From: Clostridia bacterium
Lineage (GTDB): Bacteria; Bacillota; Clostridia; HGM11327
Assembly: GCA_045627045.1 (NCBI GenBank)
Contig: JAZQMY010000024.1
Location: 18,408 to 82,407 of the forward strand
Reading direction: 5' to 3'
DNA: 64,000 nucleotides
The position numbers and the translations under genes were made by a program. Below the pieces are notes generated by a model. The model saw only the letters and a list, made by a program, of their open reading frames with translations, had not been told where the DNA came from and ran no database searches. The first letter of the stretch is position 1. The number at the start of each line of letters is the position of its first letter. Shown piece by piece: positions 1 through 64,000 of the stretch.

Positions 1-1062
1 TTCATTGACACAACGTAGTCAGTTCCGGGAGTAAGTCCGTCGATAAGTGCTGAGTTGCAAGTCATTTTTGATGTCTTCGGGAGGCAGAACAACATAAGAA
101 GCATTGCAGCCGAGAAAACTACCATTACATATCTGAAGCCTGTTCCAAGGCCTTTTTTCTTTACAATCTTATTATAAAGGCAGATCGTTATCGGCACAGG
201 TGCAAACGCCGATGCCATAACAGCTATCATGCTGATTCCGGTCGATGAGAAGAATTCGTTGATACCGCTGAGGAAAAGCTGAAGTCCGAAGTTCATCACA
301 AAGAGAACGCAGAGCCAGTACATAAACGGTCTGTCCTTGACTGACAATCTGAATGATTCAAAAATGTTGACGCCCTTTGCATCTCCCTCTTCTCTTGCAA
401 CAGGCTCATCCTTTGTTGAATGCTCCTTAATGAAGAAGAACGGTATTATCATTGAAAGGCTGAGCGGAATTGCGCACAAAGCAACAATTCTGATGTTTAT
501 GCCGCCGTTTACGAAAATCGGAACGAGTGCATAGCTCATGCTGAAGTATACAACGTCGCAGATGGACTTTGTATTGGAAAGAAGCATTCTTTCCTTGTCT
601 GTTTCAACGATTTCCGCAAATGTTGCATAATACGTTACCATTGTTAGCGTATAGAACGCATAGAACAGACAAAGTATGAGTGCAAACCAGATCGTATTGA
701 GAACGGAAGCTGTATTATTGAGCGGAAAAAGAAAAAGAACATATGCAATAATCATCGGAACGAAACCAATAATAATAGCCGGCTTTCTTCTGCCCCATTT
801 TGTTTTCAGGTTATCCGTAAAGGATGACATCGGAATATCAATAAGACCGTCAACAATCTTTGCAACGAGGATAAGCACACCCCAGATGCCCGCTACTACA
901 AGGTTCTTATTCATATAAGTCCATGACTCAACGTGCTCCTTGAAGCCGCCGGTAAGAAGCGCACTGCACAGATATGAGCCTACAATGATATTCAGCATAT
1001 TAACGCCGATACCCGAACATCCGTAAAGGATGATCTGCCATTTTTTTGTAAGTTTTTTCATT
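1..1062 (-). CDS. MFS/GPH-family sugar:cation symporter-like membrane protein. The N-terminus is in the window (start near 1062) and the C-terminus runs off the window edge.
   Basis: Continuous minus-strand reading frame from the window edge to an ATG at about 1060-1062, preceded by a GGAG-like RBS. The translation is a polytopic hydrophobic protein (MKKLTKKWQIILYGCSGIGVNMLNIIVGSYLC...) with the GPH/MFS motif pattern. The plus-strand ORFs at 337-534 and 676-918 lie inside it and are rejected. Confidence 0.55.
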
Positions 1063-1108
1063 TTCTTCTCCTTTGTATTTTTATAAACAGAGTAAATAAT
1101 ACTTTGTA

Positions 1109-2758
1109 TTATTCAAATGAAATTATGAGGTCATACACCTCGTCATCGGTCCGGGTTATGCAGACCTCCGTATAATGATATTCAGCGGAAACGTAATCCA
1201 CAGTTTCCTGTATCATTTCCTCTGAAAATCTTTTTCCTGCAAAAAGATTGATTACATCCTTTTCCTCATCGGACATGATCCTGAATATTGCTTCCTTTGC
1301 TGCATCAAGAGTATTTTTGCCGACTGCAATCAATCTGCTGCCCGACATTGCCACAACGTCATCCGTAGTGATATCTTTCTCTCCGAACCTTACATTTCTT
1401 ACGGCGTTCGTTACAATGACGGTATAAACGTTTGAAATAGCTTCCTCGGCGGTTTCTTTTACGGCATCAATATCGCTTTCTTCGTAATCAATAATCGCCA
1501 ATGCCGAATAGCACTCCGCAACAGACTTTGAGCCGATGACAACGACCTCCGCCTTATCATAAAGATCCTTCGCCTGCTCTGCCGCAAGAATAATGTTTGA
1601 ATTATTCGGGAATACAACTATCTTTCCGCTTCCTGCCGCATCAAAGGCATCTATGAAGTCGCTTGATGAAGGATTATAGCCGGAGCCGCCCTTCACCACA
1701 ACATCAACACCCATATCCATAAAAATCTGTTTCATTTTATCGTCATTTGCAACGGCAACAACCGCAAATTCAGCCGTATGCCTGTTTGCCGACACTTCAA
1801 CGGAGTTTTTATTCGTATTTGAATGCTGAACCGTCATATTTTCTATTTTGAGAGAGAGGAATTCGCCGAATCTGTGGCAGTAGGCAAGTATTTCCTCGGG
1901 CTTCTGCGTGTGACCGTGAACCTTTGTCTTGTCGTCCTCAAACGATACCACAACTGATTCCGCAATTTCGCAAAGGCCGCTTCTGAATGCATTCTGACTT
2001 GCCTCTTCGGCCTCATTCGTTGTCTGAATGAGGAGCTCCGTGCAATAGCCGTATTCAAATCTCGTGTCCTTATTGAATTTTGTGTAGTCTGTCTGCTCTT
2101 CTTCAGCCTGATTCTCCTCGGAAGGCTTCTCCTGAATCTCTTCTCCTGCCGCAAATTTTCTCATTCCGTCAAAGAAGTAAACTATTCCTGCACCGCCGCT
2201 GTCAACAACGCCTGCATTTTTCAGGACAGGCAAAAGCTCAGGAGTATTTTCAAGCGATACCTTCGCCCTTATTATAAATTCCTCAAGGAGTGTTTCTATA
2301 TCTTTGATCTTTGATGCATCAAGAGCGATTCTGCAATGCTCCGTTGCTTCTCTGAGTACCGTCAGGACAGTGCCCTCAACAGGATGAGCCACTGACTTAT
2401 ATGCCGAAAAAACGCCGTTTTCAAGTGCCGCTACGAAAGAAGAACAGTCTGCTTCACTTTTTCCGCTAAAGCTTTCCGAAAAGCCCTTGAAGAACTGTGA
2501 AATTATGACTCCTGAATTACCTCTTGCGCTTAGCACCACCGCACTTGAGAATTTTTGTGCAAGCACGGAAAGCTCATTTTCTGAGCCGCTTATCGCATTT
2601 CTGCCGTTCTTGAGTGTCAGTATCATGTTTGTTCCCGTGTCGCCATCAGGCACCGGAAAAACGTTGAGCTCGTTGACTTCATCACAGAAAACGGATAAAT
2701 TTCTGATTCCGTATTCCATCAATCCACGATAGCCCGCTCCGTCCAATCTCTCAAGCAT
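1109..2758 (-). CDS. yloV: DAK2-domain fusion protein YloV (DhaL-like N-terminal domain plus DegV-like C-terminal domain)
   Basis: 549-aa ORF. The N-terminus carries the DhaL/Dak2 motif pattern (PDGDTGTNM, ARGNSGVI). YloV is typically encoded next to a DegV-family gene, as it is here. Confidence 0.8.
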   Translation of the reverse strand: MLERLDGAGYRGLMEYGIRNLSVFCDEVNELNVFPVPDGDTGTNMILTLKNGRNAISGSENELSVLAQKFSSAVVLSARGNSGVIISQFFKGFSESFSGKSEADCSSFVAALENGVFSAYKSVAHPVEGTVLTVLREATEHCRIALDASKIKDIETLLEEFIIRAKVSLENTPELLPVLKNAGVVDSGGAGIVYFFDGMRKFAAGEEIQEKPSEENQAEEEQTDYTKFNKDTRFEYGYCTELLIQTTNEAEEASQNAFRSGLCEIAESVVVSFEDDKTKVHGHTQKPEEILAYCHRFGEFLSLKIENMTVQHSNTNKNSVEVSANRHTAEFAVVAVANDDKMKQIFMDMGVDVVVKGGSGYNPSSSDFIDAFDAAGSGKIVVFPNNSNIILAAEQAKDLYDKAEVVVIGSKSVAECYSALAIIDYEESDIDAVKETAEEAISNVYTVIVTNAVRNVRFGEKDITTDDVVAMSGSRLIAVGKNTLDAAKEAIFRIMSDEEKDVINLFAGKRFSEEMIQETVDYVSAEYHYTEVCITRTDDEVYDLIISFE

Positions 2759-2805
2759 TATATTTCTCTCCTGTATATTTCATCAAACTAATCCCAACCG
2801 AGGCT

Positions 2806-3738
2806 TTACTTTCCCGTAACGCCCGACATTATTTCCTTTTCCTTTGAAAGATCCCCTGATATTTCATCGCCGAGATAGTACACACCTATCATTCCGGGTC
2901 CGATGTTTGGGCCGCATCCGTCAAAAACATCTGTTATAAGGATTTTTTTCGGCTGAACTTCTTTTTCAAGGATCGCTTTGAGGTCATTTGCATATTCTTC
3001 TCTGTCCGAATGAGCAATAAGAAGAGTCTGCTCCTTTACATCCTTTGCGGAAGCTGAAATATATTTTGCCGTAATGTCAAAGGCCTTCTTGATTCCCTTT
3101 GCTTTGGTCAGAACAGTTGTGTAGCCGTCGCTGTTGCAGTCGCCCATAGGCTTTACACCTGCAAAGCTGCCCATAATTGCCTTTCCCATTGTGATCCTGC
3201 CGTGGCGTGCAACGAAAATAAGGTCATCAATCGGTCCCATCTGATGAACCTTCTTCTTATTTTCCTCAAGCCATGCTATCGTCTCCTCAAAAGACTTGCC
3301 TTCGTTTTTAAGTCTGCAGGCATTCATTACAAGCAGACCGAATGCACCTGACATACGGAATGAATCGAAACAATAAATCTCGGCATCGGGATATTTTTCC
3401 TTTACGTTCTTTGCGGCAACCGTTGAAAAGTCATATGTCGAGCTGATTCTGGAAGAAAGTGACATACTGAGCACCTTGATTCCCTTTGAAACGTACTTCT
3501 CAAATGCGGCAAAGTATTCCTCCGTATTCGGCGGAGCAGTTGTGACCTTTGCGTTTCTCCCGGAAACGATTTTATAAAACTCGTCCCTTGAAATATCGCT
3601 CCAGTCAAGTTTGGAATAATAGTCTCTGCCTTCGCCCATGCTTACGTGTCCCATAACATAGTCGTCAAGTCCGTACTCTTTTCTGATCTCTTCTGAAAGA
3701 TCGCAAGTCACATCAGGTAAAATCACATAATCGCTCAT
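2806..3738 (-). CDS. DegV family fatty-acid-binding protein
   Basis: 310 aa. DegV/EDD-fold hallmarks are present (YVILPDVTCDL, KVTTAPP, ISSTYD). It sits downstream of yloV in the same orientation. Confidence 0.85.
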   Translation of the reverse strand: MSDYVILPDVTCDLSEEIRKEYGLDDYVMGHVSMGEGRDYYSKLDWSDISRDEFYKIVSGRNAKVTTAPPNTEEYFAAFEKYVSKGIKVLSMSLSSRISSTYDFSTVAAKNVKEKYPDAEIYCFDSFRMSGAFGLLVMNACRLKNEGKSFEETIAWLEENKKKVHQMGPIDDLIFVARHGRITMGKAIMGSFAGVKPMGDCNSDGYTTVLTKAKGIKKAFDITAKYISASAKDVKEQTLLIAHSDREEYANDLKAILEKEVQPKKILITDVFDGCGPNIGPGMIGVYYLGDEISGDLSKEKEIMSGVTGK

Positions 3739-3991
3739 ACAGTTTTCCTCCGTGGTTTCTATTAACTAATTTTATTCATTTCCGGCAGTTATTATCCGTC
3801 GAAACATAAAATTCATAATATGTACATAATTTTAGCACATATATACGCATTTGTCAAGCATTTTGTCGAAAAATGTAACCTCTGCTTCACATCTGTCAAC
3901 AGTCGGTTGCAAGGCATTTTCAGCAGAAAATGTGTCGCAAAAGGCATTCCGACCGCAAAAAAGGAAGCCATGTAAAGGCTTCCTGTCATTT

Positions 3992-4573
3992 TCAGTTGCT
4001 GCTTGACGCACCCGCAGACGAATTTAAAGCTTCTATGCAGGCATCTATCACAAGCGTCGCTGAGAGAACTGTAATCTCGTCCTCCCCGTCCGCAATATCA
4101 ATGCCGTACGCATCGCCCCAGGTGAACCATTCCTTTGAGATTACAGCAACAGTTCCATTCTCCCCTGTTATCTCGTAATCATGTAACCAAAAGTTACCCT
4201 TGATTTTCCAGTCCGGACCATGTACACTGTATTCGGGCTTGAAAAATGTAAACTCCTTCACTACCTCGGCGATCTGTTCTCCATTCCTGTAAATATAATA
4301 TTTAGGCAGGAATGATAAAAACTTCTCTGAAATAAAAGCCTGCTCGCTGCCGTTTGCATCATAAACGGTCAGCTTCTTTCCGAAGGAAAACGCTTTGCCG
4401 CAAACGGAATACTTTTCTTCTCCGTTTTCATCATATACCCAGAATCTGTCGGCCCATGAAAAGACCTTTTGTTTAAGATAAAGTTTCAATGTCAGTGCTC
4501 CTTTTTCTTTTATCATATCACAAAAGTCAGGATTTTTCAATAAAATAATTCTAATTTCTGTCATGATTTTCAA
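3992..4573 (-). CDS. LURP-one-related / YxjI-family (tubby C-terminal-like) protein
   Basis: 193-aa ORF. The repeated-beta pattern LKLYLKQKVFSWADRFWVYDENGEE..YSV is typical of the LURP1/YxjI family. The true start is probably the internal MIKEKG near 4516. Confidence 0.5.
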   Translation of the reverse strand: MKIMTEIRIILLKNPDFCDMIKEKGALTLKLYLKQKVFSWADRFWVYDENGEEKYSVCGKAFSFGKKLTVYDANGSEQAFISEKFLSFLPKYYIYRNGEQIAEVVKEFTFFKPEYSVHGPDWKIKGNFWLHDYEITGENGTVAVISKEWFTWGDAYGIDIADGEDEITVLSATLVIDACIEALNSSAGASSSN

Positions 4574-4588
4574 AAAAGTGTTGACTTT

Positions 4589-4617
4589 TATCCCAATAAA
4601 AGTTATAATATAGTTAC
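4589..4617 (+). promoter_or_regulatory. sigma-A type promoter (TTGACT, 17-nt spacer, TATAAT) for the downstream isomerase gene
   Basis: The sequence gtgTTGACTtttatcccaataaaagtTATAATatag is read directly. The RBS AAGGAG lies 8 nt before the ATG at 4647. Confidence 0.55.
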
Positions 4618-4646
4618 CATAACAATCTTATTAAGGAGAATAAAAA

Positions 4647-5408
4647 ATGGCTAAAATTGAAAAATTAGGTGTTCAGCTTTACACGATCCGTGACTACCTG
4701 AACACAGAAGAAGATGCAAAAAAGAGTTTTGAAAGACTTAAGGCTCTCGGCTTTGACGAGGCTCAGACAGCCGGCTGTGCTATTCCTTTCGCTTCATTCG
4801 GTAAGCTTGCTCACGATGCAGGTATCGAAATCGTAGGTACACATGAAGATTTCAATCTTATGTATGAAACACCTGAAAAAGCTATCGAAATCCACGAACT
4901 CCTCGGAACAAAAATCATGGGTATCGGTGGCTTCGGCGCAAACACACTTCAGGATTACCTCAACTTCATCGACAAGGCAAACAAGGTTTGTGAAAACATC
5001 GGACCTAAGGGCTACAAGTTCACATATCACAACCACAGCCATGAATTCATCAAGTACTATGGCAAGACAGCTTTCGAGTACCTCATGGAAGGTCTTGATC
5101 CTAAGTATGCTTCATTCTGTCTCGATACATATTGGGTACAGCATGGCGGCGCAGATGTTCGCGCAACTATCGAAAAGCTTGCAGGAAGAATCGATATTCT
5201 CCACCTCAAGGATATGGAAAGAAGACCTGACAATCAGTACATCACACAGATCGGTTCAGGTAACCTCTACTGGAAGGGCATCATCGAGACAGCTCTTGAT
5301 ACAGGCATCAAGCACTTCATCGTTGAGCAGGACTGCAACTGGATCGACAACGATCCTTTCAAGAGCCTCAAGCTCTCAAGCGACTTCATCCACGAGCGTT
5401 TCATGTAA
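4647..5408 (+). CDS. sugar phosphate isomerase/epimerase (xylose-isomerase-like TIM barrel)
   Basis: 253 aa. AAGGAG RBS. Family hallmarks are present (GFDEAQT, LGTKIMGIGG, HNHSHEF, HLKD). Confidence 0.8.
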   Translation: MAKIEKLGVQLYTIRDYLNTEEDAKKSFERLKALGFDEAQTAGCAIPFASFGKLAHDAGIEIVGTHEDFNLMYETPEKAIEIHELLGTKIMGIGGFGANTLQDYLNFIDKANKVCENIGPKGYKFTYHNHSHEFIKYYGKTAFEYLMEGLDPKYASFCLDTYWVQHGGADVRATIEKLAGRIDILHLKDMERRPDNQYITQIGSGNLYWKGIIETALDTGIKHFIVEQDCNWIDNDPFKSLKLSSDFIHERFM

Positions 5409-5424
5409 TAAATGTTCAATATTA

Positions 5425-5454
5425 CCGCAGGTTTTCAGGCCTGCGGTTTTTTAT
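5425..5454 (+). terminator. rho-independent terminator
   Basis: The stem CCGCAGG/CCTGCGG with loop ttttcagg is followed by TTTTTTATTT, immediately after the stop at 5408. Confidence 0.7.
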
Positions 5455-5682
5455 TTGCTTTTTCGCTTTGTTGCCCCCGATCTTGTTATTGTATTTTGTA
5501 CTTTATGTTAACATTTTTAGAATTATGTGATAATTTTATCATATTTTGTAATTATTTTTGAAAAGTCTATTGATTTTTCAGACAATATGTATTATAATAA
5601 TATCAGAAAGCAATGAAAGCGGGTGATTTCCATGATATTATGACTTCAACGTTATAACACACATTGAAAGGAGAAAATTATC

Positions 5683-6219
5683 ATGAACATTACACTCATC
5701 ACAAAAGGCTTCGAGCCTGTCGATTCACTCGGCAATCTCGAAAAAACAGTTAATAAGAAATACTCCAAGCTTGAAAGATATTTTCACGGCGACGTGAACG
5801 TAACTCTCGTGATCAAGTTTGAACGTAACCTTTACAAAGCAGAAGTTACAGTGCCTTACAGCGGATTTGTTTTCAGAGCAGAAGAATCAGATGATGATGC
5901 TTATTCAGCATCCAACACCGTTCTTGATAAGCTGGAAAGGCAGGTAATCAAATATAAGAGCCGCTATAAGAATAAATTCCGCTCAGATGACTTTGATGAT
6001 ATTCCTGTTTCAGATGAATACGAAGAAATCAATGACATTGAATCTTCCATCGTGAAGCACAAGACATATTCCAAAAAGCCGATGACAGTTGAGGAGGCTA
6101 TCCTCCAGCTTGAGCTCACTGACCGCGATTTCTACGTTTTCACCAACGGAAACTCGTTTGAAGTCAATGTCATTTACAGAAGAAAAGGCGGCGGATACGG
6201 CATAATTGAGCCCGTATAA
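5683..6219 (+). CDS. hpf: ribosome hibernation promoting factor (long HPF/YvyD type)
   Basis: 178 aa. The N-terminal sigma-54 modulation / S30EA domain (MNITLITKGFEPVDSL...VNVTLVI) and the C-terminal dimerisation domain (MTVEEAILQLELTDRDFYVFTN) are both present. GGAG RBS. Confidence 0.85.
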   Translation: MNITLITKGFEPVDSLGNLEKTVNKKYSKLERYFHGDVNVTLVIKFERNLYKAEVTVPYSGFVFRAEESDDDAYSASNTVLDKLERQVIKYKSRYKNKFRSDDFDDIPVSDEYEEINDIESSIVKHKTYSKKPMTVEEAILQLELTDRDFYVFTNGNSFEVNVIYRRKGGGYGIIEPV

Positions 6220-6270
6220 TACAGTAAGCTGTTACTCCTTCATATATTTCTTCTTCTTATTATCAAATCA

Positions 6271-6301
6271 GCACGCCCACACAGGAATTGTGTGGGCGTG
6301 C
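6271..6301 (+). terminator. stem-loop downstream of hpf (possible terminator, weak U-tract)
   Basis: Perfect 13-bp inverted repeat GCACGCCCACACA/TGTGTGGGCGTGC with a 5-nt loop. Confidence 0.4.
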
Positions 6302-6306
6302 TGCTG

Positions 6307-6340
6307 AAAAAAGCTCCCGGGTAAACCCGGGAGCTTTGGC
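6307..6340 (-). terminator. rho-independent terminator of the ABC transporter gene
   Basis: On the minus strand the stem AGCTCCCGGG/CCCGGGAGCT is followed by TTTTTT, 17 nt after the stop at 6357. Confidence 0.7.
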
Positions 6341-6356
6341 GGTATTGCCTTTGATT

Positions 6357-9344
6357 TTATTCTGTTCTGAGTGCAACAACAGGATCCTTCTTAGCCGCAA
6401 GACGTGACGGAATGATTCCTGCAATCAATGTAAGCACCATGCTGATGAGTATGAGTGTCACAGCTCCCGAAACAGGAAGTGCTGCCCTGAGGTTTGTCAG
6501 GTCTGTCAGGAAAAGAAGGAGGGCATTGATAGGTAAGATCAAAATCAGCGTCACGCCTATACCTATTATTCCCGCAACAAAGCCGACAATGAGCGTTTCT
6601 GCATTGAATACTCTTGAAACATCGCGCTTTGAAGCACCGATACTGCGGAGAATACCGATTTCCTTTGTTCTCTCAAGCACAGAGATATAAGTTATGATAC
6701 CTATCATGATGGAAGATACCACAAGTGATATTGCAACGAAAGCGATCAGCACGTATGAGATAGCATTGATAATCGTTGTGATGGATGACATCAGAAGTGC
6801 AACATAGTCTGTGTATTCAATCTCATCGTCTTCATCCTCAACTGAAGCATTGTAAGCCTTGATGAGTTCTGAAACCTTGTCCTTGTTCTCAAACGTATCG
6901 CAATAGATGCTTATTGAGCTCGGAGCATCCTTTGAAATATAGCCGAGGATGTCAAGGTTATCATCATATGTGGACTCGGAGAATTCTCTCGGCATATATG
7001 AATCATAGAAGCCTGCAAAATCCTTCTCATCATACTCAGCCTTTGTAAACATCGTCTCAACCGAGTCTGCATCTGCCATCTGAAGCACAGCACCCATTTT
7101 TGCAGAATACTGCATTGTAACCTGTGCGGAAAGCACTGCCATTGCGATCTGTGCCTTGTACTGATCATCCATCGTATCGTAGTTTGCAAGGAGCTGTTCT
7201 TCAGTAAGAGTCGGATACTGTGAAAGGATCGCCTGGATAGTCATTTCCTTCAGCTGCTCCTCCGTGAACATTGCAAAGAGCTTTGCCGTCTCTTCCTCAA
7301 TATAGGATGCCTTAGGAACCATGAGAATCTCTTTATAAATTTTTGTTCTTTCCTCTGCGGAAAGCTGGCTGAAATATTCGGTTATCTTCTCTTTCTTTTC
7401 GGCGTCTGTTATTGAGCTCTCGTCATAATCCACAGGTTTGAAAGGAAGTCCCGTTATAACGTCTGTCTCCTTGTCTGCCATCTGCGCAAGGAGAAGCTCA
7501 TTTGTTGACGTCAGGTCAATTACCTTATCTGTGAGAGCGCTCGTATATGCAATATAGCCGGAAAGCATTGCTGATGATGCTTCTTCATTTGCCTTTATGA
7601 TACCTGATATTTTGAGCTGAATGCCGACTTCGTCCTTGCCGTAAAGCATTGCAAGTCCTGCATCTGTTTTCGTCATATCAGAATAAGTGTTGTCAAGCTG
7701 TTTTACAAAAAGTTCGCTTGAAAGGATAAGCTTGAACGAAGCCTCTTCGCCTTCTTGCCAGATTATTTCATCAAAATCCCACGGTCCGAATTCGGTTTCA
7801 ATCGGTTCCTTATTCGTCATGGCTTTGTAAATGCCCATAATCTGGTCTTTTGTAATAAGTCCGAGCGTATAGAGCACCATATCGCTGAGCTCGTTCTTTC
7901 TGTTTACAATGAGAACGACCTCATCATATGCATCAGGCCATTCACCTGCCACAAGATTATACTGTTCTTTAAGCAATGGGTTGACAAGCTCGCCGTCCTC
8001 GCCGGGAAGCATCTCTTCCCAGATTTTCAATGATGAGCTCATGCCCGAAAGGTAAGATGTTGACATTCCTGCAGAAGAATAGAGACTGTCAATAAGAGTC
8101 ATCGCATCGGATTTGATTATTTTGCCTTCAATATCCTTTGTAAATACGTTCATATCGTAATTATAAGCATACTGAATTGATGTAGTGTATTTTTTGAACT
8201 CTTCGCTGTTCTCAATATACTTTCTGAACGCGGTAAGATTGTTCTTCTGTGTCTCCGTATTCATGAAGGAATTCATCATATCGTACATAACAGAGTTCAG
8301 ATAAACCTTATCTTCATCTCTTTCAATCGGTGTCTCATCCGGATCCTCATTCTCTGACTTTACGCCCATAAATGATGCCATGATCTGTGACAAATCAAGT
8401 GTTTCAGCCTGAATCGTGATAGGATAACTTGAAAGCGTATCTCTCTGAACGTCATTTATGAAGTTCTGAACACCGTTTGACACTGAAAGAATGAGTGCAA
8501 TACCTATAATACCTATGCTTCCCGCAAAAGCCGTAAGAATCGTTCTTGCTTTCTTCGTCATAAGGTTGTTTATACTGAGAGAAAGCGCCGTAAAGAATGA
8601 CATTCCTACCTTGGGAGTACGTCTGCCGCTCTTCTTCTCCTGCTTGGGCGCATCTGTTTTCTCGCTTGTGTAAGGCATTGAATCGCTCTGCACCTCGCCG
8701 TCAAGGAGATTAATTATTCTTGTTGAATATTCCTTTGCAAGCTCCGGGTTATGAGTTACCATGATTACAAGTCTTTCGCTTGCAACCTCCTTGAGTATCT
8801 CCATAATCTGAACGCTCGTTTCCGAATCGAGTGCGCCGGTAGGCTCATCTGCAAGAAGGATCTCCGGATTGTTGACGAGAGCTCTTGCAATCGCAACTCT
8901 CTGCATCTGACCGCCTGACATCTGATTCGGCTTTTTGTTCAGCTGATCGCCGAGGCCGACCTTTTCAAGTGCCTCCTTTGCTCTTTTCCTGCGCTCCGCC
9001 TTTGATACTCCCGTTAGAGTAAGTGCAAGCTCAACGTTTGAAAGAACAGTCTGATGAGGGATAAGGTTATAGTTCTGAAAAACAAAGCCTATCGAATGAT
9101 TTCTGTAAGAATCCCAGTCGGAATCCCCGAATTCCTTTGTTGACTTGCCGTTGATGATCAAATCGCCGCTTGTATATCTGTCAAGTCCGCCTACAATATT
9201 GAGAAGAGTTGTTTTTCCGCAGCCTGACGGTCCGAGGATAGACACGAACTCGCTCTTTCTGAATTCGATGTTTATGCCCTTCAACGCATGGACAGCGGTA
9301 TCTCCTGCCTGATAGTCCTTGATAATATTTCTTAATTCAAGCAT
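6357..9344 (-). CDS. fused ABC transporter ATP-binding protein / FtsX-family permease (MacB-like)
   Basis: 995 aa. The N-terminus has Walker A (GPSGCGKTT), the ABC signature (LSGGQMQRVAIARAL) and Walker B (ILLADEPTGALD). The large C-terminal part is TM-helix rich with an FtsX-like terminal region. Confidence 0.85.
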   Translation of the reverse strand: MLELRNIIKDYQAGDTAVHALKGINIEFRKSEFVSILGPSGCGKTTLLNIVGGLDRYTSGDLIINGKSTKEFGDSDWDSYRNHSIGFVFQNYNLIPHQTVLSNVELALTLTGVSKAERRKRAKEALEKVGLGDQLNKKPNQMSGGQMQRVAIARALVNNPEILLADEPTGALDSETSVQIMEILKEVASERLVIMVTHNPELAKEYSTRIINLLDGEVQSDSMPYTSEKTDAPKQEKKSGRRTPKVGMSFFTALSLSINNLMTKKARTILTAFAGSIGIIGIALILSVSNGVQNFINDVQRDTLSSYPITIQAETLDLSQIMASFMGVKSENEDPDETPIERDEDKVYLNSVMYDMMNSFMNTETQKNNLTAFRKYIENSEEFKKYTTSIQYAYNYDMNVFTKDIEGKIIKSDAMTLIDSLYSSAGMSTSYLSGMSSSLKIWEEMLPGEDGELVNPLLKEQYNLVAGEWPDAYDEVVLIVNRKNELSDMVLYTLGLITKDQIMGIYKAMTNKEPIETEFGPWDFDEIIWQEGEEASFKLILSSELFVKQLDNTYSDMTKTDAGLAMLYGKDEVGIQLKISGIIKANEEASSAMLSGYIAYTSALTDKVIDLTSTNELLLAQMADKETDVITGLPFKPVDYDESSITDAEKKEKITEYFSQLSAEERTKIYKEILMVPKASYIEEETAKLFAMFTEEQLKEMTIQAILSQYPTLTEEQLLANYDTMDDQYKAQIAMAVLSAQVTMQYSAKMGAVLQMADADSVETMFTKAEYDEKDFAGFYDSYMPREFSESTYDDNLDILGYISKDAPSSISIYCDTFENKDKVSELIKAYNASVEDEDDEIEYTDYVALLMSSITTIINAISYVLIAFVAISLVVSSIMIGIITYISVLERTKEIGILRSIGASKRDVSRVFNAETLIVGFVAGIIGIGVTLILILPINALLLFLTDLTNLRAALPVSGAVTLILISMVLTLIAGIIPSRLAAKKDPVVALRTE

Positions 9345-9466
9345 ATATTTCTTCCTTCCATAATTTTTCCATGCAATATTTTACCATAAAATTATTAACT
9401 CTGTTTGAATAAATAAACCGATTTATCGGTTTTTAAGTCCTGTTTACAAATTGTTTACAAGTCCGG

Positions 9467-9500
9467 CATAAGAAAAAGCCGGCATTTTCTGCCGGTAGAT
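9467..9500 (-). terminator. terminator downstream of the AI-2E transporter gene
   Basis: On the minus strand the stem CCGGCAG/...GCCGGC is followed by TTTTTC. Confidence 0.5.
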
Positions 9501-9512
9501 GCTTTTTCGTCT

Positions 9513-10814
9513 TCAGTGTTTATTGCGTTTTGCCTTCCGGCCTCTGTTTCTGCGTTCCTTCAGCTTTGAAAAAACGTTTCCGATTTCAAAATCATTGTCT
9601 ATAACGTACTCGTCTGTAGCAACAGGAAGGCGTTTTTCCGAGAGCTTCTTCTCAAATGCTTCCTTGAGGATGTAATAAATGACCGAGAAAATCGGCACTG
9701 CAAGAATAAGTCCCATTATTCCGAAGAAGCCTGCGCCCACAAGGAGCGCCACAGTAACCCAGAACGGTGATACGCCTGTCTGGTCGCTTATGATGAGAGG
9801 AGTGAGGAAGTGTCCCTCGACCTGCTGAAGCACGAGCGTGAAAATCGTGAACGTAATCGCCATCATGGGATCGTAAATAAGAAGAATCAATATACTCGGC
9901 ACAGCACCTATGAACGGGCCGAAAAACGGAATAAAGTTTGTTATCGCCACTATCGTGCTGATAAGGATTGCATAAGGCATTCCCGTTATTTTCATAAAAA
10001 TAAGCGTTGCCGCAAAGACGATAAGACAGCCCACAACATTGCCGTATATGTATCCGTTGAAGATGTCCTTTGCCTGAACGCCCATTCTGACTATGTTCTC
10101 TGCTCTCGGCTTTTTGAAAATCGCATATGTGGCTTTTCTCAGGTGAGCAAAAAGGACGTTTTTCTCTTTAAGAAGATAAACCGCCACGCAAAGACCGATT
10201 ACCACATTGGCAATGAAGGATACTGCTGACTTTACACCTGTTGTGATGTATCCGAGCACCTGATTTGCCATGCCTGCGAGGTTTTCAGTAAACCATACCT
10301 CTACTCTGTTCAGAAGGTCATCGAAATCAAGCCCGAGTGTTTTGATCCACTGTGCATCGCTGATTCTCAGGTCATCATACCATTCGGAAACTTTGTCCAG
10401 TCCGTCAGGAATAAACCCTATGAGAGACATTATTGTCTGATAGAGCTGTGGGAGGATCGATGAAAAGAGTATGTAAACCAGTACAAAGAGAACAAGTATC
10501 GTAAAGACTATCGAAACAGTTGTTCCCAGTTTTTTGTATTTATCCGTTTTAGCCTTGAATATTCTTGTTGCCGCAAAAGCATACAGCTTTTCGAAAACCA
10601 CCATTATCGGGTTAAGCAGGTACGCCAATGCTATTCCGTAAAAAACAGGCTCAAGAACATTTGCAATCTTTGAAAAAACAGAGCCAAAGTCCTGAAATCT
10701 GAAAAAAACAAATACAAGCACTACCGCAAACAAAATAAGAAGAGCAATAAACCACCCCTTCTTGATTTTTTTCGGCTGCTGTGTCTGTAAAGAATCATTC
10801 TCCTGTATTTCCAT
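9513..10814 (-). CDS. AI-2E family transporter (PerM/YdiK-like)
   Basis: 433 aa and polytopic. Family-typical segments are present (NPIMVVFEKLY, GNVVGCLIVF, FIPFFGPFIGAVP). Confidence 0.8.
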   Translation of the reverse strand: MEIQENDSLQTQQPKKIKKGWFIALLILFAVVLVFVFFRFQDFGSVFSKIANVLEPVFYGIALAYLLNPIMVVFEKLYAFAATRIFKAKTDKYKKLGTTVSIVFTILVLFVLVYILFSSILPQLYQTIMSLIGFIPDGLDKVSEWYDDLRISDAQWIKTLGLDFDDLLNRVEVWFTENLAGMANQVLGYITTGVKSAVSFIANVVIGLCVAVYLLKEKNVLFAHLRKATYAIFKKPRAENIVRMGVQAKDIFNGYIYGNVVGCLIVFAATLIFMKITGMPYAILISTIVAITNFIPFFGPFIGAVPSILILLIYDPMMAITFTIFTLVLQQVEGHFLTPLIISDQTGVSPFWVTVALLVGAGFFGIMGLILAVPIFSVIYYILKEAFEKKLSEKRLPVATDEYVIDNDFEIGNVFSKLKERRNRGRKAKRNKH

Positions 10815-11190
10815 TCTGTATATTCCTTCCCAAATGAATGTCTGTCCTAATATTTGAATTATGATTTAATAATATTCCGCACTTCTTTTATTATTTCCAA
10901 GCAAAATCGATTGAATCAGAGGATTGTCCTGATATTATACCATGAGCAAAAATGCTTGCTTGCAAGGGTATTTTTGCGAAGCCGTTCAATATTGCAGGCG
11001 TATCGTAAGATACGGCGTGCGTAGCACGAAAAAGCTTGCATCGCAAGATTTTCCTGCTAATATTATACCATATATTCAGAAAAATGCAATTCTCATTTTT
11101 CATTATTTTTACTGCAATTCATCCTTCACCGGCATTTTCCGTGTCTTCCTGCCAAAGCATCACATTGTGTCCCAAAAATCATATATTCAC

Positions 11191-11228
11191 TCAAAAAAGT
11201 CCCCCGGATTATGTTTCCGGAGGACTTT
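11191..11228 (-). terminator. rho-independent terminator of the GH16 lipoprotein gene
   Basis: On the minus strand the stem GTCCTCCGG/CCGGGGGAC is followed by TTTTTTG. Confidence 0.7.
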
Positions 11229-11246
11229 TCATTCATTATCAGCCGT

Positions 11247-13013
11247 TTATCTCTCAATATAAGGATTGTTCTCGAATATTCTTACATAATCAACATACAT
11301 TGATGTTTCATCAGATGTAAATGATTTGAATACAACCTCGGGTGTCGGGCCGGCTTCAACTGAAAGTATCATATAAAGCGGAACCTCACATATTTCGCCC
11401 TTGTTCGTTTCCCATTTCAGGATGTTGTCAACGTAGAAATAATACATATCATCATTCCATTCAAGTGCAAACGTGTGATATTCTCCGTCATACACCTCTG
11501 CTGATGACAACGGCTCGCCGTAAACAGTTTCGCCGTACATTTCCTCCACAATGTCGCCGTCAACATAGTTCGGTACGGTTCCGTGATGCACTTCATCATA
11601 TACAGCCCAGAATGATTCAACAATATCTATCTCCGTTCCTGTTTTTGATGTGCTTCCGGGAGTCATGACATCAGGACCGAGCAGCCAGAAGGCGCCCCAC
11701 TCCGAGCATTCCGCAATCTTTGTGAGAGGGAGCCTGATCGATGCTTCAAAATAGCCCTTGGTAAACATTTTCTTTCCGTTGGTGAATATTGCGCCTGTCT
11801 CAATAAGACCGGCTTCATCGTCCCACACCGCTTCAATTACAAGTCTGCCCGTTCCGTCAACGTAAGCACGTTCATCTCTCCAGCGGCTTCCACCCTGGCG
11901 ATCATACTCCTCACAGTGGTTCCAGAGCGTATCGTCAAGCTCTGTTCCGTCGAAGTTCTCATTGAGGACAAGAGCAGTATTGTCTGCGTGTTCCATGTCG
12001 ATTCTTCCCTGCGGTGAATTCTTCATGATGCCTAGAGCTTTTTCCATAGTCTCTGCCGCACCGAACGTGATCACAGTCGTTGTGCTTATGCATTTCTTTC
12101 CAGCCTTGAAGTATGCACCGTACTCTCCGCCCTCAAGATTGCCGTTCGTAAATATCTCCGTGCCCGTAGCATATGTTGTCGCTTCAAAATTAACGGCTTC
12201 GTGACCAAAGCACGTAATGTAAGCGCCTGTGCCGTTATCCGAAGCGGCATAAAGAAATGGTGAAATAAGCTCGGCTTCAACATCCTCTGTCTTGAAGCTT
12301 ACCGAGCCCATACTGAGTGTATTCAGCGTATATTCATGGAAATATGTGCTTCTTCTGAAGTAAACGGGAGTGTTTCCCTCGGAATAGTCAAGCGATTCAA
12401 CAAGCGTTGCAGTTGTGATGTCAGTCTTTCCGTCCGCATACGGTACATCAAGAACGAGCACACTGTCCATTCTTAAATTCACATCGAAATTATTGTCATT
12501 TGTGATCTCTATATAGAAATTAAATGAAGAATCATTGTTTCCCATAACACTCACAGTGCAATAAAGCCTCAGCTCCTTATCCTCAAACACAAAATCTTTT
12601 CCTGTGCCTGCCGGATTGCCGTTTTCATCAACGCACGTGTACGATCTTACTTTTGTGAATACCCACTTCGGGCCTCTGTACTCCTCTTTCAGCTTTGTGC
12701 CTTCGGGGATTTTCTCGTTCGCCGAAATATCATATCCTGACGGAATAAGAAGGCTTGCTATTTCAGGAAGGATTATTCTTGTTCTTTCAATGGCGTTCTT
12801 TCCGTTTTCATCCGTGAGAGAATCGATATAGAGCTTGTTGTCTTCAATCTCAATGGCAACAGCTGAATTCCCCGATGCAATGCTCCATGTTGTTTCAATT
12901 ACATCTGCAGGAGTGGGTGTCGGATCAGCCGGAGTTTCCGAACAGCCTGCCGTAAGTGCCAGGCAAATTATGAGCAAACCACATATTATGCCTCTGAAAA
13001 AATCTTTTTTCAT
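11247..13013 (-). CDS. lipoprotein with a C-terminal GH16 glycoside hydrolase domain (laminarinase/beta-glucanase type), paralog A
   Basis: 588 aa. The lipobox is LTAGC. The GH16 N-lobe motif ENFDGTELDDTLWN is present. The catalytic ExDxxE motif is intact (TEIDIVE). Confidence 0.8.
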   Translation of the reverse strand: MKKDFFRGIICGLLIICLALTAGCSETPADPTPTPADVIETTWSIASGNSAVAIEIEDNKLYIDSLTDENGKNAIERTRIILPEIASLLIPSGYDISANEKIPEGTKLKEEYRGPKWVFTKVRSYTCVDENGNPAGTGKDFVFEDKELRLYCTVSVMGNNDSSFNFYIEITNDNNFDVNLRMDSVLVLDVPYADGKTDITTATLVESLDYSEGNTPVYFRRSTYFHEYTLNTLSMGSVSFKTEDVEAELISPFLYAASDNGTGAYITCFGHEAVNFEATTYATGTEIFTNGNLEGGEYGAYFKAGKKCISTTTVITFGAAETMEKALGIMKNSPQGRIDMEHADNTALVLNENFDGTELDDTLWNHCEEYDRQGGSRWRDERAYVDGTGRLVIEAVWDDEAGLIETGAIFTNGKKMFTKGYFEASIRLPLTKIAECSEWGAFWLLGPDVMTPGSTSKTGTEIDIVESFWAVYDEVHHGTVPNYVDGDIVEEMYGETVYGEPLSSAEVYDGEYHTFALEWNDDMYYFYVDNILKWETNKGEICEVPLYMILSVEAGPTPEVVFKSFTSDETSMYVDYVRIFENNPYIER

Positions 13014-13025
13014 TTATGCCTCCGT

Positions 13026-13063
13026 AAAAAAAGTGCTATTATACAATTAAGTATTATAGCACT
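13026..13063 (-). promoter_or_regulatory. terminator-like hairpin plus U7 run in the 5' leader, ending 3 nt before the RBS of the GH16-A gene (candidate attenuator)
   Basis: On the minus strand the stem AGTGCTAT/ATAGCACT with a 16-nt loop is followed by TTTTTTT, then acGGAGGcataaATG. Confidence 0.45.
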
Positions 13064-13370
13064 TTAATTTCAATATGTCAATGCAAATAAGATTGATCCA
13101 CTGTCGACCCATCAGAACAGTCTTTCCGACAAAACAACCAAAACATTTTTCGTTCTATATCTGTTTTAAAGAGCAGCAGCTGTCCCGGGACTCATTTCTG
13201 TTGTGTTTTTGCTTTGTTGTAGGAACAATGGCTGTCAGACACTACTTCATTTTGCATTTTACCAGCAGCCAGTCACGATGCCGGACTCATTTTCAATCAA
13301 TCTGATTTTTGGATTTGTGGGGTATATTTTATTCTTTGTCACCCGTCAATCGTATCTAAGCAAGTCAGAT

Positions 13371-15041
13371 TTATTCAGCCTGTTTCAACGCCTCATAAGG
13401 ATTCGTGTTCCAGATTCTGATGTAATCCACTTCCATTTCAGCCTTTTCAGCTTCAAGGCTTTCTTTTGCATCAGCTTCAAGTGAAAGCATCATAATGCCG
13501 TCCTCAAGGCAAATGCCTGCGCCGTCCGTTTCCCAGAGCTTTGCACCGTCGATGCAGAAAATATATGCCGTTTCAGTTCTCCAGATTGCGAATCTGTGGA
13601 ATTCGCCGTCATATATGTCAAGGTCATCATACTTGGAGCTTACACAAGTACATTGATCTGTATTTATATCCCAGTAAACCGTATTCTTCAAGGAAGCGGT
13701 TGTGGCTTCGACAACGTCAAGTGTCGCCTCATCAACGCCCGTGCCGTCTGCTTCTGATGTAGTATAGTTTCCGAGCCTGATCCTGAATGCTCCTCTTGCT
13801 GTTTCAACTGCAGGGAATCTGATGGATGCCTCGTAGTAGCCCATACCGAACTTTGCCTTGTCCTCAGTGGTGACACCGCCAAGCTCAAGCAAGCCTGTTT
13901 CTTCGTTTACAAAAGCACCAAGCTTCAGCACGCCGTTTTCAACCGAAACCGCATTTTTGCTCCAGCCTGAAGATTCTGCCTTGATCTCACCGTCAAGTGC
14001 CGTCCAAATAGTCTCATCAAGCTCTTCTGCATCGAAATTGTCGCTGAAAATAAGCTCTGCGCCCGATTCTTCAGCAGGGAATTTGACTTCTCCGAGCCAC
14101 TTTTCAAATTTCTTTGCGCCCTTTGTGAAGCCCTCTGAATAAACAAACGTATATACGGACGGGAAGCTCATCTTTTCTCCACCGGCAAGTGTAAACTTTA
14201 TGTCTTCCTGTTCTTCAGCAGGAATTCTGTTTTCAGCAGAAAGCTCAATTCCGTCTTCCAGTACCTTTGCAAAAACCGTACCCTCAACGTTCTCCTCAAG
14301 CGCCCAGATCACACCGTAGGTATCACCCTTTCTGCACTCAATGGCAGGAACAAATGGGCTTTCCTGATGCTTTTTCTCTGAAAACGAAACATCAACAGTC
14401 ACATTCTTTGCAATATATTTCTTTGTCAGGTTGAGGACATTGTTTCCATTTTCATCTGCAATGATCTCATGTCTGTATCTTATTGCGGAAACGGCTTCTG
14501 CACCATTGACCTTCAGTGTGAAGAGCTTATCCTGTGAAAAGCTGAAATCATACTTTGAAGTGTTCTCGATCTCAAGTGACAATTCAAATGCACCGTCATA
14601 TTCAGTGTAGCATCTGACATAGGCATTGACTCTTACTCCGAGCTCTGCATCCTCATATGTTACCTTGAGCACGTCGCTTATTCTTTCAGATGAAACGAAA
14701 GTCAGGTCAACCTTCTTTTCAACTGCCTCAAGCTGTGCTCCATCGGGAATATCTTCTCCGAGAGACATATCAAAGTCGGCAGGAAGCATGAATTCAACAG
14801 CTTCAGGCACTGCCAGAGCAACATTCTTTGCTAAAACACATCCGTCGGAAGCCTTCAGAGAATCGATCATCGGAGCATCCTTGCGGAATACGATCGTAGC
14901 CTTGCCCGATTTTGCAGTAGGCTGCTTGGAAGGAGCCGAAGTCTGCTCGGGGTCATCTGATCCTATGCATCCTGCAAAGCAGAAAACTGCCATTATCAGC
15001 GCAAGCATCAGACAAATTGATTTAAGTAATTTTCTGTTCAT
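13371..15041 (-). CDS. lipoprotein with a GH16-like C-terminal domain, paralog B (catalytic motif altered)
   Basis: 556 aa. Lipobox FAGC. It is colinear with paralog A (DNFDAEELDETIWT and, near the C-terminus, DYIRIWNTNPY versus DYVRIFENNPY in A). The ExDxxE region reads VDEATLDVVE. Confidence 0.7.
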   Translation of the reverse strand: MNRKLLKSICLMLALIMAVFCFAGCIGSDDPEQTSAPSKQPTAKSGKATIVFRKDAPMIDSLKASDGCVLAKNVALAVPEAVEFMLPADFDMSLGEDIPDGAQLEAVEKKVDLTFVSSERISDVLKVTYEDAELGVRVNAYVRCYTEYDGAFELSLEIENTSKYDFSFSQDKLFTLKVNGAEAVSAIRYRHEIIADENGNNVLNLTKKYIAKNVTVDVSFSEKKHQESPFVPAIECRKGDTYGVIWALEENVEGTVFAKVLEDGIELSAENRIPAEEQEDIKFTLAGGEKMSFPSVYTFVYSEGFTKGAKKFEKWLGEVKFPAEESGAELIFSDNFDAEELDETIWTALDGEIKAESSGWSKNAVSVENGVLKLGAFVNEETGLLELGGVTTEDKAKFGMGYYEASIRFPAVETARGAFRIRLGNYTTSEADGTGVDEATLDVVEATTASLKNTVYWDINTDQCTCVSSKYDDLDIYDGEFHRFAIWRTETAYIFCIDGAKLWETDGAGICLEDGIMMLSLEADAKESLEAEKAEMEVDYIRIWNTNPYEALKQAE

Positions 15042-15053
15042 TGTTTTCTCCTT

Positions 15054-15812
15054 TTATTCACATATTGAAAGAAGTGTTTCTGCATCTCTCATAAGCTGAT
15101 CGGGGTCATCGTCCTTGACGAATTCAAGAAGCATATTATGCTCTTTCCCGTCGCTTCTGACTATATCGGCGTATTCTCTCCATGCTTTTTTATGCTCTTC
15201 AAGAGGAAATCTTTCGAGTCCCTTCCATGCATAAATATGAACGTTTTTCAGATGCGGAAGGAATCTTCTGAGTATCGCCTTATTTTTCTGAACGTCCTCC
15301 GACTGAAGCGGCTGCCAATAAAGGAACACGTTATCCCTGTCGATTTCTTCTATAAGACTTATGGCTGAATCCGCAGTATTCGTAAGCGTTCCGCCATGAC
15401 ACTCAAAGCTGATATCAATGTTCTTTTCTGCCGCCATATCTGCCAGAATTCTTGCATGGGCAATATATTCAAGCCTTTCTGCCGCAGATACGTCCTCCGA
15501 GTTCTTGGCTCCTGCCCATATGCGGATATTCTTTGCGCCGATCATCTCTGCCGAAGCAATTGAGTCTGCGAATTTGAAAAATCCGCTTTCGCCCTTGCCG
15601 TGATAGCTTCCGTACGAAGCAACAAGAATTCCGTTCTCCTCCGACAGACGCTTTACGCTTTCCGCCGCAGCTTTGTCGCCTGCGGGAACGTGCACGTCAG
15701 AGCCCCACTCTATTGTCCTGAGGCCGTTTTTCTTTACCGTTTTTATTATTTCTTCGGGAGTCATCCCTCTGAAGGTCACCGAGACAAGCCCGGGAATCAG
15801 TTTATTCTCCAT
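15054..15812 (-). CDS. sugar phosphate isomerase/epimerase (TIM barrel)
   Basis: 252 aa. Xylose-isomerase-like TIM-barrel pattern (LVSVTFRG, NIRIWAG, ISFECHGG). Confidence 0.75.
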   Translation of the reverse strand: MENKLIPGLVSVTFRGMTPEEIIKTVKKNGLRTIEWGSDVHVPAGDKAAAESVKRLSEENGILVASYGSYHGKGESGFFKFADSIASAEMIGAKNIRIWAGAKNSEDVSAAERLEYIAHARILADMAAEKNIDISFECHGGTLTNTADSAISLIEEIDRDNVFLYWQPLQSEDVQKNKAILRRFLPHLKNVHIYAWKGLERFPLEEHKKAWREYADIVRSDGKEHNMLLEFVKDDDPDQLMRDAETLLSICE

Positions 15813-15827
15813 ATCCGTTGTCCCTTA

Positions 15828-16865
15828 TCACGCCATGGTTTTCAACATTTCTGCCGTAACCTCATACTTTGTCTTTTCTCCGTCAGAATATTTCTCAAAC
15901 TCATCCACCATATACCATGCCATTCTGTGCACCTCATCTCCGTAGGAGCCTGCGAGATGCGGCGTGAGGAATACGTTCGGAAGTCTGTAAAGCATGCTGT
16001 CTGCCTTCGGAGGCTCATCAGGATATGTTACATCAAGAAGTGCAACCCTCATGGGTTCCTTCTGCATTGCTTCAATGAGATCTGCCTCAATGACCTGTCT
16101 GCCTCTGCCTGTGTTTATGAACGTTGCGTTCTTCTGCATCAGATCAAAGCAGCTTTTATTCAGCATTCCTGCCGTCTGATCATTATTGGCAAGATGATTT
16201 GATATTACAAAGCATTCGCTGAAGAGCTCGTGAACATCATTCACCTTATGTATTCCGAGCCTCTCTGCTTTTTCATCGGAAAGGAACGGATCATATCCCC
16301 AAACATCGATTTTATAGCTTCTGAGCATTTCGGCAACGAGTGAGCCTATCATTCCTATTCCGATAAGTCCTACCTTTACGCCGTAATTTCCGGGAACGTT
16401 CGTGCAGGCATCGTGATTTGCCCATTCAGTGAACGTTTTACTTCCCTGATGCAATCTCTGATAGTAGCCCTTTGCCGCAAGAACTATCTCGGCAACCGTG
16501 AACTCGGCAACCGGGACGGCATTTGCTGCCCACGCGCTGAAAACCTTTATTCCCAAAGCAATAAACGGCTTTGCAAAGTACTGAACTGTTCCTGCCGCAT
16601 AGAAGAGTGCCTTCAATGACGGAAGATATTTTTTGATTTCTTCTTCCGTGAGCGGGAACATTCCCCACGTTGAGAAAGCTATCTCAACGGAGGCAAGCTC
16701 ATCCCTTCTCTTTTCAAAATCGTCCATTGAAAATACCGGAGCAACGAAATCAAGTTTTTCCGCAAGCTTTTCAAGGGCGCTGTTTTCCCAGACTCTTCCG
16801 GCGCTCACGGCATCAGAGGTCAGAAGTACTGCTTTCTTTTTCATATAAGTCATACTCCGTTTCAA
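15828..16865 (-). CDS. D-isomer-specific 2-hydroxyacid dehydrogenase (glycerate/hydroxypyruvate reductase-like)
   Basis: 345 aa. NAD-binding motif GLIGIGMIGSLVA. Family pattern NTGRG..VIEADL..A. It overlaps the GH38 gene by 4 nt. Confidence 0.8.
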   Translation of the reverse strand: MKRSMTYMKKKAVLLTSDAVSAGRVWENSALEKLAEKLDFVAPVFSMDDFEKRRDELASVEIAFSTWGMFPLTEEEIKKYLPSLKALFYAAGTVQYFAKPFIALGIKVFSAWAANAVPVAEFTVAEIVLAAKGYYQRLHQGSKTFTEWANHDACTNVPGNYGVKVGLIGIGMIGSLVAEMLRSYKIDVWGYDPFLSDEKAERLGIHKVNDVHELFSECFVISNHLANNDQTAGMLNKSCFDLMQKNATFINTGRGRQVIEADLIEAMQKEPMRVALLDVTYPDEPPKADSMLYRLPNVFLTPHLAGSYGDEVHRMAWYMVDEFEKYSDGEKTKYEVTAEMLKTMA

Positions 16866-19800
16866 TTCTTGAGAAGAAGCGTTACTATTTCAAACGCACC
16901 GACCTTGATTCTGACTTTTCCGTCTGTTACATCAAGCTTCTGCGGTTCTTCCTCAAGAAGGTTCACAATATATGCTTCCTTTACAGGGAAGTTGAATTTA
17001 ATTTCAGGCTTTGAAGCCATATTATGAGCATCGTAGAGTCTCACAACTGTTCCGTCGCTCTTTTCCGCTTTCTTCATTACCTCAAATATAATATTATCCT
17101 TATCGCATTCTATCGGTCTGTATGCATCTGCAAGAGTGCCGTTCTCATTCTTCTCCACTGCATAAGCTTCAAGAGGAGCATTGAGTCTGTAAGCTTCTTC
17201 GATTGTTCCGCCGAGAGCCGCATTGTTTCTGTGCGGATAAATTGAATATGTAAAGTAATGCTTTCTCACGTCGCCGCCGTAGTAAGGATCTTCAGAGCTC
17301 TTTACCATAGTAATTGCGATTGTATCATCGTAGGAGCTGAAGCCGTACTTGCAATCATTGAGTATTGATACACCGTAGCCGTTATCTGATACGTCGACCC
17401 ACTTGTGCATACATGTCTCGAACTTTGCTTCGTCCCATGATGTGTTCATATGTGTAGGTCTCTCAACGTGTCCGTACTGGATCTCGCTGACAGTCTTTGA
17501 TGTTCTGATATCGAACGGGAAGAGCGCCTTGAGGAGCAGATGCAGCTGCTTCATATCAACCACGTTCTCAATATCGATCCTGCCTACCTGATCATAAACA
17601 ACCACGTTCTGCGTCACTGTGTTTCCGAGGATCGTCCATGTGAACGTAAGTCCTTCTGCCGCACCGTTTCTGTAAGGCTCCGCCGAAACAAGCTTTTCCA
17701 TCTTATGCGGCTTGAGTCTTGTGTAGTGTGAAAGCTCCCATGCAGACCAATGGTACGGATAATCCTCGTAGCCCATTATCTCGTTGCCGAGCTTGCCCTT
17801 GCGGAGAAGCTCTCTCATTTCCGTCTTATCAAATATTGACGTCATGAAGCCCATATCATTGAATACGATCCTGAAGAATCTGTTTTCAATATACTTTTCT
17901 TCCTCCGTCCACCTGATATCGGCATGGCTCTCGTCATAAAGTCCGTCAATGACCTTCCAGCCCATGCCCGGGATCATTTCATTCGTAGTATAGACCTTAT
18001 CGCCGTACTTTACAATGCCGTTTCCGTCATGTGAGTTCATATTATAAACAAGAAGTCCGCCGTTTGTCTTTATATTCTTTCCGATGGATGAAATGTTTTC
18101 GTTCACCATCTCGCCCGTTCTGTCAAATATGCTGTCATACTCAACCTGTGAGCGGTCATAAACCTCTTTTATTGCCGAGCCCGGAATGATGTCGTGGAAC
18201 TGATTGAGATTCATAAGTCCCCACATCCTGTCAAAGCTCTCCTTATCATACTTCGTATCCGAGAGCTTCTCGCCGAGAACAGAAAGCATTTCAGCCTTGC
18301 GGAGTGCAAATTCGGCACGTCTGTTATTCTTCTTTATCTGTGCGATGGAAGTATATGTTCCTCTGTGATATTCAAGGTAAAGCTCACCATCCCAGCGTGG
18401 AGTCTCGTGAAGCTTCTCTGAGTTCTCATCAAAATTATGCTTTACGTTATCAAGGAATTCATCAAGAAGTGAGAATTTTACCTTCGGAATGCCCGGAAGA
18501 CCTTTTTCAAGTCTTCTGTACTGTTCCATCATCTCGTATGTCGGCCCGCCGCCGCCGTCACCGTAGCCGAATGTATGGAGCGTTTCATCGTTCCACATCT
18601 TTGCTCTGTAAACGTCATATGTGCTCTTGACTTCTCTCGGGTCAAGCATACCGTTGAAAAGAACGTACTCATGGCTCTTCTCCGGGAACCACGGACCAAT
18701 GTTGAAGTCCTTATTCGTAAGGAAATATGTAAATACTTCGCTTCCGTCAATGCCCTTCCAATAGAACGTGTCGCTCGGAGTGTCATTGACATCGCACCAG
18801 CTGATTTTTCCCGTTACAAAATAGTCAACACCTGACTTCTTGAGGATCTGCGGAAGTGCGGCACTGTATCCGAAAACGTCAGGAATCCAGAGAGTTCTTG
18901 ATTCCTTGCCGAATTCATCTCTCAGGAACTGCTTTCCGTGGATAAGCTGTCTTACGAAGCTTTCACCTGAAGGAATATTACAGTCGCTCTCGAGCCACAT
19001 TGCACCCTCGGCTTCCCATCTGCCTTCGCTGACTCTCTTCTTTATCTCTTCGTACATTTCAGGTGCTTCGTCCTTTACGAACTGATAAAGCTGCGGCTGG
19101 CTCATCATAAATCTGAATTCAGGATATACCTTCATGAGCTCAAGCACTGTGCCGAAGGTTCTCTGCGCCTTCTCCTTTGTCTGGTCGATAGTCCATCTCC
19201 ATGCGATATCAAGGTGTGAATGGCCGAGACAACATACCTCTGTTCTCTCGTGACCGCATTCCTTGTTATAGAATTCCTCTTCAAGATACTTGTCAGCCTT
19301 CACAACCGAATCAAAGAATTCCTTCTGACCGAGATGCGTTTTATCAATCATGATGCACGCCTGTTCAAGATATCTGAACGGAACCGCACGCTCTCTTGTG
19401 CCTTCTTCAAAGCAGAGCGCCGCATCAAAAGCGACCTTCATATCGAAGTACGCCTTTTCCATTGCCATATCGATATACTTCAGGCAAGGTACTATCATTC
19501 TGTCTCCCGGAGTCATTCCGTCGAAGTAGATATAGAGTGCTATATCATACTCTCTGCCTGCTTCAAGAGCTATTCTTGCATGGTTTCTGTCAAGTCCTGC
19601 AGAAATGTGTCCGTCAATATAAAGAATCGTCTGCGGATTGATTGAAGGTCTCGTGCAGTCAAGCACAAGGAGAGTGCCCTCGGGTGTCTCGTCAGGTGTT
19701 CTGACCTTGCCTCTCACCCAGATGTGTTTCTCGCCCGATTCGGTCGTCACAGGCTCCCATTTTTTCCATGTTTCGTCTATTTCAGGGATAACGTTATCCG

Positions 19801-19912
19801 TCTTGTAATCGCAGATGGTATACATGAATCCCGGACATTCAACAGAGCTTCTCACCCTGTAATATGTTATTGTATTTATTGTTGATTCTATAAGATCATT
19901 TACATACTTCAT
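16862..19912 (-). CDS. GH38 family alpha-mannosidase (paralog 1)
   Basis: 1016 aa. GH38 N-terminal metal/catalytic region (GHSHLDIAWRWT, DCNIPSGESFVRQ) and a long C-terminal GH38 beta-domain. Confidence 0.85.
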   Translation of the reverse strand: MKYVNDLIESTINTITYYRVRSSVECPGFMYTICDYKTDNVIPEIDETWKKWEPVTTESGEKHIWVRGKVRTPDETPEGTLLVLDCTRPSINPQTILYIDGHISAGLDRNHARIALEAGREYDIALYIYFDGMTPGDRMIVPCLKYIDMAMEKAYFDMKVAFDAALCFEEGTRERAVPFRYLEQACIMIDKTHLGQKEFFDSVVKADKYLEEEFYNKECGHERTEVCCLGHSHLDIAWRWTIDQTKEKAQRTFGTVLELMKVYPEFRFMMSQPQLYQFVKDEAPEMYEEIKKRVSEGRWEAEGAMWLESDCNIPSGESFVRQLIHGKQFLRDEFGKESRTLWIPDVFGYSAALPQILKKSGVDYFVTGKISWCDVNDTPSDTFYWKGIDGSEVFTYFLTNKDFNIGPWFPEKSHEYVLFNGMLDPREVKSTYDVYRAKMWNDETLHTFGYGDGGGGPTYEMMEQYRRLEKGLPGIPKVKFSLLDEFLDNVKHNFDENSEKLHETPRWDGELYLEYHRGTYTSIAQIKKNNRRAEFALRKAEMLSVLGEKLSDTKYDKESFDRMWGLMNLNQFHDIIPGSAIKEVYDRSQVEYDSIFDRTGEMVNENISSIGKNIKTNGGLLVYNMNSHDGNGIVKYGDKVYTTNEMIPGMGWKVIDGLYDESHADIRWTEEEKYIENRFFRIVFNDMGFMTSIFDKTEMRELLRKGKLGNEIMGYEDYPYHWSAWELSHYTRLKPHKMEKLVSAEPYRNGAAEGLTFTWTILGNTVTQNVVVYDQVGRIDIENVVDMKQLHLLLKALFPFDIRTSKTVSEIQYGHVERPTHMNTSWDEAKFETCMHKWVDVSDNGYGVSILNDCKYGFSSYDDTIAITMVKSSEDPYYGGDVRKHYFTYSIYPHRNNAALGGTIEEAYRLNAPLEAYAVEKNENGTLADAYRPIECDKDNIIFEVMKKAEKSDGTVVRLYDAHNMASKPEIKFNFPVKEAYIVNLLEEEPQKLDVTDGKVRIKVGAFEIVTLLLKN

Positions 19913-19931
19913 ATTATCCTGTGCCTCCTTT

Positions 19932-22900
19932 TTATTCCGTCACAAGCGTAATGATATCGAACGCTCTGACATCCAGAGTAACCGAGTTATCCGCAACGGG
20001 TATTTCCACCGGTTTCTCTTCGAGAAGGTTCGTAAGATATACTTTATTTACATTGAAGCCGAACTTCACTGTTGTTCTTGATGCCATTCCGTATGCATCA
20101 TAAATACGGAATACCGTGCCGCTGCTCTTCTCTGCACGCTTTACCGCCTCAACAACGATATTCTTCTTATCTGCAGTTACAAGTGAGAATGTCTCGGGGA
20201 GTGTGCCCTCCTTGTTGGCATTTATCTTTACTGCCTTCATGGGATCATTGAGTCTGTATGCTTCTTCGACCGTTCCGCCTGCTACCGCATTAAGCTTATG
20301 CGGATAGATTGAATATGTAAATCTGTGGTTTGTGCAATCACCGCCGTCATAAGGAGACTCTGCGCTCTTTATCATAGTGATGCCGATAGTGTTCTCATAT
20401 GAGCTGAAGCCGTACTTGCAATCATTGAGAATTGATACGCCGTAGCCGTTATCGGATACGTCAACCCACTTGTGCATACAGGTTTCAAACTTTGCCTCAT
20501 CCCATGAGGTATTCATATGCATAGGTCTCTCAACATTACCAAACTGTATTTCGCTTACGGTCTTTGTCGTTCTGACGTCAAACGGGAAGAGTGCCTTGAG
20601 GATGATGTGCTTCTGCGCAATGTCAATGTTATTGAACACATCGATTCTCGGGATGTTATCGTAAACAACAATGTTCTGTCTTATTATGTTATCGTTATAC
20701 TTCCATTCAAATGACAGACCCTTTGCGGCTCCGTTTTGATAAGGCTTCACGGATACAAGCTCTGTAACTTCCTTGCCTTTGAGTCTTGTGTAATGTGATA
20801 TCTCCCAACCGTCAAAGTTTGTCGGGAAGTCCTCATATACCACTATTCTGTTTCCTTTTTCGCCTTCTCTCAAAAGCTCTCTGTCCTCAAGCTTGTCATA
20901 TACGGATGTCATAAAGCCGTTTTCATCAAACTTGACTGAAAAGTATCTGTTATCTATTGAATTCTCCGAAACGATCGCCTCATTCCTGTCATAAAGAGAC
21001 TTCTTCACGGCATAGCCGAGACCAGGTACGTTATCGGCAGTATAAAGCTTTCCGTCAAGCTCCACAATGCCCGTACCTTCAGCCGAGTTCATATTGAATA
21101 CAGCATAGCCGCCGTCGGATCTGATGTTTTCAGCAACTTTCTTTACATTGGAATCCACTATTGTGCCTGCATCCGAAAGCACTTCTGCGTATTCCCTCTC
21201 TGATCTCTCATAAACTTCCTTGATCGATGAGCCAGGAATAATATCGTGGAACTGATTGAGGCTTACGGTCTCCCAATCGTTATCGAGCTTTTCAAAAGGA
21301 TACTCTGTGCCGCAAAGCTTGCCTGCAATAACCGACGTTTCTTCAGCATCACGAAGCGCAAACTCTGCCTTTCTGTTATTTCTTTTGACCTTGGCAATGT
21401 TTGTATAAGTGCCTCTGTGGAATTCAAGATAAAGCTCTCCGTCCCAGCGCGGAATCTCGCGAAGCTTTTCGCAATTATCATCAAATGTCTTCTTTGTTTC
21501 ATCAAGATAATCGGAAAGAGTTGTCATTTCCGTCTTCGGGATGCCGGGAATGCCTTTATTGAGTCTTCTGTATCTCTCAAGCATTTCTGCCGTAGCTCCG
21601 CCGCCGCCGTCACCAAAGCCGAACGGGTGAAGCGTTGTTTCGTTGAATGTCTTTGTCTTGTATCTGTCATACGTCTGCTTGATTTCTTCAGGCGTCATGT
21701 TTCCGTTGAATGAAGTGATGAAGAACGTAAAAATTTCTGTTCCGTCGATGCCTCTCCAATAGAATGTATCCTGCGGCATCTTATTCGTATCGTTCCAGCT
21801 GATTTTTCCCGTAACGAAGTTCTCAACGTCAGCCTTCTTCAATATCTGCGGGAGAGCAGCACTGTATCCGAATACATCGGGAATCCAGAGTGTCTTTGAC
21901 TCCGTGCCGTATTCATCTCTTATGAAGCTCTTGCCTCTGATGAGCTGTCTTACAAAGCTTTCGCCTGACGGGATGTTGCAATCGCTCTCAAGCCACATCG
22001 CGCCCTCTGCTTCCCATCTGCCCTCTTCGATGCGCTTTTTAATCTCTTCGTAAAGCTCCGGAGAATTTTTCTTCATGAACTGATAGAGCTGCGGCTGAGT
22101 CATCATGAACTTATATTCAGGATATCTCTCCATAAGCTCAAGTGCAGTAGCAAACGATCTCTGAACCTTCTCTTCAGTCTGTGCGATCGTCCAGAGCCAT
22201 GCAACGTCAATATGCGTGTGGCCTATGCACTTTACTATGAGATCGTCCTTTCCGCAAGCCTTACCGTAGAACTCCTCATCCATATACTTCTGGGCTTCAT
22301 CGAGTGAATCAAAGAATTCCTGTTTTCCCTCGTATGATTTATTTATCATAAGGCAAGCTGCTTCAAGATATCTGAATATCTTCTTTCTTTCCGGTGACTC
22401 AAAGCCATAGCAGCGTGCGGCATCAAACGGCACGCCCATATCGTAGCTAAGCTTTTCTACTTTTTCATTTATTACGTAAAGTCTCGGGTACGGCATTGCA
22501 TCCTTTTCTCTGACATTTGACATATAAACATAATATGCAACATCATATTCCCTGCCGCACTCAACGGGGATTCTCTTATGATTCGGATCAAGTCCGCACT
22601 TCATCTTTCCGTCAACATAAAGAATAGTCTGCGGATCCGAGGAAGGGGTTTCAAATGCAAGCATCAGCTTTGTATTCTCCGGAATCGAATCGGGAGTCTT
22701 TACCTTTCCTCTTATCCAGAAATGCATATCCTTTGCATTTATTCCCATATATCCCGTGCATTTTTTCCAGGAGTCATCCACCTCGGGTATATTGTTATCT
22801 TTTTTATAGCCGCACTCCTTGAAGAAGAAATCTCCGCATCCCATGGATGATCTGACTATATATTTTCGTACTGTACTGAGTGTCGTTTCTATAAGTTCAC

Positions 22901-22937
22901 TGACGTATCTCATATTTTCCTCCACATTATTTCTCAT
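19932..22937 (-). CDS. GH38 family alpha-mannosidase (paralog 2). The true start is probably MRYVSEL at 22913.
   Basis: 1001 aa. It is colinear with paralog 1 and shares the same motifs (IGHTHIDVAWLWT, DCNIPSGESFVRQLI). It lies 19 nt upstream of paralog 1. Confidence 0.85.
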   Translation of the reverse strand: MRNNVEENMRYVSELIETTLSTVRKYIVRSSMGCGDFFFKECGYKKDNNIPEVDDSWKKCTGYMGINAKDMHFWIRGKVKTPDSIPENTKLMLAFETPSSDPQTILYVDGKMKCGLDPNHKRIPVECGREYDVAYYVYMSNVREKDAMPYPRLYVINEKVEKLSYDMGVPFDAARCYGFESPERKKIFRYLEAACLMINKSYEGKQEFFDSLDEAQKYMDEEFYGKACGKDDLIVKCIGHTHIDVAWLWTIAQTEEKVQRSFATALELMERYPEYKFMMTQPQLYQFMKKNSPELYEEIKKRIEEGRWEAEGAMWLESDCNIPSGESFVRQLIRGKSFIRDEYGTESKTLWIPDVFGYSAALPQILKKADVENFVTGKISWNDTNKMPQDTFYWRGIDGTEIFTFFITSFNGNMTPEEIKQTYDRYKTKTFNETTLHPFGFGDGGGGATAEMLERYRRLNKGIPGIPKTEMTTLSDYLDETKKTFDDNCEKLREIPRWDGELYLEFHRGTYTNIAKVKRNNRKAEFALRDAEETSVIAGKLCGTEYPFEKLDNDWETVSLNQFHDIIPGSSIKEVYERSEREYAEVLSDAGTIVDSNVKKVAENIRSDGGYAVFNMNSAEGTGIVELDGKLYTADNVPGLGYAVKKSLYDRNEAIVSENSIDNRYFSVKFDENGFMTSVYDKLEDRELLREGEKGNRIVVYEDFPTNFDGWEISHYTRLKGKEVTELVSVKPYQNGAAKGLSFEWKYNDNIIRQNIVVYDNIPRIDVFNNIDIAQKHIILKALFPFDVRTTKTVSEIQFGNVERPMHMNTSWDEAKFETCMHKWVDVSDNGYGVSILNDCKYGFSSYENTIGITMIKSAESPYDGGDCTNHRFTYSIYPHKLNAVAGGTVEEAYRLNDPMKAVKINANKEGTLPETFSLVTADKKNIVVEAVKRAEKSSGTVFRIYDAYGMASRTTVKFGFNVNKVYLTNLLEEKPVEIPVADNSVTLDVRAFDIITLVTE

Positions 22938-23019
22938 AATATTTTATCATATTTCCTGATATATTTCAAGTCTTTTCCTGTCCCTGCACATATTTTGGCT
23001 GTTAAATGCTATATTCCGA

Positions 23020-23048
23020 TTGACAAAGACTGTTTTTTATGCTAAAAT
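23020..23048 (+). promoter_or_regulatory. sigma-A promoter (TTGACA, 17-nt spacer, TAAAAT) for the ATP-grasp gene
   Basis: The sequence gatTTGACAaagactgttttttatgcTAAAATtg is read directly. GGAG RBS before the ATG at 23080. Confidence 0.6.
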
Positions 23049-23079
23049 TGAATATATAAATTGATTTACGGAGATATTT

Positions 23080-24102
23080 ATGGGAAAAATCAGGTTTATT
23101 ATAAAGCGCCTCAAGGATATGGACTACAAAGCGCTTTTTGCAATGGTAAGAAAGCTTCATAAAAAAACAGGAAAGCTCTGCACTTTTCTTTTCTTTGATA
23201 TCATAATATGCGGTTTCAGGTACGGTGCAGGCTACAAGGATTACGAGCTCTATGAGTTCTGGAAGCTCCCTGCAAAGCTTCGCAGGACATACGTTGTGCG
23301 CACCACAAACAACCTCATCATTGCTCACTGCAACAAGAAAGAATACTATCATTGCCTCAATGACAAAATAGAATTCAATACAAAATATAACAAATTTCTC
23401 AAAAGAGACTGGCTTGACTTCAGAACGGCATCAAAGGAAGACTTTATGTCATTCATTTCGGGTAAAACCGCAATCATTGCAAAGCCTGTTGATCAGTGTT
23501 GCGGCATCGGCGTAAAGAAGCTCTCCGTTGCCGACTTTGATAGCCTTGATGCAATGTACGATGCTCTGAAAAACGATCCTTCAGCCGATCTTCTTGAGGA
23601 TTATATCATCCAGCATCACCTTATCTCGGCTCTTTATCCGCATTCAGTCAACACAATCCGTGTGATGACAATTCTCAAGGGCGAAGATGTACACATCATT
23701 TTTGCCGCCATTCGTATCGGCAATAACGGCAAGGTCGTTGACAACATAAATAACGGTGGTCTTGCTTCTCCCGTTGACATCGCAACAGGCGAAATACTCT
23801 TCCCCGGCTACGATAAAGACGGAAACGAGTATGATGTTCATCCTATGACAGGCCATCCCATCAAGGGCTTTATCATTCCCTTCTGGGATGAAGCAGTTGC
23901 AATGGTGAAAGAAGCCGCCCTCGTAACGCCGGAGCTTCGCTACTGCGGTTGGGACGTTGCAATCACCGAGAACGGTCCGCTCTTCGTGGAAGCAAACCAT
24001 ATGCCCGGCTACGATATCCTTCAGCTTCCCGCTCACAATCCGTCACGCGTCGGCATGAAACCAATTTACAACGCTATTCTCGGCGACGAAATGAAAATCT
24101 GA
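23080..24102 (+). CDS. sugar-transfer-associated ATP-grasp family protein (ATPgrasp_ST-like)
   Basis: 340 aa. ATP-grasp fold elements are present (IAKPVDQCCGIGV, ...EANHMPGYDI). It has the overall architecture of the stand-alone ATP-grasp family usually found in polysaccharide loci. Confidence 0.6.
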   Translation: MGKIRFIIKRLKDMDYKALFAMVRKLHKKTGKLCTFLFFDIIICGFRYGAGYKDYELYEFWKLPAKLRRTYVVRTTNNLIIAHCNKKEYYHCLNDKIEFNTKYNKFLKRDWLDFRTASKEDFMSFISGKTAIIAKPVDQCCGIGVKKLSVADFDSLDAMYDALKNDPSADLLEDYIIQHHLISALYPHSVNTIRVMTILKGEDVHIIFAAIRIGNNGKVVDNINNGGLASPVDIATGEILFPGYDKDGNEYDVHPMTGHPIKGFIIPFWDEAVAMVKEAALVTPELRYCGWDVAITENGPLFVEANHMPGYDILQLPAHNPSRVGMKPIYNAILGDEMKI

Positions 24103-24116
24103 TACAAAAAATTCAA

Positions 24117-24155
24117 GCGGCAGACTTCTCATGATCATGAAGCCTGCCGTTTTTG
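24117..24155 (+). terminator. terminator after the ATP-grasp gene
   Basis: The stem GCGGCAG/CTGCCG is followed by TTTTTG. Confidence 0.5.
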
Positions 24156-24162
24156 TATCCGT

Positions 24163-24191
24163 TTGACAAATCAGCCGATATGTGGTAAAAT
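24163..24191 (+). promoter_or_regulatory. sigma-A promoter with extended -10 (TTGACA, 17-nt spacer, TGgTAAAAT) for the acetyltransferase gene
   Basis: The sequence TTGACAaatcagccgatatgtggTAAAAT is read directly. The ORF track's TTG 'start' at 24163 is actually the -35 box. Confidence 0.65.
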
Positions 24192-24234
24192 TAAATCAGT
24201 TTTTGAGAATATTATTAACAATGGAGGTTTTATT

Positions 24235-24753
24235 TTGAGCAAGCTCAGTTCAGCAATATACAGGATCACCTGCGGTCCGTCATCCGAAACATACTGGAAG
24301 CACAGAGAAAAAGCTCTTCGCGCCGGGAAAATTGCACTTATCTATCACAGAATCAAGTGCATAAAGGTTCTCAGAGCATTCAATGCATATATCCCGCTTT
24401 CAGCCAGATTTGAAGGAAAGCCTTCCTTCCCCCACGAAATCAACGGGGTGTTTATTTCCAAGGGCGCAAAAATCGGCAAAAACTGCACCATTTTCCATCA
24501 GGTGACAATAGGCTCCGTAACATCAAGCGGAAGCAAGAATGTCGGTTCTCCCACGATAGGTGATAACGTTATCATAGGCGCAGGCGCAAAGATAATAGGT
24601 AACGTAAAAATCGGAAACAACGTCAGAATAGGCGCAAACTGCGTTGTTGTGAAGGATGTTCCCGATAATTCCACAGTTGTCCTGCCCTCACCGAGAATCA
24701 TTTCTCACGACGAGCCGAGAAACAACGATTTTGTCGCATTCACAAACGAATGA
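24235..24753 (+). CDS. hexapeptide-repeat (LbH) acetyltransferase, serine-O-acetyltransferase / sugar O-acetyltransferase-like
   Basis: A TTG start 8 nt after the GGAGG RBS. Left-handed beta-helix hexapeptide repeats are present (IGKNCTIFHQVTIG..IGDNVIIGAGAKIIGNVKIGNNVRIGANCVV). Confidence 0.65.
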   Translation: MSKLSSAIYRITCGPSSETYWKHREKALRAGKIALIYHRIKCIKVLRAFNAYIPLSARFEGKPSFPHEINGVFISKGAKIGKNCTIFHQVTIGSVTSSGSKNVGSPTIGDNVIIGAGAKIIGNVKIGNNVRIGANCVVVKDVPDNSTVVLPSPRIISHDEPRNNDFVAFTNE

Positions 24754-24782
24754 TATTTGCCCGAATAGTATCAAATAAAAAA

Positions 24783-24826
24783 AGAATTGTCGGAAAGAGC
24801 GTATCTTCCCGACAATTTTGTTTTTC
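24783..24826 (+). terminator. rho-independent terminator
   Basis: The stem AATTGTCGG/CCGACAATT is followed by TTGTTTTT. Confidence 0.65.
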
Positions 24827-24910
24827 TCTTCTTCCGTTTTCGTATCGCTTCTTGCCGGAGCCGCTCTGACAGCTTTCCGCCAAGGGGAGTACTTTTTTAT
24901 TGCAATTATA

Positions 24911-25261
24911 TTATAAGAGAACAATATCCTTCTTTTTTCTGGCAACAGGCTTCTTTTCTTCGAGAATCTTTTCTGCTTCTTCAGGCTTTGCAGTAAATTC
25001 TGCGAGAAGATCAAAAGCTCTGTCTCTGCCGCTCTCCGATATTGAATAGAACACCATTCTGCCGTCTTTTCTTGCTTCCACAAGCCCTGAATCACACAAA
25101 ATCTTCATGTGGTGAGAAAGCGTCGGCTGTGATACATCGAGCTCCTCGAGGATTTTGTCTGCATACATTTCACTTTCAATAAGCATATTGAGTATGTTTA
25201 CTCTGTGCTTATCCGCAAGTGCCTTGAATATTCTTGCGGCTTCTGAATAACGTTCTTCCAT
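24911..25261 (-). CDS. ArsR/SmtB-family metalloregulator-like HTH transcriptional regulator
   Basis: Winged-HTH pattern (ALADKHRVNILNML..EMYADKILEEL..SQPTLSHHMKIL..GLVEARKDGRMVFY). The start is probably MEERY. Confidence 0.7.
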   Translation of the reverse strand: MEERYSEAARIFKALADKHRVNILNMLIESEMYADKILEELDVSQPTLSHHMKILCDSGLVEARKDGRMVFYSISESGRDRAFDLLAEFTAKPEEAEKILEEKKPVARKKKDIVLL

Positions 25262-25421
25262 AATATTTATTCTCCCTGAATACAACTAAATACTAAATTT
25301 TTATATTATTATATACTACTTATAATAAAATGTCAATGCTATTTTTAATTTGTCGGAGAATTACACAAAAACATCTGTATTTTATAAAAAATATTGTATA
25401 TTTGGAACATTGCTAATTTGT

Positions 25422-26141
25422 TCAGACTTCCACTTCCATTCCGTCCTCTGCGAGAACAAGTGAGTATCCGTCTGCAATGCCCATCATCTCCTCAACTGCC
25501 GTCTTTCTGTAAGGTGCGTAGTGATTGAGATATATTCTCTTTGTGTTGCAATTTGCAAACGTATCCTTTGCATCGGCAACGTTTACGTGTGCGCTCTCGC
25601 AAACAATAACGTCAAAATACTTCTCAAAGCATTCCTTCGGGAAATCACGGTCAGGAGATGAAATGTCGCCTGAAAAATAAACTCTCTTTCCTTCTCCTTC
25701 GATCACGAAGCAGTGTGATGTGCCTGTATGAGCCGTTCTGTATGCTCTGCAGGTGATCGTTCCGTCATTGTATATTTCTCCCGCCTCATACACCTGCATA
25801 TCCTCAAGCCTTGTTCCGTCTCCGTTCATAGCTCTCGTCCATGCTGTAAGGGCATCAATAGCCTTCTGTTCAGGTATCAGAATCTTCGTTGCAGAATTCT
25901 TATAATACCATGATGTCAGGTCTATGAACTCATTAAGACCGTTCATGTGGTCACCATGAGTGTGTGTTATGAATATTGCAGAAAGGTCATACGGATTTTC
26001 ATTCCTTCTTAACATCATATTTACAAAAGGCGCACCTGCGTCAATAAGATAAGATTTATCGCCAACCTTAAGAAGGGTGCATGAGCAATATCTGTCTTTT
26101 TCGGGAAGACCGTGGCTCGTTCCGAGAAATACTATTTTCAT
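25422..26141 (-). CDS. MBL-fold metallo-hydrolase
   Basis: HxHxDH motif (THTHGDHMNG). The start MKIVFLGTSHG is preceded by a GGAG RBS. The longer ORF-track start is rejected. Confidence 0.75.
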   Translation of the reverse strand: MKIVFLGTSHGLPEKDRYCSCTLLKVGDKSYLIDAGAPFVNMMLRRNENPYDLSAIFITHTHGDHMNGLNEFIDLTSWYYKNSATKILIPEQKAIDALTAWTRAMNGDGTRLEDMQVYEAGEIYNDGTITCRAYRTAHTGTSHCFVIEGEGKRVYFSGDISSPDRDFPKECFEKYFDVIVCESAHVNVADAKDTFANCNTKRIYLNHYAPYRKTAVEEMMGIADGYSLVLAEDGMEVEV

Positions 26142-26285
26142 ATCATTTTTCTCCTTTTTTATTGCCGTAATGTATCCGGCTTTATTTATTAAAATAATAT
26201 CACAATATAAGAAGTTTGTCAATATTTTAAGATGCAAAAAAGGCGGCAGCGACTGAAAATCGCTCCGCCATTTTGTTATTGCCGA

Positions 26286-29200
26286 TTACTCAGCTTTCTT
26301 TCTCTTTGTGCAAACGACCATTGCAAGAAGAGCAAAGATACCTGCAATCATAAGTACAAACCAGAAAGTCATGCCTGCTTTTTCACCCATTTCAGGAGTG
26401 ATCGGAGCAGCATTCTTTGTCCACTTTGCATAAACGATAGCATTTTCGGCGATCTCTGCATCAAAGTCGAACTCTTCTGTGCAGTCTTCATCAGCATACC
26501 AGCCTTCGAATGTGTATCCTTCCTCTGACGGATCAGCAGGCTTTGCCGCCTTGTCACCTTCAAAAACGGTCTGCTCTTCTACCTGTGTGCCGAAGCCGTT
26601 CATCTCAAATGTAACTGTATAAGAAGGTACAACATAGTCACAAACAGTGCACTCATGATTTACAATGTTGTGGTTCTCTGTTTCCTCATGGCTGTTATCA
26701 TTGTTGCAGAAACGGTGATGCTCTGTATCGTTGACTGATACCCATTCGCCCCAATCGTGGTCAAGAGGCTCACCGACTTCAACAGTCTTTTCAGTGTCGA
26801 TTTCTTCACATCTGTCGCACTGTACATAGTATGTTTCAGGCTCTGTGCAGGTTGCATCCGTTGCCTTCTGTGCAGACGGCTTTGTTGTGAAGCTGTGTCC
26901 GAGAGGTTCGCCGACCTCGAATGTCTCAGTATCACTGATTTCGCCGCATTCACAGCTCTTGTAATATACTGCTGCATTCTCACAGTCTGCTGCTGACTTA
27001 AAGCTTTCATCGCTTTCAACTTCCTTGTCATAGCTATGAACATGGATCTTTTCCCACTTTGCATAAACCGTCTTGTCTTCGTCCATCGTAAGTGATGTTA
27101 CAGGCTCGCCTTCAAAATCGGAATTGTCAAACCAGCCCTTGAATTCAAAGCCGGCCTTTGTTGTAACGTATCCGGAAAGATCAACTTCAGTGCCTTCTTC
27201 AATGTCTTCAGCATCAATCTCAGAGCCTTCATTTACCTCGAATGTAAGCGTATACTTCTTTGCTTTGACATTCACGTCAAATGATGCACTCTGAGGCTTA
27301 TCCTCGGAAACAGTACCGGGGGTACCGCTACATTCCTCTCCAAGCATACTTGCGCCGCTCATACTGCTCTTGAGAACCAGATAATATGTTTCGTCCGCAT
27401 CATTGAGAGTCAATGTTACTTCACGGTTTCCGAGGGTTACATCAGACTTATCGTAGTCCAACGCATAAAGATCGTCTGTCAGTGTTTCTCCGAGGAATTT
27501 TACTGTCATGGCAGAAGTATCCAAATCCTCCCCTGCTACAACCTCTTCCGGAGCGTCTGTTATTTCAATCAACAGAGATTCCACTGCCTTCAGGATATCC
27601 GGTGCAGAGTCTTCATCAAAGTCTCTTGCTGCGTATTCCTCAGCAGATGCTTTTCCTGCGTCAGTCATATAGAAAATTCTTGAATTTTCTCCGATAGTAG
27701 TCGCTGAATAACTACCGTATATAGAAGTTTCATTGTCTTCATACTTTGTTGAAATATACGGTGCTCCGGCAAGAATCAGATCCACCTCACGGTTTGCAAA
27801 AGCATCATCTTCAATCAATACAACCGAAGCAGGTACAAGAACTGATATCTTTGCGGCAGGCTTTTCCGGAGAATCGTACAAGTCTGTTATCTTGAAAGCG
27901 CCCCAGTTTATTGTCTTGAGCGTTGGTGCCAAAGCTATTTTCTCGATTCCCTCACATGAGTCAAACATAAACGCAGACATTTCAGTTCTGCCGTTTTCGA
28001 TAATAATATTCTTCAGCTTACGGCATTCCTGGAAAGCATTCTTACCGTACTCAACACCATCGGATACTACTACTTGCTCAAGACCGCACTTAGCAAAACC
28101 ACGGTACTGAACTTCAGCCAAAGCAGGAAGCTTTACTGTCTTCAAAGCGTTGTCATTCATGAAAGCGTTAGTGCCAACTGTCTTGACAGAAGTGAACTCA
28201 ACGCTTGCAAGATCGTTACAATACATGAAGCAGTTATTCGGAATTGCCGTAAGAGCCGGCATCATATCAGCAGTGATTTTCTTGATACCGCAGTACATGA
28301 ATGCTTCGCAGTTGATCGTTGTGAGCTTGGGAGCATTCACTGCTGTAAGGTTTGCGCAGTTCATAAACATCTTTAAGCCTGAACTGCAGCCATCTGCGCC
28401 GAACTTTACTGTATCAGGCAGGTTAACTGTCTTGAGGTTAACGCAGTTTGTAAAAATGTTGTTGGGAAGAACTTCCATCTTGCCCAAAGTTACATTTTCA
28501 AGACCTGCAAAGCCTACAAACAACTCGCAATACTCTGTGCCCGGTCCGGCATTAAGAGCAGTAAAATTCTTGATAGTGTCATTTACACAACTAATCGGAT
28601 AAGGCTCACATCCGTCATAATACTTATAAGAATAATATGTATCTGATGGAGTAACATAGAAAGAGGCTGATAAGCTATAATTCCAACCACTCTCTTCATA
28701 ATGCTGGAAAGCACTTACAGGACCGTTCATTGTTACATTCTCAAGAGAAGCTGTTCCTACAAATACAGAGCTGTATGCTTCCTCCAATGTTTCAGGAGTA
28801 ATCAGTGACTTGATGTGGAACTGATTCTGGAAAGCTGCGTATTGGATGGTTTTCAGTTTTGTCTTTGAAAGATCAGCCTTTTTAAGTCCGTAGCCGGCGA
28901 TATCGCCTGTCATTTCATTAACAGCCTTTGCGCTGAAGAAACCTGAACCAAGCATAAATGCGTTTGAACCGATCGTTGTGAGTGATGTCATCTGTTCAAA
29001 CGGGAATGACTCGAGGCTCGGGCAGAATTCAAATGCCTCCGATTGAATATTCAACAGTTTCTCAGGATAAGCAAATGTTACCGTTTTAAGAGAAGGTGAG
29101 AACTTGAACATCCCGGAACGAATTGTCTCAATTTCACACTTGAAGTTTACAGTCTCAAGATACGGAAGCTCAGCAAAAGCAGAGGGGTTGCCCTCTATGA

Positions 29201-30641
29201 AAGGAACATAGAAATTCAGCGTTGTGATGAATGTGTTTCCGTTCTTTTCAGGCTTCTTGCAGTAGTCATCGCTCATCAAATCTGCTGAGCAGGTTACCAT
29301 ATACGGAGATGGGCCGCTGTTGCTGCAGTCATTCAAAAATGAGAAAACAGAAAAATAAGAACTACCGAGATCAGGTGATTTCCAGTTCAGTGTTGCGAGC
29401 TGCTTATTCTCGGCAAATACACCGCCGGCGACAGAAGTAAGTGTTGCAGGGAGAGTTATCTCTGTGATTGCTGTATTTGCAAAGCTGCGATAATCAAGGA
29501 ATTCAATCGCGATCGCCTCATCAGCACCGAAATCGGCTGCATATGAAGTACAGTTTTCAAAAGCTCTGCAGCCAACTGTATCAATATTCTTATTCCATAC
29601 TATATTCGTAAGTTTGTCGCAGTTACGGAACATTTCAGTCACGATCTTGCCCTTTTGGAGCTTAACGCCCACAATGCCTGAGCCTGCAAACTGACCGTAG
29701 CCCACAATCTTTGCATTTGTAAGATCAACTGTAACATTAGCCTCAGGATCAAAAGCTCTGCCGAATGATACTGAATAAATATAGCCTGTTACCTTTGAGA
29801 AATCAAAGCCTGTCAATGAAGAGCAGTTCTGGAAGCAGCCGAGGCCGATATCACCAATCGTTTTGTCGATTGTTACTGTCTCCAAAGAAGTACAGTTGTA
29901 GAAGGTGTAGTTTGCGAGGTCGGCTGAATGATCTGCCATACCTGCAGGCAGGTTGACTGATTTAACAGAGCTGTTTGCGAAAGCTCTCATACCGATAAAC
30001 TCAACTGAAGCAGGGATAGAAACATTTCCTATCGAGCTACAGCCTTCAAAGGCACCTGCGAGAACACAGATTGTGCCATCCTTAACAGTGAAGTTACCTG
30101 TATATGCAGGGTCAACACGAACAAGACACTCATTAACGTACAAAGCGCCGTCAACATAGTTGTTGCTGACATAAGCAGGGATATTGCTCAGTACTTTTGC
30201 AGTGTCAGGGATATCGTATCGCTTAGACTCGTAGATAATATCACTGTTGGTGTATTCTGTTTCATAACGCCATGAATAAAGGTTACCGCCGAGGTAATTT
30301 ATTCCTTCAGGTACGTTGACCTTGCTTACGCATTGCTGGTATTCCTGAGGAATTATCGCCTCTCCACTATCCAGACTGCTCTGCCAAATGGCAGTTACTG
30401 TATAGTCTTTGTTCTCAATCGTAACAACACTCGGGAATGTTACTTCCACCGGACTGTCTTCAGTTCCGTTCAGAACCTTCAAAACAGACACCATTGCCAT
30501 GTCACCATTTAAACTGCATTCCAATTCTAGGTTACCGACTTCATAGGTGAAGGTAGTCCCTGCAGAAGCAGTAAAACTCAGTAAGAACGCCAAAGCCATT
30601 GCAGCAACCAATAAAATGGCTACATATTTAAGTTTTTTCAT
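26286..30641 (-). CDS. giant cell-surface protein: signal peptide, BspA-type leucine-rich repeats, Cys-rich repeats, Listeria/Bacteroides-type (Flg_new) repeats and a C-terminal TM anchor
   Basis: 1451 aa. N-terminal signal peptide MKKLKYVAILLVAAMALAFLLSFTASA. Many BspA-like LRR units with the C(T/S)SL..V.I. pattern. Two ~45-aa Cys-rich repeats end ...EVGEPL(G/D)H. Flg_new-like units include GYTFEGWYADED...VYAKWT. The C-terminus has a hydrophobic helix plus KRKKAE. It overlaps the upstream GT2 gene by 4 nt. Confidence 0.75.
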   Translation of the reverse strand: MKKLKYVAILLVAAMALAFLLSFTASAGTTFTYEVGNLELECSLNGDMAMVSVLKVLNGTEDSPVEVTFPSVVTIENKDYTVTAIWQSSLDSGEAIIPQEYQQCVSKVNVPEGINYLGGNLYSWRYETEYTNSDIIYESKRYDIPDTAKVLSNIPAYVSNNYVDGALYVNECLVRVDPAYTGNFTVKDGTICVLAGAFEGCSSIGNVSIPASVEFIGMRAFANSSVKSVNLPAGMADHSADLANYTFYNCTSLETVTIDKTIGDIGLGCFQNCSSLTGFDFSKVTGYIYSVSFGRAFDPEANVTVDLTNAKIVGYGQFAGSGIVGVKLQKGKIVTEMFRNCDKLTNIVWNKNIDTVGCRAFENCTSYAADFGADEAIAIEFLDYRSFANTAITEITLPATLTSVAGGVFAENKQLATLNWKSPDLGSSYFSVFSFLNDCSNSGPSPYMVTCSADLMSDDYCKKPEKNGNTFITTLNFYVPFIEGNPSAFAELPYLETVNFKCEIETIRSGMFKFSPSLKTVTFAYPEKLLNIQSEAFEFCPSLESFPFEQMTSLTTIGSNAFMLGSGFFSAKAVNEMTGDIAGYGLKKADLSKTKLKTIQYAAFQNQFHIKSLITPETLEEAYSSVFVGTASLENVTMNGPVSAFQHYEESGWNYSLSASFYVTPSDTYYSYKYYDGCEPYPISCVNDTIKNFTALNAGPGTEYCELFVGFAGLENVTLGKMEVLPNNIFTNCVNLKTVNLPDTVKFGADGCSSGLKMFMNCANLTAVNAPKLTTINCEAFMYCGIKKITADMMPALTAIPNNCFMYCNDLASVEFTSVKTVGTNAFMNDNALKTVKLPALAEVQYRGFAKCGLEQVVVSDGVEYGKNAFQECRKLKNIIIENGRTEMSAFMFDSCEGIEKIALAPTLKTINWGAFKITDLYDSPEKPAAKISVLVPASVVLIEDDAFANREVDLILAGAPYISTKYEDNETSIYGSYSATTIGENSRIFYMTDAGKASAEEYAARDFDEDSAPDILKAVESLLIEITDAPEEVVAGEDLDTSAMTVKFLGETLTDDLYALDYDKSDVTLGNREVTLTLNDADETYYLVLKSSMSGASMLGEECSGTPGTVSEDKPQSASFDVNVKAKKYTLTFEVNEGSEIDAEDIEEGTEVDLSGYVTTKAGFEFKGWFDNSDFEGEPVTSLTMDEDKTVYAKWEKIHVHSYDKEVESDESFKSAADCENAAVYYKSCECGEISDTETFEVGEPLGHSFTTKPSAQKATDATCTEPETYYVQCDRCEEIDTEKTVEVGEPLDHDWGEWVSVNDTEHHRFCNNDNSHEETENHNIVNHECTVCDYVVPSYTVTFEMNGFGTQVEEQTVFEGDKAAKPADPSEEGYTFEGWYADEDCTEEFDFDAEIAENAIVYAKWTKNAAPITPEMGEKAGMTFWFVLMIAGIFALLAMVVCTKRKKAE

Positions 30642-32278
30642 TCTTCATTCTCCTTTTTTGATTTGTTTTTTTGGGACAGAATCCTGAATATTATACTTAA
30701 TAGACTTGTTCGCCATACCCTATCCCTTTCCAGGTCGTGAACAAATCCGGATTCCCACTGGGAAGCAGAAAGATTTCTGCAGCTGCATACGAATACAAAC
30801 GCAAACAGCAATTGATATAAATTATATATAAGCCAGAACAACAAGAGCAGGAAGTTCGTGCTCTGCTGTACAAGCATGAGTGACACCGTATTCACAATGC
30901 CTACTCCGGACAAGGCGATAAGGACCAGATACGGCACAAGATACCATACCGACCAACCGCTCTTTCCGCTCTTATCCGTTACCACGAAGCGGCGGCGTGA
31001 AAAGCCGAGTGTTTCGCTGATAACCGGGAAGAGAAGGAACGGGAACAGACACAGGTCATATATATCTGCCCACTTTGCGGAACGTATGCCGGATGAAAAG
31101 GCTCTGATTCCGAGCACTGCCATCAAATACATTGGAAGCCAGAAAATAAGCATCTGAACAAAGTCGCATCTCATTACCGTGATTCCGAATACGGCAAACA
31201 TCAGCGGCGCCATCAGATAAATCAACCTCTTGACCGGAGCAAACCAATATCCGACCGCCGTAATATAGCTGACTCTCTGAATGAAACTCAGACCCTTTGC
31301 CGTCAGAATATGTGTTTTGCGGCCCGACTGGATGCATCCTCTTGCCCAGCGTGAACGCTGTCTTATCAGCGCCGAGAGGCTCTCCGGAGAAAGTCCCTCT
31401 GCAAGCTCCTTTGAAATAGCGAAGCATCTGAAGCCTTTTTTCTGTATCTCAATGCCTGTTGCAAAGTCCTCTGTAAGAGTGCCTTCCGTAAATCCGCCTG
31501 CGGCATTCAGTGCCTTTCTTGAAAGCATTGTATTTGAGCCGCCGAATATAACGGAGTTTGTTCTGTTTCGTGCAGGCTCAAGATTGCGGTAAAAGTAATC
31601 CTGCTCATTCGGTATGCAATCCTGCACGCACAATGCTCTCTGGAAAAGGTCTGCATTTCTGAAGTTCTGCGGTGTCTGTACAAAACCTATCTTTCCGTTC
31701 AGAGCGCCCGTCTCTGTCAGGAAATAAGGCACTGTTTCCATCAGGAACTCCGGATACGGACACATATCCGCATCAAACACCACCACAAGAGGTGAGGAGG
31801 AGTTCTTCAATGCCGCATTAAGATTGCCTGCCTTTGCATTCGCACCGTTTTTTCTTGAAAGATAGTTTACCTGAAGAGATTCTGCAAGTTCTTTCATTTC
31901 ATCTCTTGCAGCATCATCGCAAAGGTAGATATGGACCTTTCTCGGATCGCTGTAGTTCATTCCTATACAAGCCCTGAGAGTCTTCTCCAGAAGCTCGGTC
32001 GGTTCTCCGTATGTAGGAACGAATATATCGACATCAGGCATATAGCTTGAAGTACGCTTTGGTTTCTCAGGCTCTTTGATAGGAGTCCACACACTTGTAT
32101 AGAAATGAACGATCATTTCGAAAACGCCCAGAATTTCCGTCAGAAGCAGTATCAGCGAGAAAATCACCGAGACGAGTCCGTGATCTGTCGGTATAGTCCA
32201 TCCAATTCGCCACACAATATATATCATGGCAAATACTATCAGGAGGGATAAGTAGATTTTTCCTGCGATTTTTTTCAT
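30638..32278 (-). CDS. GT2 processive beta-glycosyltransferase, cellulose-synthase (BcsA/CcsA)-like catalytic subunit without a PilZ domain
   Basis: 546 aa. Two N-terminal TM helices. DxD (VFDADM), TED (TEDFATG), QxxRW (QRSRW) and a gating-loop-like FxVTxK (FVVTDK) are present. About six C-terminal TM helices, with no approximately 100-aa PilZ beta-barrel after them. Confidence 0.8.
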   Translation of the reverse strand: MKKIAGKIYLSLLIVFAMIYIVWRIGWTIPTDHGLVSVIFSLILLLTEILGVFEMIVHFYTSVWTPIKEPEKPKRTSSYMPDVDIFVPTYGEPTELLEKTLRACIGMNYSDPRKVHIYLCDDAARDEMKELAESLQVNYLSRKNGANAKAGNLNAALKNSSSPLVVVFDADMCPYPEFLMETVPYFLTETGALNGKIGFVQTPQNFRNADLFQRALCVQDCIPNEQDYFYRNLEPARNRTNSVIFGGSNTMLSRKALNAAGGFTEGTLTEDFATGIEIQKKGFRCFAISKELAEGLSPESLSALIRQRSRWARGCIQSGRKTHILTAKGLSFIQRVSYITAVGYWFAPVKRLIYLMAPLMFAVFGITVMRCDFVQMLIFWLPMYLMAVLGIRAFSSGIRSAKWADIYDLCLFPFLLFPVISETLGFSRRRFVVTDKSGKSGWSVWYLVPYLVLIALSGVGIVNTVSLMLVQQSTNFLLLLFWLIYNLYQLLFAFVFVCSCRNLSASQWESGFVHDLERDRVWRTSLLSIIFRILSQKNKSKKENEE

Positions 32279-33423
32279 TATTTTTTCCTTTTTAAGTTTT
32301 TGAAAAAAAGTTTTCCCACATCCGTCAGATCTTCATCCTCCCACAAGCCGAGCTTTTCGCATTCCGGCTTGATTGCGGAAAACACTTCATCCTTATTGCA
32401 GAGTGACCATGCACACCAGCTTATTCCATGTGAGTTGAGATATATGACAAAATCCTCAGCCGCCTCAAGCGCCGGCTGACCGTCTTCCCCGTTATTTACT
32501 CCCCATTCGGAAACGAATACGGGAAGCTTTTTGCGTATCGCCGACATCATGATATCAAAATTATCATGCTGCCCTGCATAATAATGGAAGGCATACATCA
32601 GGTTCTTGTCCTCAAGAGGCTCCTTCACCGCATCCATAAGATTTGACGAGTACTCCGTGGTTCCCAGAATGATAAGTGCATTCGGAGAATTCTTTCTGAT
32701 GACTTCGCAAACGCTTCTGCCGTATGTGAGAACGTCCTGCCATTCAACAGCATTCGGCTCATTGCAAATCTCGTAAATCACTGCCGGATCATTGGGATAA
32801 TGCGAGGTGACCTCCGTGAAGAACTCAATGGCCTCATCCTGATGTGTGAGAGGATTGCCGTCATCAAGAATATGCCAGTCAACGATTACATACATATCAA
32901 GCTCTTTTGCAAGCTCTATTGCGGAATAAACAAGTGAAACGTTCTTCTCCCTGTCCTCAAGATATCCGCTGTTTGCTTCCGTATACATAGCCACACGGAA
33001 CACATTGCCGCCGGCATTCTTAATCGATAGCATAGCATCCATATTGACGTATTCTCCGAACCAACCTATACCGTGTGTGCTGAAGCCCCTCAGCTGAAAC
33101 GGCTCTCCCGAAGCATCGACCAGCTTCTCTCCGTCCACACAAAGAGCACCGTGTGTTGAAACGCCCTCTTTATACGCATTTGAGCCGAATGTGCATCCCG
33201 AAAGCAACAGAGCAGCATTCAGAATAAGCAGGAAAAACAGCTTCGCTTTCGGTTTGCGATTTTCTGTTTTCTTTTTACCCTGAATAGCCTCTTCGGGAGG
33301 ACTTCCCTGGGCATTTATATTTTTCAAGTTATGTTTACACCACCAATCTTTTCCGTACGGGAGAAAGATATTCCTGCCGTCTTTTTCCAAACGGACATAG
33401 TACCCCCTACCCATACTCAGCAT
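32278..33423 (-). CDS. GH5 (subfamily-2-like) endo-beta-1,4-glucanase, CcsZ/BcsZ-analogous, membrane- or lipid-anchored
   Basis: 381 aa. GH5 catalytic motifs IYEICNEPN (acid/base Glu) and VSEWGV (nucleophile Glu). A hydrophobic LFFLLILNAALLLSGC segment. Its stop shares a nucleotide with the GT2 start. Confidence 0.8.
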   Translation of the reverse strand: MLSMGRGYYVRLEKDGRNIFLPYGKDWWCKHNLKNINAQGSPPEEAIQGKKKTENRKPKAKLFFLLILNAALLLSGCTFGSNAYKEGVSTHGALCVDGEKLVDASGEPFQLRGFSTHGIGWFGEYVNMDAMLSIKNAGGNVFRVAMYTEANSGYLEDREKNVSLVYSAIELAKELDMYVIVDWHILDDGNPLTHQDEAIEFFTEVTSHYPNDPAVIYEICNEPNAVEWQDVLTYGRSVCEVIRKNSPNALIILGTTEYSSNLMDAVKEPLEDKNLMYAFHYYAGQHDNFDIMMSAIRKKLPVFVSEWGVNNGEDGQPALEAAEDFVIYLNSHGISWCAWSLCNKDEVFSAIKPECEKLGLWEDEDLTDVGKLFFKNLKRKK

Positions 33424-33544
33424 ATATTATAAAAATTTTTTACGATTCTGTCAAGTACTATTCGGCTCATTTCCTGAAAAATCATAAATTTTTTTATTTT
33501 TTGCATTTGATCCTGTTCAAAATCTTTTTCGGAAGAAAAAAAGG

Positions 33545-33585
33545 TATGAACCGATCGGATCCGGCCCATACCTTTTATTTACTTT
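33545..33585 (-). terminator. rho-independent terminator of the arg operon (after argF)
   Basis: On the minus strand the stem AGGTATG/CATACCT is followed by TTTTTTTC. Confidence 0.6.
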
Positions 33586-33604
33586 ATCTGTTTGCTGCCT
33601 CAGG

Positions 33605-34588
33605 TCAGAGCGTTGCCGCCATAACAGCCTTGATCGTATGCATTCTGTTTTCAGCCTCGTCGAAAACGATCGACTGGCTGCTCTCGAACACTTCATCTGT
33701 TACTTCCATTGAGTCTCTGTGGAATTTCTCGCCCATTTCCTTGCCGATCACCGTATTCATATCATGATATGACGGCAGGCAGTGCATAAATACTGCATTC
33801 TTGCCGGCAAGCTCCATTACCTTTGAATTGACCTGATAAGGTGAAAGAGCCTTTATTCTCTCTTCCCACACTTCAACTGGCTCACCCATTGAAACCCAGA
33901 TATCTGTGTAAATTACATCGGCACCGGTGACTGCCTTCTCAACGTCAGATTCAAAGTTAAGTGTTGCACCCGTTGTCTTTGCTATCTCCTCGCACTCTGC
34001 GATAAGCTTTTCATCCGGAAAATATTCCTTCGGAGCGCAGGCAGTGAAGTTGAGTCCCATCTTTGCCGCACCTACCATAAGTGAATTGCCCATATTGTAT
34101 CTCGCATCGCCCATGTACACAAAATTGATGCCCTTGAGCTTTCCGAAATGCTCTCTGATCGTCAGAAAGTCCGCAAGTATCTGCGTAGGATGAAATTCAT
34201 CCGTAAGTCCGTTCCACACCGGAACGCCTGCATACTTTGCAAGTTCTTCAACGATTTTCTGACCAAAACCTCTGTACTCGATACCATCGAACATTCTGCC
34301 GAGAACTCTTGCCGTATCGGCAATGCTCTCCTTTTTGCCTATCTGTGAACCGGTCGGATCAAGATAAGTAACGCCCATTCCGAGATCCCTTGCGGCTACC
34401 TCAAATGAACATCTCGTTCTTGTGCTTGTCTTCTCAAATATCAGAGCAATGTTTTTTCCTTCATGCATTCTGTGCGGAATTCCGGCCTTCTTCTTTGCCT
34501 TGAGCTCTGCCGCAAAATCAATGAGGTATTCTATTTCTTCGCTTGTAAAATCAAGCAACTTCAAAAAGTTTCTTCCCTTTAAGTCCAT
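33605..34588 (-). CDS. argF: ornithine carbamoyltransferase
   Basis: 327 aa. OTCase motifs STRTR, HPTQ and HCLP are all present. Confidence 0.9.
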
Positions 34589-34606
34589 GATAATTCTCTT
34601 CTGTTT

Positions 34607-35779
34607 TCAAATTTTTGCGGCATTTTTGATTACTTCAAGCGCTTTGACAAGAAGCTCTTTCTCAATATTGAGAGGAGGAAGCAGTCTTACCTTGTTCTTT
34701 GCCTTGAGAACAAGCACGCCGTTCTTTCTGCACTCGGCAATAACATCTCCTGCCGGCTTTTCTGTTTCTATACCTATCATAAGGCCCATTCCGGATACGC
34801 CTTTTATGCCGTCTGCACCGTTGAGCGTATCGAAAACAATCTTTGATTTCTCTTTTACCTCCTCAAGGAGCTCGTCATTTATCCTTGAAAGGATGTTGAT
34901 CGCACCTGCACAGGAAACAGGATTTCCGCCGAATGTTGAGCCGTGATCGCCCGGCTTGTAAACATCAGCCGTCTTTTCAAAGAAAAGCGTTGCGCCTATC
35001 GGAAGTCCGCCTGCAAGACCCTTCGCCGTAGAAACGATATCAGGCTGAATTCCGTAATTCATATACGCATAAAGCATTCCCGTTCTGCCGTTGCCTGTCT
35101 GAACCTCATCGGCAATAAGAAGAATATCGTTCTCCTTTGCGATTTTATCAAGCCCGTCAACAAAGTCCTTTGTCAGCGGATTTACACCGCCCTCGCCCTG
35201 AACGCATTCAAACATGATCGCGCAGACTTTATTATCATTTACCTTCTGCTTTACGTCTTCAATGTTGTTTGCTTCGGCATACACAAAGCCCTCTGTCAGC
35301 GGAAGGAATTTTTCGTGGAAAACATCCTGTCCTGTTGCGGCAAGAGTCGTTATCGTCCTGCCGTGGAAGCTGTTTTTCAGCGTAATTATCGTATTGTATT
35401 CTTTGCCTTTATGCTCTGCCGCATACTGTCTTGCCGCCTTGATGGCGCATTCGTTTGCTTCTGCGCCTGAATTTGAGAAGAAAACCTTCTTCATTCCCGT
35501 TCTGTCGGCAAGCATCTTTGCAAGCTCCGCACATGGACGCTGATAATAAAGATTTGATGTGTGCTGGAATTTTGAGAGCTGGTCTGTTACGGCTTTGAGC
35601 CACTCGTCATCCGCGTAGCCGAATGTATTTACCGCAATTCCGCTTCCGAGATCGATATATTCATTGCCTTCTGCATCCTTGACAAGAGCGCCCTTGCCCG
35701 ATACGAGCTCCACGGGGAATCTTGCGTATGTTCCGGCAATATACTGTTTATCCAATTCAATAGTATTCATATCATTCAT
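34607..35779 (-). CDS. argD: acetylornithine aminotransferase (class III PLP aminotransferase)
   Basis: Class-III aminotransferase pattern in arg-operon context. The start is taken as MNDMNTIELDKQY so that it does not overlap argB. Confidence 0.85.
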   Translation of the reverse strand: MNDMNTIELDKQYIAGTYARFPVELVSGKGALVKDAEGNEYIDLGSGIAVNTFGYADDEWLKAVTDQLSKFQHTSNLYYQRPCAELAKMLADRTGMKKVFFSNSGAEANECAIKAARQYAAEHKGKEYNTIITLKNSFHGRTITTLAATGQDVFHEKFLPLTEGFVYAEANNIEDVKQKVNDNKVCAIMFECVQGEGGVNPLTKDFVDGLDKIAKENDILLIADEVQTGNGRTGMLYAYMNYGIQPDIVSTAKGLAGGLPIGATLFFEKTADVYKPGDHGSTFGGNPVSCAGAINILSRINDELLEEVKEKSKIVFDTLNGADGIKGVSGMGLMIGIETEKPAGDVIAECRKNGVLVLKAKNKVRLLPPLNIEKELLVKALEVIKNAAKI

Positions 35780-36647
35780 CCACAAACATTGTTCCGATGC
35801 CTTCATCGGTAAGTGTTTCAATAAGAATTGCGTGAGGAATCGTTCCGTCAATGATAAATACCTGCTTTACGCCCCACTTGATCGCATTAACACAACACTC
35901 CACCTTCGGGAGCATTCCGCCTGAAATGATGCCGTCCGTAATAAGTCCCGGTGCTTCCTTGAGAGTTATCTTCGGAATAAGTGTTGACGGATCGTTCTTA
36001 TCCATAAGAATTCCGCTTATATCCGTCATTGAAATAAGGCTCTGTGCGCCAAGCTCTCCTGCGATCTTTGCGGCAGCTGTGTCGGCGTTGATATTGTAAA
36101 CATTGCCTTCCTTGTCGCAGCCAACAGTTGATATTACAGGAATGTAGCCCTTCTCTATCACGTCAAGCACCGGCTGAACATCAACCTTTGTAATTCTTCC
36201 TACAAAGCCGAGTCTCTCGTCCTTGACCTCTGCCTCAATCATATGTCCGTCCACACCTGAAAGGCCTATTGCTTTGCCGCCCTTGTTCTCTATGAGGTTT
36301 ACAAGGCTTTTATTGACCTTGCCTGCAAGAACCATCTGCACAATATCGACTGTCTCTTTGTCTGTGACTCTCAGTCCGTCAACAAATACGCTCTCCTTGC
36401 CGATTTTTTTGAGCATATCCGTTATTTCGGGGCCTCCGCCGTGAACAAGCACAACCTTTACTCCTATGAGGGACAACAAAACTATATCCTTCATTACGGA
36501 GTCCTTGAGCTCCTCATTTATCATGGCGTTTCCGCCGTACTTTATCACAATTATCTTGCCCGTGTATTTCTGTATATAAGGAAGTGCATGGACAAGTATT
36601 TTTGCCCTGTCTGCATTTGAAGTTTCCATCGCTTTCCCTCCGTTCAA
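35772..36647 (-). CDS. argB: acetylglutamate kinase
   Basis: NAGK motifs (VIKYGGNAM, LVHGGGP). The start is probably METSNADRAK. Confidence 0.9.
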   Translation of the reverse strand: MNGGKAMETSNADRAKILVHALPYIQKYTGKIIVIKYGGNAMINEELKDSVMKDIVLLSLIGVKVVLVHGGGPEITDMLKKIGKESVFVDGLRVTDKETVDIVQMVLAGKVNKSLVNLIENKGGKAIGLSGVDGHMIEAEVKDERLGFVGRITKVDVQPVLDVIEKGYIPVISTVGCDKEGNVYNINADTAAAKIAGELGAQSLISMTDISGILMDKNDPSTLIPKITLKEAPGLITDGIISGGMLPKVECCVNAIKWGVKQVFIIDGTIPHAILIETLTDEGIGTMFVDE

Positions 36648-36651
36648 ACCA

Positions 36652-37863
36652 TCAGGTTCTGTAATCGCCGTTTATCCTGACATAGTCATATGTCAGATCG
36701 CAGCCCCACGCAACCGATCCGGATGCGCCGTCATTAAGGTTGATTATGATATTGATTTCGTTCTCAAGGAGTATTTCCTTTGCCTTCTCCTCGGAGAAAT
36801 CAACTCCTGCACCGTTCTGACAAACAAGTATCTTGCCCTTTGCAGATTCAAACCAGACATCGATTTTATCAACGTCGACCTTTGCTCCGCTGTAACCTAT
36901 TGCGCAGAGAACTCTGCCCCAGTTTGCATCCGCACCGAACATTGCCGCCTTTGTGAGTGAAGAGCAGATAACTGACTTTGCAACTGTTTTTGCCGTCTTC
37001 TTGTCCTTCGCACCTGATACAACGCATTCAAGAAGCTTCGTTGCACCCTCACCATCGCCTGCTATTCTTCTGCAAAGATATACCGTAACAGTGTTGAGAG
37101 CCTTCATAAATGTATTGAAAGCCTTGCCGTTTCCGGTAATCATTTTGTTTCCTGCCATGCCGTTTGCAAGAACAGTAACCATATCGTTCGTTGAAGTGTC
37201 GCCGTCAACACTTACCATATTGAATGTGTTGCTGATGTCGCCTGAAAGAGCCTTCTGAAGCATATCGGGAGCAATGGCACAGTCTGTTGTGATGAAGACA
37301 AGCATTGTTGCCATATTCGGGTGGATCATGCCCGAGCCCTTTGCGATGCCGCCGATTCTGCACTCAACACCGTTTATTTCAAATGAAACGGCTATCTGTT
37401 TGAGCTTTGTATCGGTTGTCATGATGCCCTCTGCAGCATCCTCACTGTTATGTCCGAGAGAAGCAACAAGTGCATCCATTCCGTTTGCTATCGGAGCAAT
37501 GTCAAGAGGCTGACCGATTACTCCTGTTGAGGCAACCACAACGTCATTCTCTGAAATTCCGAGCTTTTCTGCGGCAAGCAAGCTCATCTTCTCTGCAATT
37601 TCTATTCCGTTTGCATTGCAGGTGTTTGCATTACCGCTGTTGCAAATGACAGCCTGAGCATATCCGTCTGAAATATGAGCCTTTGTGACCTTCAGAGGAG
37701 CGCCTTTAACAAGATTTGTCGTATAAACTGCTGCTGCAGCGGCTCTCTTTTCACTGAAAATAAGAGCTAAATCCTTTTTCTCTCTGTTCTTGCGGATACC
37801 GCAATGAATGCCGCCCGCAGTAAATCCTTTTGCGGCGCAAACGCCGCCATCAATCGTTTTCAT
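36652..37863 (-). CDS. argJ: bifunctional glutamate N-acetyltransferase / amino-acid acetyltransferase
   Basis: 403 aa. ArgJ pattern (GFTAGGIHCGI, self-cleavage region ATML). Confidence 0.9.
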   Translation of the reverse strand: MKTIDGGVCAAKGFTAGGIHCGIRKNREKKDLALIFSEKRAAAAAVYTTNLVKGAPLKVTKAHISDGYAQAVICNSGNANTCNANGIEIAEKMSLLAAEKLGISENDVVVASTGVIGQPLDIAPIANGMDALVASLGHNSEDAAEGIMTTDTKLKQIAVSFEINGVECRIGGIAKGSGMIHPNMATMLVFITTDCAIAPDMLQKALSGDISNTFNMVSVDGDTSTNDMVTVLANGMAGNKMITGNGKAFNTFMKALNTVTVYLCRRIAGDGEGATKLLECVVSGAKDKKTAKTVAKSVICSSLTKAAMFGADANWGRVLCAIGYSGAKVDVDKIDVWFESAKGKILVCQNGAGVDFSEEKAKEILLENEINIIINLNDGASGSVAWGCDLTYDYVRINGDYRT

Positions 37864-37893
37864 ATTTCCTCCACACAGATATGTCTGTCCTGT

Positions 37894-38829
37894 TTATCCA
37901 ATATTTAGCCCATATGTTCTGTCTGTGCCAAGTACGATATTAAGGCACTCGACTGCCGCGCCCGAAGCGCCTTTGCCGAGATTATCGTATCTTGCCGTCA
38001 GAAGAATTCTGTCTTCGTTTCCGTAAACCGATATTTCCATATCGTCTCTGCCGGAAAGTTTTCCTGCTGAAAGGAAGCCTTCCTCGGCGCCGTTCTCAAT
38101 ATACTTTACTATTGAGCCGGTATATTTTTTTCTGTATGCTTCTTTGATATCCTCAACGGTTTTTCCGTCTGCAAGCTGTGATCTGAAGAGAGGAACAGTC
38201 ACTTCCATGCCGCTGTAAAAATCAGCCACTATCGGGCAGAAGCACGGTGCATTTGCAATGCCTGTGATTTCCTTCATCTCTTTAAGATGCTTATGCTGCT
38301 GCGTAATGCCGTACTGACGCGGTGCCGAAAGAAGAATATCTCTTCCCTCGTCCTCATACTGGGCAATCATCTTCTTGCCACCGCCACTGTAGCCTGTAAG
38401 CGAATGGCAGGTGAGAAGCGCATCCTTCGGAAGAATTGAGCTTTCAATAAGCGGGAACACAAGAGAAATAAATCCGCTTGCGTGACATCCCGGAACGGCA
38501 ATTCTCTTTGATGAAGCGATTTTCTCCCCAAAAGCCTGTGAAAGCTCCGGAAAACCGTATGCCCAAAGAGGATTTGTTCTGTGTGCCGTTGAAGTATCAA
38601 GAAGAACAGTATTTTCATTCTCGATAAGTGATACCGCTTCAATGCTTGCCTGATCCGGCAGACAAAGGAAAGCAACATCGGCTTCATTCAGCGCCTTTTT
38701 CCTTGCCGCAGGGTCCTTTCTCTCCTCTTCGGAAAGAGTAATGACCTCTATATCGTTTCGTGCTTCTATTCTTTCGTATATTCTCAAGCCCGTTGTGCCG
38801 GCTTTTCCGTCAATGAATATCTTTTTCAT
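37894..38829 (-). CDS. argC: N-acetyl-gamma-glutamyl-phosphate reductase
   Basis: 311 aa. Active-site region VPGCHASGF. Confidence 0.9.
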   Translation of the reverse strand: MKKIFIDGKAGTTGLRIYERIEARNDIEVITLSEEERKDPAARKKALNEADVAFLCLPDQASIEAVSLIENENTVLLDTSTAHRTNPLWAYGFPELSQAFGEKIASSKRIAVPGCHASGFISLVFPLIESSILPKDALLTCHSLTGYSGGGKKMIAQYEDEGRDILLSAPRQYGITQQHKHLKEMKEITGIANAPCFCPIVADFYSGMEVTVPLFRSQLADGKTVEDIKEAYRKKYTGSIVKYIENGAEEGFLSAGKLSGRDDMEISVYGNEDRILLTARYDNLGKGASGAAVECLNIVLGTDRTYGLNIG

Positions 38830-40202
38830 TTTTCAAGAAACTCCTCAACATACTTTATCTGAGCCTTTACCGATTCGTATCCGGTTGAACCCTCGGAAAT
38901 TCTCTTTGCAACGCAGGTTTCAAGGCTGATTGCTTCATAGAGATCCTCTTCAAAAAGCTCTGAATACTTCTTGTATTCGCTCAATTCAAAATTATCGAGT
39001 ACCTTACCCGTTTCAATGCACTTTGCTACTATCGAGCCCGTAAGCTTATAGGACGTTCTGAAAGGAAGCCCCTTCTTTGTGAGATAGTCGGCAAGATCTG
39101 TTGCATTGATAAAGCCCTTCTGGGCTGCAGCATACATATTTTCAGGCTTTGTGTGCATCGTTTCTATCATGGGAGCGAATACCCTAAGGCACTTCTTCAC
39201 GGTGTCAATGGCATCGAATATGGATTCCTTATCTTCCTGCATATCCTTGTTGTATGCAAGGGGAAGGCCTTTCAGCACTGTAAGCATTCCCATAAGGTCA
39301 CCGTAAACACGGCCCGTCTTGCCCCTGATGAGCTCTGCCATATCGGAGTTCTTCTTCTGAGGCATAATTGATGAGCCTGTTGTATATGCATCATCAAGCT
39401 CAACAAATTTGAATTCCCAGCTTGACCAGAGAATAATTTCCTCGGAAAAACGTGAGAGATGCATCATGATGAGTGAGAAAGCCGACAAAAGCTCCACTGC
39501 AAAATCCCTGTCGGATACGCCGTCAAGGGAATTCATTGTAATGCCGTCAAATCCGAGTGCGCTTGCCGTCATTCTGCGGTTTATGGGATATGTTGTACCT
39601 GCAAGAGCGCATGAGCCGAGAGGTGAATAATTCATTCTCCTGACCGCGTCCTCAAGTCTGCCGATATCTCTTATGAACATCATTTCATATGCAAGAAGAT
39701 GCTGTGCGAATGTTATCGGCTGTGCTCTCTGAAGATGTGTGTATCCCGGCATGATCGTCTTTTCATTAGCCTTTATCTGTGAAAGCACGGACTTGATTGC
39801 TTCCTTGAGGAGCTTGATTATCTCGTTTGCTTCGTCCCTTAAATACATTCTCACATCAAGTGCGACCTGATCGTTACGGCTTCTCGATGTATGGAGTTTT
39901 TTGCCCGTATCGCCTATCCTCTTTGTAAGCTCGGCTTCAACGAACATATGTATGTCCTCTGCCTCCATATCTATCTGAAGCTCTCCCGATTCAATATCGT
40001 TCAGAATCGAGCCAAGTGCATCTATTATCTCTTCGCTGTCATTTTTCCCGATAATACCGCAAGCAGCAAGCATTGCTGCGTGCTGCATTGAACCGGTTAT
40101 ATCTTGTCTGAACATTCTGGAATCGAAGTGAATGGATGAATTGAAGTCGTCAGCCTCTTTGTCAAGAGCGCCTGCCGTCCTTCCTGCCCACATTTTTTCC
40201 AT
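38826..40202 (-). CDS. argH: argininosuccinate lyase
   Basis: 458 aa. Fumarate-lyase signature GSSIMPQKKN. It overlaps argC by 4 nt. Confidence 0.9.
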   Translation of the reverse strand: MEKMWAGRTAGALDKEADDFNSSIHFDSRMFRQDITGSMQHAAMLAACGIIGKNDSEEIIDALGSILNDIESGELQIDMEAEDIHMFVEAELTKRIGDTGKKLHTSRSRNDQVALDVRMYLRDEANEIIKLLKEAIKSVLSQIKANEKTIMPGYTHLQRAQPITFAQHLLAYEMMFIRDIGRLEDAVRRMNYSPLGSCALAGTTYPINRRMTASALGFDGITMNSLDGVSDRDFAVELLSAFSLIMMHLSRFSEEIILWSSWEFKFVELDDAYTTGSSIMPQKKNSDMAELIRGKTGRVYGDLMGMLTVLKGLPLAYNKDMQEDKESIFDAIDTVKKCLRVFAPMIETMHTKPENMYAAAQKGFINATDLADYLTKKGLPFRTSYKLTGSIVAKCIETGKVLDNFELSEYKKYSELFEEDLYEAISLETCVAKRISEGSTGYESVKAQIKYVEEFLEK

Positions 40203-40226
40203 AAGATTCGTATTTCCTTTTTGTTA

Positions 40227-41453
40227 TTACTTGTTGTTCTTCTTGTTTACCTGAGCCTGAACCTTGATCGGGAGACCGAAAAGATTGATGAAGCCCTGTG
40301 AATCCTTCTGATCGTAAACGTGGTCCTCTCCGAATGTAGCAATCTCTTCTGAATAGAGTGAGTAGTCACTCCAAGCGCCTGCCTTGATCATGTTGCCCTT
40401 GTAAAGCTTGATCTTTACCTTACCTGTAACGTGCTCCTGTGTCTTGTCAACGAAAGCTGAAAGAGCTTCACGCAAAGGAGTATACCACTGACCGTTATAA
40501 ACGAGCTCTGCAAATGTGATTGAAAGCTCCTGCTTCTTGTGTGCTGTCATCTTGTCGAGACAGAGTGTTTCGAGGTAGTTATGAGCGAAGTAAAGGATTG
40601 CACCGCCTGGAGTCTCATAAACGCCACGGCACTTCATACCAACGAGTCTGTTCTCAACTATATCGAGAAGACCGATACCGTTCTCACCGCCGACCTTGTT
40701 GAGTGCGAGGATGATGTCCTTTGCGCTCATCTTTTCGCCGTTGAAAGCAACAGGTGTGCCCTTTTCGAAATCGAGTGTGATGTATGTAGGAACATCGGGA
40801 GCATCGATAGGTGAAACGCCGAGCTCGAGGAAGCCCTTCTTCTCATACTGAGGCTCATTGCCTGCATCCTCAAGATCAAGTCCTTCGTGTGAAAGGTGCC
40901 AGAGGTTCTTGTCCTTTGAATAGTTTGTTTCTCTGTTTATCTTGAGCGGGATGTTGTGTGCTTCTGCATAGTCGATCTCTTCTTCACGTGACTTGATCGA
41001 CCATTCACGCCAGGGAGCGATGATCTTCATTTCCGGTGCGAATGCCTTGATTGCAAGCTCGAAACGAACCTGGTCATTACCCTTACCTGTGCAGCCGTGG
41101 CAGATGGCATCAGCACCTTCAGCCTTAGCGATTTCAACGATTCTCTTTGCAATTACAGGACGTGCAAAGGATGTACCGAGCATATATTCTTCATAAAGAG
41201 CTCCTGCCTTAACAGTAGGAACAATGTAATCATTAACGAATTCGTCTGTGAGGTCTTCGATGTAAAGCTTTGATGCGCCTGTCTTGAGAGCCTTTTCTTC
41301 AAGACCTTCGAGCTCATCTGCCTGACCTACGTTGCCTGAAACTGCGATTACTTCGCAGTTATTATAATTTTCCTTGAGCCACGGAATTATTATTGATGTG
41401 TCAAGTCCGCCTGAGTAAGCGAGAACTACTTTTTTGATTTCTTTCTTATCCAT
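40227..41453 (-). CDS. argG: argininosuccinate synthase
   Basis: 408 aa. PP-loop AYSGGLDTS. Confidence 0.9.
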
Positions 41454-41500
41454 TTTTGTTTCCTCCGAAGTGGTTGTTATTTATGTTTTATATGTGCATA

Positions 41501-41529
41501 ATTATACACTAAAATTCTGTTTTTGTCAA
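41501..41529 (-). promoter_or_regulatory. sigma-A promoter of the arg operon (TTGACA, 17-nt spacer, TATAAT), overlapped by an ARG-box-like palindrome
   Basis: On the minus strand: TTGACAaaaacagaattttagtgTATAAT, then tatgcacatataaaacataaataacaaccacttcGGAGGaaacaaaaATG. The sequence TGTGCATAATTATACACT around the -10 resembles the ArgR box. Confidence 0.6.
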
Positions 41530-41604
41530 TACCCGTATTTAAATATTTTTTATTTTATTTTATCCTTTTATTCGATTAATAAAGTTTGACAGCCATATTT
41601 TTTA

Positions 41605-41660
41605 GCAAAAAAGCTCCGGACAATACTTGTTTTTATCAGTCTTGTATATTTGTCCGGAGC
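41605..41660 (-). terminator. rho-independent terminator of the upstream MFS gene
   Basis: On the minus strand the stem GCTCCGGACAA/TTGTCCGGAGC is followed by TTTTTTGCT. Confidence 0.65.
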
Positions 41661-41715
41661 GATATGCCTTTTTGCTTATGAATAATTATTTAAATTATTT
41701 CGTTTTCAGATCGTT

Positions 41716-43011
41716 TTATGCATTTATCGGTTTGAGCTTTCTCACGCAGAATCTGTTGAATAAAATTGCCGATAATCCAAGCGCAAGAGAGATTATCGCA
41801 AGCACCTGCTGACCGTAAAGCAGTCTTCCGAAGAGCATTACTCCTCCGTTTGCCTGAATCGCTTCGAGAAGCTTTCCAGAAATGACCGATGCGGCGAATG
41901 CCACAATTCCGCTTATTGCATTCTTGATGGCAAATGCCTCCGTAATATACTTCCCGTCTACGTACGAATAAGTGATATTCAGCATATTGGCATTTGTTCC
42001 TGCATGGCTGATATTATAAATCAGCGAATAAGGAATAATGAGCCACCATGTTTCCGGGCAGGTGAAAACCAACACCAAAAAGCTTGCCACGGCTATCCAC
42101 TGACCGAGCTGAACGCCCTTTGAGTAGGAAGTTCTGTCGGTGTATTTTCCTATCGGGATCGATACAGCAAATCTTGCGAGATGGCTGGCAATATTCACTA
42201 TCTGAACAAGCAGCATGCTCATTGCGAGCTCACGGAGTTTGTACGTTGCCAGAAAGCCAACGATCGCATATTGCTGAGCCTTTATTATGCAGGCAAGCAC
42301 AACGATCGCCGCATAGCTTTTGTTTCCGAGGGTGTTCTTCATTACCTCTCTGAAGGGTATCTTCGGTTTCTCTGTCTTCTGCTCCGTTTTTTCGTTCTTT
42401 ATCAGGAGAAGCATCACCAGGTCGAGCGCACTGTAAATGAAAATCGACACTGCGCAGAAAATAAAAGCGCCTTTCTCGTTATTGATGTCAATATAGTGGT
42501 TTACCACCGCACCTGCCGCAAGCTGAATCACAACGCCGGAAATAAGCGATATCATCTCTTTTTTGCCGGAGAACGTTGCGAGCTTCTTCGGCTCAACAAA
42601 CGAGTTTCCCCATCGGTATATAGTCGACGTTACCATATAGTTGCCGAAATATGCCACAAGCAGAAGCGCGGACACAATAAACTTGTTAAGTTCCTTCGGG
42701 AACGCAAGAAATGGTATCAGGAATATGAGTATGAAGCAGAGCTGACCTGCAGAATGGAACAGCACCGCAAATTTCTTCGTGTTCGTTACCTTCCTTACGA
42801 TCGGCACCGCACACAGCTGGAACAGAAACGCAAGTGATACGAATGATGAAATTATTCCGGTTTCCGAATCTGTCATTCCTATTGAAGTCAGAAGCTCCGC
42901 AAGGAATGCATCGGATACCATCAATGCGACAAAATATTCAAATGCACATTCAAAAATATACGCTTTTCTTGAACGCTTGTAATCTTTACCGTCAAACCTG
43001 TTTTGTTCCAC
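41716..43011 (-). CDS. MFS transporter
   Basis: 431 aa with about 12 TM helices. Assigned on MFS-like topology only. Confidence 0.65.
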   Translation of the reverse strand: MEQNRFDGKDYKRSRKAYIFECAFEYFVALMVSDAFLAELLTSIGMTDSETGIISSFVSLAFLFQLCAVPIVRKVTNTKKFAVLFHSAGQLCFILIFLIPFLAFPKELNKFIVSALLLVAYFGNYMVTSTIYRWGNSFVEPKKLATFSGKKEMISLISGVVIQLAAGAVVNHYIDINNEKGAFIFCAVSIFIYSALDLVMLLLIKNEKTEQKTEKPKIPFREVMKNTLGNKSYAAIVVLACIIKAQQYAIVGFLATYKLRELAMSMLLVQIVNIASHLARFAVSIPIGKYTDRTSYSKGVQLGQWIAVASFLVLVFTCPETWWLIIPYSLIYNISHAGTNANMLNITYSYVDGKYITEAFAIKNAISGIVAFAASVISGKLLEAIQANGGVMLFGRLLYGQQVLAIISLALGLSAILFNRFCVRKLKPINA

Positions 43012-43013
43012 TT

Positions 43014-45068
43014 TTATTTAACCTCTCTGAAATAAAGACCTTTTGTATGTGCGAATGAAGGTTCTTCTCCTCTGACGAAAAGCGATATTATATCATTTAC
43101 CGTCTTTTTGTCCTCCGATGTGAAGTACAGTGTCCTGAAATCCACATTTCCGGATTTCCTATCTCCCACATAAAGCGGCACGGAATTCATAAGCTCCGTG
43201 TATTTTCTGTTTCTGCACATAAGCATGAATTTCACGTTTGCTCTGTCCGTCAGATATTCTCTTCCGTTGCATCCGTCGCAGCCCTTTTCCGTCTTTGACG
43301 GGCACATTCTCAGCTTCATCAACGGCAGATATCCGTAAGCAATAATGCCTGTCGGAACATTTGCCGAAAGCTTTGATATTCTTGCCATTGCCGTTTCAAA
43401 TGAAACAGTAATATCCGATACTCCGAGCTTTTCATATTCTCCCGCAGAAATGGAATTTGTTATATTCAGGTTCATATCTCCCGAAATATCGAATCCGAAG
43501 CTCCTTGCAAGCTTCAGTGTGCCTATGCTTCCGCAAATAACGTTTTTCACGCCCGATGCCTTCAGCTCTTCCAGCTTTTTTGCGGTTTTTGCAATATCAT
43601 CCTCCCATATCAACGGAGGAATTTCAGCAGCAAGTCTGTCCTTGAGCTTTTCAGTCAGATTCTTATTCCTGATTATCTCATCAAGCGGAAGAATTATCCT
43701 TTCAAATCTGTCCTCACAGCACATCTGTGACACATTTTCAAATCTTGCCCTCAATGCGCTCTTTGTTCTTTCGGGTGCATCCGGTATTGAATAGCTTTTT
43801 TCGGTAAAACTCCACGGTTCAGTTCTGCCTCTTTCTTCAAGAAGCTTTTCAAGTGCCTCACGCCTCATATCATTGAGCTTTGATGCTGGCAGAGTAACGT
43901 TTCCCGATACCACCGCTCTCAATGAGTCAAGCACAAACGGAGTACCGCCCGTCTTTGAAACAGAACGTCTGATATATTCCTCGCTTGCCCTGAGCTTTTC
44001 CGCAGGTTCAGGCTGACCGCCCGTCACGGTGACATAATTCGTACCGTCGGTAACCGTGAGCACGGAGGGCTCATTTTCCTTCAGCACTGCTTCGGCATCA
44101 AAAGGAACGCTCTGTCGCTCGTTTCTGTAAAGTCCCGTCAGACCGGAAAGGCTTTCCGCAGATGCTTCAACGTCGGACTTTGTTCTTATTCCGTACATTG
44201 AAACCATTCTTTTGCCGGTAAAATAGCCATCAGTGAATCCGCTTCTTGAGAATACCTTTTTCAGTGTCAGTATGTCAGGCTTGCCGCCTTCGAGCGAAAC
44301 ACGGAGTGCCGTAACTGCCGCCGCAACGTATTCCGGGCGTTTCATTCTTCCTTCTATCTTGAACGACCTCACGCCTGCCTTTGCAAGCTCATCGGCATTC
44401 TCGATATAGGACATATCCTTGAGCGATATTGCATACTCTCTGCCGGCGCGGTTGACAAAATTCAGTCTGCACGGCTGAGCACAAAGTCCTCTGTTTCCGC
44501 TTCTGCCTCCGAGCATTGATGAAAGATAGCACATTCCAGAAACAGACGTACAGAGTGCGCCGTGAATAAATGTTTCCGTCTCGATTTCAGCCGAAGACGT
44601 GATGCTCCTTATTTCATCAATCGTAAGCTCTCTTGCAAGAACCGCTCTTGAGAATCCAAGCTCCTGCACCGCTTTCACGCCTTCTGAATTATGAACGGCC
44701 ATCTGCGTGGATGCGTGCATCGGAAGATCAGGGCAACAATCCTTTATTATTCTTGCAACAGCCAAATCCTGCACGATTACTGCATCCGCTCCGCTTTCTG
44801 CAACGGATTTTACGGTGCTTATCAGCTCCTTTATCTCATTGTCAAATATCAGGGTATTGAGTGTTACGTGTACCTTGACATTTCTCTTATGGCAATAGGA
44901 TACAGCGTTCTTCAGATCCTCATCTGTAAAGTTTTCAGCATTCTGCCTTGCATTGAAGCCCTTTGCGCCCATATATACGGCATTGGCTCCTGCTCTCACT
45001 GCGGCAACAAGCTGTTCCTTGCCTCCTACCGGAGCAAGTATTTCAGGTAATTCATCCGTCGTTCTCAT
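43014..45068 (-). CDS. peptidase U32 family protein (collagenase-like / RNA-modification-associated U32)
   Basis: U32 motifs (AGANAVYMG, Cys-rich segment GALC..SG.C, second U32 core). The start is MRTTDELPEILAPVGG; the longer track start is rejected. Confidence 0.8.
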   Translation of the reverse strand: MRTTDELPEILAPVGGKEQLVAAVRAGANAVYMGAKGFNARQNAENFTDEDLKNAVSYCHKRNVKVHVTLNTLIFDNEIKELISTVKSVAESGADAVIVQDLAVARIIKDCCPDLPMHASTQMAVHNSEGVKAVQELGFSRAVLARELTIDEIRSITSSAEIETETFIHGALCTSVSGMCYLSSMLGGRSGNRGLCAQPCRLNFVNRAGREYAISLKDMSYIENADELAKAGVRSFKIEGRMKRPEYVAAAVTALRVSLEGGKPDILTLKKVFSRSGFTDGYFTGKRMVSMYGIRTKSDVEASAESLSGLTGLYRNERQSVPFDAEAVLKENEPSVLTVTDGTNYVTVTGGQPEPAEKLRASEEYIRRSVSKTGGTPFVLDSLRAVVSGNVTLPASKLNDMRREALEKLLEERGRTEPWSFTEKSYSIPDAPERTKSALRARFENVSQMCCEDRFERIILPLDEIIRNKNLTEKLKDRLAAEIPPLIWEDDIAKTAKKLEELKASGVKNVICGSIGTLKLARSFGFDISGDMNLNITNSISAGEYEKLGVSDITVSFETAMARISKLSANVPTGIIAYGYLPLMKLRMCPSKTEKGCDGCNGREYLTDRANVKFMLMCRNRKYTELMNSVPLYVGDRKSGNVDFRTLYFTSEDKKTVNDIISLFVRGEEPSFAHTKGLYFREVK

Positions 45069-45715
45069 ATTATGCCTCTCAGATACAGTATGGAAAGAAC
45101 ACAAGCGGCGATCACCAGCAACGCAATTCCCGCCACAACCCACTTGCTTTTCTTGCTTTCAGTTGTTCCGTTGGAAGGCTCAAGTATCTTTGCACGTCTC
45201 ATGGCATTTACAATAGGCTTGTAAATAAGAAGTGTGATCGCACAGTTAAGTGCGCTCTTAATAAGGTTGAACGGCAGGAAAGCAGGAACAAGAAGCTTTG
45301 CTACCTCTTCCCTCGGGTAATTCATATATACAGGTGTCACAATGTAGTTCCAGAGAAGCATGGCACCCGTCATAAGCAAGCCGCCGCAGACAAGTCCCAG
45401 AAGAGCACCTGCCATATCTCTCTTCTTTCTGTAAATCACAGATGCCGTTACTGCAAAAATACTGCTTGATAGTACGTTCATGAAGAAGCCTATTATTCCC
45501 GTATCACTTACAGTGAGCATTTCTATCAGCGAAGACAGCACTGCTATCACGAGCGCCGAAACAGGCCCGTATATGAAGCCTCCCAGAACTATAAGTGCAT
45601 CCTTCGGATCAAACTTCAGGAACAACACCACAGGTATTCTGCCGATAGCCGCCGCCGAAAAAGAAAGTGCGGTAAGCATAGCAAGAACAGTTAATTTTTT
45701 TACTTTTTTATCCAT
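45065..45715 (-). CDS. ribU: ECF-transporter substrate-specific S component, riboflavin-type (RibU-like)
   Basis: 216 aa with 5-6 TM helices. An FMN riboswitch lies immediately upstream. Confidence 0.7.
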   Translation of the reverse strand: MDKKVKKLTVLAMLTALSFSAAAIGRIPVVLFLKFDPKDALIVLGGFIYGPVSALVIAVLSSLIEMLTVSDTGIIGFFMNVLSSSIFAVTASVIYRKKRDMAGALLGLVCGGLLMTGAMLLWNYIVTPVYMNYPREEVAKLLVPAFLPFNLIKSALNCAITLLIYKPIVNAMRRAKILEPSNGTTESKKSKWVVAGIALLVIAACVLSILYLRGII

Positions 45716-45721
45716 TTTTTC

Positions 45722-45895
45722 ACCCTCAAAAATCAGGCACCCCGTAAATCTTCCGGGATGCCGTCATATCATGTTAAACGTCATCTTCTTCCATCCGGAC
45801 TATAACCGTCGGCTCCGGAATTTCACCGGATCATGCATTTGCTCGCGGGCTGTCACCGCCGATGGGGAATCTCACCCCACCCCGAAGATATATTG
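45722..45895 (-). ncRNA. FMN riboswitch (RFN element) with a terminator-type expression platform
   Basis: The minus-strand sequence is cttcGGGGTGgggtGAGATTCCCCatCGGCGGTgacAGCCCGCGAGC...gatCCGGTGAAATTCCGGAGCCGACGGTtatAGTCCGGATGGAAGAAGATG. This matches the conserved RFN cores. It is followed by the hairpin GGCATCCCG/CGGGGTGCC and TGATTTTT, then the gene start. Confidence 0.88.
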
Positions 45896-45983
45896 TTTTT
45901 TTATGTTTTTTGCAAAAATTGTGGAATTGATCATCCTTTACAGCATATTATTTGCCATTGATGGGATCAAATCCGTATTATCA

Positions 45984-47255
45984 TTATTCGATTACTGCAG
46001 TACCGATTCCGCGGATGCTGAGCTTTGTGACACAGCCTTCGCCGAATACGCTTTCCATTGCCTTCTTGTAGCCTTCGAACTCGTTTGCAGGGATAAATGC
46101 TTGGATTGTTCCGGCAAATCCGCCGCCGTGTACTCTTGCGGCAAATCTGAAGTTTCTGCAGTACTCTCTTGTAACAGCAAGTGCCATTGTTACGCCCTGC
46201 TCAAGAGGATTCTTCGGAGTCATGCAGTTCTGAAGATATTCCCATGAGCTGTTACCTGAATCATTCACGCACTCAAGGAAGCCATCGAAGTCGCCCTTTT
46301 TGATAAGCTCTATCTGCTTTGATACACGCTTATTATCATTTATGAAGTGGATGGCACGAAGCACTGCTCTGTCGCCGAGCTTTGCTCTGAGCTTGCCTGC
46401 ATTTGCAAGTATCTGCTCCATAGTGATGTCACGAAGCACCTCTTCGCCGAATTCTGCAGCAACTGCCTTCATTTCCTTCGGAACAGATGCATAATCGTCT
46501 GTAAGGTCTGCATGGTTACCGCCTGTATCAACTACCGCAAGACAGTATCCGAGCTTCTGAAGGTCGAGCTGAACCTGCTCAACAACAGGGTTCTTTGTAT
46601 CCCTGAAGTCTATTGAGATAACGCCGCCTACTGCGCAAGCCGTCTGATCCATCAGACCGCAAGGCTTGCCAAAGTATACGTTTTCAGCATACTGACCGAT
46701 CTTTGCAAGCTCAACAGGAGCAATTTCGTTATCCTTGTTATAAAGATGTGAAAATATCTTTCCGATGAGCACCTCAATGGAAGCAGATGAGCTCAAGCCG
46801 CTGCCTCTCTTTACCGTGCTTGAAATATATGCATTGAAGCCGCCGATCTTATATCCGAGCTCTAAAAGCTTTGCAGCAATGCCTCTTACGAGTGCTACCG
46901 TCGTTTCCTTCTCCTTTGGATTCGGCTCCGTATTTGCAATATTTACCTTGAACGGGCGCTGATAGCCTACGGAATAGATATTTACCATAGTATCATCTGT
47001 AGGTACTACAATTGCGGCTGAATCAAGATCAACACTGCCTGCAAGCACGCATCCGTGGTTGTGATCGGTATGATTTCCGCCTATTTCCGTTCTTCCCGGA
47101 GTTGAGAAAATATAAAACATCTCCGGTTCGCCGAACTTTTCAACGAAAAGTCTGTAAAGCTCCTGATATCTTGCCTTGGCGGCCTCGGTATCCGGATATA
47201 TTTCTGCAAAAGCCTGATTTTTTTCAAGCTGACAAAGATCGTCTCTTGTAAGCAT
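45984..47255 (-). CDS. galK: galactokinase
   Basis: 423 aa. GHMP kinase motifs (PGRTEIGGNHTDHNHG, GSGLSSSAS). Confidence 0.9.
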   Translation of the reverse strand: MLTRDDLCQLEKNQAFAEIYPDTEAAKARYQELYRLFVEKFGEPEMFYIFSTPGRTEIGGNHTDHNHGCVLAGSVDLDSAAIVVPTDDTMVNIYSVGYQRPFKVNIANTEPNPKEKETTVALVRGIAAKLLELGYKIGGFNAYISSTVKRGSGLSSSASIEVLIGKIFSHLYNKDNEIAPVELAKIGQYAENVYFGKPCGLMDQTACAVGGVISIDFRDTKNPVVEQVQLDLQKLGYCLAVVDTGGNHADLTDDYASVPKEMKAVAAEFGEEVLRDITMEQILANAGKLRAKLGDRAVLRAIHFINDNKRVSKQIELIKKGDFDGFLECVNDSGNSSWEYLQNCMTPKNPLEQGVTMALAVTREYCRNFRFAARVHGGGFAGTIQAFIPANEFEGYKKAMESVFGEGCVTKLSIRGIGTAVIE

Positions 47256-47284
47256 ATGATTTATTTCCTTTCAGTTTTATTCTG

Positions 47285-48298
47285 TCAGTCGTCGTAACCG
47301 TTCGGATTCATTTCCTGCCAACGTGCGGCATCCTCGCACATCTGATTTATATCCTTCTCTGCCTTCCAGCCGAGGATATTGAGTGCCTTTGTAGGATCTG
47401 CATAACATTCACCGATGTCGCCGGGTCTTCTCGGTGCGACCTTGTAATTTACCTTTTTGCCTGTTGCCTTCTCATATGCCTTGATTATCTCAAAAACAGA
47501 GTAGCCGTTACCTGTACCGATATTGAAGTAATCAATTCCGTTTGCATTTACGACCCAGTCAAGAGCCTTGAGATGTGCCTTTGCAAGGTCAACAACGTGA
47601 ATGTAATCTCTTACGCCTGTGCCGTCCTTTGTATCGTAGTCGTCGCCGAATACAGAAAGGCACTTGAGCTTTCCTGCGGCAACCTGTGATACATACGGAA
47701 GGAGATTGTTCGGGATGCCCTTAGGATCCTCGCCGATGAGTCCGCTCTTGTGTGCGCCGATAGGATTGAAGTAACGGAGTATCGATACGCCCCAGTCCTT
47801 ATCGGAAACAGTTACGTCCTTGAGAATTCTTTCGATTTCAAGCTTTGTCTCGCCGTAGGGGTTCGTTGTTGAAAGAGGGAATGTCTCTCTTATCGGAACC
47901 GATTCAGGCTTGCCGTATACTGTTGCGGAAGAGCTGAATACGATTTTCTTCACGTTATGCTCTGCCATCACTTCACAGAGTACGAGAGTACCTGTAATAT
48001 TGTTATGATAATATCTGAGAGGCTGTTCAACGGATTCACCTACTGCCTTCAGACCTGCAAAATGAATAACTGCATCTACTTCGTTCTCATCAAAAATCTT
48101 TGAAAGGGCTGCCTTATCGAGCAAATCAGCCTGATAGAACTTAAAGTCCTTGCCTGTGATTTTTCTGATTCTGTCAAGCACAACAGGCTTGCTGTTCACA
48201 AAATTATCAACAATTATTACTTCTCTGTTGTCATTGAGAAGCTCCACTACCGTGTGTGAGCCTATAAAACCCGCACCACCTGTTACCAATACCTTCAT
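47285..48298 (-). CDS. galE: UDP-glucose 4-epimerase
   Basis: 337 aa. GGAGFIGSH Rossmann motif. The catalytic Y appears in YGETK. Confidence 0.9.
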   Translation of the reverse strand: MKVLVTGGAGFIGSHTVVELLNDNREVIIVDNFVNSKPVVLDRIRKITGKDFKFYQADLLDKAALSKIFDENEVDAVIHFAGLKAVGESVEQPLRYYHNNITGTLVLCEVMAEHNVKKIVFSSSATVYGKPESVPIRETFPLSTTNPYGETKLEIERILKDVTVSDKDWGVSILRYFNPIGAHKSGLIGEDPKGIPNNLLPYVSQVAAGKLKCLSVFGDDYDTKDGTGVRDYIHVVDLAKAHLKALDWVVNANGIDYFNIGTGNGYSVFEIIKAYEKATGKKVNYKVAPRRPGDIGECYADPTKALNILGWKAEKDINQMCEDAARWQEMNPNGYDD

Positions 48299-48461
48299 TT
48301 TACACTATCCTCTTCTAAAAAAATATAAAAATTTTTCAATTTAGGTCTTTATTTTTTTTCAAAAATATATTATAATAAATAAAATGTTTTTTGACATTTT
48401 ATGCTATCGTATATTATATCATTTTATCAGTTTTTTTTCAACAGGTTAGGGGCATATTTTT

Positions 48462-50009
48462 ATGATTTATAACGAAAAAATTGCATATTACGCTGAAGCA
48501 CTTCTGAATTATGCAAGAAAAAAGGAATTATTTGACACCAGAGACACCGTTTACGTTCGCAATGCACTTATCTCGAAGCTCCTTCTGGATAAGCCTTATG
48601 ACGGCGTATGTGCCGACACTCCGGACGAGCCGGCGCCGATACTCGAAAAGCTTCTCGATGAGATTGCAAGTGATAAGGAGCGTCAGCCGATACTTCTTCC
48701 CGACAACACCGTAACCTACCGTGATCTTCTCGACACGGCAATAATGGGTTGTCTCGTTGAGTGGCCCTCAGTGGTAACATCAAGATTTGAGGCTCTCGAA
48801 TCAATGGAAGGTATCCACGCCGCAACAGATTATTTCTATGCGCTTGCTCTTGATTCAAACTACATCCGCCGTGACAGGATCAGAAAGAACAAAATCTGGT
48901 CATATCAGAGCAGATATGCAAACCTCACTGTTACGATTAATCTCACAAAGCCTGAAAAGGATCCGAAGGAAATCGCCAAGCTCAAATCGATCCCTGCAAG
49001 CGGATATCCCAAGTGTCTTCTCTGCCCCCAGAACGAGGGTTACAGCGGCACGGCAAATAACCCCGCAAGACAGAACCACAGAGTAATACCTCTCACTCTT
49101 AACGGTGAATCATGGTCAATGCAGTATTCACCTTACGTTTACTATAATGAACACTGCATCGTTTTCAGAAACGAGCATCTTCCTATGAAGATAGAGCATG
49201 ACTCATTCATTCGTCTGCTCTCATTCTGTGAGAGAGTGCCTCACTACTTCATAGGCTCCAATTCAGACCTGCCAATCGTAGGCGGCTCAATTCTCACTCA
49301 CGATCATTTCCAGGGCGGTAATGCGGTAATGCCTATGTTCACGAGCTCCGTTGTGGCAAAGTTCACATCCGAAAAGTTCCCGTCAACAGAGATGGCAATC
49401 ATCAACTGGCCTATGTCAACGGTGAAACTCACAGGCACAGATAAAAACGAGCTTACGGAAGCCGCTTATGAAATTCACACAAAGTGGATGAATTACTCCG
49501 ACCCCGAGCACGATATCATAGCATATACGGACGGCACAAGACACAACACCGTCACACCTATCGTCCGCAAAGAAGACAATAAATTTGCCGTTTACATCGT
49601 TCTCCGCAACAACCGCACATCCGAGGCTCATCCTGACGGTATTTTCCATCCTCACAAGGAATGGCATCATATCAAGAAGGAAAATATCGGTCTCATCGAG
49701 GTTATGGGCTACTTCATCCTTCCGGGAAGACTTGCAAACGAGCTGAAGCTTCTTGCCGATGCAATGGTGAACGATTCTCTTGACAGCCTTGCCGAGAATT
49801 CACCTGCATTCAAGCACAAGGACTGGGCAAAGGAAATTCTTGCAAGAGAAAAGATCACCGCAGAAAACGTTACCGAAATCCTCCGTAAGGAAGTCGGCGC
49901 TGTCTGCACTCACGTTCTTGAAGACTCAGGCGTTTTCAAGACAGATGCAAAGGGCATAAGCGGATTCACGAAATTCCTCACAACAGAGTTATCCTACAAA
50001 GCCGAATAA
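48462..50009 (+). CDS. galT: UDP-glucose--hexose-1-phosphate uridylyltransferase (long Gram-positive type-2 GalT)
   Basis: 515 aa. It is divergent from galE and galK. A putative promoter TTGACAttttatgctatcgtataTTATAT lies upstream. Confidence 0.85.
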   Translation: MIYNEKIAYYAEALLNYARKKELFDTRDTVYVRNALISKLLLDKPYDGVCADTPDEPAPILEKLLDEIASDKERQPILLPDNTVTYRDLLDTAIMGCLVEWPSVVTSRFEALESMEGIHAATDYFYALALDSNYIRRDRIRKNKIWSYQSRYANLTVTINLTKPEKDPKEIAKLKSIPASGYPKCLLCPQNEGYSGTANNPARQNHRVIPLTLNGESWSMQYSPYVYYNEHCIVFRNEHLPMKIEHDSFIRLLSFCERVPHYFIGSNSDLPIVGGSILTHDHFQGGNAVMPMFTSSVVAKFTSEKFPSTEMAIINWPMSTVKLTGTDKNELTEAAYEIHTKWMNYSDPEHDIIAYTDGTRHNTVTPIVRKEDNKFAVYIVLRNNRTSEAHPDGIFHPHKEWHHIKKENIGLIEVMGYFILPGRLANELKLLADAMVNDSLDSLAENSPAFKHKDWAKEILAREKITAENVTEILRKEVGAVCTHVLEDSGVFKTDAKGISGFTKFLTTELSYKAE

Positions 50010-50018
50010 TTACAAAGC

Positions 50019-50060
50019 AAATCCCGTGGAACGTTCTCCGCGGGATTTTTTATTTTTTTT
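50019..50060 (+). terminator. rho-independent terminator of galT
   Basis: The stem AATCCCGTGGA/TCCGCGGGATT is followed by TTTTTTATTTTTTTT. Confidence 0.75.
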
Positions 50061-50099
50061 CGTGTTTTCCGCAAAAACCTATTTTTTCACTCAAAAATG

Positions 50100-50360
50100 T
50101 AAACAGATTCAACATAATTGTTATTTTTCATACAGTTTTCAACATCAGCAATACAATTTGTCAACATTGCAATGACTTTTCAACATTCAATGTTGATTTT
50201 TAAGGCTTTCAATGTGGAAAGTTATCGAAAAGTGTCTGTATTTGTTGACAAATCAACCTGTTCATGTTGAAAACCTGCTCTTTATCGTCGAAAACGCAGC
50301 TTTTTCCGTCGAAAAAAGGCAGTTCTGCTGACATTATGTCGAAAACTACCTTTGCTTTCA
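50100..50360. repeat. repeat-dense convergent intergenic region with about 7 copies of TTCAACAT/ATGTTGAA (including the palindrome TCAACATTCAATGTTGA) and 3 Spo0A-box-like (T/C)GTCGAAAA repeats
   Basis: Read directly from the sequence. See findings. Confidence 0.4.
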
Positions 50361-50383
50361 TTTTTTTATTTACTATTGGTAAA

Positions 50384-51589
50384 TCACATTTTATTTTCTT
50401 TTTTTGCCTGAACCGAGCGGATGTATTTTGTCCACCTGATATAGCCGTATGTTGTATTCGTAAGATATCCTATCTTCAGCACGAGCAGAACATACTGTCC
50501 CGAAAGGATGTTTATCACTGCCTCGCCGATCGAATTAAGATACCATGCTATCCACTGTTCTCTGTATCTGAAAAGAATAAACAAGCCGTTTGCAATGCCT
50601 ACCGCAGATACGCAGGAATCAATATAGCAAATCAGGTTGGCAAGAGATCTGTTTCCGCCGAAAAGATCAGTTGCAATGTCAAGCTGTGAAAGGAAATATC
50701 CCACCACCACCGTCCAGACCACGATTCCCGCAATAACAAGCACTGCACCAATTCCCGAAAGCTTTCTTACTACCGTCAGTTCCTCTTCGTCCTTGTCGGG
50801 ATGCTTGTGCCAGTTGAAGAAGCTTATTATATCAACAGGCAGCCAGAAGAAGAGAGTTGTTGCCATTGTTGCGAATCTGTAAGCAAGCAATACGCAGATG
50901 AGTATCTCCGCCAACTCAACAAATATGGACACTATAAAGTTCCATTTGCTCTGCTTTGATATCAGCAATTCGCAAAGGATGTTAAGGAACGTATCCAAAA
51001 GATACAATACCATTATCCACAAACCGTTTATTCCGTTCATATCCTCTTCGGGGAAAATGACGGATACGACCGATGCCGCAGCAAGTATCGAAATAAACCA
51101 GATTTTCTCGTATGTAGTGAAGAATCCTGCAAAAAAGGTTATTACCGCAAGTCCGACCGCAACAAGCAGAAGAGCAACTGCTACACCGAACAGTGAATTC
51201 TGTTCTTCAGCAAATAAATTTTTTGCGCCGGATAGTATTTCGGCTTCGTCCGGTTCATGGTCAAATGCGATATATTCCGATTCATTTATCTCATAAACCC
51301 AGCCCTCTACCGTCTCGTCTTCGGCAAGCTCTTCCCACTCTTCGTAGGAATAATCAACGTACATCGTATAATCTTCTGACTCGAATTCCACACGACATAT
51401 CGTTTCGTTTTCATGGTCTTCCTCCGGATCATACACCCTTTCAAACGTATACTTTCCGGTGAAGTTATATGTCACGGCTTTATTTACCGCAACTGTTCCC
51501 ATCGCAAACAATACAACCGATGCGATGATAAGAATAGCCATGACAACAATTTCACTGTAAAATAATTTTCCTTTTTTCATTCCGATCAA
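50384..51589 (-). CDS. membrane protein with a C-terminal PnuC-like (nicotinamide riboside transporter family) domain and a highly acidic N-terminal extracytoplasmic extension
   Basis: 401 aa. One N-terminal TM helix, then a region of about 110 aa rich in D and E, then about 7 TM helices with PnuC-like W/N-rich loops. The family assignment is tentative. Confidence 0.45.
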   Translation of the reverse strand: MIGMKKGKLFYSEIVVMAILIIASVVLFAMGTVAVNKAVTYNFTGKYTFERVYDPEEDHENETICRVEFESEDYTMYVDYSYEEWEELAEDETVEGWVYEINESEYIAFDHEPDEAEILSGAKNLFAEEQNSLFGVAVALLLVAVGLAVITFFAGFFTTYEKIWFISILAAASVVSVIFPEEDMNGINGLWIMVLYLLDTFLNILCELLISKQSKWNFIVSIFVELAEILICVLLAYRFATMATTLFFWLPVDIISFFNWHKHPDKDEEELTVVRKLSGIGAVLVIAGIVVWTVVVGYFLSQLDIATDLFGGNRSLANLICYIDSCVSAVGIANGLFILFRYREQWIAWYLNSIGEAVINILSGQYVLLVLKIGYLTNTTYGYIRWTKYIRSVQAKKENKM

Positions 51590-52893
51590 TCAAGCTTTAC
51601 AAGCCCCTCCTCGTACATTGTCTGCAAACTCATAAGGATACCCAGCTTTGCTGACGGCCACGTGAGACCGCCCTGGAAATAAATCGCATATGGCTCACGG
51701 ATCGGACCATCTGCGCTGAGCTCTATTGATGAGCCCTGAACAAATGCTCCTGCCGCCATGATAACATCCGAATCATAGCCCGGCATTGCATACGGTTCAG
51801 GCGTTACGTAGCTGTCAACAGGTGCAGCCTTCTGAATGCCCTTGCAGAATGCGATCATTCTTTCTCTTGATCCGAGCTCAACTGACTGGATTATATCATA
51901 TCTTTCTTCTTTTCCGTTCGGAACAACATTGAATCCGAGCTTTTCATATATGTTTGCCGCAAGTATTGCGCCCTTGAGTGCGCTTGCAACAACAGTAGGA
52001 GCAATAAAGAAGCCCTGATAAAGTGCCGTCATAACGCTGAGGCTTGCGCCGACCTCCTGACCGAGTCCCGGTGCAGAAAGACGGTATGCACATCTGTCAA
52101 TATACTTTTTCTTTCCCACAATGTAGCCGCCTATAGGTGCAAGACCGCCGCCGGGGTTCTTGATGAGTGAGCCAACAGTCATATCTGCGCCTACATCAGA
52201 CGGCTCAACTCTGTCAACGAATTCACCGTAGCAGTTATCGACCATGACGCAGATATCAGGCTTGATGCTCTTTACAAAGCTTATCAGCTCGCCTATCTGC
52301 TTTACAGAGTATGTCGGGCGCATCTGATAGCCCTTTGAGCGCTGAATCGTTACAAGCTTTGTTTTCTCATTGATTGCTTTTCTGATATTTTCATAATCAA
52401 ACGTTCCGTCCGGCAAAAGGTCGACCTGCCTGTATGATACGCCGTACTCTTTTAGTGAGCAGACAGATTCTCTTATACCTATGACCTCCTCAAGAGTATC
52501 ATAGGGCTTGCCTGCCGGGGAGAGAAGCTCGTCTCCCGGAAGAAGGTTTGCAGACAGTGCTATTGTCAGGGCATGAGTGCCGCAGGTGATCTGCGGGCGG
52601 ACAAGTGCCGCCTCCGTGTGGAAGCATGACGCATATACCTCCTCGAGAGTATCCCTTCCTATATCGTTATAGCCGTATCCGGTCGTTCCTGCAAAGCAAA
52701 CCGCATTCACTCTGTTCTTCTGCATTGCATCTATTACTTTAAGCTGATTGTATTCAGCAGTTTCATCTATCCTGTCGAATCTTTCCTCAAGCCCCTTCAG
52801 AATTTCTTCGGCGAAATTCAATACCTTTTCGGAAACACCGAGATTTGCATACATTTCATTAATTTTACTGTTATTTGCTTTCATTATCTTCAT
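51586..52893 (-). CDS. methionine gamma-lyase family / YnbB-like PLP-dependent protein (the so-called aluminium-resistance protein family)
   Basis: 435 aa. PLP fold (Cys/Met-metabolism family). The start is possibly the internal MYANLG (52856), which would remove the overlap with the upstream gene. Confidence 0.7.
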   Translation of the reverse strand: MKIMKANNSKINEMYANLGVSEKVLNFAEEILKGLEERFDRIDETAEYNQLKVIDAMQKNRVNAVCFAGTTGYGYNDIGRDTLEEVYASCFHTEAALVRPQITCGTHALTIALSANLLPGDELLSPAGKPYDTLEEVIGIRESVCSLKEYGVSYRQVDLLPDGTFDYENIRKAINEKTKLVTIQRSKGYQMRPTYSVKQIGELISFVKSIKPDICVMVDNCYGEFVDRVEPSDVGADMTVGSLIKNPGGGLAPIGGYIVGKKKYIDRCAYRLSAPGLGQEVGASLSVMTALYQGFFIAPTVVASALKGAILAANIYEKLGFNVVPNGKEERYDIIQSVELGSRERMIAFCKGIQKAAPVDSYVTPEPYAMPGYDSDVIMAAGAFVQGSSIELSADGPIREPYAIYFQGGLTWPSAKLGILMSLQTMYEEGLVKLD

Positions 52894-53125
52894 TCTCCCT
52901 TTCCTCGTACAGTATTTTCATTGCAACATTATTTATAACGTCAGGACGGGACACTATGATCCCCTTATCATCATTCCCGAGAACAAGCAGTGTGTCTCCC
53001 GGCTTTATGCCGAAAAGCTCCCTTGCTTCCTTTGGTATGACTATCTGCCCTTTTTCTCCGACCTTGACTGTACCGAAAATATGATTGCCCTTAGGCATTC
53101 CGAGCAAATGCTTTCCGTTTGCCAT
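52871..53125 (-). CDS. AbrB/MazE/SpoVT-family DNA-binding protein
   Basis: 84 aa. Swapped-hairpin beta-barrel motif (GTVKVGEKGQIVIPKEARELFGIKPGDTLLV). Acidic C-terminal tail. Confidence 0.7.
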   Translation of the reverse strand: MANGKHLLGMPKGNHIFGTVKVGEKGQIVIPKEARELFGIKPGDTLLVLGNDDKGIIVSRPDVINNVAMKILYEERENEDNESK

Positions 53126-53167
53126 ATTCCCTCCATAATATAGTTATACTTTTCCTACAAGTAGGAA

Positions 53168-53196
53168 TTATACCACAACAAGCTTCATTTGTCAAT
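53168..53196 (-). promoter_or_regulatory. sigma-A promoter (TTGACA, 17-nt spacer, TATAAT) of the AbrB-like gene, with the palindrome TTCCTACAAGTAGGAA (53153-53168) at its +1 region
   Basis: On the minus strand: TTGACAaatgaagcttgttgtggTATAATtcctacttgtaggaaaag...GGAGGgaatATG. Confidence 0.65.
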
Positions 53197-53198
53197 AT

Positions 53199-53228
53199 AA
53201 AAAAGAGGATGCACGATGGCATCCTCTC
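53199..53228 (-). terminator. rho-independent terminator of the lipoprotein gene
   Basis: On the minus strand the stem AGAGGATGC/GCATCCTCT is followed by TTTTTTAT. Confidence 0.65.
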
Positions 53229-53242
53229 CAAGATCCTGTTTA

Positions 53243-54070
53243 TTATTCGATTATGCTGTTCTTTGAAGTAAGATAGAGCAAGAAATCGACTGATGTTTCC
53301 TGCACAGCAACAGTCAGCTCCTTGCCTTCCTCAACAGTGCCTGCCGTAAATTTGATCCGCGTCTGCTTTCCGTTGAAGTTGCCCTTTATGTCTTCAATAA
53401 GCTCAAAAGTGTAGTCTTCGGAATTGCTGGCTCTGTATTCATCTACCTTTTCATTAAGTCTGACCTTAATGATATACTGTGATTTTTCAAGTATCTCTTC
53501 CCTGTCTTCAGACCTTATGAATTCCCTGCCGAGTATTTCTGCCGGAGTGGTTTTTTCTGCTTCTTTTCTTATGTATGAGAGGATTTCCTCCTTATCGGAT
53601 TTTTCATCAAGCTCATCCGTAAGCTCATAAAGAGGTTTTCCCGAATAAGTGACCGCCGTCTTCTCATCAAGAGGGAAGAACAATCTTATGCACGGATAAT
53701 ATCTGTCGTTTTCCGCGTACACAGTTACACCCTTCATAAGGAAAAGCACGTATTCAGAGCCTATCTTATAATCAAGGCCGCCGGCCTCTGTGACATTCTG
53801 CATGAAAACATTTATCTTGTCGCCGTTGGTCGTACCCATTATGTTCTCCTTCACGTTGAAAACTAAAGCCTTCAGATTGCAATCCTTAGTCTCGCCGACA
53901 CATTCCGCACGAATGATATTCGAACAAACAGCCAGGGCTTTATCATACGGATATGGATCCGATAAATAAATATAATCGACCTCATCTTCATTGGCAGGCT
54001 TATTGTTTCCTGTGCAGCCGCACAAAGCAATAATGCTTAACACACATAAAATACATAGAATCTTTTTCAT
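53243..54070 (-). CDS. hypothetical lipoprotein
   Basis: 275 aa. Lipobox ALCGC. No recognisable catalytic motif. Confidence 0.5.
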   Translation of the reverse strand: MKKILCILCVLSIIALCGCTGNNKPANEDEVDYIYLSDPYPYDKALAVCSNIIRAECVGETKDCNLKALVFNVKENIMGTTNGDKINVFMQNVTEAGGLDYKIGSEYVLFLMKGVTVYAENDRYYPCIRLFFPLDEKTAVTYSGKPLYELTDELDEKSDKEEILSYIRKEAEKTTPAEILGREFIRSEDREEILEKSQYIIKVRLNEKVDEYRASNSEDYTFELIEDIKGNFNGKQTRIKFTAGTVEEGKELTVAVQETSVDFLLYLTSKNSIIE

Positions 54071-54083
54071 TTTCTTTTCCTCC

Positions 54084-54653
54084 TTAATTATAAGCTTGGC
54101 TTAAATGATTTTTATCATAATTTGATAAATTTGTATTATTTGAATTTCCCTGTTTCATTACCCCATAATAGTTATCATCTACAATGTGACCATAATACCC
54201 TAAGGCATGACCAAATTCATGAAGCACGGTCTTTTGTTCCTGATTTTCATAGTAATTTTTCCAGCACGAGGTGCTACTAGACTGCACAATTTGTGCTCCA
54301 TCAGATGAGGAACTATTCTTAACGGCTAATTCCAAGCTCGGATTTGCAACCGATTTTATTCTGTAATACACTTGTCCATGGTCACGTTCTTTTTCAAAGC
54401 TCCATTTTTGGTAGTTGCTTCCAGTAAAATCATAAATATGTATCGACGCATTATTAGCATTCGAATTATTCTCCGGTGCAACACATTTACCATTTTTTGC
54501 ATTTACAATATAGTATTCTCCTTCAGGAATACTAATTGTCAATGCCTGTATTCCATCTGAGGAATACGCTGACGCCGAAGCAATACATAATAGTTGTAAA
54601 ATCATTACAATTACAATGCAAGCTACTAATTTTTTCTCATAGAAAAAATACAT
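54084..54653 (-). CDS. small secreted protein with a metzincin zinc-binding motif (HExxHxxGxxH), putative mini-metalloprotease, in an AT-rich segment
   Basis: 189 aa. N-terminal hydrophobic signal. The C-terminus reads TVLHEFGHALGYYGHIVDDNYYGVM (HEFGHALGYYGH plus a downstream Met). The local DNA is markedly AT-rich. Confidence 0.45.
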   Translation of the reverse strand: MYFFYEKKLVACIVIVMILQLLCIASASAYSSDGIQALTISIPEGEYYIVNAKNGKCVAPENNSNANNASIHIYDFTGSNYQKWSFEKERDHGQVYYRIKSVANPSLELAVKNSSSSDGAQIVQSSSTSCWKNYYENQEQKTVLHEFGHALGYYGHIVDDNYYGVMKQGNSNNTNLSNYDKNHLSQAYN

Positions 54654-54682
54654 CCTAACAACAAATATTGTGTTTCAATTAC

Positions 54683-54710
54683 ATTATACTGTTTTTTTTT
54701 ATTATGTCAA
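54683..54710 (-). promoter_or_regulatory. sigma-A-like promoter (TTGACA, 16-nt spacer, TATAAT) for the metzincin-motif gene
   Basis: On the minus strand: TTGACAtaataaaaaaaacagTATAAT. Confidence 0.4.
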
Positions 54711-54803
54711 TACCTTTTTAATTAAATTTTTAAAATTTTTTTATTTTTTGATATTTAATATAATGTTGTGCCGTGATTCAGCTTTAATCTGTTTTCCGTG
54801 GAC

Positions 54804-55133
54804 TTATCTTAGTTTCTGCCATATCTCGCAAATGATATCTGCGATTTTCAGTCTGACCTTGACTTTCACGTTTTTTGAAGAGAGTAGCTCCTTCGGTGTG
54901 AGGTCATCCGTTCCCGAATACATCTCTCTTGTGAAGCAGACCGGCGGAAGAATGAGCGCTTCTGCATTGTCTGCGGGTACGCAAAAACCCGGCTGTATCT
55001 CGGATACGGTCGGGTATATCGTTATAAGTATTGCAAGCACCGTCAGAATTACAACGGTTCTGATGTAGCATTTTCTGTTTTTCATCTGTGATCTTACCTT
55101 TCGTTCGTTGTACGAAAAGTATTGCCCGATCAC
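54804..55133 (-). CDS. small hypothetical secreted or membrane protein
   Basis: 109-aa ORF with a signal-like TVVILTVLAILITI segment. It overlaps the upstream GGDEF-like gene by 4 nt (ATGA), which is the main support for it being real. Confidence 0.35.
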   Translation of the reverse strand: MIGQYFSYNERKVRSQMKNRKCYIRTVVILTVLAILITIYPTVSEIQPGFCVPADNAEALILPPVCFTREMYSGTDDLTPKELLSSKNVKVKVRLKIADIICEIWQKLR

Positions 55134-56197
55134 TTCTCTTTTATTCCGTCCCCGGCAATAAAATCAACAACTTTTCCTCTGTTCAGGAGCTTCATGGTAT
55201 CCACCGTCACCATATCCTCCTTGAGAGAATGCTCAATATCGTTGACGAGGATTTTCAGTGAAATATCCGCAAGCTCCGGTTCGTTGTACTTGAGTGCCTC
55301 AAAGTTGCTGTAAACTACTCTTGCTATTCCTTCGGCATTAACGACGTCTTTGTTGAAGAGCAGCACAGCAATGCAGTCTTCCTCGTATCTTGCAATGAAA
55401 TCGTTGCTCTTTACCTGCTCGGAAATGAGATCGTTTATTCTCTTTACAAGGATGTGCTCCGTTGAGTAGCTGTACTTGACTCTGTACTGATAAAGATTGT
55501 CTATGTACACCATCATTACGCCCATATTGAAGCTCGGCTCTCTTGTCTTCTTGAGACCGCTTCGGAGCATTTCCTCAAAATAATATCTGTTCGGGATCTG
55601 AGTAACATAGTCCGTTCTTATCATTTCGTTTTCCTTGCGGTTATCGCCTACAAACGGAGTGTCACTGTACTTCTGAAGCTCTTCGATGATCGTTTTGTTT
55701 ATTCTTACCTTTTCCGAAAGCTCACGATTTCTTGAATCTATTGCAAGAACATCATTCTTGATGAGGCAAACTATGCACGAAGGCAGAACAACCAGAAGCA
55801 GCTGTATGCCAATATCGAATGCTTCCGTTGCGCCATTCACGGAATAGCTTACCATCACAAATACAGAAGCTATTGCGAACGAAAGCAATACAAAGTATAC
55901 AGGGAAAAGGATTGCACATCTGAGAAGTGTGAACAAAGTCAGCGGAAGGAAAGCCTTGTCTGTAACAAATATCGAGATACATATTACAAAAGCCATATCC
56001 GCAAATTCAAGCACATAATTGAACGGTGCACTGTACGGCTGACGAAGCATAAACGGCTTCAATATCAGGAATAGTATATAAAGCACTGCAATATAAAATC
56101 CTGCCTGCTGGAACACACTTCCTTCAATGTAGAATGCAAGATATGCCACTATGGCAAGAATATTCAATAATCTTACGGCGGTTTCACGTTTCGTCAT
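55130..56197 (-). CDS. integral-membrane protein with a degenerate GGDEF domain (predicted inactive cyclase, EEDCI in place of GGDEF)
   Basis: 355 aa. About 5 N-terminal TM helices. The C-terminal domain aligns with GGDEF (DYVTQIPNRYYFEEM = D.LTGL.NR..F; MVYIDNLYQY...RINDLI; FIARYEEDCIAVLL versus LVARLGGDEFAVLL). The I-site RxxD is replaced by KSND. Confidence 0.7.
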   Translation of the reverse strand: MTKRETAVRLLNILAIVAYLAFYIEGSVFQQAGFYIAVLYILFLILKPFMLRQPYSAPFNYVLEFADMAFVICISIFVTDKAFLPLTLFTLLRCAILFPVYFVLLSFAIASVFVMVSYSVNGATEAFDIGIQLLLVVLPSCIVCLIKNDVLAIDSRNRELSEKVRINKTIIEELQKYSDTPFVGDNRKENEMIRTDYVTQIPNRYYFEEMLRSGLKKTREPSFNMGVMMVYIDNLYQYRVKYSYSTEHILVKRINDLISEQVKSNDFIARYEEDCIAVLLFNKDVVNAEGIARVVYSNFEALKYNEPELADISLKILVNDIEHSLKEDMVTVDTMKLLNRGKVVDFIAGDGIKEK

Positions 56198-57135
56198 TTT
56201 TTATTCTCCGTGTCAGTATTGTTTATGTTTCTTTCGTAGAATACTCCGTCCGAGTATCCCTGTATTCTTTTTTCTTTATCTGCCGCAATGAGCCTCTTTT
56301 CGGCAAGACAGCAGTATTCCTTTTCACGCTCAATGCCCGTAAAGCATCTGTTCAGCTTCTTTGCGGTGACTACGAATGTGCCAGAGCCCATGAACGGATC
56401 AAGCACCGTGTCATTCTCGTTGCTGGATGCAAGGATCAGCTTTGCCGCAAGTTTTTCAGGTTTCTGGGTAGGGTGAGGCGTATTCTCCGGCATAGACCAG
56501 AACGGAACAGACACATCATCCCAAAGGTTTGACGGGTAAGTATCCCTGAATTTGCCCTTTTCCGTCTCGAGCCAGTCCTTCGGCGCTCCGTTTTCATCCT
56601 TGTATGGGGCAATCACACGTTTTCTCTGCATTACCCTCTCAGGCTCAAAGCAGAATTTATCCGACACAGTAGCATACCAGATGTCTTCACTAACATTCTT
56701 CCAGTTTGTTCTGCTGCCTCTGCCCTTTTCCCTCTGCCATGTTATACGGTTTCTCACCGAAAAGCATTCCGAAAGCACCTCTCCCACAATGATGCTTGTG
56801 CACCAGTCACAGCACACATAAATCGAGGCAGTCTCCTTGAGGGTATGCCTGAGCGCATTTAGCCATGAAAAAGTAAAATCTCTGTACTCTTCTGCCGAGG
56901 ATTTGCGAAAAACAGTCTCCCCGAAGGTTTTTGTCATGTTGTAAGGGGGATCGACTATCAGAAGATCAACAAAGCCATCGGGAAGCTTTCCTGCCGCATG
57001 GAACACATCATCATATATAACGATGTTTCTTGCCTCATCTTCCGAAATTGCTTTTTCTGGTGTGATGCAGTTTGCAAGCAGTGTATTCTCTTCACACGGT
57101 GAGACCGTGATGGTTTTATTTCTCTGCGAAGGCAC
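56194..57135 (-). CDS. beta-class DNA methyltransferase (N6-adenine or N4-cytosine type), with no restriction enzyme gene visible nearby
   Basis: 313 aa. Motif IV DPPY (LLIVDPPYN) precedes motif I (LDPFMGSGTF), giving the beta-class order. It overlaps the downstream GGDEF-like gene by 4 nt. Confidence 0.8.
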   Translation of the reverse strand: MPSQRNKTITVSPCEENTLLANCITPEKAISEDEARNIVIYDDVFHAAGKLPDGFVDLLIVDPPYNMTKTFGETVFRKSSAEEYRDFTFSWLNALRHTLKETASIYVCCDWCTSIIVGEVLSECFSVRNRITWQREKGRGSRTNWKNVSEDIWYATVSDKFCFEPERVMQRKRVIAPYKDENGAPKDWLETEKGKFRDTYPSNLWDDVSVPFWSMPENTPHPTQKPEKLAAKLILASSNENDTVLDPFMGSGTFVVTAKKLNRCFTGIEREKEYCCLAEKRLIAADKEKRIQGYSDGVFYERNINNTDTENKK

Positions 57136-57409
57136 TTCGATTCCTCTTTCCTGATAACAGATAAGTTTACTTATATAATATTATACTTCAAAGATGGGAA
57201 AATTTCAATAGGAAACAGAAGAATATTTGTGAGTGATCTGTTTTTTGGCCGCTGCCAGAACCCGCAAGGGATTGCATCCCTTGACCCGAAATCTGTTTCG
57301 CAGCGCTTCAAGTGAAAAAGAAGCAAAAAAGAAAATCTCCGAGGCTACCACAGCCAAGGTGATTTTCTTGAGTTGCACCATTATTTTTTGTTTTGCTTTT
57401 GATGGAGGT

Positions 57410-57446
57410 GTGGGGGAAGGATTTTCTCAGAAAATCCTTCCCCCAC
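57410..57446. other. perfect 16-bp stem / 5-nt loop hairpin between ftsH and the methyltransferase gene
   Basis: GTGGGGGAAGGATTTT-ctcag-AAAATCCTTCCCCCAC. It has no adjacent U-tract on either strand. Confidence 0.5.
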
Positions 57447-57468
57447 AAAAACTCCGCTTTCCCAAAAA

Positions 57469-59358
57469 TTATTCTTTCACAGTCTCAGGAGCCTCAAACA
57501 TATGTCTGAACTCTTCGCCTGTGATCTTTTCCTTCTCTATGAGCATTCCTGCCACTGCATGGAGCTTATCAAGATTATCCGTGAGGATCTTCTCTGCATC
57601 CTTGTAGCACTGCTCAACTATTGCCTTTACCTCATCATCTATTCTTGCCGCAGTAGCCTCGCTGTAAGGCTTTGTGGTGCCGAGTGATCTGCCGATAAAT
57701 ACCTCATGATCCTCATCCGAGTAGTTGATCGGGCCGAGCTCACTGCTCATACCGAACTTGGTAACCATTGCTCTTGCAACATTTGTTGCCTGAATGATAT
57801 CGCCGTAAGCACCTGTGCCGTAATCGTTGAAAATGAGTGTTTCTGCAATTCTGCCGCCCATGCAGACCTTGATTCTGTCTATGAGCTGGGCTCTTGTTGT
57901 ATAATCCTCATCGTCCTCAGGAAGCTGAAGCGTATAGCCGCCTGCCTTGCCTCTCGGTACGATCGAAATTTCATTTACAGGATCTGTGTTTTCGCAGAAT
58001 CTTGCAACGATTGCATGGCCTGCCTCATGGTAAGCCGTAAGCTTCTTATCCTTCTCGGTCACTCTGTGGCTCTTCTTTTCAGGTCCGATCTCAACACGCT
58101 TGATAGCTTCTGTTATCTCTGACATGGAGATGACCTTCTTGCCGCTTCTTGCCGCAAGAATCGCCGCCTCGTTCATTATGTTCTCAATGTCTGCAGGAGT
58201 GAATCCAGGAGTCATCTTTGCGAGAACGGAAAGATCGATAGTGCTGTCAAGAGGCTTATTCTTTGAGTGGATCTTGAATATCTTCTCTCTTGCTCCGACA
58301 TCGGGAGTTCCTACGTAAACAGTTCTGTCGAAACGTCCCGGACGAGTGAGCGCCGGATCGAGAATATCTGCACGGTTTGTTGCCGCAATCACGATAAGAC
58401 CGGAATTGACCGTAAAGCCGTCCATTTCAACGAGAAGCTGGTTGAGTGTCTGCTCTCTTTCATCGTGACCGCCGCCGAGACCTGTTCCTCTCTGACGTCC
58501 TACTGCATCGATTTCATCGATAAATATGATGCACGGGAGAAGTCTCTTTGCCTGTGCAAAAAGATCTCTTACACGGGAAGCACCTACACCAACGAACATC
58601 TCAACGAAGTCTGAACCGCTTATCGAAAGGAACGGAACACCGGCTTCACCGGCAACAGCCTTCGCAATATATGTTTTACCTGTACCAGGCTGACCTACGA
58701 GAAGTACGCCCTTAGGTATTCTTGCGCCGAGAGCTTCAAACTTCTGTCTGTCCTTGAGGAACTCAACGATTTCAATAAGCTCCTGCTTTTCTTCCTCTGC
58801 GCCTGCAACGTCTGCAAAAGTAACCTTCTTCTGTGTTGAATCATAACGCACAGCACGGCTCTTGCTGAATGACATTGCCTTTCCGCCTGCATCGCCTGCC
58901 TGACGGCGGATAATCATGAACGCCGCAACCATCATTATGATGAGAAGCAGGTAAGGAATATACATTACCCACCATGGAAGTGATTCCGGCTCCTCCGGAA
59001 GAATCGCAAAGTTGAAATCAGTTGAAGATATCTCCTCTGCTGCTTTTCCCGTAAGACGTGCCGTAATTACTACAGCATCATTATAGAAAATGCTGTATGA
59101 CGGGATTGATGCCTCAAAATCATACTTATCCGGGAAGAACGGTTCATTTTTTGAATCCGCATACAGACCGTAAACATAAACCTCACCGTTTATCGTTCTG
59201 ATCTTTGCCACTTCACCGGCTTCGATTTTTTCAAGGAGTGTCGAGTAGTCGAGTTTTTCGGGCTTAGCCGTCGACATTCCTGACACTGAAATTGATATGA
59301 TGAGCACGAGCACAACAAGCAATATTATGAAACCCGGCCCCTTAAGAAAATTTTTCAA
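57469..59358 (-). CDS. ftsH: ATP-dependent zinc metalloprotease FtsH
   Basis: 629 aa. N-terminal TM, Walker A (GQPGTGKT) and zinc site (HEAGHAIV). Confidence 0.9.
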
Positions 59359-59389
59359 TATGAATTATTCCTTTCTTTTTAAATTTGGA

Positions 59390-59926
59390 TCAGATAAGCT
59401 CAGGCTTGATAATACAGATGTTCTTAAGATTTCTGTACTTTTCAGCATAATCAAGTCCGTAGCCGATGATGAATGCATCAGGTATCTCAAAGCCTACGTA
59501 ATCTACCTTGATATCTGTCTTTCTTCTGCCGACCTTATCAATGAGTGTAACGATCTTTACGCTTCTCGGATTTCTCTTGAGGAGAACATCCTTGATGTAT
59601 GAAAGTGTAAGTCCTGTATCAACTATGTCCTCAACAATAAGAACATCATAGTCCTCAATGCTCTTATTGAGATCCTTTATAATCTTTACTACGCCTGATG
59701 TAGATGTAGAATTACCGTAGCTTGACACAACCATAAAATCGATCTGAACAAGCTTATCGATTTCTCTTGACAAATCTGTCATGAAATAAACACAACCATT
59801 GAGAATGCCGACAAGAAGAAGCTTTTTGTCCTCATAGTCTTTAGTTATCTGCTGACCGAGTTCCTTAATTCTTGCCTGAATCTGTTCTTCTGTAATAAGA
59901 ACTTTTCCGTATCTGCTGTCATCCAT
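59390..59926 (-). CDS. hpt: hypoxanthine phosphoribosyltransferase
   Basis: 178 aa. PRPP-binding motif VLIVEDIVDTGLT. Confidence 0.9.
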   Translation of the reverse strand: MDDSRYGKVLITEEQIQARIKELGQQITKDYEDKKLLLVGILNGCVYFMTDLSREIDKLVQIDFMVVSSYGNSTSTSGVVKIIKDLNKSIEDYDVLIVEDIVDTGLTLSYIKDVLLKRNPRSVKIVTLIDKVGRRKTDIKVDYVGFEIPDAFIIGYGLDYAEKYRNLKNICIIKPELI

Positions 59927-59997
59927 AAAAACCTCCCGATCCGTTCAGCGGATCTCCTTTGTATGTATTATTATATAATATTTGTTTAAATAAACAG

Positions 59998-61383
59998 TTA
60001 TTTTTCTATGTGTAATTTGTAAATATTTTCTGTCTTTTGTGTGATTCTATTGTTTTCGCTGAGTGCATTGCCAGAAATCCACACTATATCATTGCCAGAA
60101 ACCACGATCGGAATATTGTTTCTGATCGAAACATCAATCTTTTTGTCTATGAAGAAATCCTTGAGTTTCTTGCTTCCCTTCATTCCGAAAGGACGGAATC
60201 TGTCTCCGGGGCGTCTGTTCCTGACCTTCATCGGAAGCGTTACACTTCCTGCATCAATGAAAACAGTATCTGCACCCGATTTCTCATATTTCGTTGACAC
60301 CGTCAGTGAGACCGTTTCTCCTGTTTCGCTCACAAAAACGCTTTTGTCCACGTCAAGCTCGTATTCGTAATCATCCTCTGCCACAGCCTTCTGTTCGTTC
60401 TCAAAAAGCACGCCCGACTGTATCACACGGATTCTGCAAAGGCTTATCTTCTGCTCTGCTCCTGATTCCGATTCCTCTATCATTCTTATGGCACTGTCTA
60501 TATGCACCATATGAACATCCTTGAGCGGAATTTCAAGCTCCTCAAGGATAAATCTTAAAAGTCTCCTTTTTATTGCGATATGAAGCTTGTTGAAGCCCTC
60601 ACGCTCTGCAAGGATCCTGCCCTGTGACCTCTTTGTCAGCTTGCGGAAGTATCTCCCCGTCTCCTCACGCATATAATCATCATCCTCACGGCAAAGCGCC
60701 GAAAGTCTCATAATCGCCGAGTCAATGGATGCATTGTAGTTTTCTCTCAGATAAGGGATAAGCTCCAGACGGATCTTATTTCTCGTGTAAAGAGGTTCAA
60801 AGTTCGTCTTATCCGTGCACCATTCCACGCCTTCGGATGTAAGGTACTCTTCGATCTCTTTCTTTTCTGTTTCAATGAGCGGTCTGATGTATTTTCCACG
60901 CACCGGGTGTATGCCCGAAAGACCTGTTGTTCCGCTGCCTCTGAGTATATTGTGAATAACCGTCTCGCAATTATCGTTTGCATGATGTGCAGTGGCTATC
61001 CTTGATGCAGATATCTCCTCTGCGACCTTTTCAAATGCCTCGTAGCGCAGCTTTCTGCCGGCCTCCTCTGATGAAAGACCGTTTTCCTCTGCATACGCAG
61101 GAACATCAAAAACGAACGCCCTGCACTCAACATCAAGTTTCATGCAAAGCTCCTCAACAAAATGCTGATCGCTGTCGGCATCGTCGCCTCTGATGGAATG
61201 ATTCACGTGGACCGCATATAGTGTCAATGCAAGCTCTTCCCTCAATCCGCACAATGTCATCAGAAGCGCAACACTGTCAGCTCCACCGGAAACGCCTACA
61301 ACTACAACATCCCCGTGGCGGAGCATATCATATTTTTTTACTGTTTCAAGTGCTGACTTAATCATTTTCTCTCCCGATAACAC
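59998..61383 (-). CDS. tilS: tRNA(Ile)-lysidine synthetase
   Basis: PP-loop VVVGVSGGADS. It sits in the conserved tilS-hpt-ftsH order. The start may be MIKSALETV (61365). Confidence 0.85.
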   Translation of the reverse strand: MLSGEKMIKSALETVKKYDMLRHGDVVVVGVSGGADSVALLMTLCGLREELALTLYAVHVNHSIRGDDADSDQHFVEELCMKLDVECRAFVFDVPAYAEENGLSSEEAGRKLRYEAFEKVAEEISASRIATAHHANDNCETVIHNILRGSGTTGLSGIHPVRGKYIRPLIETEKKEIEEYLTSEGVEWCTDKTNFEPLYTRNKIRLELIPYLRENYNASIDSAIMRLSALCREDDDYMREETGRYFRKLTKRSQGRILAEREGFNKLHIAIKRRLLRFILEELEIPLKDVHMVHIDSAIRMIEESESGAEQKISLCRIRVIQSGVLFENEQKAVAEDDYEYELDVDKSVFVSETGETVSLTVSTKYEKSGADTVFIDAGSVTLPMKVRNRRPGDRFRPFGMKGSKKLKDFFIDKKIDVSIRNNIPIVVSGNDIVWISGNALSENNRITQKTENIYKLHIEK

Positions 61384-61508
61384 AGAAAATATATTATTTC
61401 ATTGTGATATTATACCATATACTCAGTCAAAATACAATATAAAAATTTGATTTAATATGTAGAAAATAAAAACAAATTATGAATATTTCTTCACTTTCCG
61501 TTAATAAC

Positions 61509-61541
61509 GAAAAAGCCGCCGCAGAAGAGTCCCGCGGCAGC
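61509..61541 (-). terminator. terminator of the GH127 gene
   Basis: On the minus strand the stem GCUGCCGC/GCGGCGGC (one G-U pair) is followed by TTTTTCG. Confidence 0.5.
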
Positions 61542-61568
61542 CCTATAAAGTTCATTTTTTCTGAAAGA

Positions 61569-63419
61569 TCAGATAAAACTTGATTTCTTCTCTATCATTG
61601 TCCATATCTGCATTGATGTAACGCCTCTGTTGGCAATCGCATAATACGGTATGAATGTTGCCTTGATGGGCATAAGAGAATCGTGTGCTTCAGAGTAGAG
61701 AGGCCGGTCATCCTCGATACGTCTTCTGAAAGCCTTGGCAGTGAGTGTCGGAACAGAAAGCTCCTTGTTTCTTTCTTCCTTGAACTTTACCTTGCCCTTC
61801 TTATCAGCCGCAAGTCTTACGTCTCTGAGGTTCTCGATGTTGTCCACACCTTCCATGCAATATACAACAGGTCCTCTCATTACGGCATATCTGCCGCAAT
61901 CGAATACGAGCTCTGGTCTTGCTTCGATAAGCTTTGCTTCCATTCTGAAGTTGAATTCCTTTGTTTCTCCGCTCTTTACGTCAAAGTATGCATAGCCCTT
62001 CTTCGTCTCTCCCGGATATTCGGCAATAGCCCACCACGGTATTCTTACTGCAAGTCTTATATCTGCTCCGTCAACTGTAATCTTTATCTTACCGTCTTCA
62101 GGGTAGTTTGTCTTCTGCTTGATTTTAATCTTCTGTCCTGCAACTTCAAACTCGGATTCACTCTCCATGAACTGGTGAACGTAAACCGTGTTGTCATCAG
62201 TTGTGTAAAGAAGGTTTGCGATTGAAGGAATGAATCTTACGATATTCGGAGGGCAACATGAGCATCCGAATACTTCGGATCTCTCCATTGCCGACCACGT
62301 TACGCTTCTGCCGTACTTTGCTTCTCTTGTGTGGAGGTAAGGAATTATCTCCTGCGGGTTCTCATAGAAGAAAGCCTTGCCGTCAAGTGAAGTTGATGAC
62401 ATGAACGCATTATAGATGATTCTTTCTATCGTATCTGAATATCTTGAATCAGCCTCAAACTTGAGCATTCTTGTTGCAAAGAACACGAGTCCGATATCAG
62501 CGCACGTCTCGCAGTATGAGAGGAGGTTTGAAAGGTCATAATTCTCGGAGAATGCCTCGTTGCATCTTGTGGAGCCTACGCCGCCTGTGATATACATCTT
62601 CTTTGTGATAATATTATCGAATATCTTCTCGCAGGCATTTCTGAAGCTTTCCGTTCCTGATTCAAATGCAACATCTGCCATACCTGAATACATATAAACG
62701 GCTCTTACTGCGTGTCCATATGCCTCGACCTGATCTCTTACAGGAGCATATGACTGGTTTGCATAGCAATTTGTTCTTACGTCCTCGGGAGTCTCATTCG
62801 TTGCTCTCTCATCAAGAAAGAACTTGGAGAGGTCAAGATATCTCTTTTCACCTGTGCATCTGTAAAGCTTGACAAGTGCAAGCTCTATCTCCTGGTGTCC
62901 CGGTGTTCTCATCGGCGTATCTTGGTCTATCTTGAATCTCTTCTCGATATAATCAGCAAATCTGCACATTGCATCAAGGAACTTTCTCTTTCCCGTTGCT
63001 TCGTAATATGCTACTGCGGCTTCAATGAGGTGTCCTGCCGTGTAAAGCTCGTGAAGGTCTCTATGGCAGAAAACCTGATCCTGATCAGCTGTGAGGAAGT
63101 GAGAATTGTAGTAGCCCTCTTCCGTCTGATTCTGAACAATAAGGTCAACCACGTCATCTACGATTTTCTCGAGCTGTGGCTCCTGCTTTATCTTTGTAAG
63201 ATAGCTTACGCCTTCTATCCACTTCGCTACATCTGAATCCCAAAAAACATGAGGTTGGTTCAGCATTCCCGGTTGCCAGTCGCACCTGAAGGCATCAAAT
63301 CTTCCTGTTTCCTTGAATCTGTTGTAAACAGCATGAACTGTTGTTTCACGGAGCATATCCTGCTTTTCTTTCCAGAATCCGCCCGTTATTCTTGTTTTAG
63401 AAAAATCTACTGTCTGCAT
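61569..63419 (-). CDS. GH127 family beta-L-arabinofuranosidase (HypBA1-like, DUF1680)
   Basis: 616 aa. The cysteine cluster CSCCPPN and a separate upstream Cys, typical of the GH127 Zn-Cys3 site. The (alpha/alpha)6 N-domain pattern is present. Confidence 0.8.
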   Translation of the reverse strand: MQTVDFSKTRITGGFWKEKQDMLRETTVHAVYNRFKETGRFDAFRCDWQPGMLNQPHVFWDSDVAKWIEGVSYLTKIKQEPQLEKIVDDVVDLIVQNQTEEGYYNSHFLTADQDQVFCHRDLHELYTAGHLIEAAVAYYEATGKRKFLDAMCRFADYIEKRFKIDQDTPMRTPGHQEIELALVKLYRCTGEKRYLDLSKFFLDERATNETPEDVRTNCYANQSYAPVRDQVEAYGHAVRAVYMYSGMADVAFESGTESFRNACEKIFDNIITKKMYITGGVGSTRCNEAFSENYDLSNLLSYCETCADIGLVFFATRMLKFEADSRYSDTIERIIYNAFMSSTSLDGKAFFYENPQEIIPYLHTREAKYGRSVTWSAMERSEVFGCSCCPPNIVRFIPSIANLLYTTDDNTVYVHQFMESESEFEVAGQKIKIKQKTNYPEDGKIKITVDGADIRLAVRIPWWAIAEYPGETKKGYAYFDVKSGETKEFNFRMEAKLIEARPELVFDCGRYAVMRGPVVYCMEGVDNIENLRDVRLAADKKGKVKFKEERNKELSVPTLTAKAFRRRIEDDRPLYSEAHDSLMPIKATFIPYYAIANRGVTSMQIWTMIEKKSSFI

Positions 63420-63463
63420 AATTGACCCTTTCTTTATGTATTATTATCCGTATAACGGATTTA

Positions 63464-64000
63464 TCAGTCCTTGATCACTTCGTTGAAAAGAACTCCGAGT
63501 CTTCTGATACCCTCTCTGATCTTTTCATCGTTCATTGTTGAATAGTTGAGACGAAGAGATGAGCACTTCTTATCCATATCAACCATAAACGTATTGCCCG
63601 GAACGTAAACGACCTTATTCTCTGCCGCTCTCTTTGATATGGCAAGTGTGTCTACATCATGTCCGAGGTCGCACCAGATGAAGAGTCCGCCGCCCGGTCT
63701 TGTGTATGTAATGTTCTTCGGGAAATATTCAGCCATTGCATCGAGCATCGTCTTGCACTTGTGTGCATAGTTTGCTCTCATCTTCACGATAAGCTCATCA
63801 ATGTTGTGTCTTCTCATATATTCGTCTGCAAGAAGCTGTGTGAGCATTGGTGTGTGAACATCAGATACCTGCTTTGCAATGACCATCTTCTGAATGATCG
63901 ACTTATCTGCAACCGCATAGCCGATACGGAGTCCCGGAGCGAGTATTTTTGAATATGAGCCACTGTAAATTACTGTTCCGCATTCATCCATTGACTTGAT
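63464..64000 (-). CDS. class I/II PLP-dependent aminotransferase, C-terminal part only (the gene continues beyond the window end)
   Basis: The PLP-lysine motif SYSKILAPGLRIGY is present. The ORF stays open to the window edge, so the M at 63991 is an internal Met. Confidence 0.6.
   Translation of the reverse strand: MKSMDECGTVIYSGSYSKILAPGLRIGYAVADKSIIQKMVIAKQVSDVHTPMLTQLLADEYMRRHNIDELIVKMRANYAHKCKTMLDAMAEYFPKNITYTRPGGGLFIWCDLGHDVDTLAISKRAAENKVVYVPGNTFMVDMDKKCSSLRLNYSTMNDEKIREGIRRLGVLFNEVIKD

Follow-up and report, generated by a model that had tools for sequence, protein, structure and literature searches.

The window, by which we mean the whole 64,000-nucleotide stretch of contig analysed here, carries a minus-strand locus in which a solitary DNA methyltransferase (MTase) gene overlaps the gene for a membrane protein with an inactive GGDEF domain, followed by a small gene whose product, judged from alignments, is a truncated form of the sporulation protein SpoIIR. 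We think it rather probable that this arrangement is a lineage-specific operon fusion, in which a member of a widespread solitary MTase family was captured into an older, sporulation-linked GGDEF-like/spoIIR unit. The older unit would be a pair of genes from a narrow set of spore-forming Clostridia, uncultured and living in gut and rumen. A conserved promoter of sigma-A type would drive the first gene, for a six-helix membrane protein with a dead cytoplasmic GGDEF domain. The second would be spoIIR, in most members shrunk to a ~90-residue mini-SpoIIR with a forespore-type promoter of its own. One subclade, to which this genome belongs, would descend from an ancestor in which a beta-class MTase of the solitary family was placed between the sigma-A-type promoter and the GGDEF-like start codon, since when the MTase and GGDEF-like genes would have been co-transcribed and translationally coupled through an ATGA overlap. 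The link between the two would then be a matter of expression rather than of joint biochemical function.

Organization of the locus

57313 to 57369, minus strand: hairpin followed by a T-run, likely the ftsH terminator (inverted repeat with arms 57352-57369 and 57329-57346)
57180 to 57208, minus strand: putative sigma-A-type promoter TTGAAATTT-N14-GTATAATAT, matching 11 of 12 consensus positions
56194 to 57135, minus strand: solitary beta-class DNA MTase, 313 aa, GTG start (PF01555; DPPY at residue 62, FMGSG at residue 248)
56194 to 56197, minus strand: ATGA stop/start overlap of the MTase and GGDEF-like genes, GGAG lying 10 nt before the ATG
55130 to 56197, minus strand: membrane protein with an inactive GGDEF domain (order: six transmembrane helices, as predicted, then a long helix and the GGDEF domain)
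55117 to 55146, minus strand: promoter-like element of forespore type (sigma-F/G-like), GAATA-N18-AATACTT, overlapping the 3' end of the GGDEF-like gene
54804 to 55085, minus strand: mini-SpoIIR, 93 aa (N-terminal hydrophobic helix, PPxC motif, C-terminal KVKVRfKi helix)
54683 to 54710, minus strand: perfect TTGACA-16-TATAAT promoter of the lectin gene (promoter scan)
54084 to 54653, minus strand: secreted ricin-type lectin ORF, 189 aa, AT-rich, with a HEFGHALGYYGH tail

The open reading frame list confirms the chain of three genes in a single orientation at the positions reported by the first-pass annotation. The hairpin upstream, whose T-run can be read directly from the sequence, would likely insulate the MTase operon from ftsH. 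The ATGA overlap described previously between the MTase and GGDEF-like genes is real, and each of the five related loci inspected (L001, L008, L009, L119 and L120) has the 4-nt overlap as well. The neighbours in the window are ftsH, hpt, tilS, the lectin gene, a lipoprotein gene, an AbrB-family gene and ynbB, and among them, as had also been observed, there is no nuclease, specificity subunit or second MTase. A repeat search of the locus for mobile-element boundaries gave nothing convincing, with no repeats flanking the operon and no mobile-element genes at it, and an element in the ftsH-MTase spacer is single-copy within the window. An Rfam scan of 52.5-60 kb (E<=1) found no c-di-GMP riboswitch and no other riboswitch; its sole match, to a miRNA family on a hairpin, was discarded as spurious.

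An AT-rich islet had been placed at 54.1-55.2 kb and taken as a sign that the operon was horizontally acquired. AT-rich DNA does exist here, but it spans 54.0-54.8 kb and consists of the lectin ORF (GC 0.335, GC3 0.274) and a 150-nt spacer (GC 0.22) that holds its promoter. The lectin gene is a separate transcription unit outside the MTase operon, and it is missing at all related loci. The composition of the operon itself matches its flanks (GC3 of 0.52 for the MTase, 0.49 for the GGDEF-like gene and 0.52 for the small gene, against 0.46-0.49 for flanking core genes), which, together with the lack of flanking repeats, argues against acquisition of the operon.

The DNA methyltransferase

The MTase matches PF01555 with 148 bits (cut-off 26.7; E 5e-43) over the full profile, positions 1-221, and its DPPY motif lies N-terminal to FMGSG, in keeping with the beta class assigned at first pass. 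It is probably adenine-N6 specific, as suggested by the DPPY motif and by adenine MTases being its best matches. The closest solved structure is that of M.BceJIV from Burkholderia (8URK, E 4e-30), followed by CcrM and MboIIA. M.BceJIV, CcrM and YhdJ share with the MTase the PF01555 fold, DPPY before FxGxG, a size of about 280-360 aa and the lack of a restriction partner, although identity to them is only about 30-35% and, unlike them, the MTase belongs to its own large Clostridia-centred family. Scores against the NCBIfam equivalogs fall well short, with 105 bits for CcrM (cut-off 830) and 120 bits for YhdJ (PRK11524; cut-off 292). Like its solitary relatives, the MTase most likely methylates a specific motif genome-wide with no restriction partner.

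The family is very large, with more than 8000 matches at E<1e-30 and hundreds at 57-65% identity, and its members occur in unrelated contexts, the four sampled all being solitary and lying between housekeeping genes. The family is typically not phage-borne: a tblastn search against phages returned one unannotated faecal contig at 55% identity, with all others at or below 33%. In a neighbour-joining tree of 122 family members, the MTases linked to GGDEF-like genes (clade A, below) form one group of 13.

A membrane protein with an inactive GGDEF domain

The GGDEF domain of the membrane protein is recognized by Pfam (E 4e-13; 49.8 bits against a cut-off of 23.8), although only over profile positions 3-111 of 161. 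Six transmembrane helices are predicted rather than the five reported earlier, with the cytoplasmic domain at about residues 185-355. The domain is degenerate, as had been recognized, with RYGGDEF having become RYEEDCI so that EEDCI replaces GGDEF; the guanine-binding Asn and Asp are replaced by Arg239 and His248, both invariant in the family, and distant relatives retain RYGGDEF. The position of the I-site RxxD, which lies five residues ahead of the GGDEF motif, reads KSND, in which K, N and D are invariant and the Arg is lost. The AlphaFold model (pLDDT 76.8) has ImcA and GcbC as top Foldseek matches and aligns with the GGDEF domains of GcbC and WspR with TM-scores up to 0.75. Alignment and model together indicate that the GGDEF fold is present and that the diguanylate-cyclase active site is lost.

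The membrane domain alone matches no Pfam family, and that of a distant relative gives a borderline match to 6TM_PilS (26.7 bits against 27). The closest parallels are GdpS of staphylococci, which likewise combines a multi-helix membrane anchor with a GGDEF fold devoid of cyclase activity and used in signalling or as a receptor, and YdaK of B. subtilis, a degenerate-GGDEF membrane protein of comparable type. The protein here differs from both in the replacement of the I-site Arg by Lys (KSND), in a membrane domain outside any Pfam family, and in a lineage-specific synteny with spoIIR, and it scores only 22.7 bits against the GdpS model (cut-off 400). We predict that it most likely works without enzymatic activity, in membrane signalling or as a scaffold, in connection with the SpoIIR step of sporulation.

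A truncated SpoIIR with a probable promoter of its own

The small gene was initially described as a 109-aa ORF coupled to the GGDEF-like gene by a second ATGA overlap at 55130-55133. That sequence reads GTGA, and the overlap would need the small ORF to start at GTG 55133. This start is rejected by 18 homologues, which align from an MK(x)K/R N-terminus corresponding to ATG 55085, a codon preceded by an AAAGG ribosome-binding site. The small gene thus encodes 93 aa and begins 44 nt past the GGDEF-like stop codon, with no translational coupling.

The SpoIIR origin of its product had been missed at first pass. The protein is homologous to the N-terminus of SpoIIR and to the ~47 residues at its end, and lacks the core of ~110 residues between them. 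In hhalign the mini family matches SpoIIR residues 137-183, at the C-terminus (probability 89.5%, E 2e-6), and in a database-wide search its profile retrieves a true SpoIIR fragment carrying PF09551 (E 4e-3). None of six mini proteins has any match in Pfam, to PF09551 (Spore_II_R) or to another family, even at E<=10, and it is the core lacking from the mini form that makes up most of PF09551. The AlphaFold model of mini-SpoIIR has no confident globular fold (pLDDT 59), and a search of PDB sequences with SpoIIR returned no solved relative.

Gene order points in the same direction. A full-length spoIIR lies directly downstream of the GGDEF-like gene in L013 (PF09551, E 9.5e-44) and, in L122, directly downstream of a 19%-identical relative with an intact GGDEF motif; the association with full-length spoIIR is based on these two loci only. 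Altogether, a membrane GGDEF gene lies directly upstream of spoIIR in at least two full-length and at least nine mini cases. The small gene therefore occupies the position of spoIIR, whose product is the forespore signal for processing of pro-sigma-E by SpoIIGA, and its product still has the hydrophobic N-terminal segment of SpoIIR, the PPxC motif and a basic amphipathic helix at the C-terminus. A similar promoter-like element is retained as well. This element is found at -50 to -68 in 6 of 11 loci, where shuffled sequences would give 0.21, and is common to one of the two genuine spoIIR genes, that of L013. The small gene thus appears to have its own forespore-type promoter, the sigma factor being assigned by pattern match.

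Shared promoter and distribution of the MTase linkage

The MTase, GGDEF-like and small genes occur together only in clade A (the window, L001-3, L008, L009, L119, L120 and the P0004/P0313 contig; a cluster-member look-up shows that the P0004 contig carries a clade-A MTase too). Clade B (L004/5, L010, L011, L012 and L121) has only the GGDEF-like and small genes at the locus, and in clade C (L006/7, L014 and L094) and L013 the MTase is likewise absent. The GGDEF-like gene is thus linked to an MTase in 7 lineages, all of one subclade, and stands without it in 9 of the 16 examined. The pairing is not unique to this genome, but its absence from most relatives of the GGDEF-like gene counts against the joint module envisaged by the first-pass annotation. 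A metagenome scan for further GGDEF-like loci added one true member only.

The same extended promoter motif, TTGAAATTT-N14-GTATAATAT, precedes the MTase in the window and elsewhere in clade A (L001 and L008), whereas in clade B (L004, L010, L011 and L012) and clade C (L006) it stands before the GGDEF-like gene itself; it is absent upstream of four solitary MTases. In clade A the MTase sits between the conserved promoter of the GGDEF-like gene and its start codon; recognition by sigma-A is suggested by pattern match only. Flanking genes also connect the clades: L120, with the MTase, and L121 and L004, without it, share a divergent ABC-FtsX neighbour, and L008 has DUF711/ACT neighbours in common with clade B. 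Pairwise identities of the clade A MTases track those of the GGDEF-like proteins. The linkage is restricted to one subclade and probably had a single origin.

Several observations weigh against the operon fusion that we favour. The overlap has survived in 7 lineages although the proteins have diverged by ~35% and it lies in no fewer than five different neighbourhoods, which could reflect selection for a joint function instead of dependence on the promoter; part of the likeness of the promoters could be convergence towards a strong consensus; the association with full-length SpoIIR comes from two loci; and the sigma factors are assigned by pattern match. One earlier proposal, in which an orphan regulatory MTase shares its expression with a GGDEF protein that is receptor-like rather than catalytic, comes close to this evidence.

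Alternative explanations

It is possible, though we consider it rather unlikely, that the m6A mark of the MTase regulates sporulation genes and that the MTase was recruited so as to be made together with a membrane protein of the SpoIIR pathway. All seven clade A lineages retain the operon with its 4-nt overlap despite rearranged flanks, divergence in one protein parallels that in the other, spoIIR is linked to the partner genes, and sporulation genes lie near the loci of relatives (SpoVT in L120, BofA and YtxC in L121). There is also a precedent in CamA, an orphan MTase of Clostridioides difficile that is much longer than the MTase here and carries an extra DNA-binding domain. CamA promotes sporulation, a camA mutant under-expresses spoIIR, and camA lies two genes away from GGDEF-domain genes (10.1101/398891; PMC13395437); like the MTase here, for which m6A specificity is probable, it is a solitary m6A MTase of spore-forming clostridia located near sporulation and GGDEF-domain genes (10.1101/398891). 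The MTase is nonetheless no orthologue of CamA, no CamA chain appears among its PDB sequence matches at E<=1e-5, and unlike CamA it has only a putative role in sporulation. Moreover, the linkage probably arose once, which makes its retention in several lineages a single event, the GGDEF-like and mini-SpoIIR genes of sister clades have no MTase beside them, relatives of the MTase are found in unrelated housekeeping contexts, and the shared promoter is of the vegetative sigma-A type.

A more speculative and distinctly improbable extension holds that SpoIIR, whether full-length or mini, and the GGDEF protein with six helices are ancient and hitherto unrecognised partners in clostridial forespore-to-mother-cell signalling, that in this subclade the MTase, brought into their operon, adds an epigenetic layer at sigma-E activation, and that mini-SpoIIR may be the sole SpoIIR of these organisms.

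It is very unlikely that the MTase was left over from a Type II restriction-modification system, having outlived a lost endonuclease and come to adjoin unrelated genes. Its best PADLOC-DB models are Type II MTases (E 3e-60), and no cognate endonuclease is nearby in the window. However, every family member whose context was sampled is solitary, at four unrelated loci and seven of clade A, with neither a gene nor a pseudogene for an endonuclease, and the neighbours at the four unrelated and at five homologous clade A loci include no nuclease. Identities of 57-65% over hundreds of clusters fit a long-standing orphan better than recent decay.

The lead idea of the first-pass annotation, an anti-phage defence or epigenetic-sensing module whose mark is read or enforced by a cyclase-palm membrane effector, was suggested solely by an MTase lying beside a palm-fold protein without an annotated partner and is largely refuted and highly improbable, given that PADLOC-DB, searched with six proteins, offers only generic models for the MTase and an E of 0.0056 for the lectin with no match for the GGDEF-like, small, lipoprotein or AbrB-family proteins, that the locus has no nuclease or other effector, that the palm domain has lost its nucleotide-binding and catalytic residues, that composition is native with no repeats or mobile-element genes, that the locus had its GGDEF-like gene, linked to spoIIR, before the MTase arrived, and that the MTase family is solitary elsewhere. 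As a defence candidate the locus is thus negative, with an ordinary MTase of a large solitary family whose link to its neighbour is a single gene-order event.

Implications

As an operon fusion, the locus is a clean case of an orphan MTase captured behind the promoter of another gene and then long retained. What is new is the pairing of GGDEF and spoIIR genes, together with mini-SpoIIR: in two clostridial lineages that are very distant from each other, spoIIR directly follows the gene for a membrane GGDEF protein, and in one of these SpoIIR has been pared to an N-terminal helix and a C-terminal tail and is still conserved. The mechanism of SpoIIR signalling is still debated (PMC13174948), so that a naturally minimal form of SpoIIR, like its conserved neighbour protein, would be a useful lead. 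If mini-SpoIIR were the sole SpoIIR of these spore-formers, it would define the minimal signalling part of SpoIIR.

Gene organization and base composition

Three minus-strand genes next to ftsH encode a DNA methyltransferase (MTase), a GGDEF-like membrane protein and a small protein, and beyond them lies an AT-rich gene:

56194-57135, minus strand: DNA MTase ORF, 313 aa, GTG start (PF01555, E 5e-43)
56194-56197, minus strand: ATGA overlap of the MTase and GGDEF-like genes in the sequence, with GGAG upstream
55130-56197, minus strand: GGDEF-like ORF, 355 aa (GGDEF match E 4e-13, profile positions 3-111 of 161 only)
54804-55085, minus strand: small gene, 93 aa, start ATG 55085
54084-54653, minus strand: AT-rich ORF, 189 aa, secreted ricin-type lectin (PF14200, E 1e-14) with a HEFGHALGYYGH tail

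The minus-strand ORFs are present as described in the first-pass annotation, as is the ATGA overlap that it reported between the MTase (DPPY at residue 62, FMGSG at residue 248) and GGDEF-like genes. The second ATGA overlap that it proposed is not there, as the bases at 55130-55133 read GTGA. The GTG start of the small ORF is merely the longest-ORF start and was rejected; all small-protein homologues begin with a conserved MK(x)K/R N-terminus equivalent to ATG 55085, which is preceded by AAAGG, and the small gene thus encodes 93 aa and starts 44 nt downstream of the GGDEF-like stop codon.

An AT-rich stretch had been noted at this locus and is real, but it was assigned to the wrong genes and corresponds to the lectin ORF (GC 0.335, GC3 0.274) and the adjoining spacer at 54654-54803 (GC 0.22). 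In base composition the MTase operon does not form an island. With GC3 values of 0.52 (MTase), 0.49 (GGDEF-like) and 0.52 (small gene) against 0.47–0.49 for ftsH, tilS, ynbB and a lipoprotein gene, and with no flanking repeats delimiting an island in a repeat search around the operon, the suggestion of horizontal acquisition loses its support. The lectin gene has its own perfect TTGACA-16-TATAAT promoter (gene plus promoter, 54084-54710, minus strand) and is a separate unit, possibly acquired; it has no counterpart in any related locus examined, which would fit a recent acquisition or a mosaic gene. Its product carries roughly two beta-trefoil repeats of the ricin type. The HEFGHALGYYGH...YGVM tail that comes after them resembles a small metzincin at its zinc site and Met-turn but lacks the N-terminal half of the protease.

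The GGDEF-like membrane protein

The GGDEF-like family is very small: a set of 5.8 billion proteins contains 17 of its clusters at 90% identity, and one of 1.84 billion contains 2 at 50% identity. All members belong to uncultured Clostridia from the gut or rumen. An AlphaFold model (pLDDT 76.8) has six membrane helices joined by a long helix to a GGDEF fold, and its best structural matches are ImcA, a membrane cyclase, and GGDEF domains in isolation. The active site reads RYEEDCI where RYGGDEF is expected, the guanine-binding Asn and Asp are replaced by the family-invariant residues Arg239 and His248, and the I-site RxxD position is KSND. Because more distant relatives of the same full-length architecture retain an intact RYGGDEF or RYGGEEF (the distant relative P0140 has a Pfam GGDEF match at E 3e-43), the family is, as judged from sequence, a dead derivative of membrane diguanylate cyclases. 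Many of the replaced positions are invariant across the family, which suggests a new binding surface and not decay. Within residues 47-93 (window 55919-56059) the charged or polar residues K47, N60, E64, D67 and R93 are invariant and lie inside predicted membrane helices, hinting that the membrane domain may contain a site for a ligand or an ion.

Distribution and probable insertion of the MTase gene

The MTase family includes >8000 proteins at E<1e-30, with hundreds at 57–65% identity. Four family MTases on long contigs each lie alone between housekeeping genes with no nuclease beside any of the four, and phage records contain nothing closer than 55%, a value reached in a single record only. 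The closest solved structure is that of M.BceJIV, an orphan regulator targeting GTWWAC, and the window MTase scores far below both the CcrM and YhdJ equivalog cut-offs. It belongs among the conserved, solitary MTases of Clostridia.

Using tblastn and gene tables, the GGDEF-like family was split into three clades (L-handles are related loci in other contigs, P-handles individual related proteins), and in this neighbourhood survey the MTase–GGDEF-like pair recurs across clade A but not elsewhere:

Clade A (window, L001-3, L008, L009, L119, L120 and the P0004/P0313 contig): MTase, GGDEF-like and small genes; 4-nt overlap in every case
Clade B (about 60% identity; L004/5, L010, L011, L012, L121): GGDEF-like and small genes only
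Clade C (L006/7, L014, L094) and L013: no MTase at the locus

The clade-A GGDEF-like proteins are 58–67% identical to the window protein. The MTase gene appears to have been added in place, because loci with and without it have the same neighbours: a divergent ABC-FtsX gene is common to L120 (with MTase) and to L121 and L004 (both without), and DUF711/ACT neighbours are common to L008 (clade A) and clade B. The GGDEF-like gene of clades B and C is preceded by an extended promoter, TTGAAATTT-N14-GTATAATAT; in clade A this promoter stands ahead of the MTase, and it was not found before the four solitary MTases. Promoter classes are pattern matches to consensus sequences from the literature. A neighbour-joining tree of 122 family members places the clade-A MTases in one group of 13, their pairwise identities follow those of the GGDEF-like proteins, and their flanking neighbours are ftsH in the window, lon in L001, azlCD in L119 and ABC-FtsX in L120. 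The simplest history would be one insertion of the MTase ORF between the promoter and the GGDEF-like start codon, followed by vertical co-descent of the two genes while the flanks were rearranged several times.

A 995-aa fused ABC-ATPase/FtsX-permease gene is located at window 6357-9344 (minus strand), and in L004, L120 and L121 its apparent counterpart (991–993 aa, with ABC_tran/FtsX architecture as well) stands divergently, directly beside the GGDEF-like gene, such that the operon in the window genome would now lie about 47 kb from its older neighbour. P0019, a 417-aa MTase match of very high score (518 bits, no BLAST identity given) on a 166-kb contig, may be a form of the clade-A MTase with a fused part or with an extension at its N or C terminus.

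The small protein and SpoIIR

At L013, where the GGDEF-like protein is 48% identical, the next gene downstream encodes a full SpoIIR (184 aa; PF09551, E 9.5e-44). The C-terminal ~47 residues of this SpoIIR align with the small-protein family (hhalign probability 89.5%, E 2e-6), the layout being FPPxC, a variable acidic linker and K-I/V-K-V/I-R-F-K-I. In a multiple alignment the small proteins, here called mini-SpoIIR, share an N-terminal hydrophobic segment with SpoIIR and are missing the ~110-residue core. A profile built from nine mini proteins and searched against 5.8 billion sequences returned about 22 further short proteins and one true SpoIIR fragment (PF09551, E 4e-3), whose tail, FPPLCFVDE...VEVKFKIVEIL, agrees by eye with the mini tail. 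AlphaFold modelling of the mini protein gave no confident globular fold.

The gene for P0140 (19% identity, intact GGDEF) is directly upstream of a full spoIIR, followed by sleB, ypeB and a SASP gene. Because spoIIR has a six-helix GGDEF gene beside it both at L013 and at this distant locus, the two loci with full-length spoIIR, the association appears to be old. The distant locus (L122 1-9433) is a sporulation gene cluster that contains veg, sipL, ispE, a nucleotidyltransferase gene and genes for the six-helix active GGDEF protein, spoIIR, sleB, ypeB and SASP.

A promoter-like element, G(A/T)ATA-N17/18-(C/A)ATACTT, precedes the mini gene and is also found upstream of the genuine L013 spoIIR; it occurs in 6/11 loci at -50 to -68, versus 0.21 expected by chance, and upstream of the L122 spoIIR only its -10-like motif is kept. 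It resembles the forespore sigma-F/G consensus, the class being a pattern match only. A terminator hairpin lies between the GGDEF-like gene and the small or spoIIR gene in clade B and L013.

Other features of the region

A perfect 19-bp palindrome with a 1-nt loop at 57409-57447, just past the ftsH stop codon, has no T-run on either strand, and its Rfam miRNA match (RF03642, E 0.0098) is spurious; the real ftsH terminator is more likely a weaker hairpin with a T-run at 57313-57369. At 52871-53229 (minus strand) an 84-aa AbrB/MazE-family gene, with a perfect extended promoter at 53195-53167 and preceded by a strong terminator at 53229-53202, overlaps the start of ynbB by 23 nt. A full SpoVT gene (AbrB-type N-domain) follows the mini-SpoIIR gene in L120. 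A 401-aa protein encoded at 50384-51589 (minus strand) has a PnuC transporter domain at residues ~195-390 only, and its N-terminal ~190 residues (one membrane helix and an acidic domain) gave no family match.

Discussion

We lean towards a reading in which the MTase is an ordinary m6A orphan and its gene came to be captured behind a promoter that served a membrane protein gene linked to sporulation. The linkage would then persist because the downstream GGDEF-like gene now relies on this promoter and on translational coupling. Genuine joint function of the two genes, with sporulation under epigenetic control as with CamA, seems rather unlikely; the long retention of the linkage is the sole evidence for it and counts as a single event. 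A decayed restriction-modification system is improbable and finds almost no support, and the defence module favoured in the first-pass annotation is more improbable still, with hardly any support given that the MTase family is solitary at the loci sampled and the GGDEF-like family is dead and tied to spoIIR. The first-pass observation is partly borne out, and its fallback, in which an orphan MTase is expressed together with a GGDEF protein lacking catalytic activity, is supported. The link to SpoIIR was not foreseen and adds a modest novelty, and the L122 cluster suggests that in some Clostridia spoIIR regularly has a gene for a membrane diguanylate cyclase beside it.
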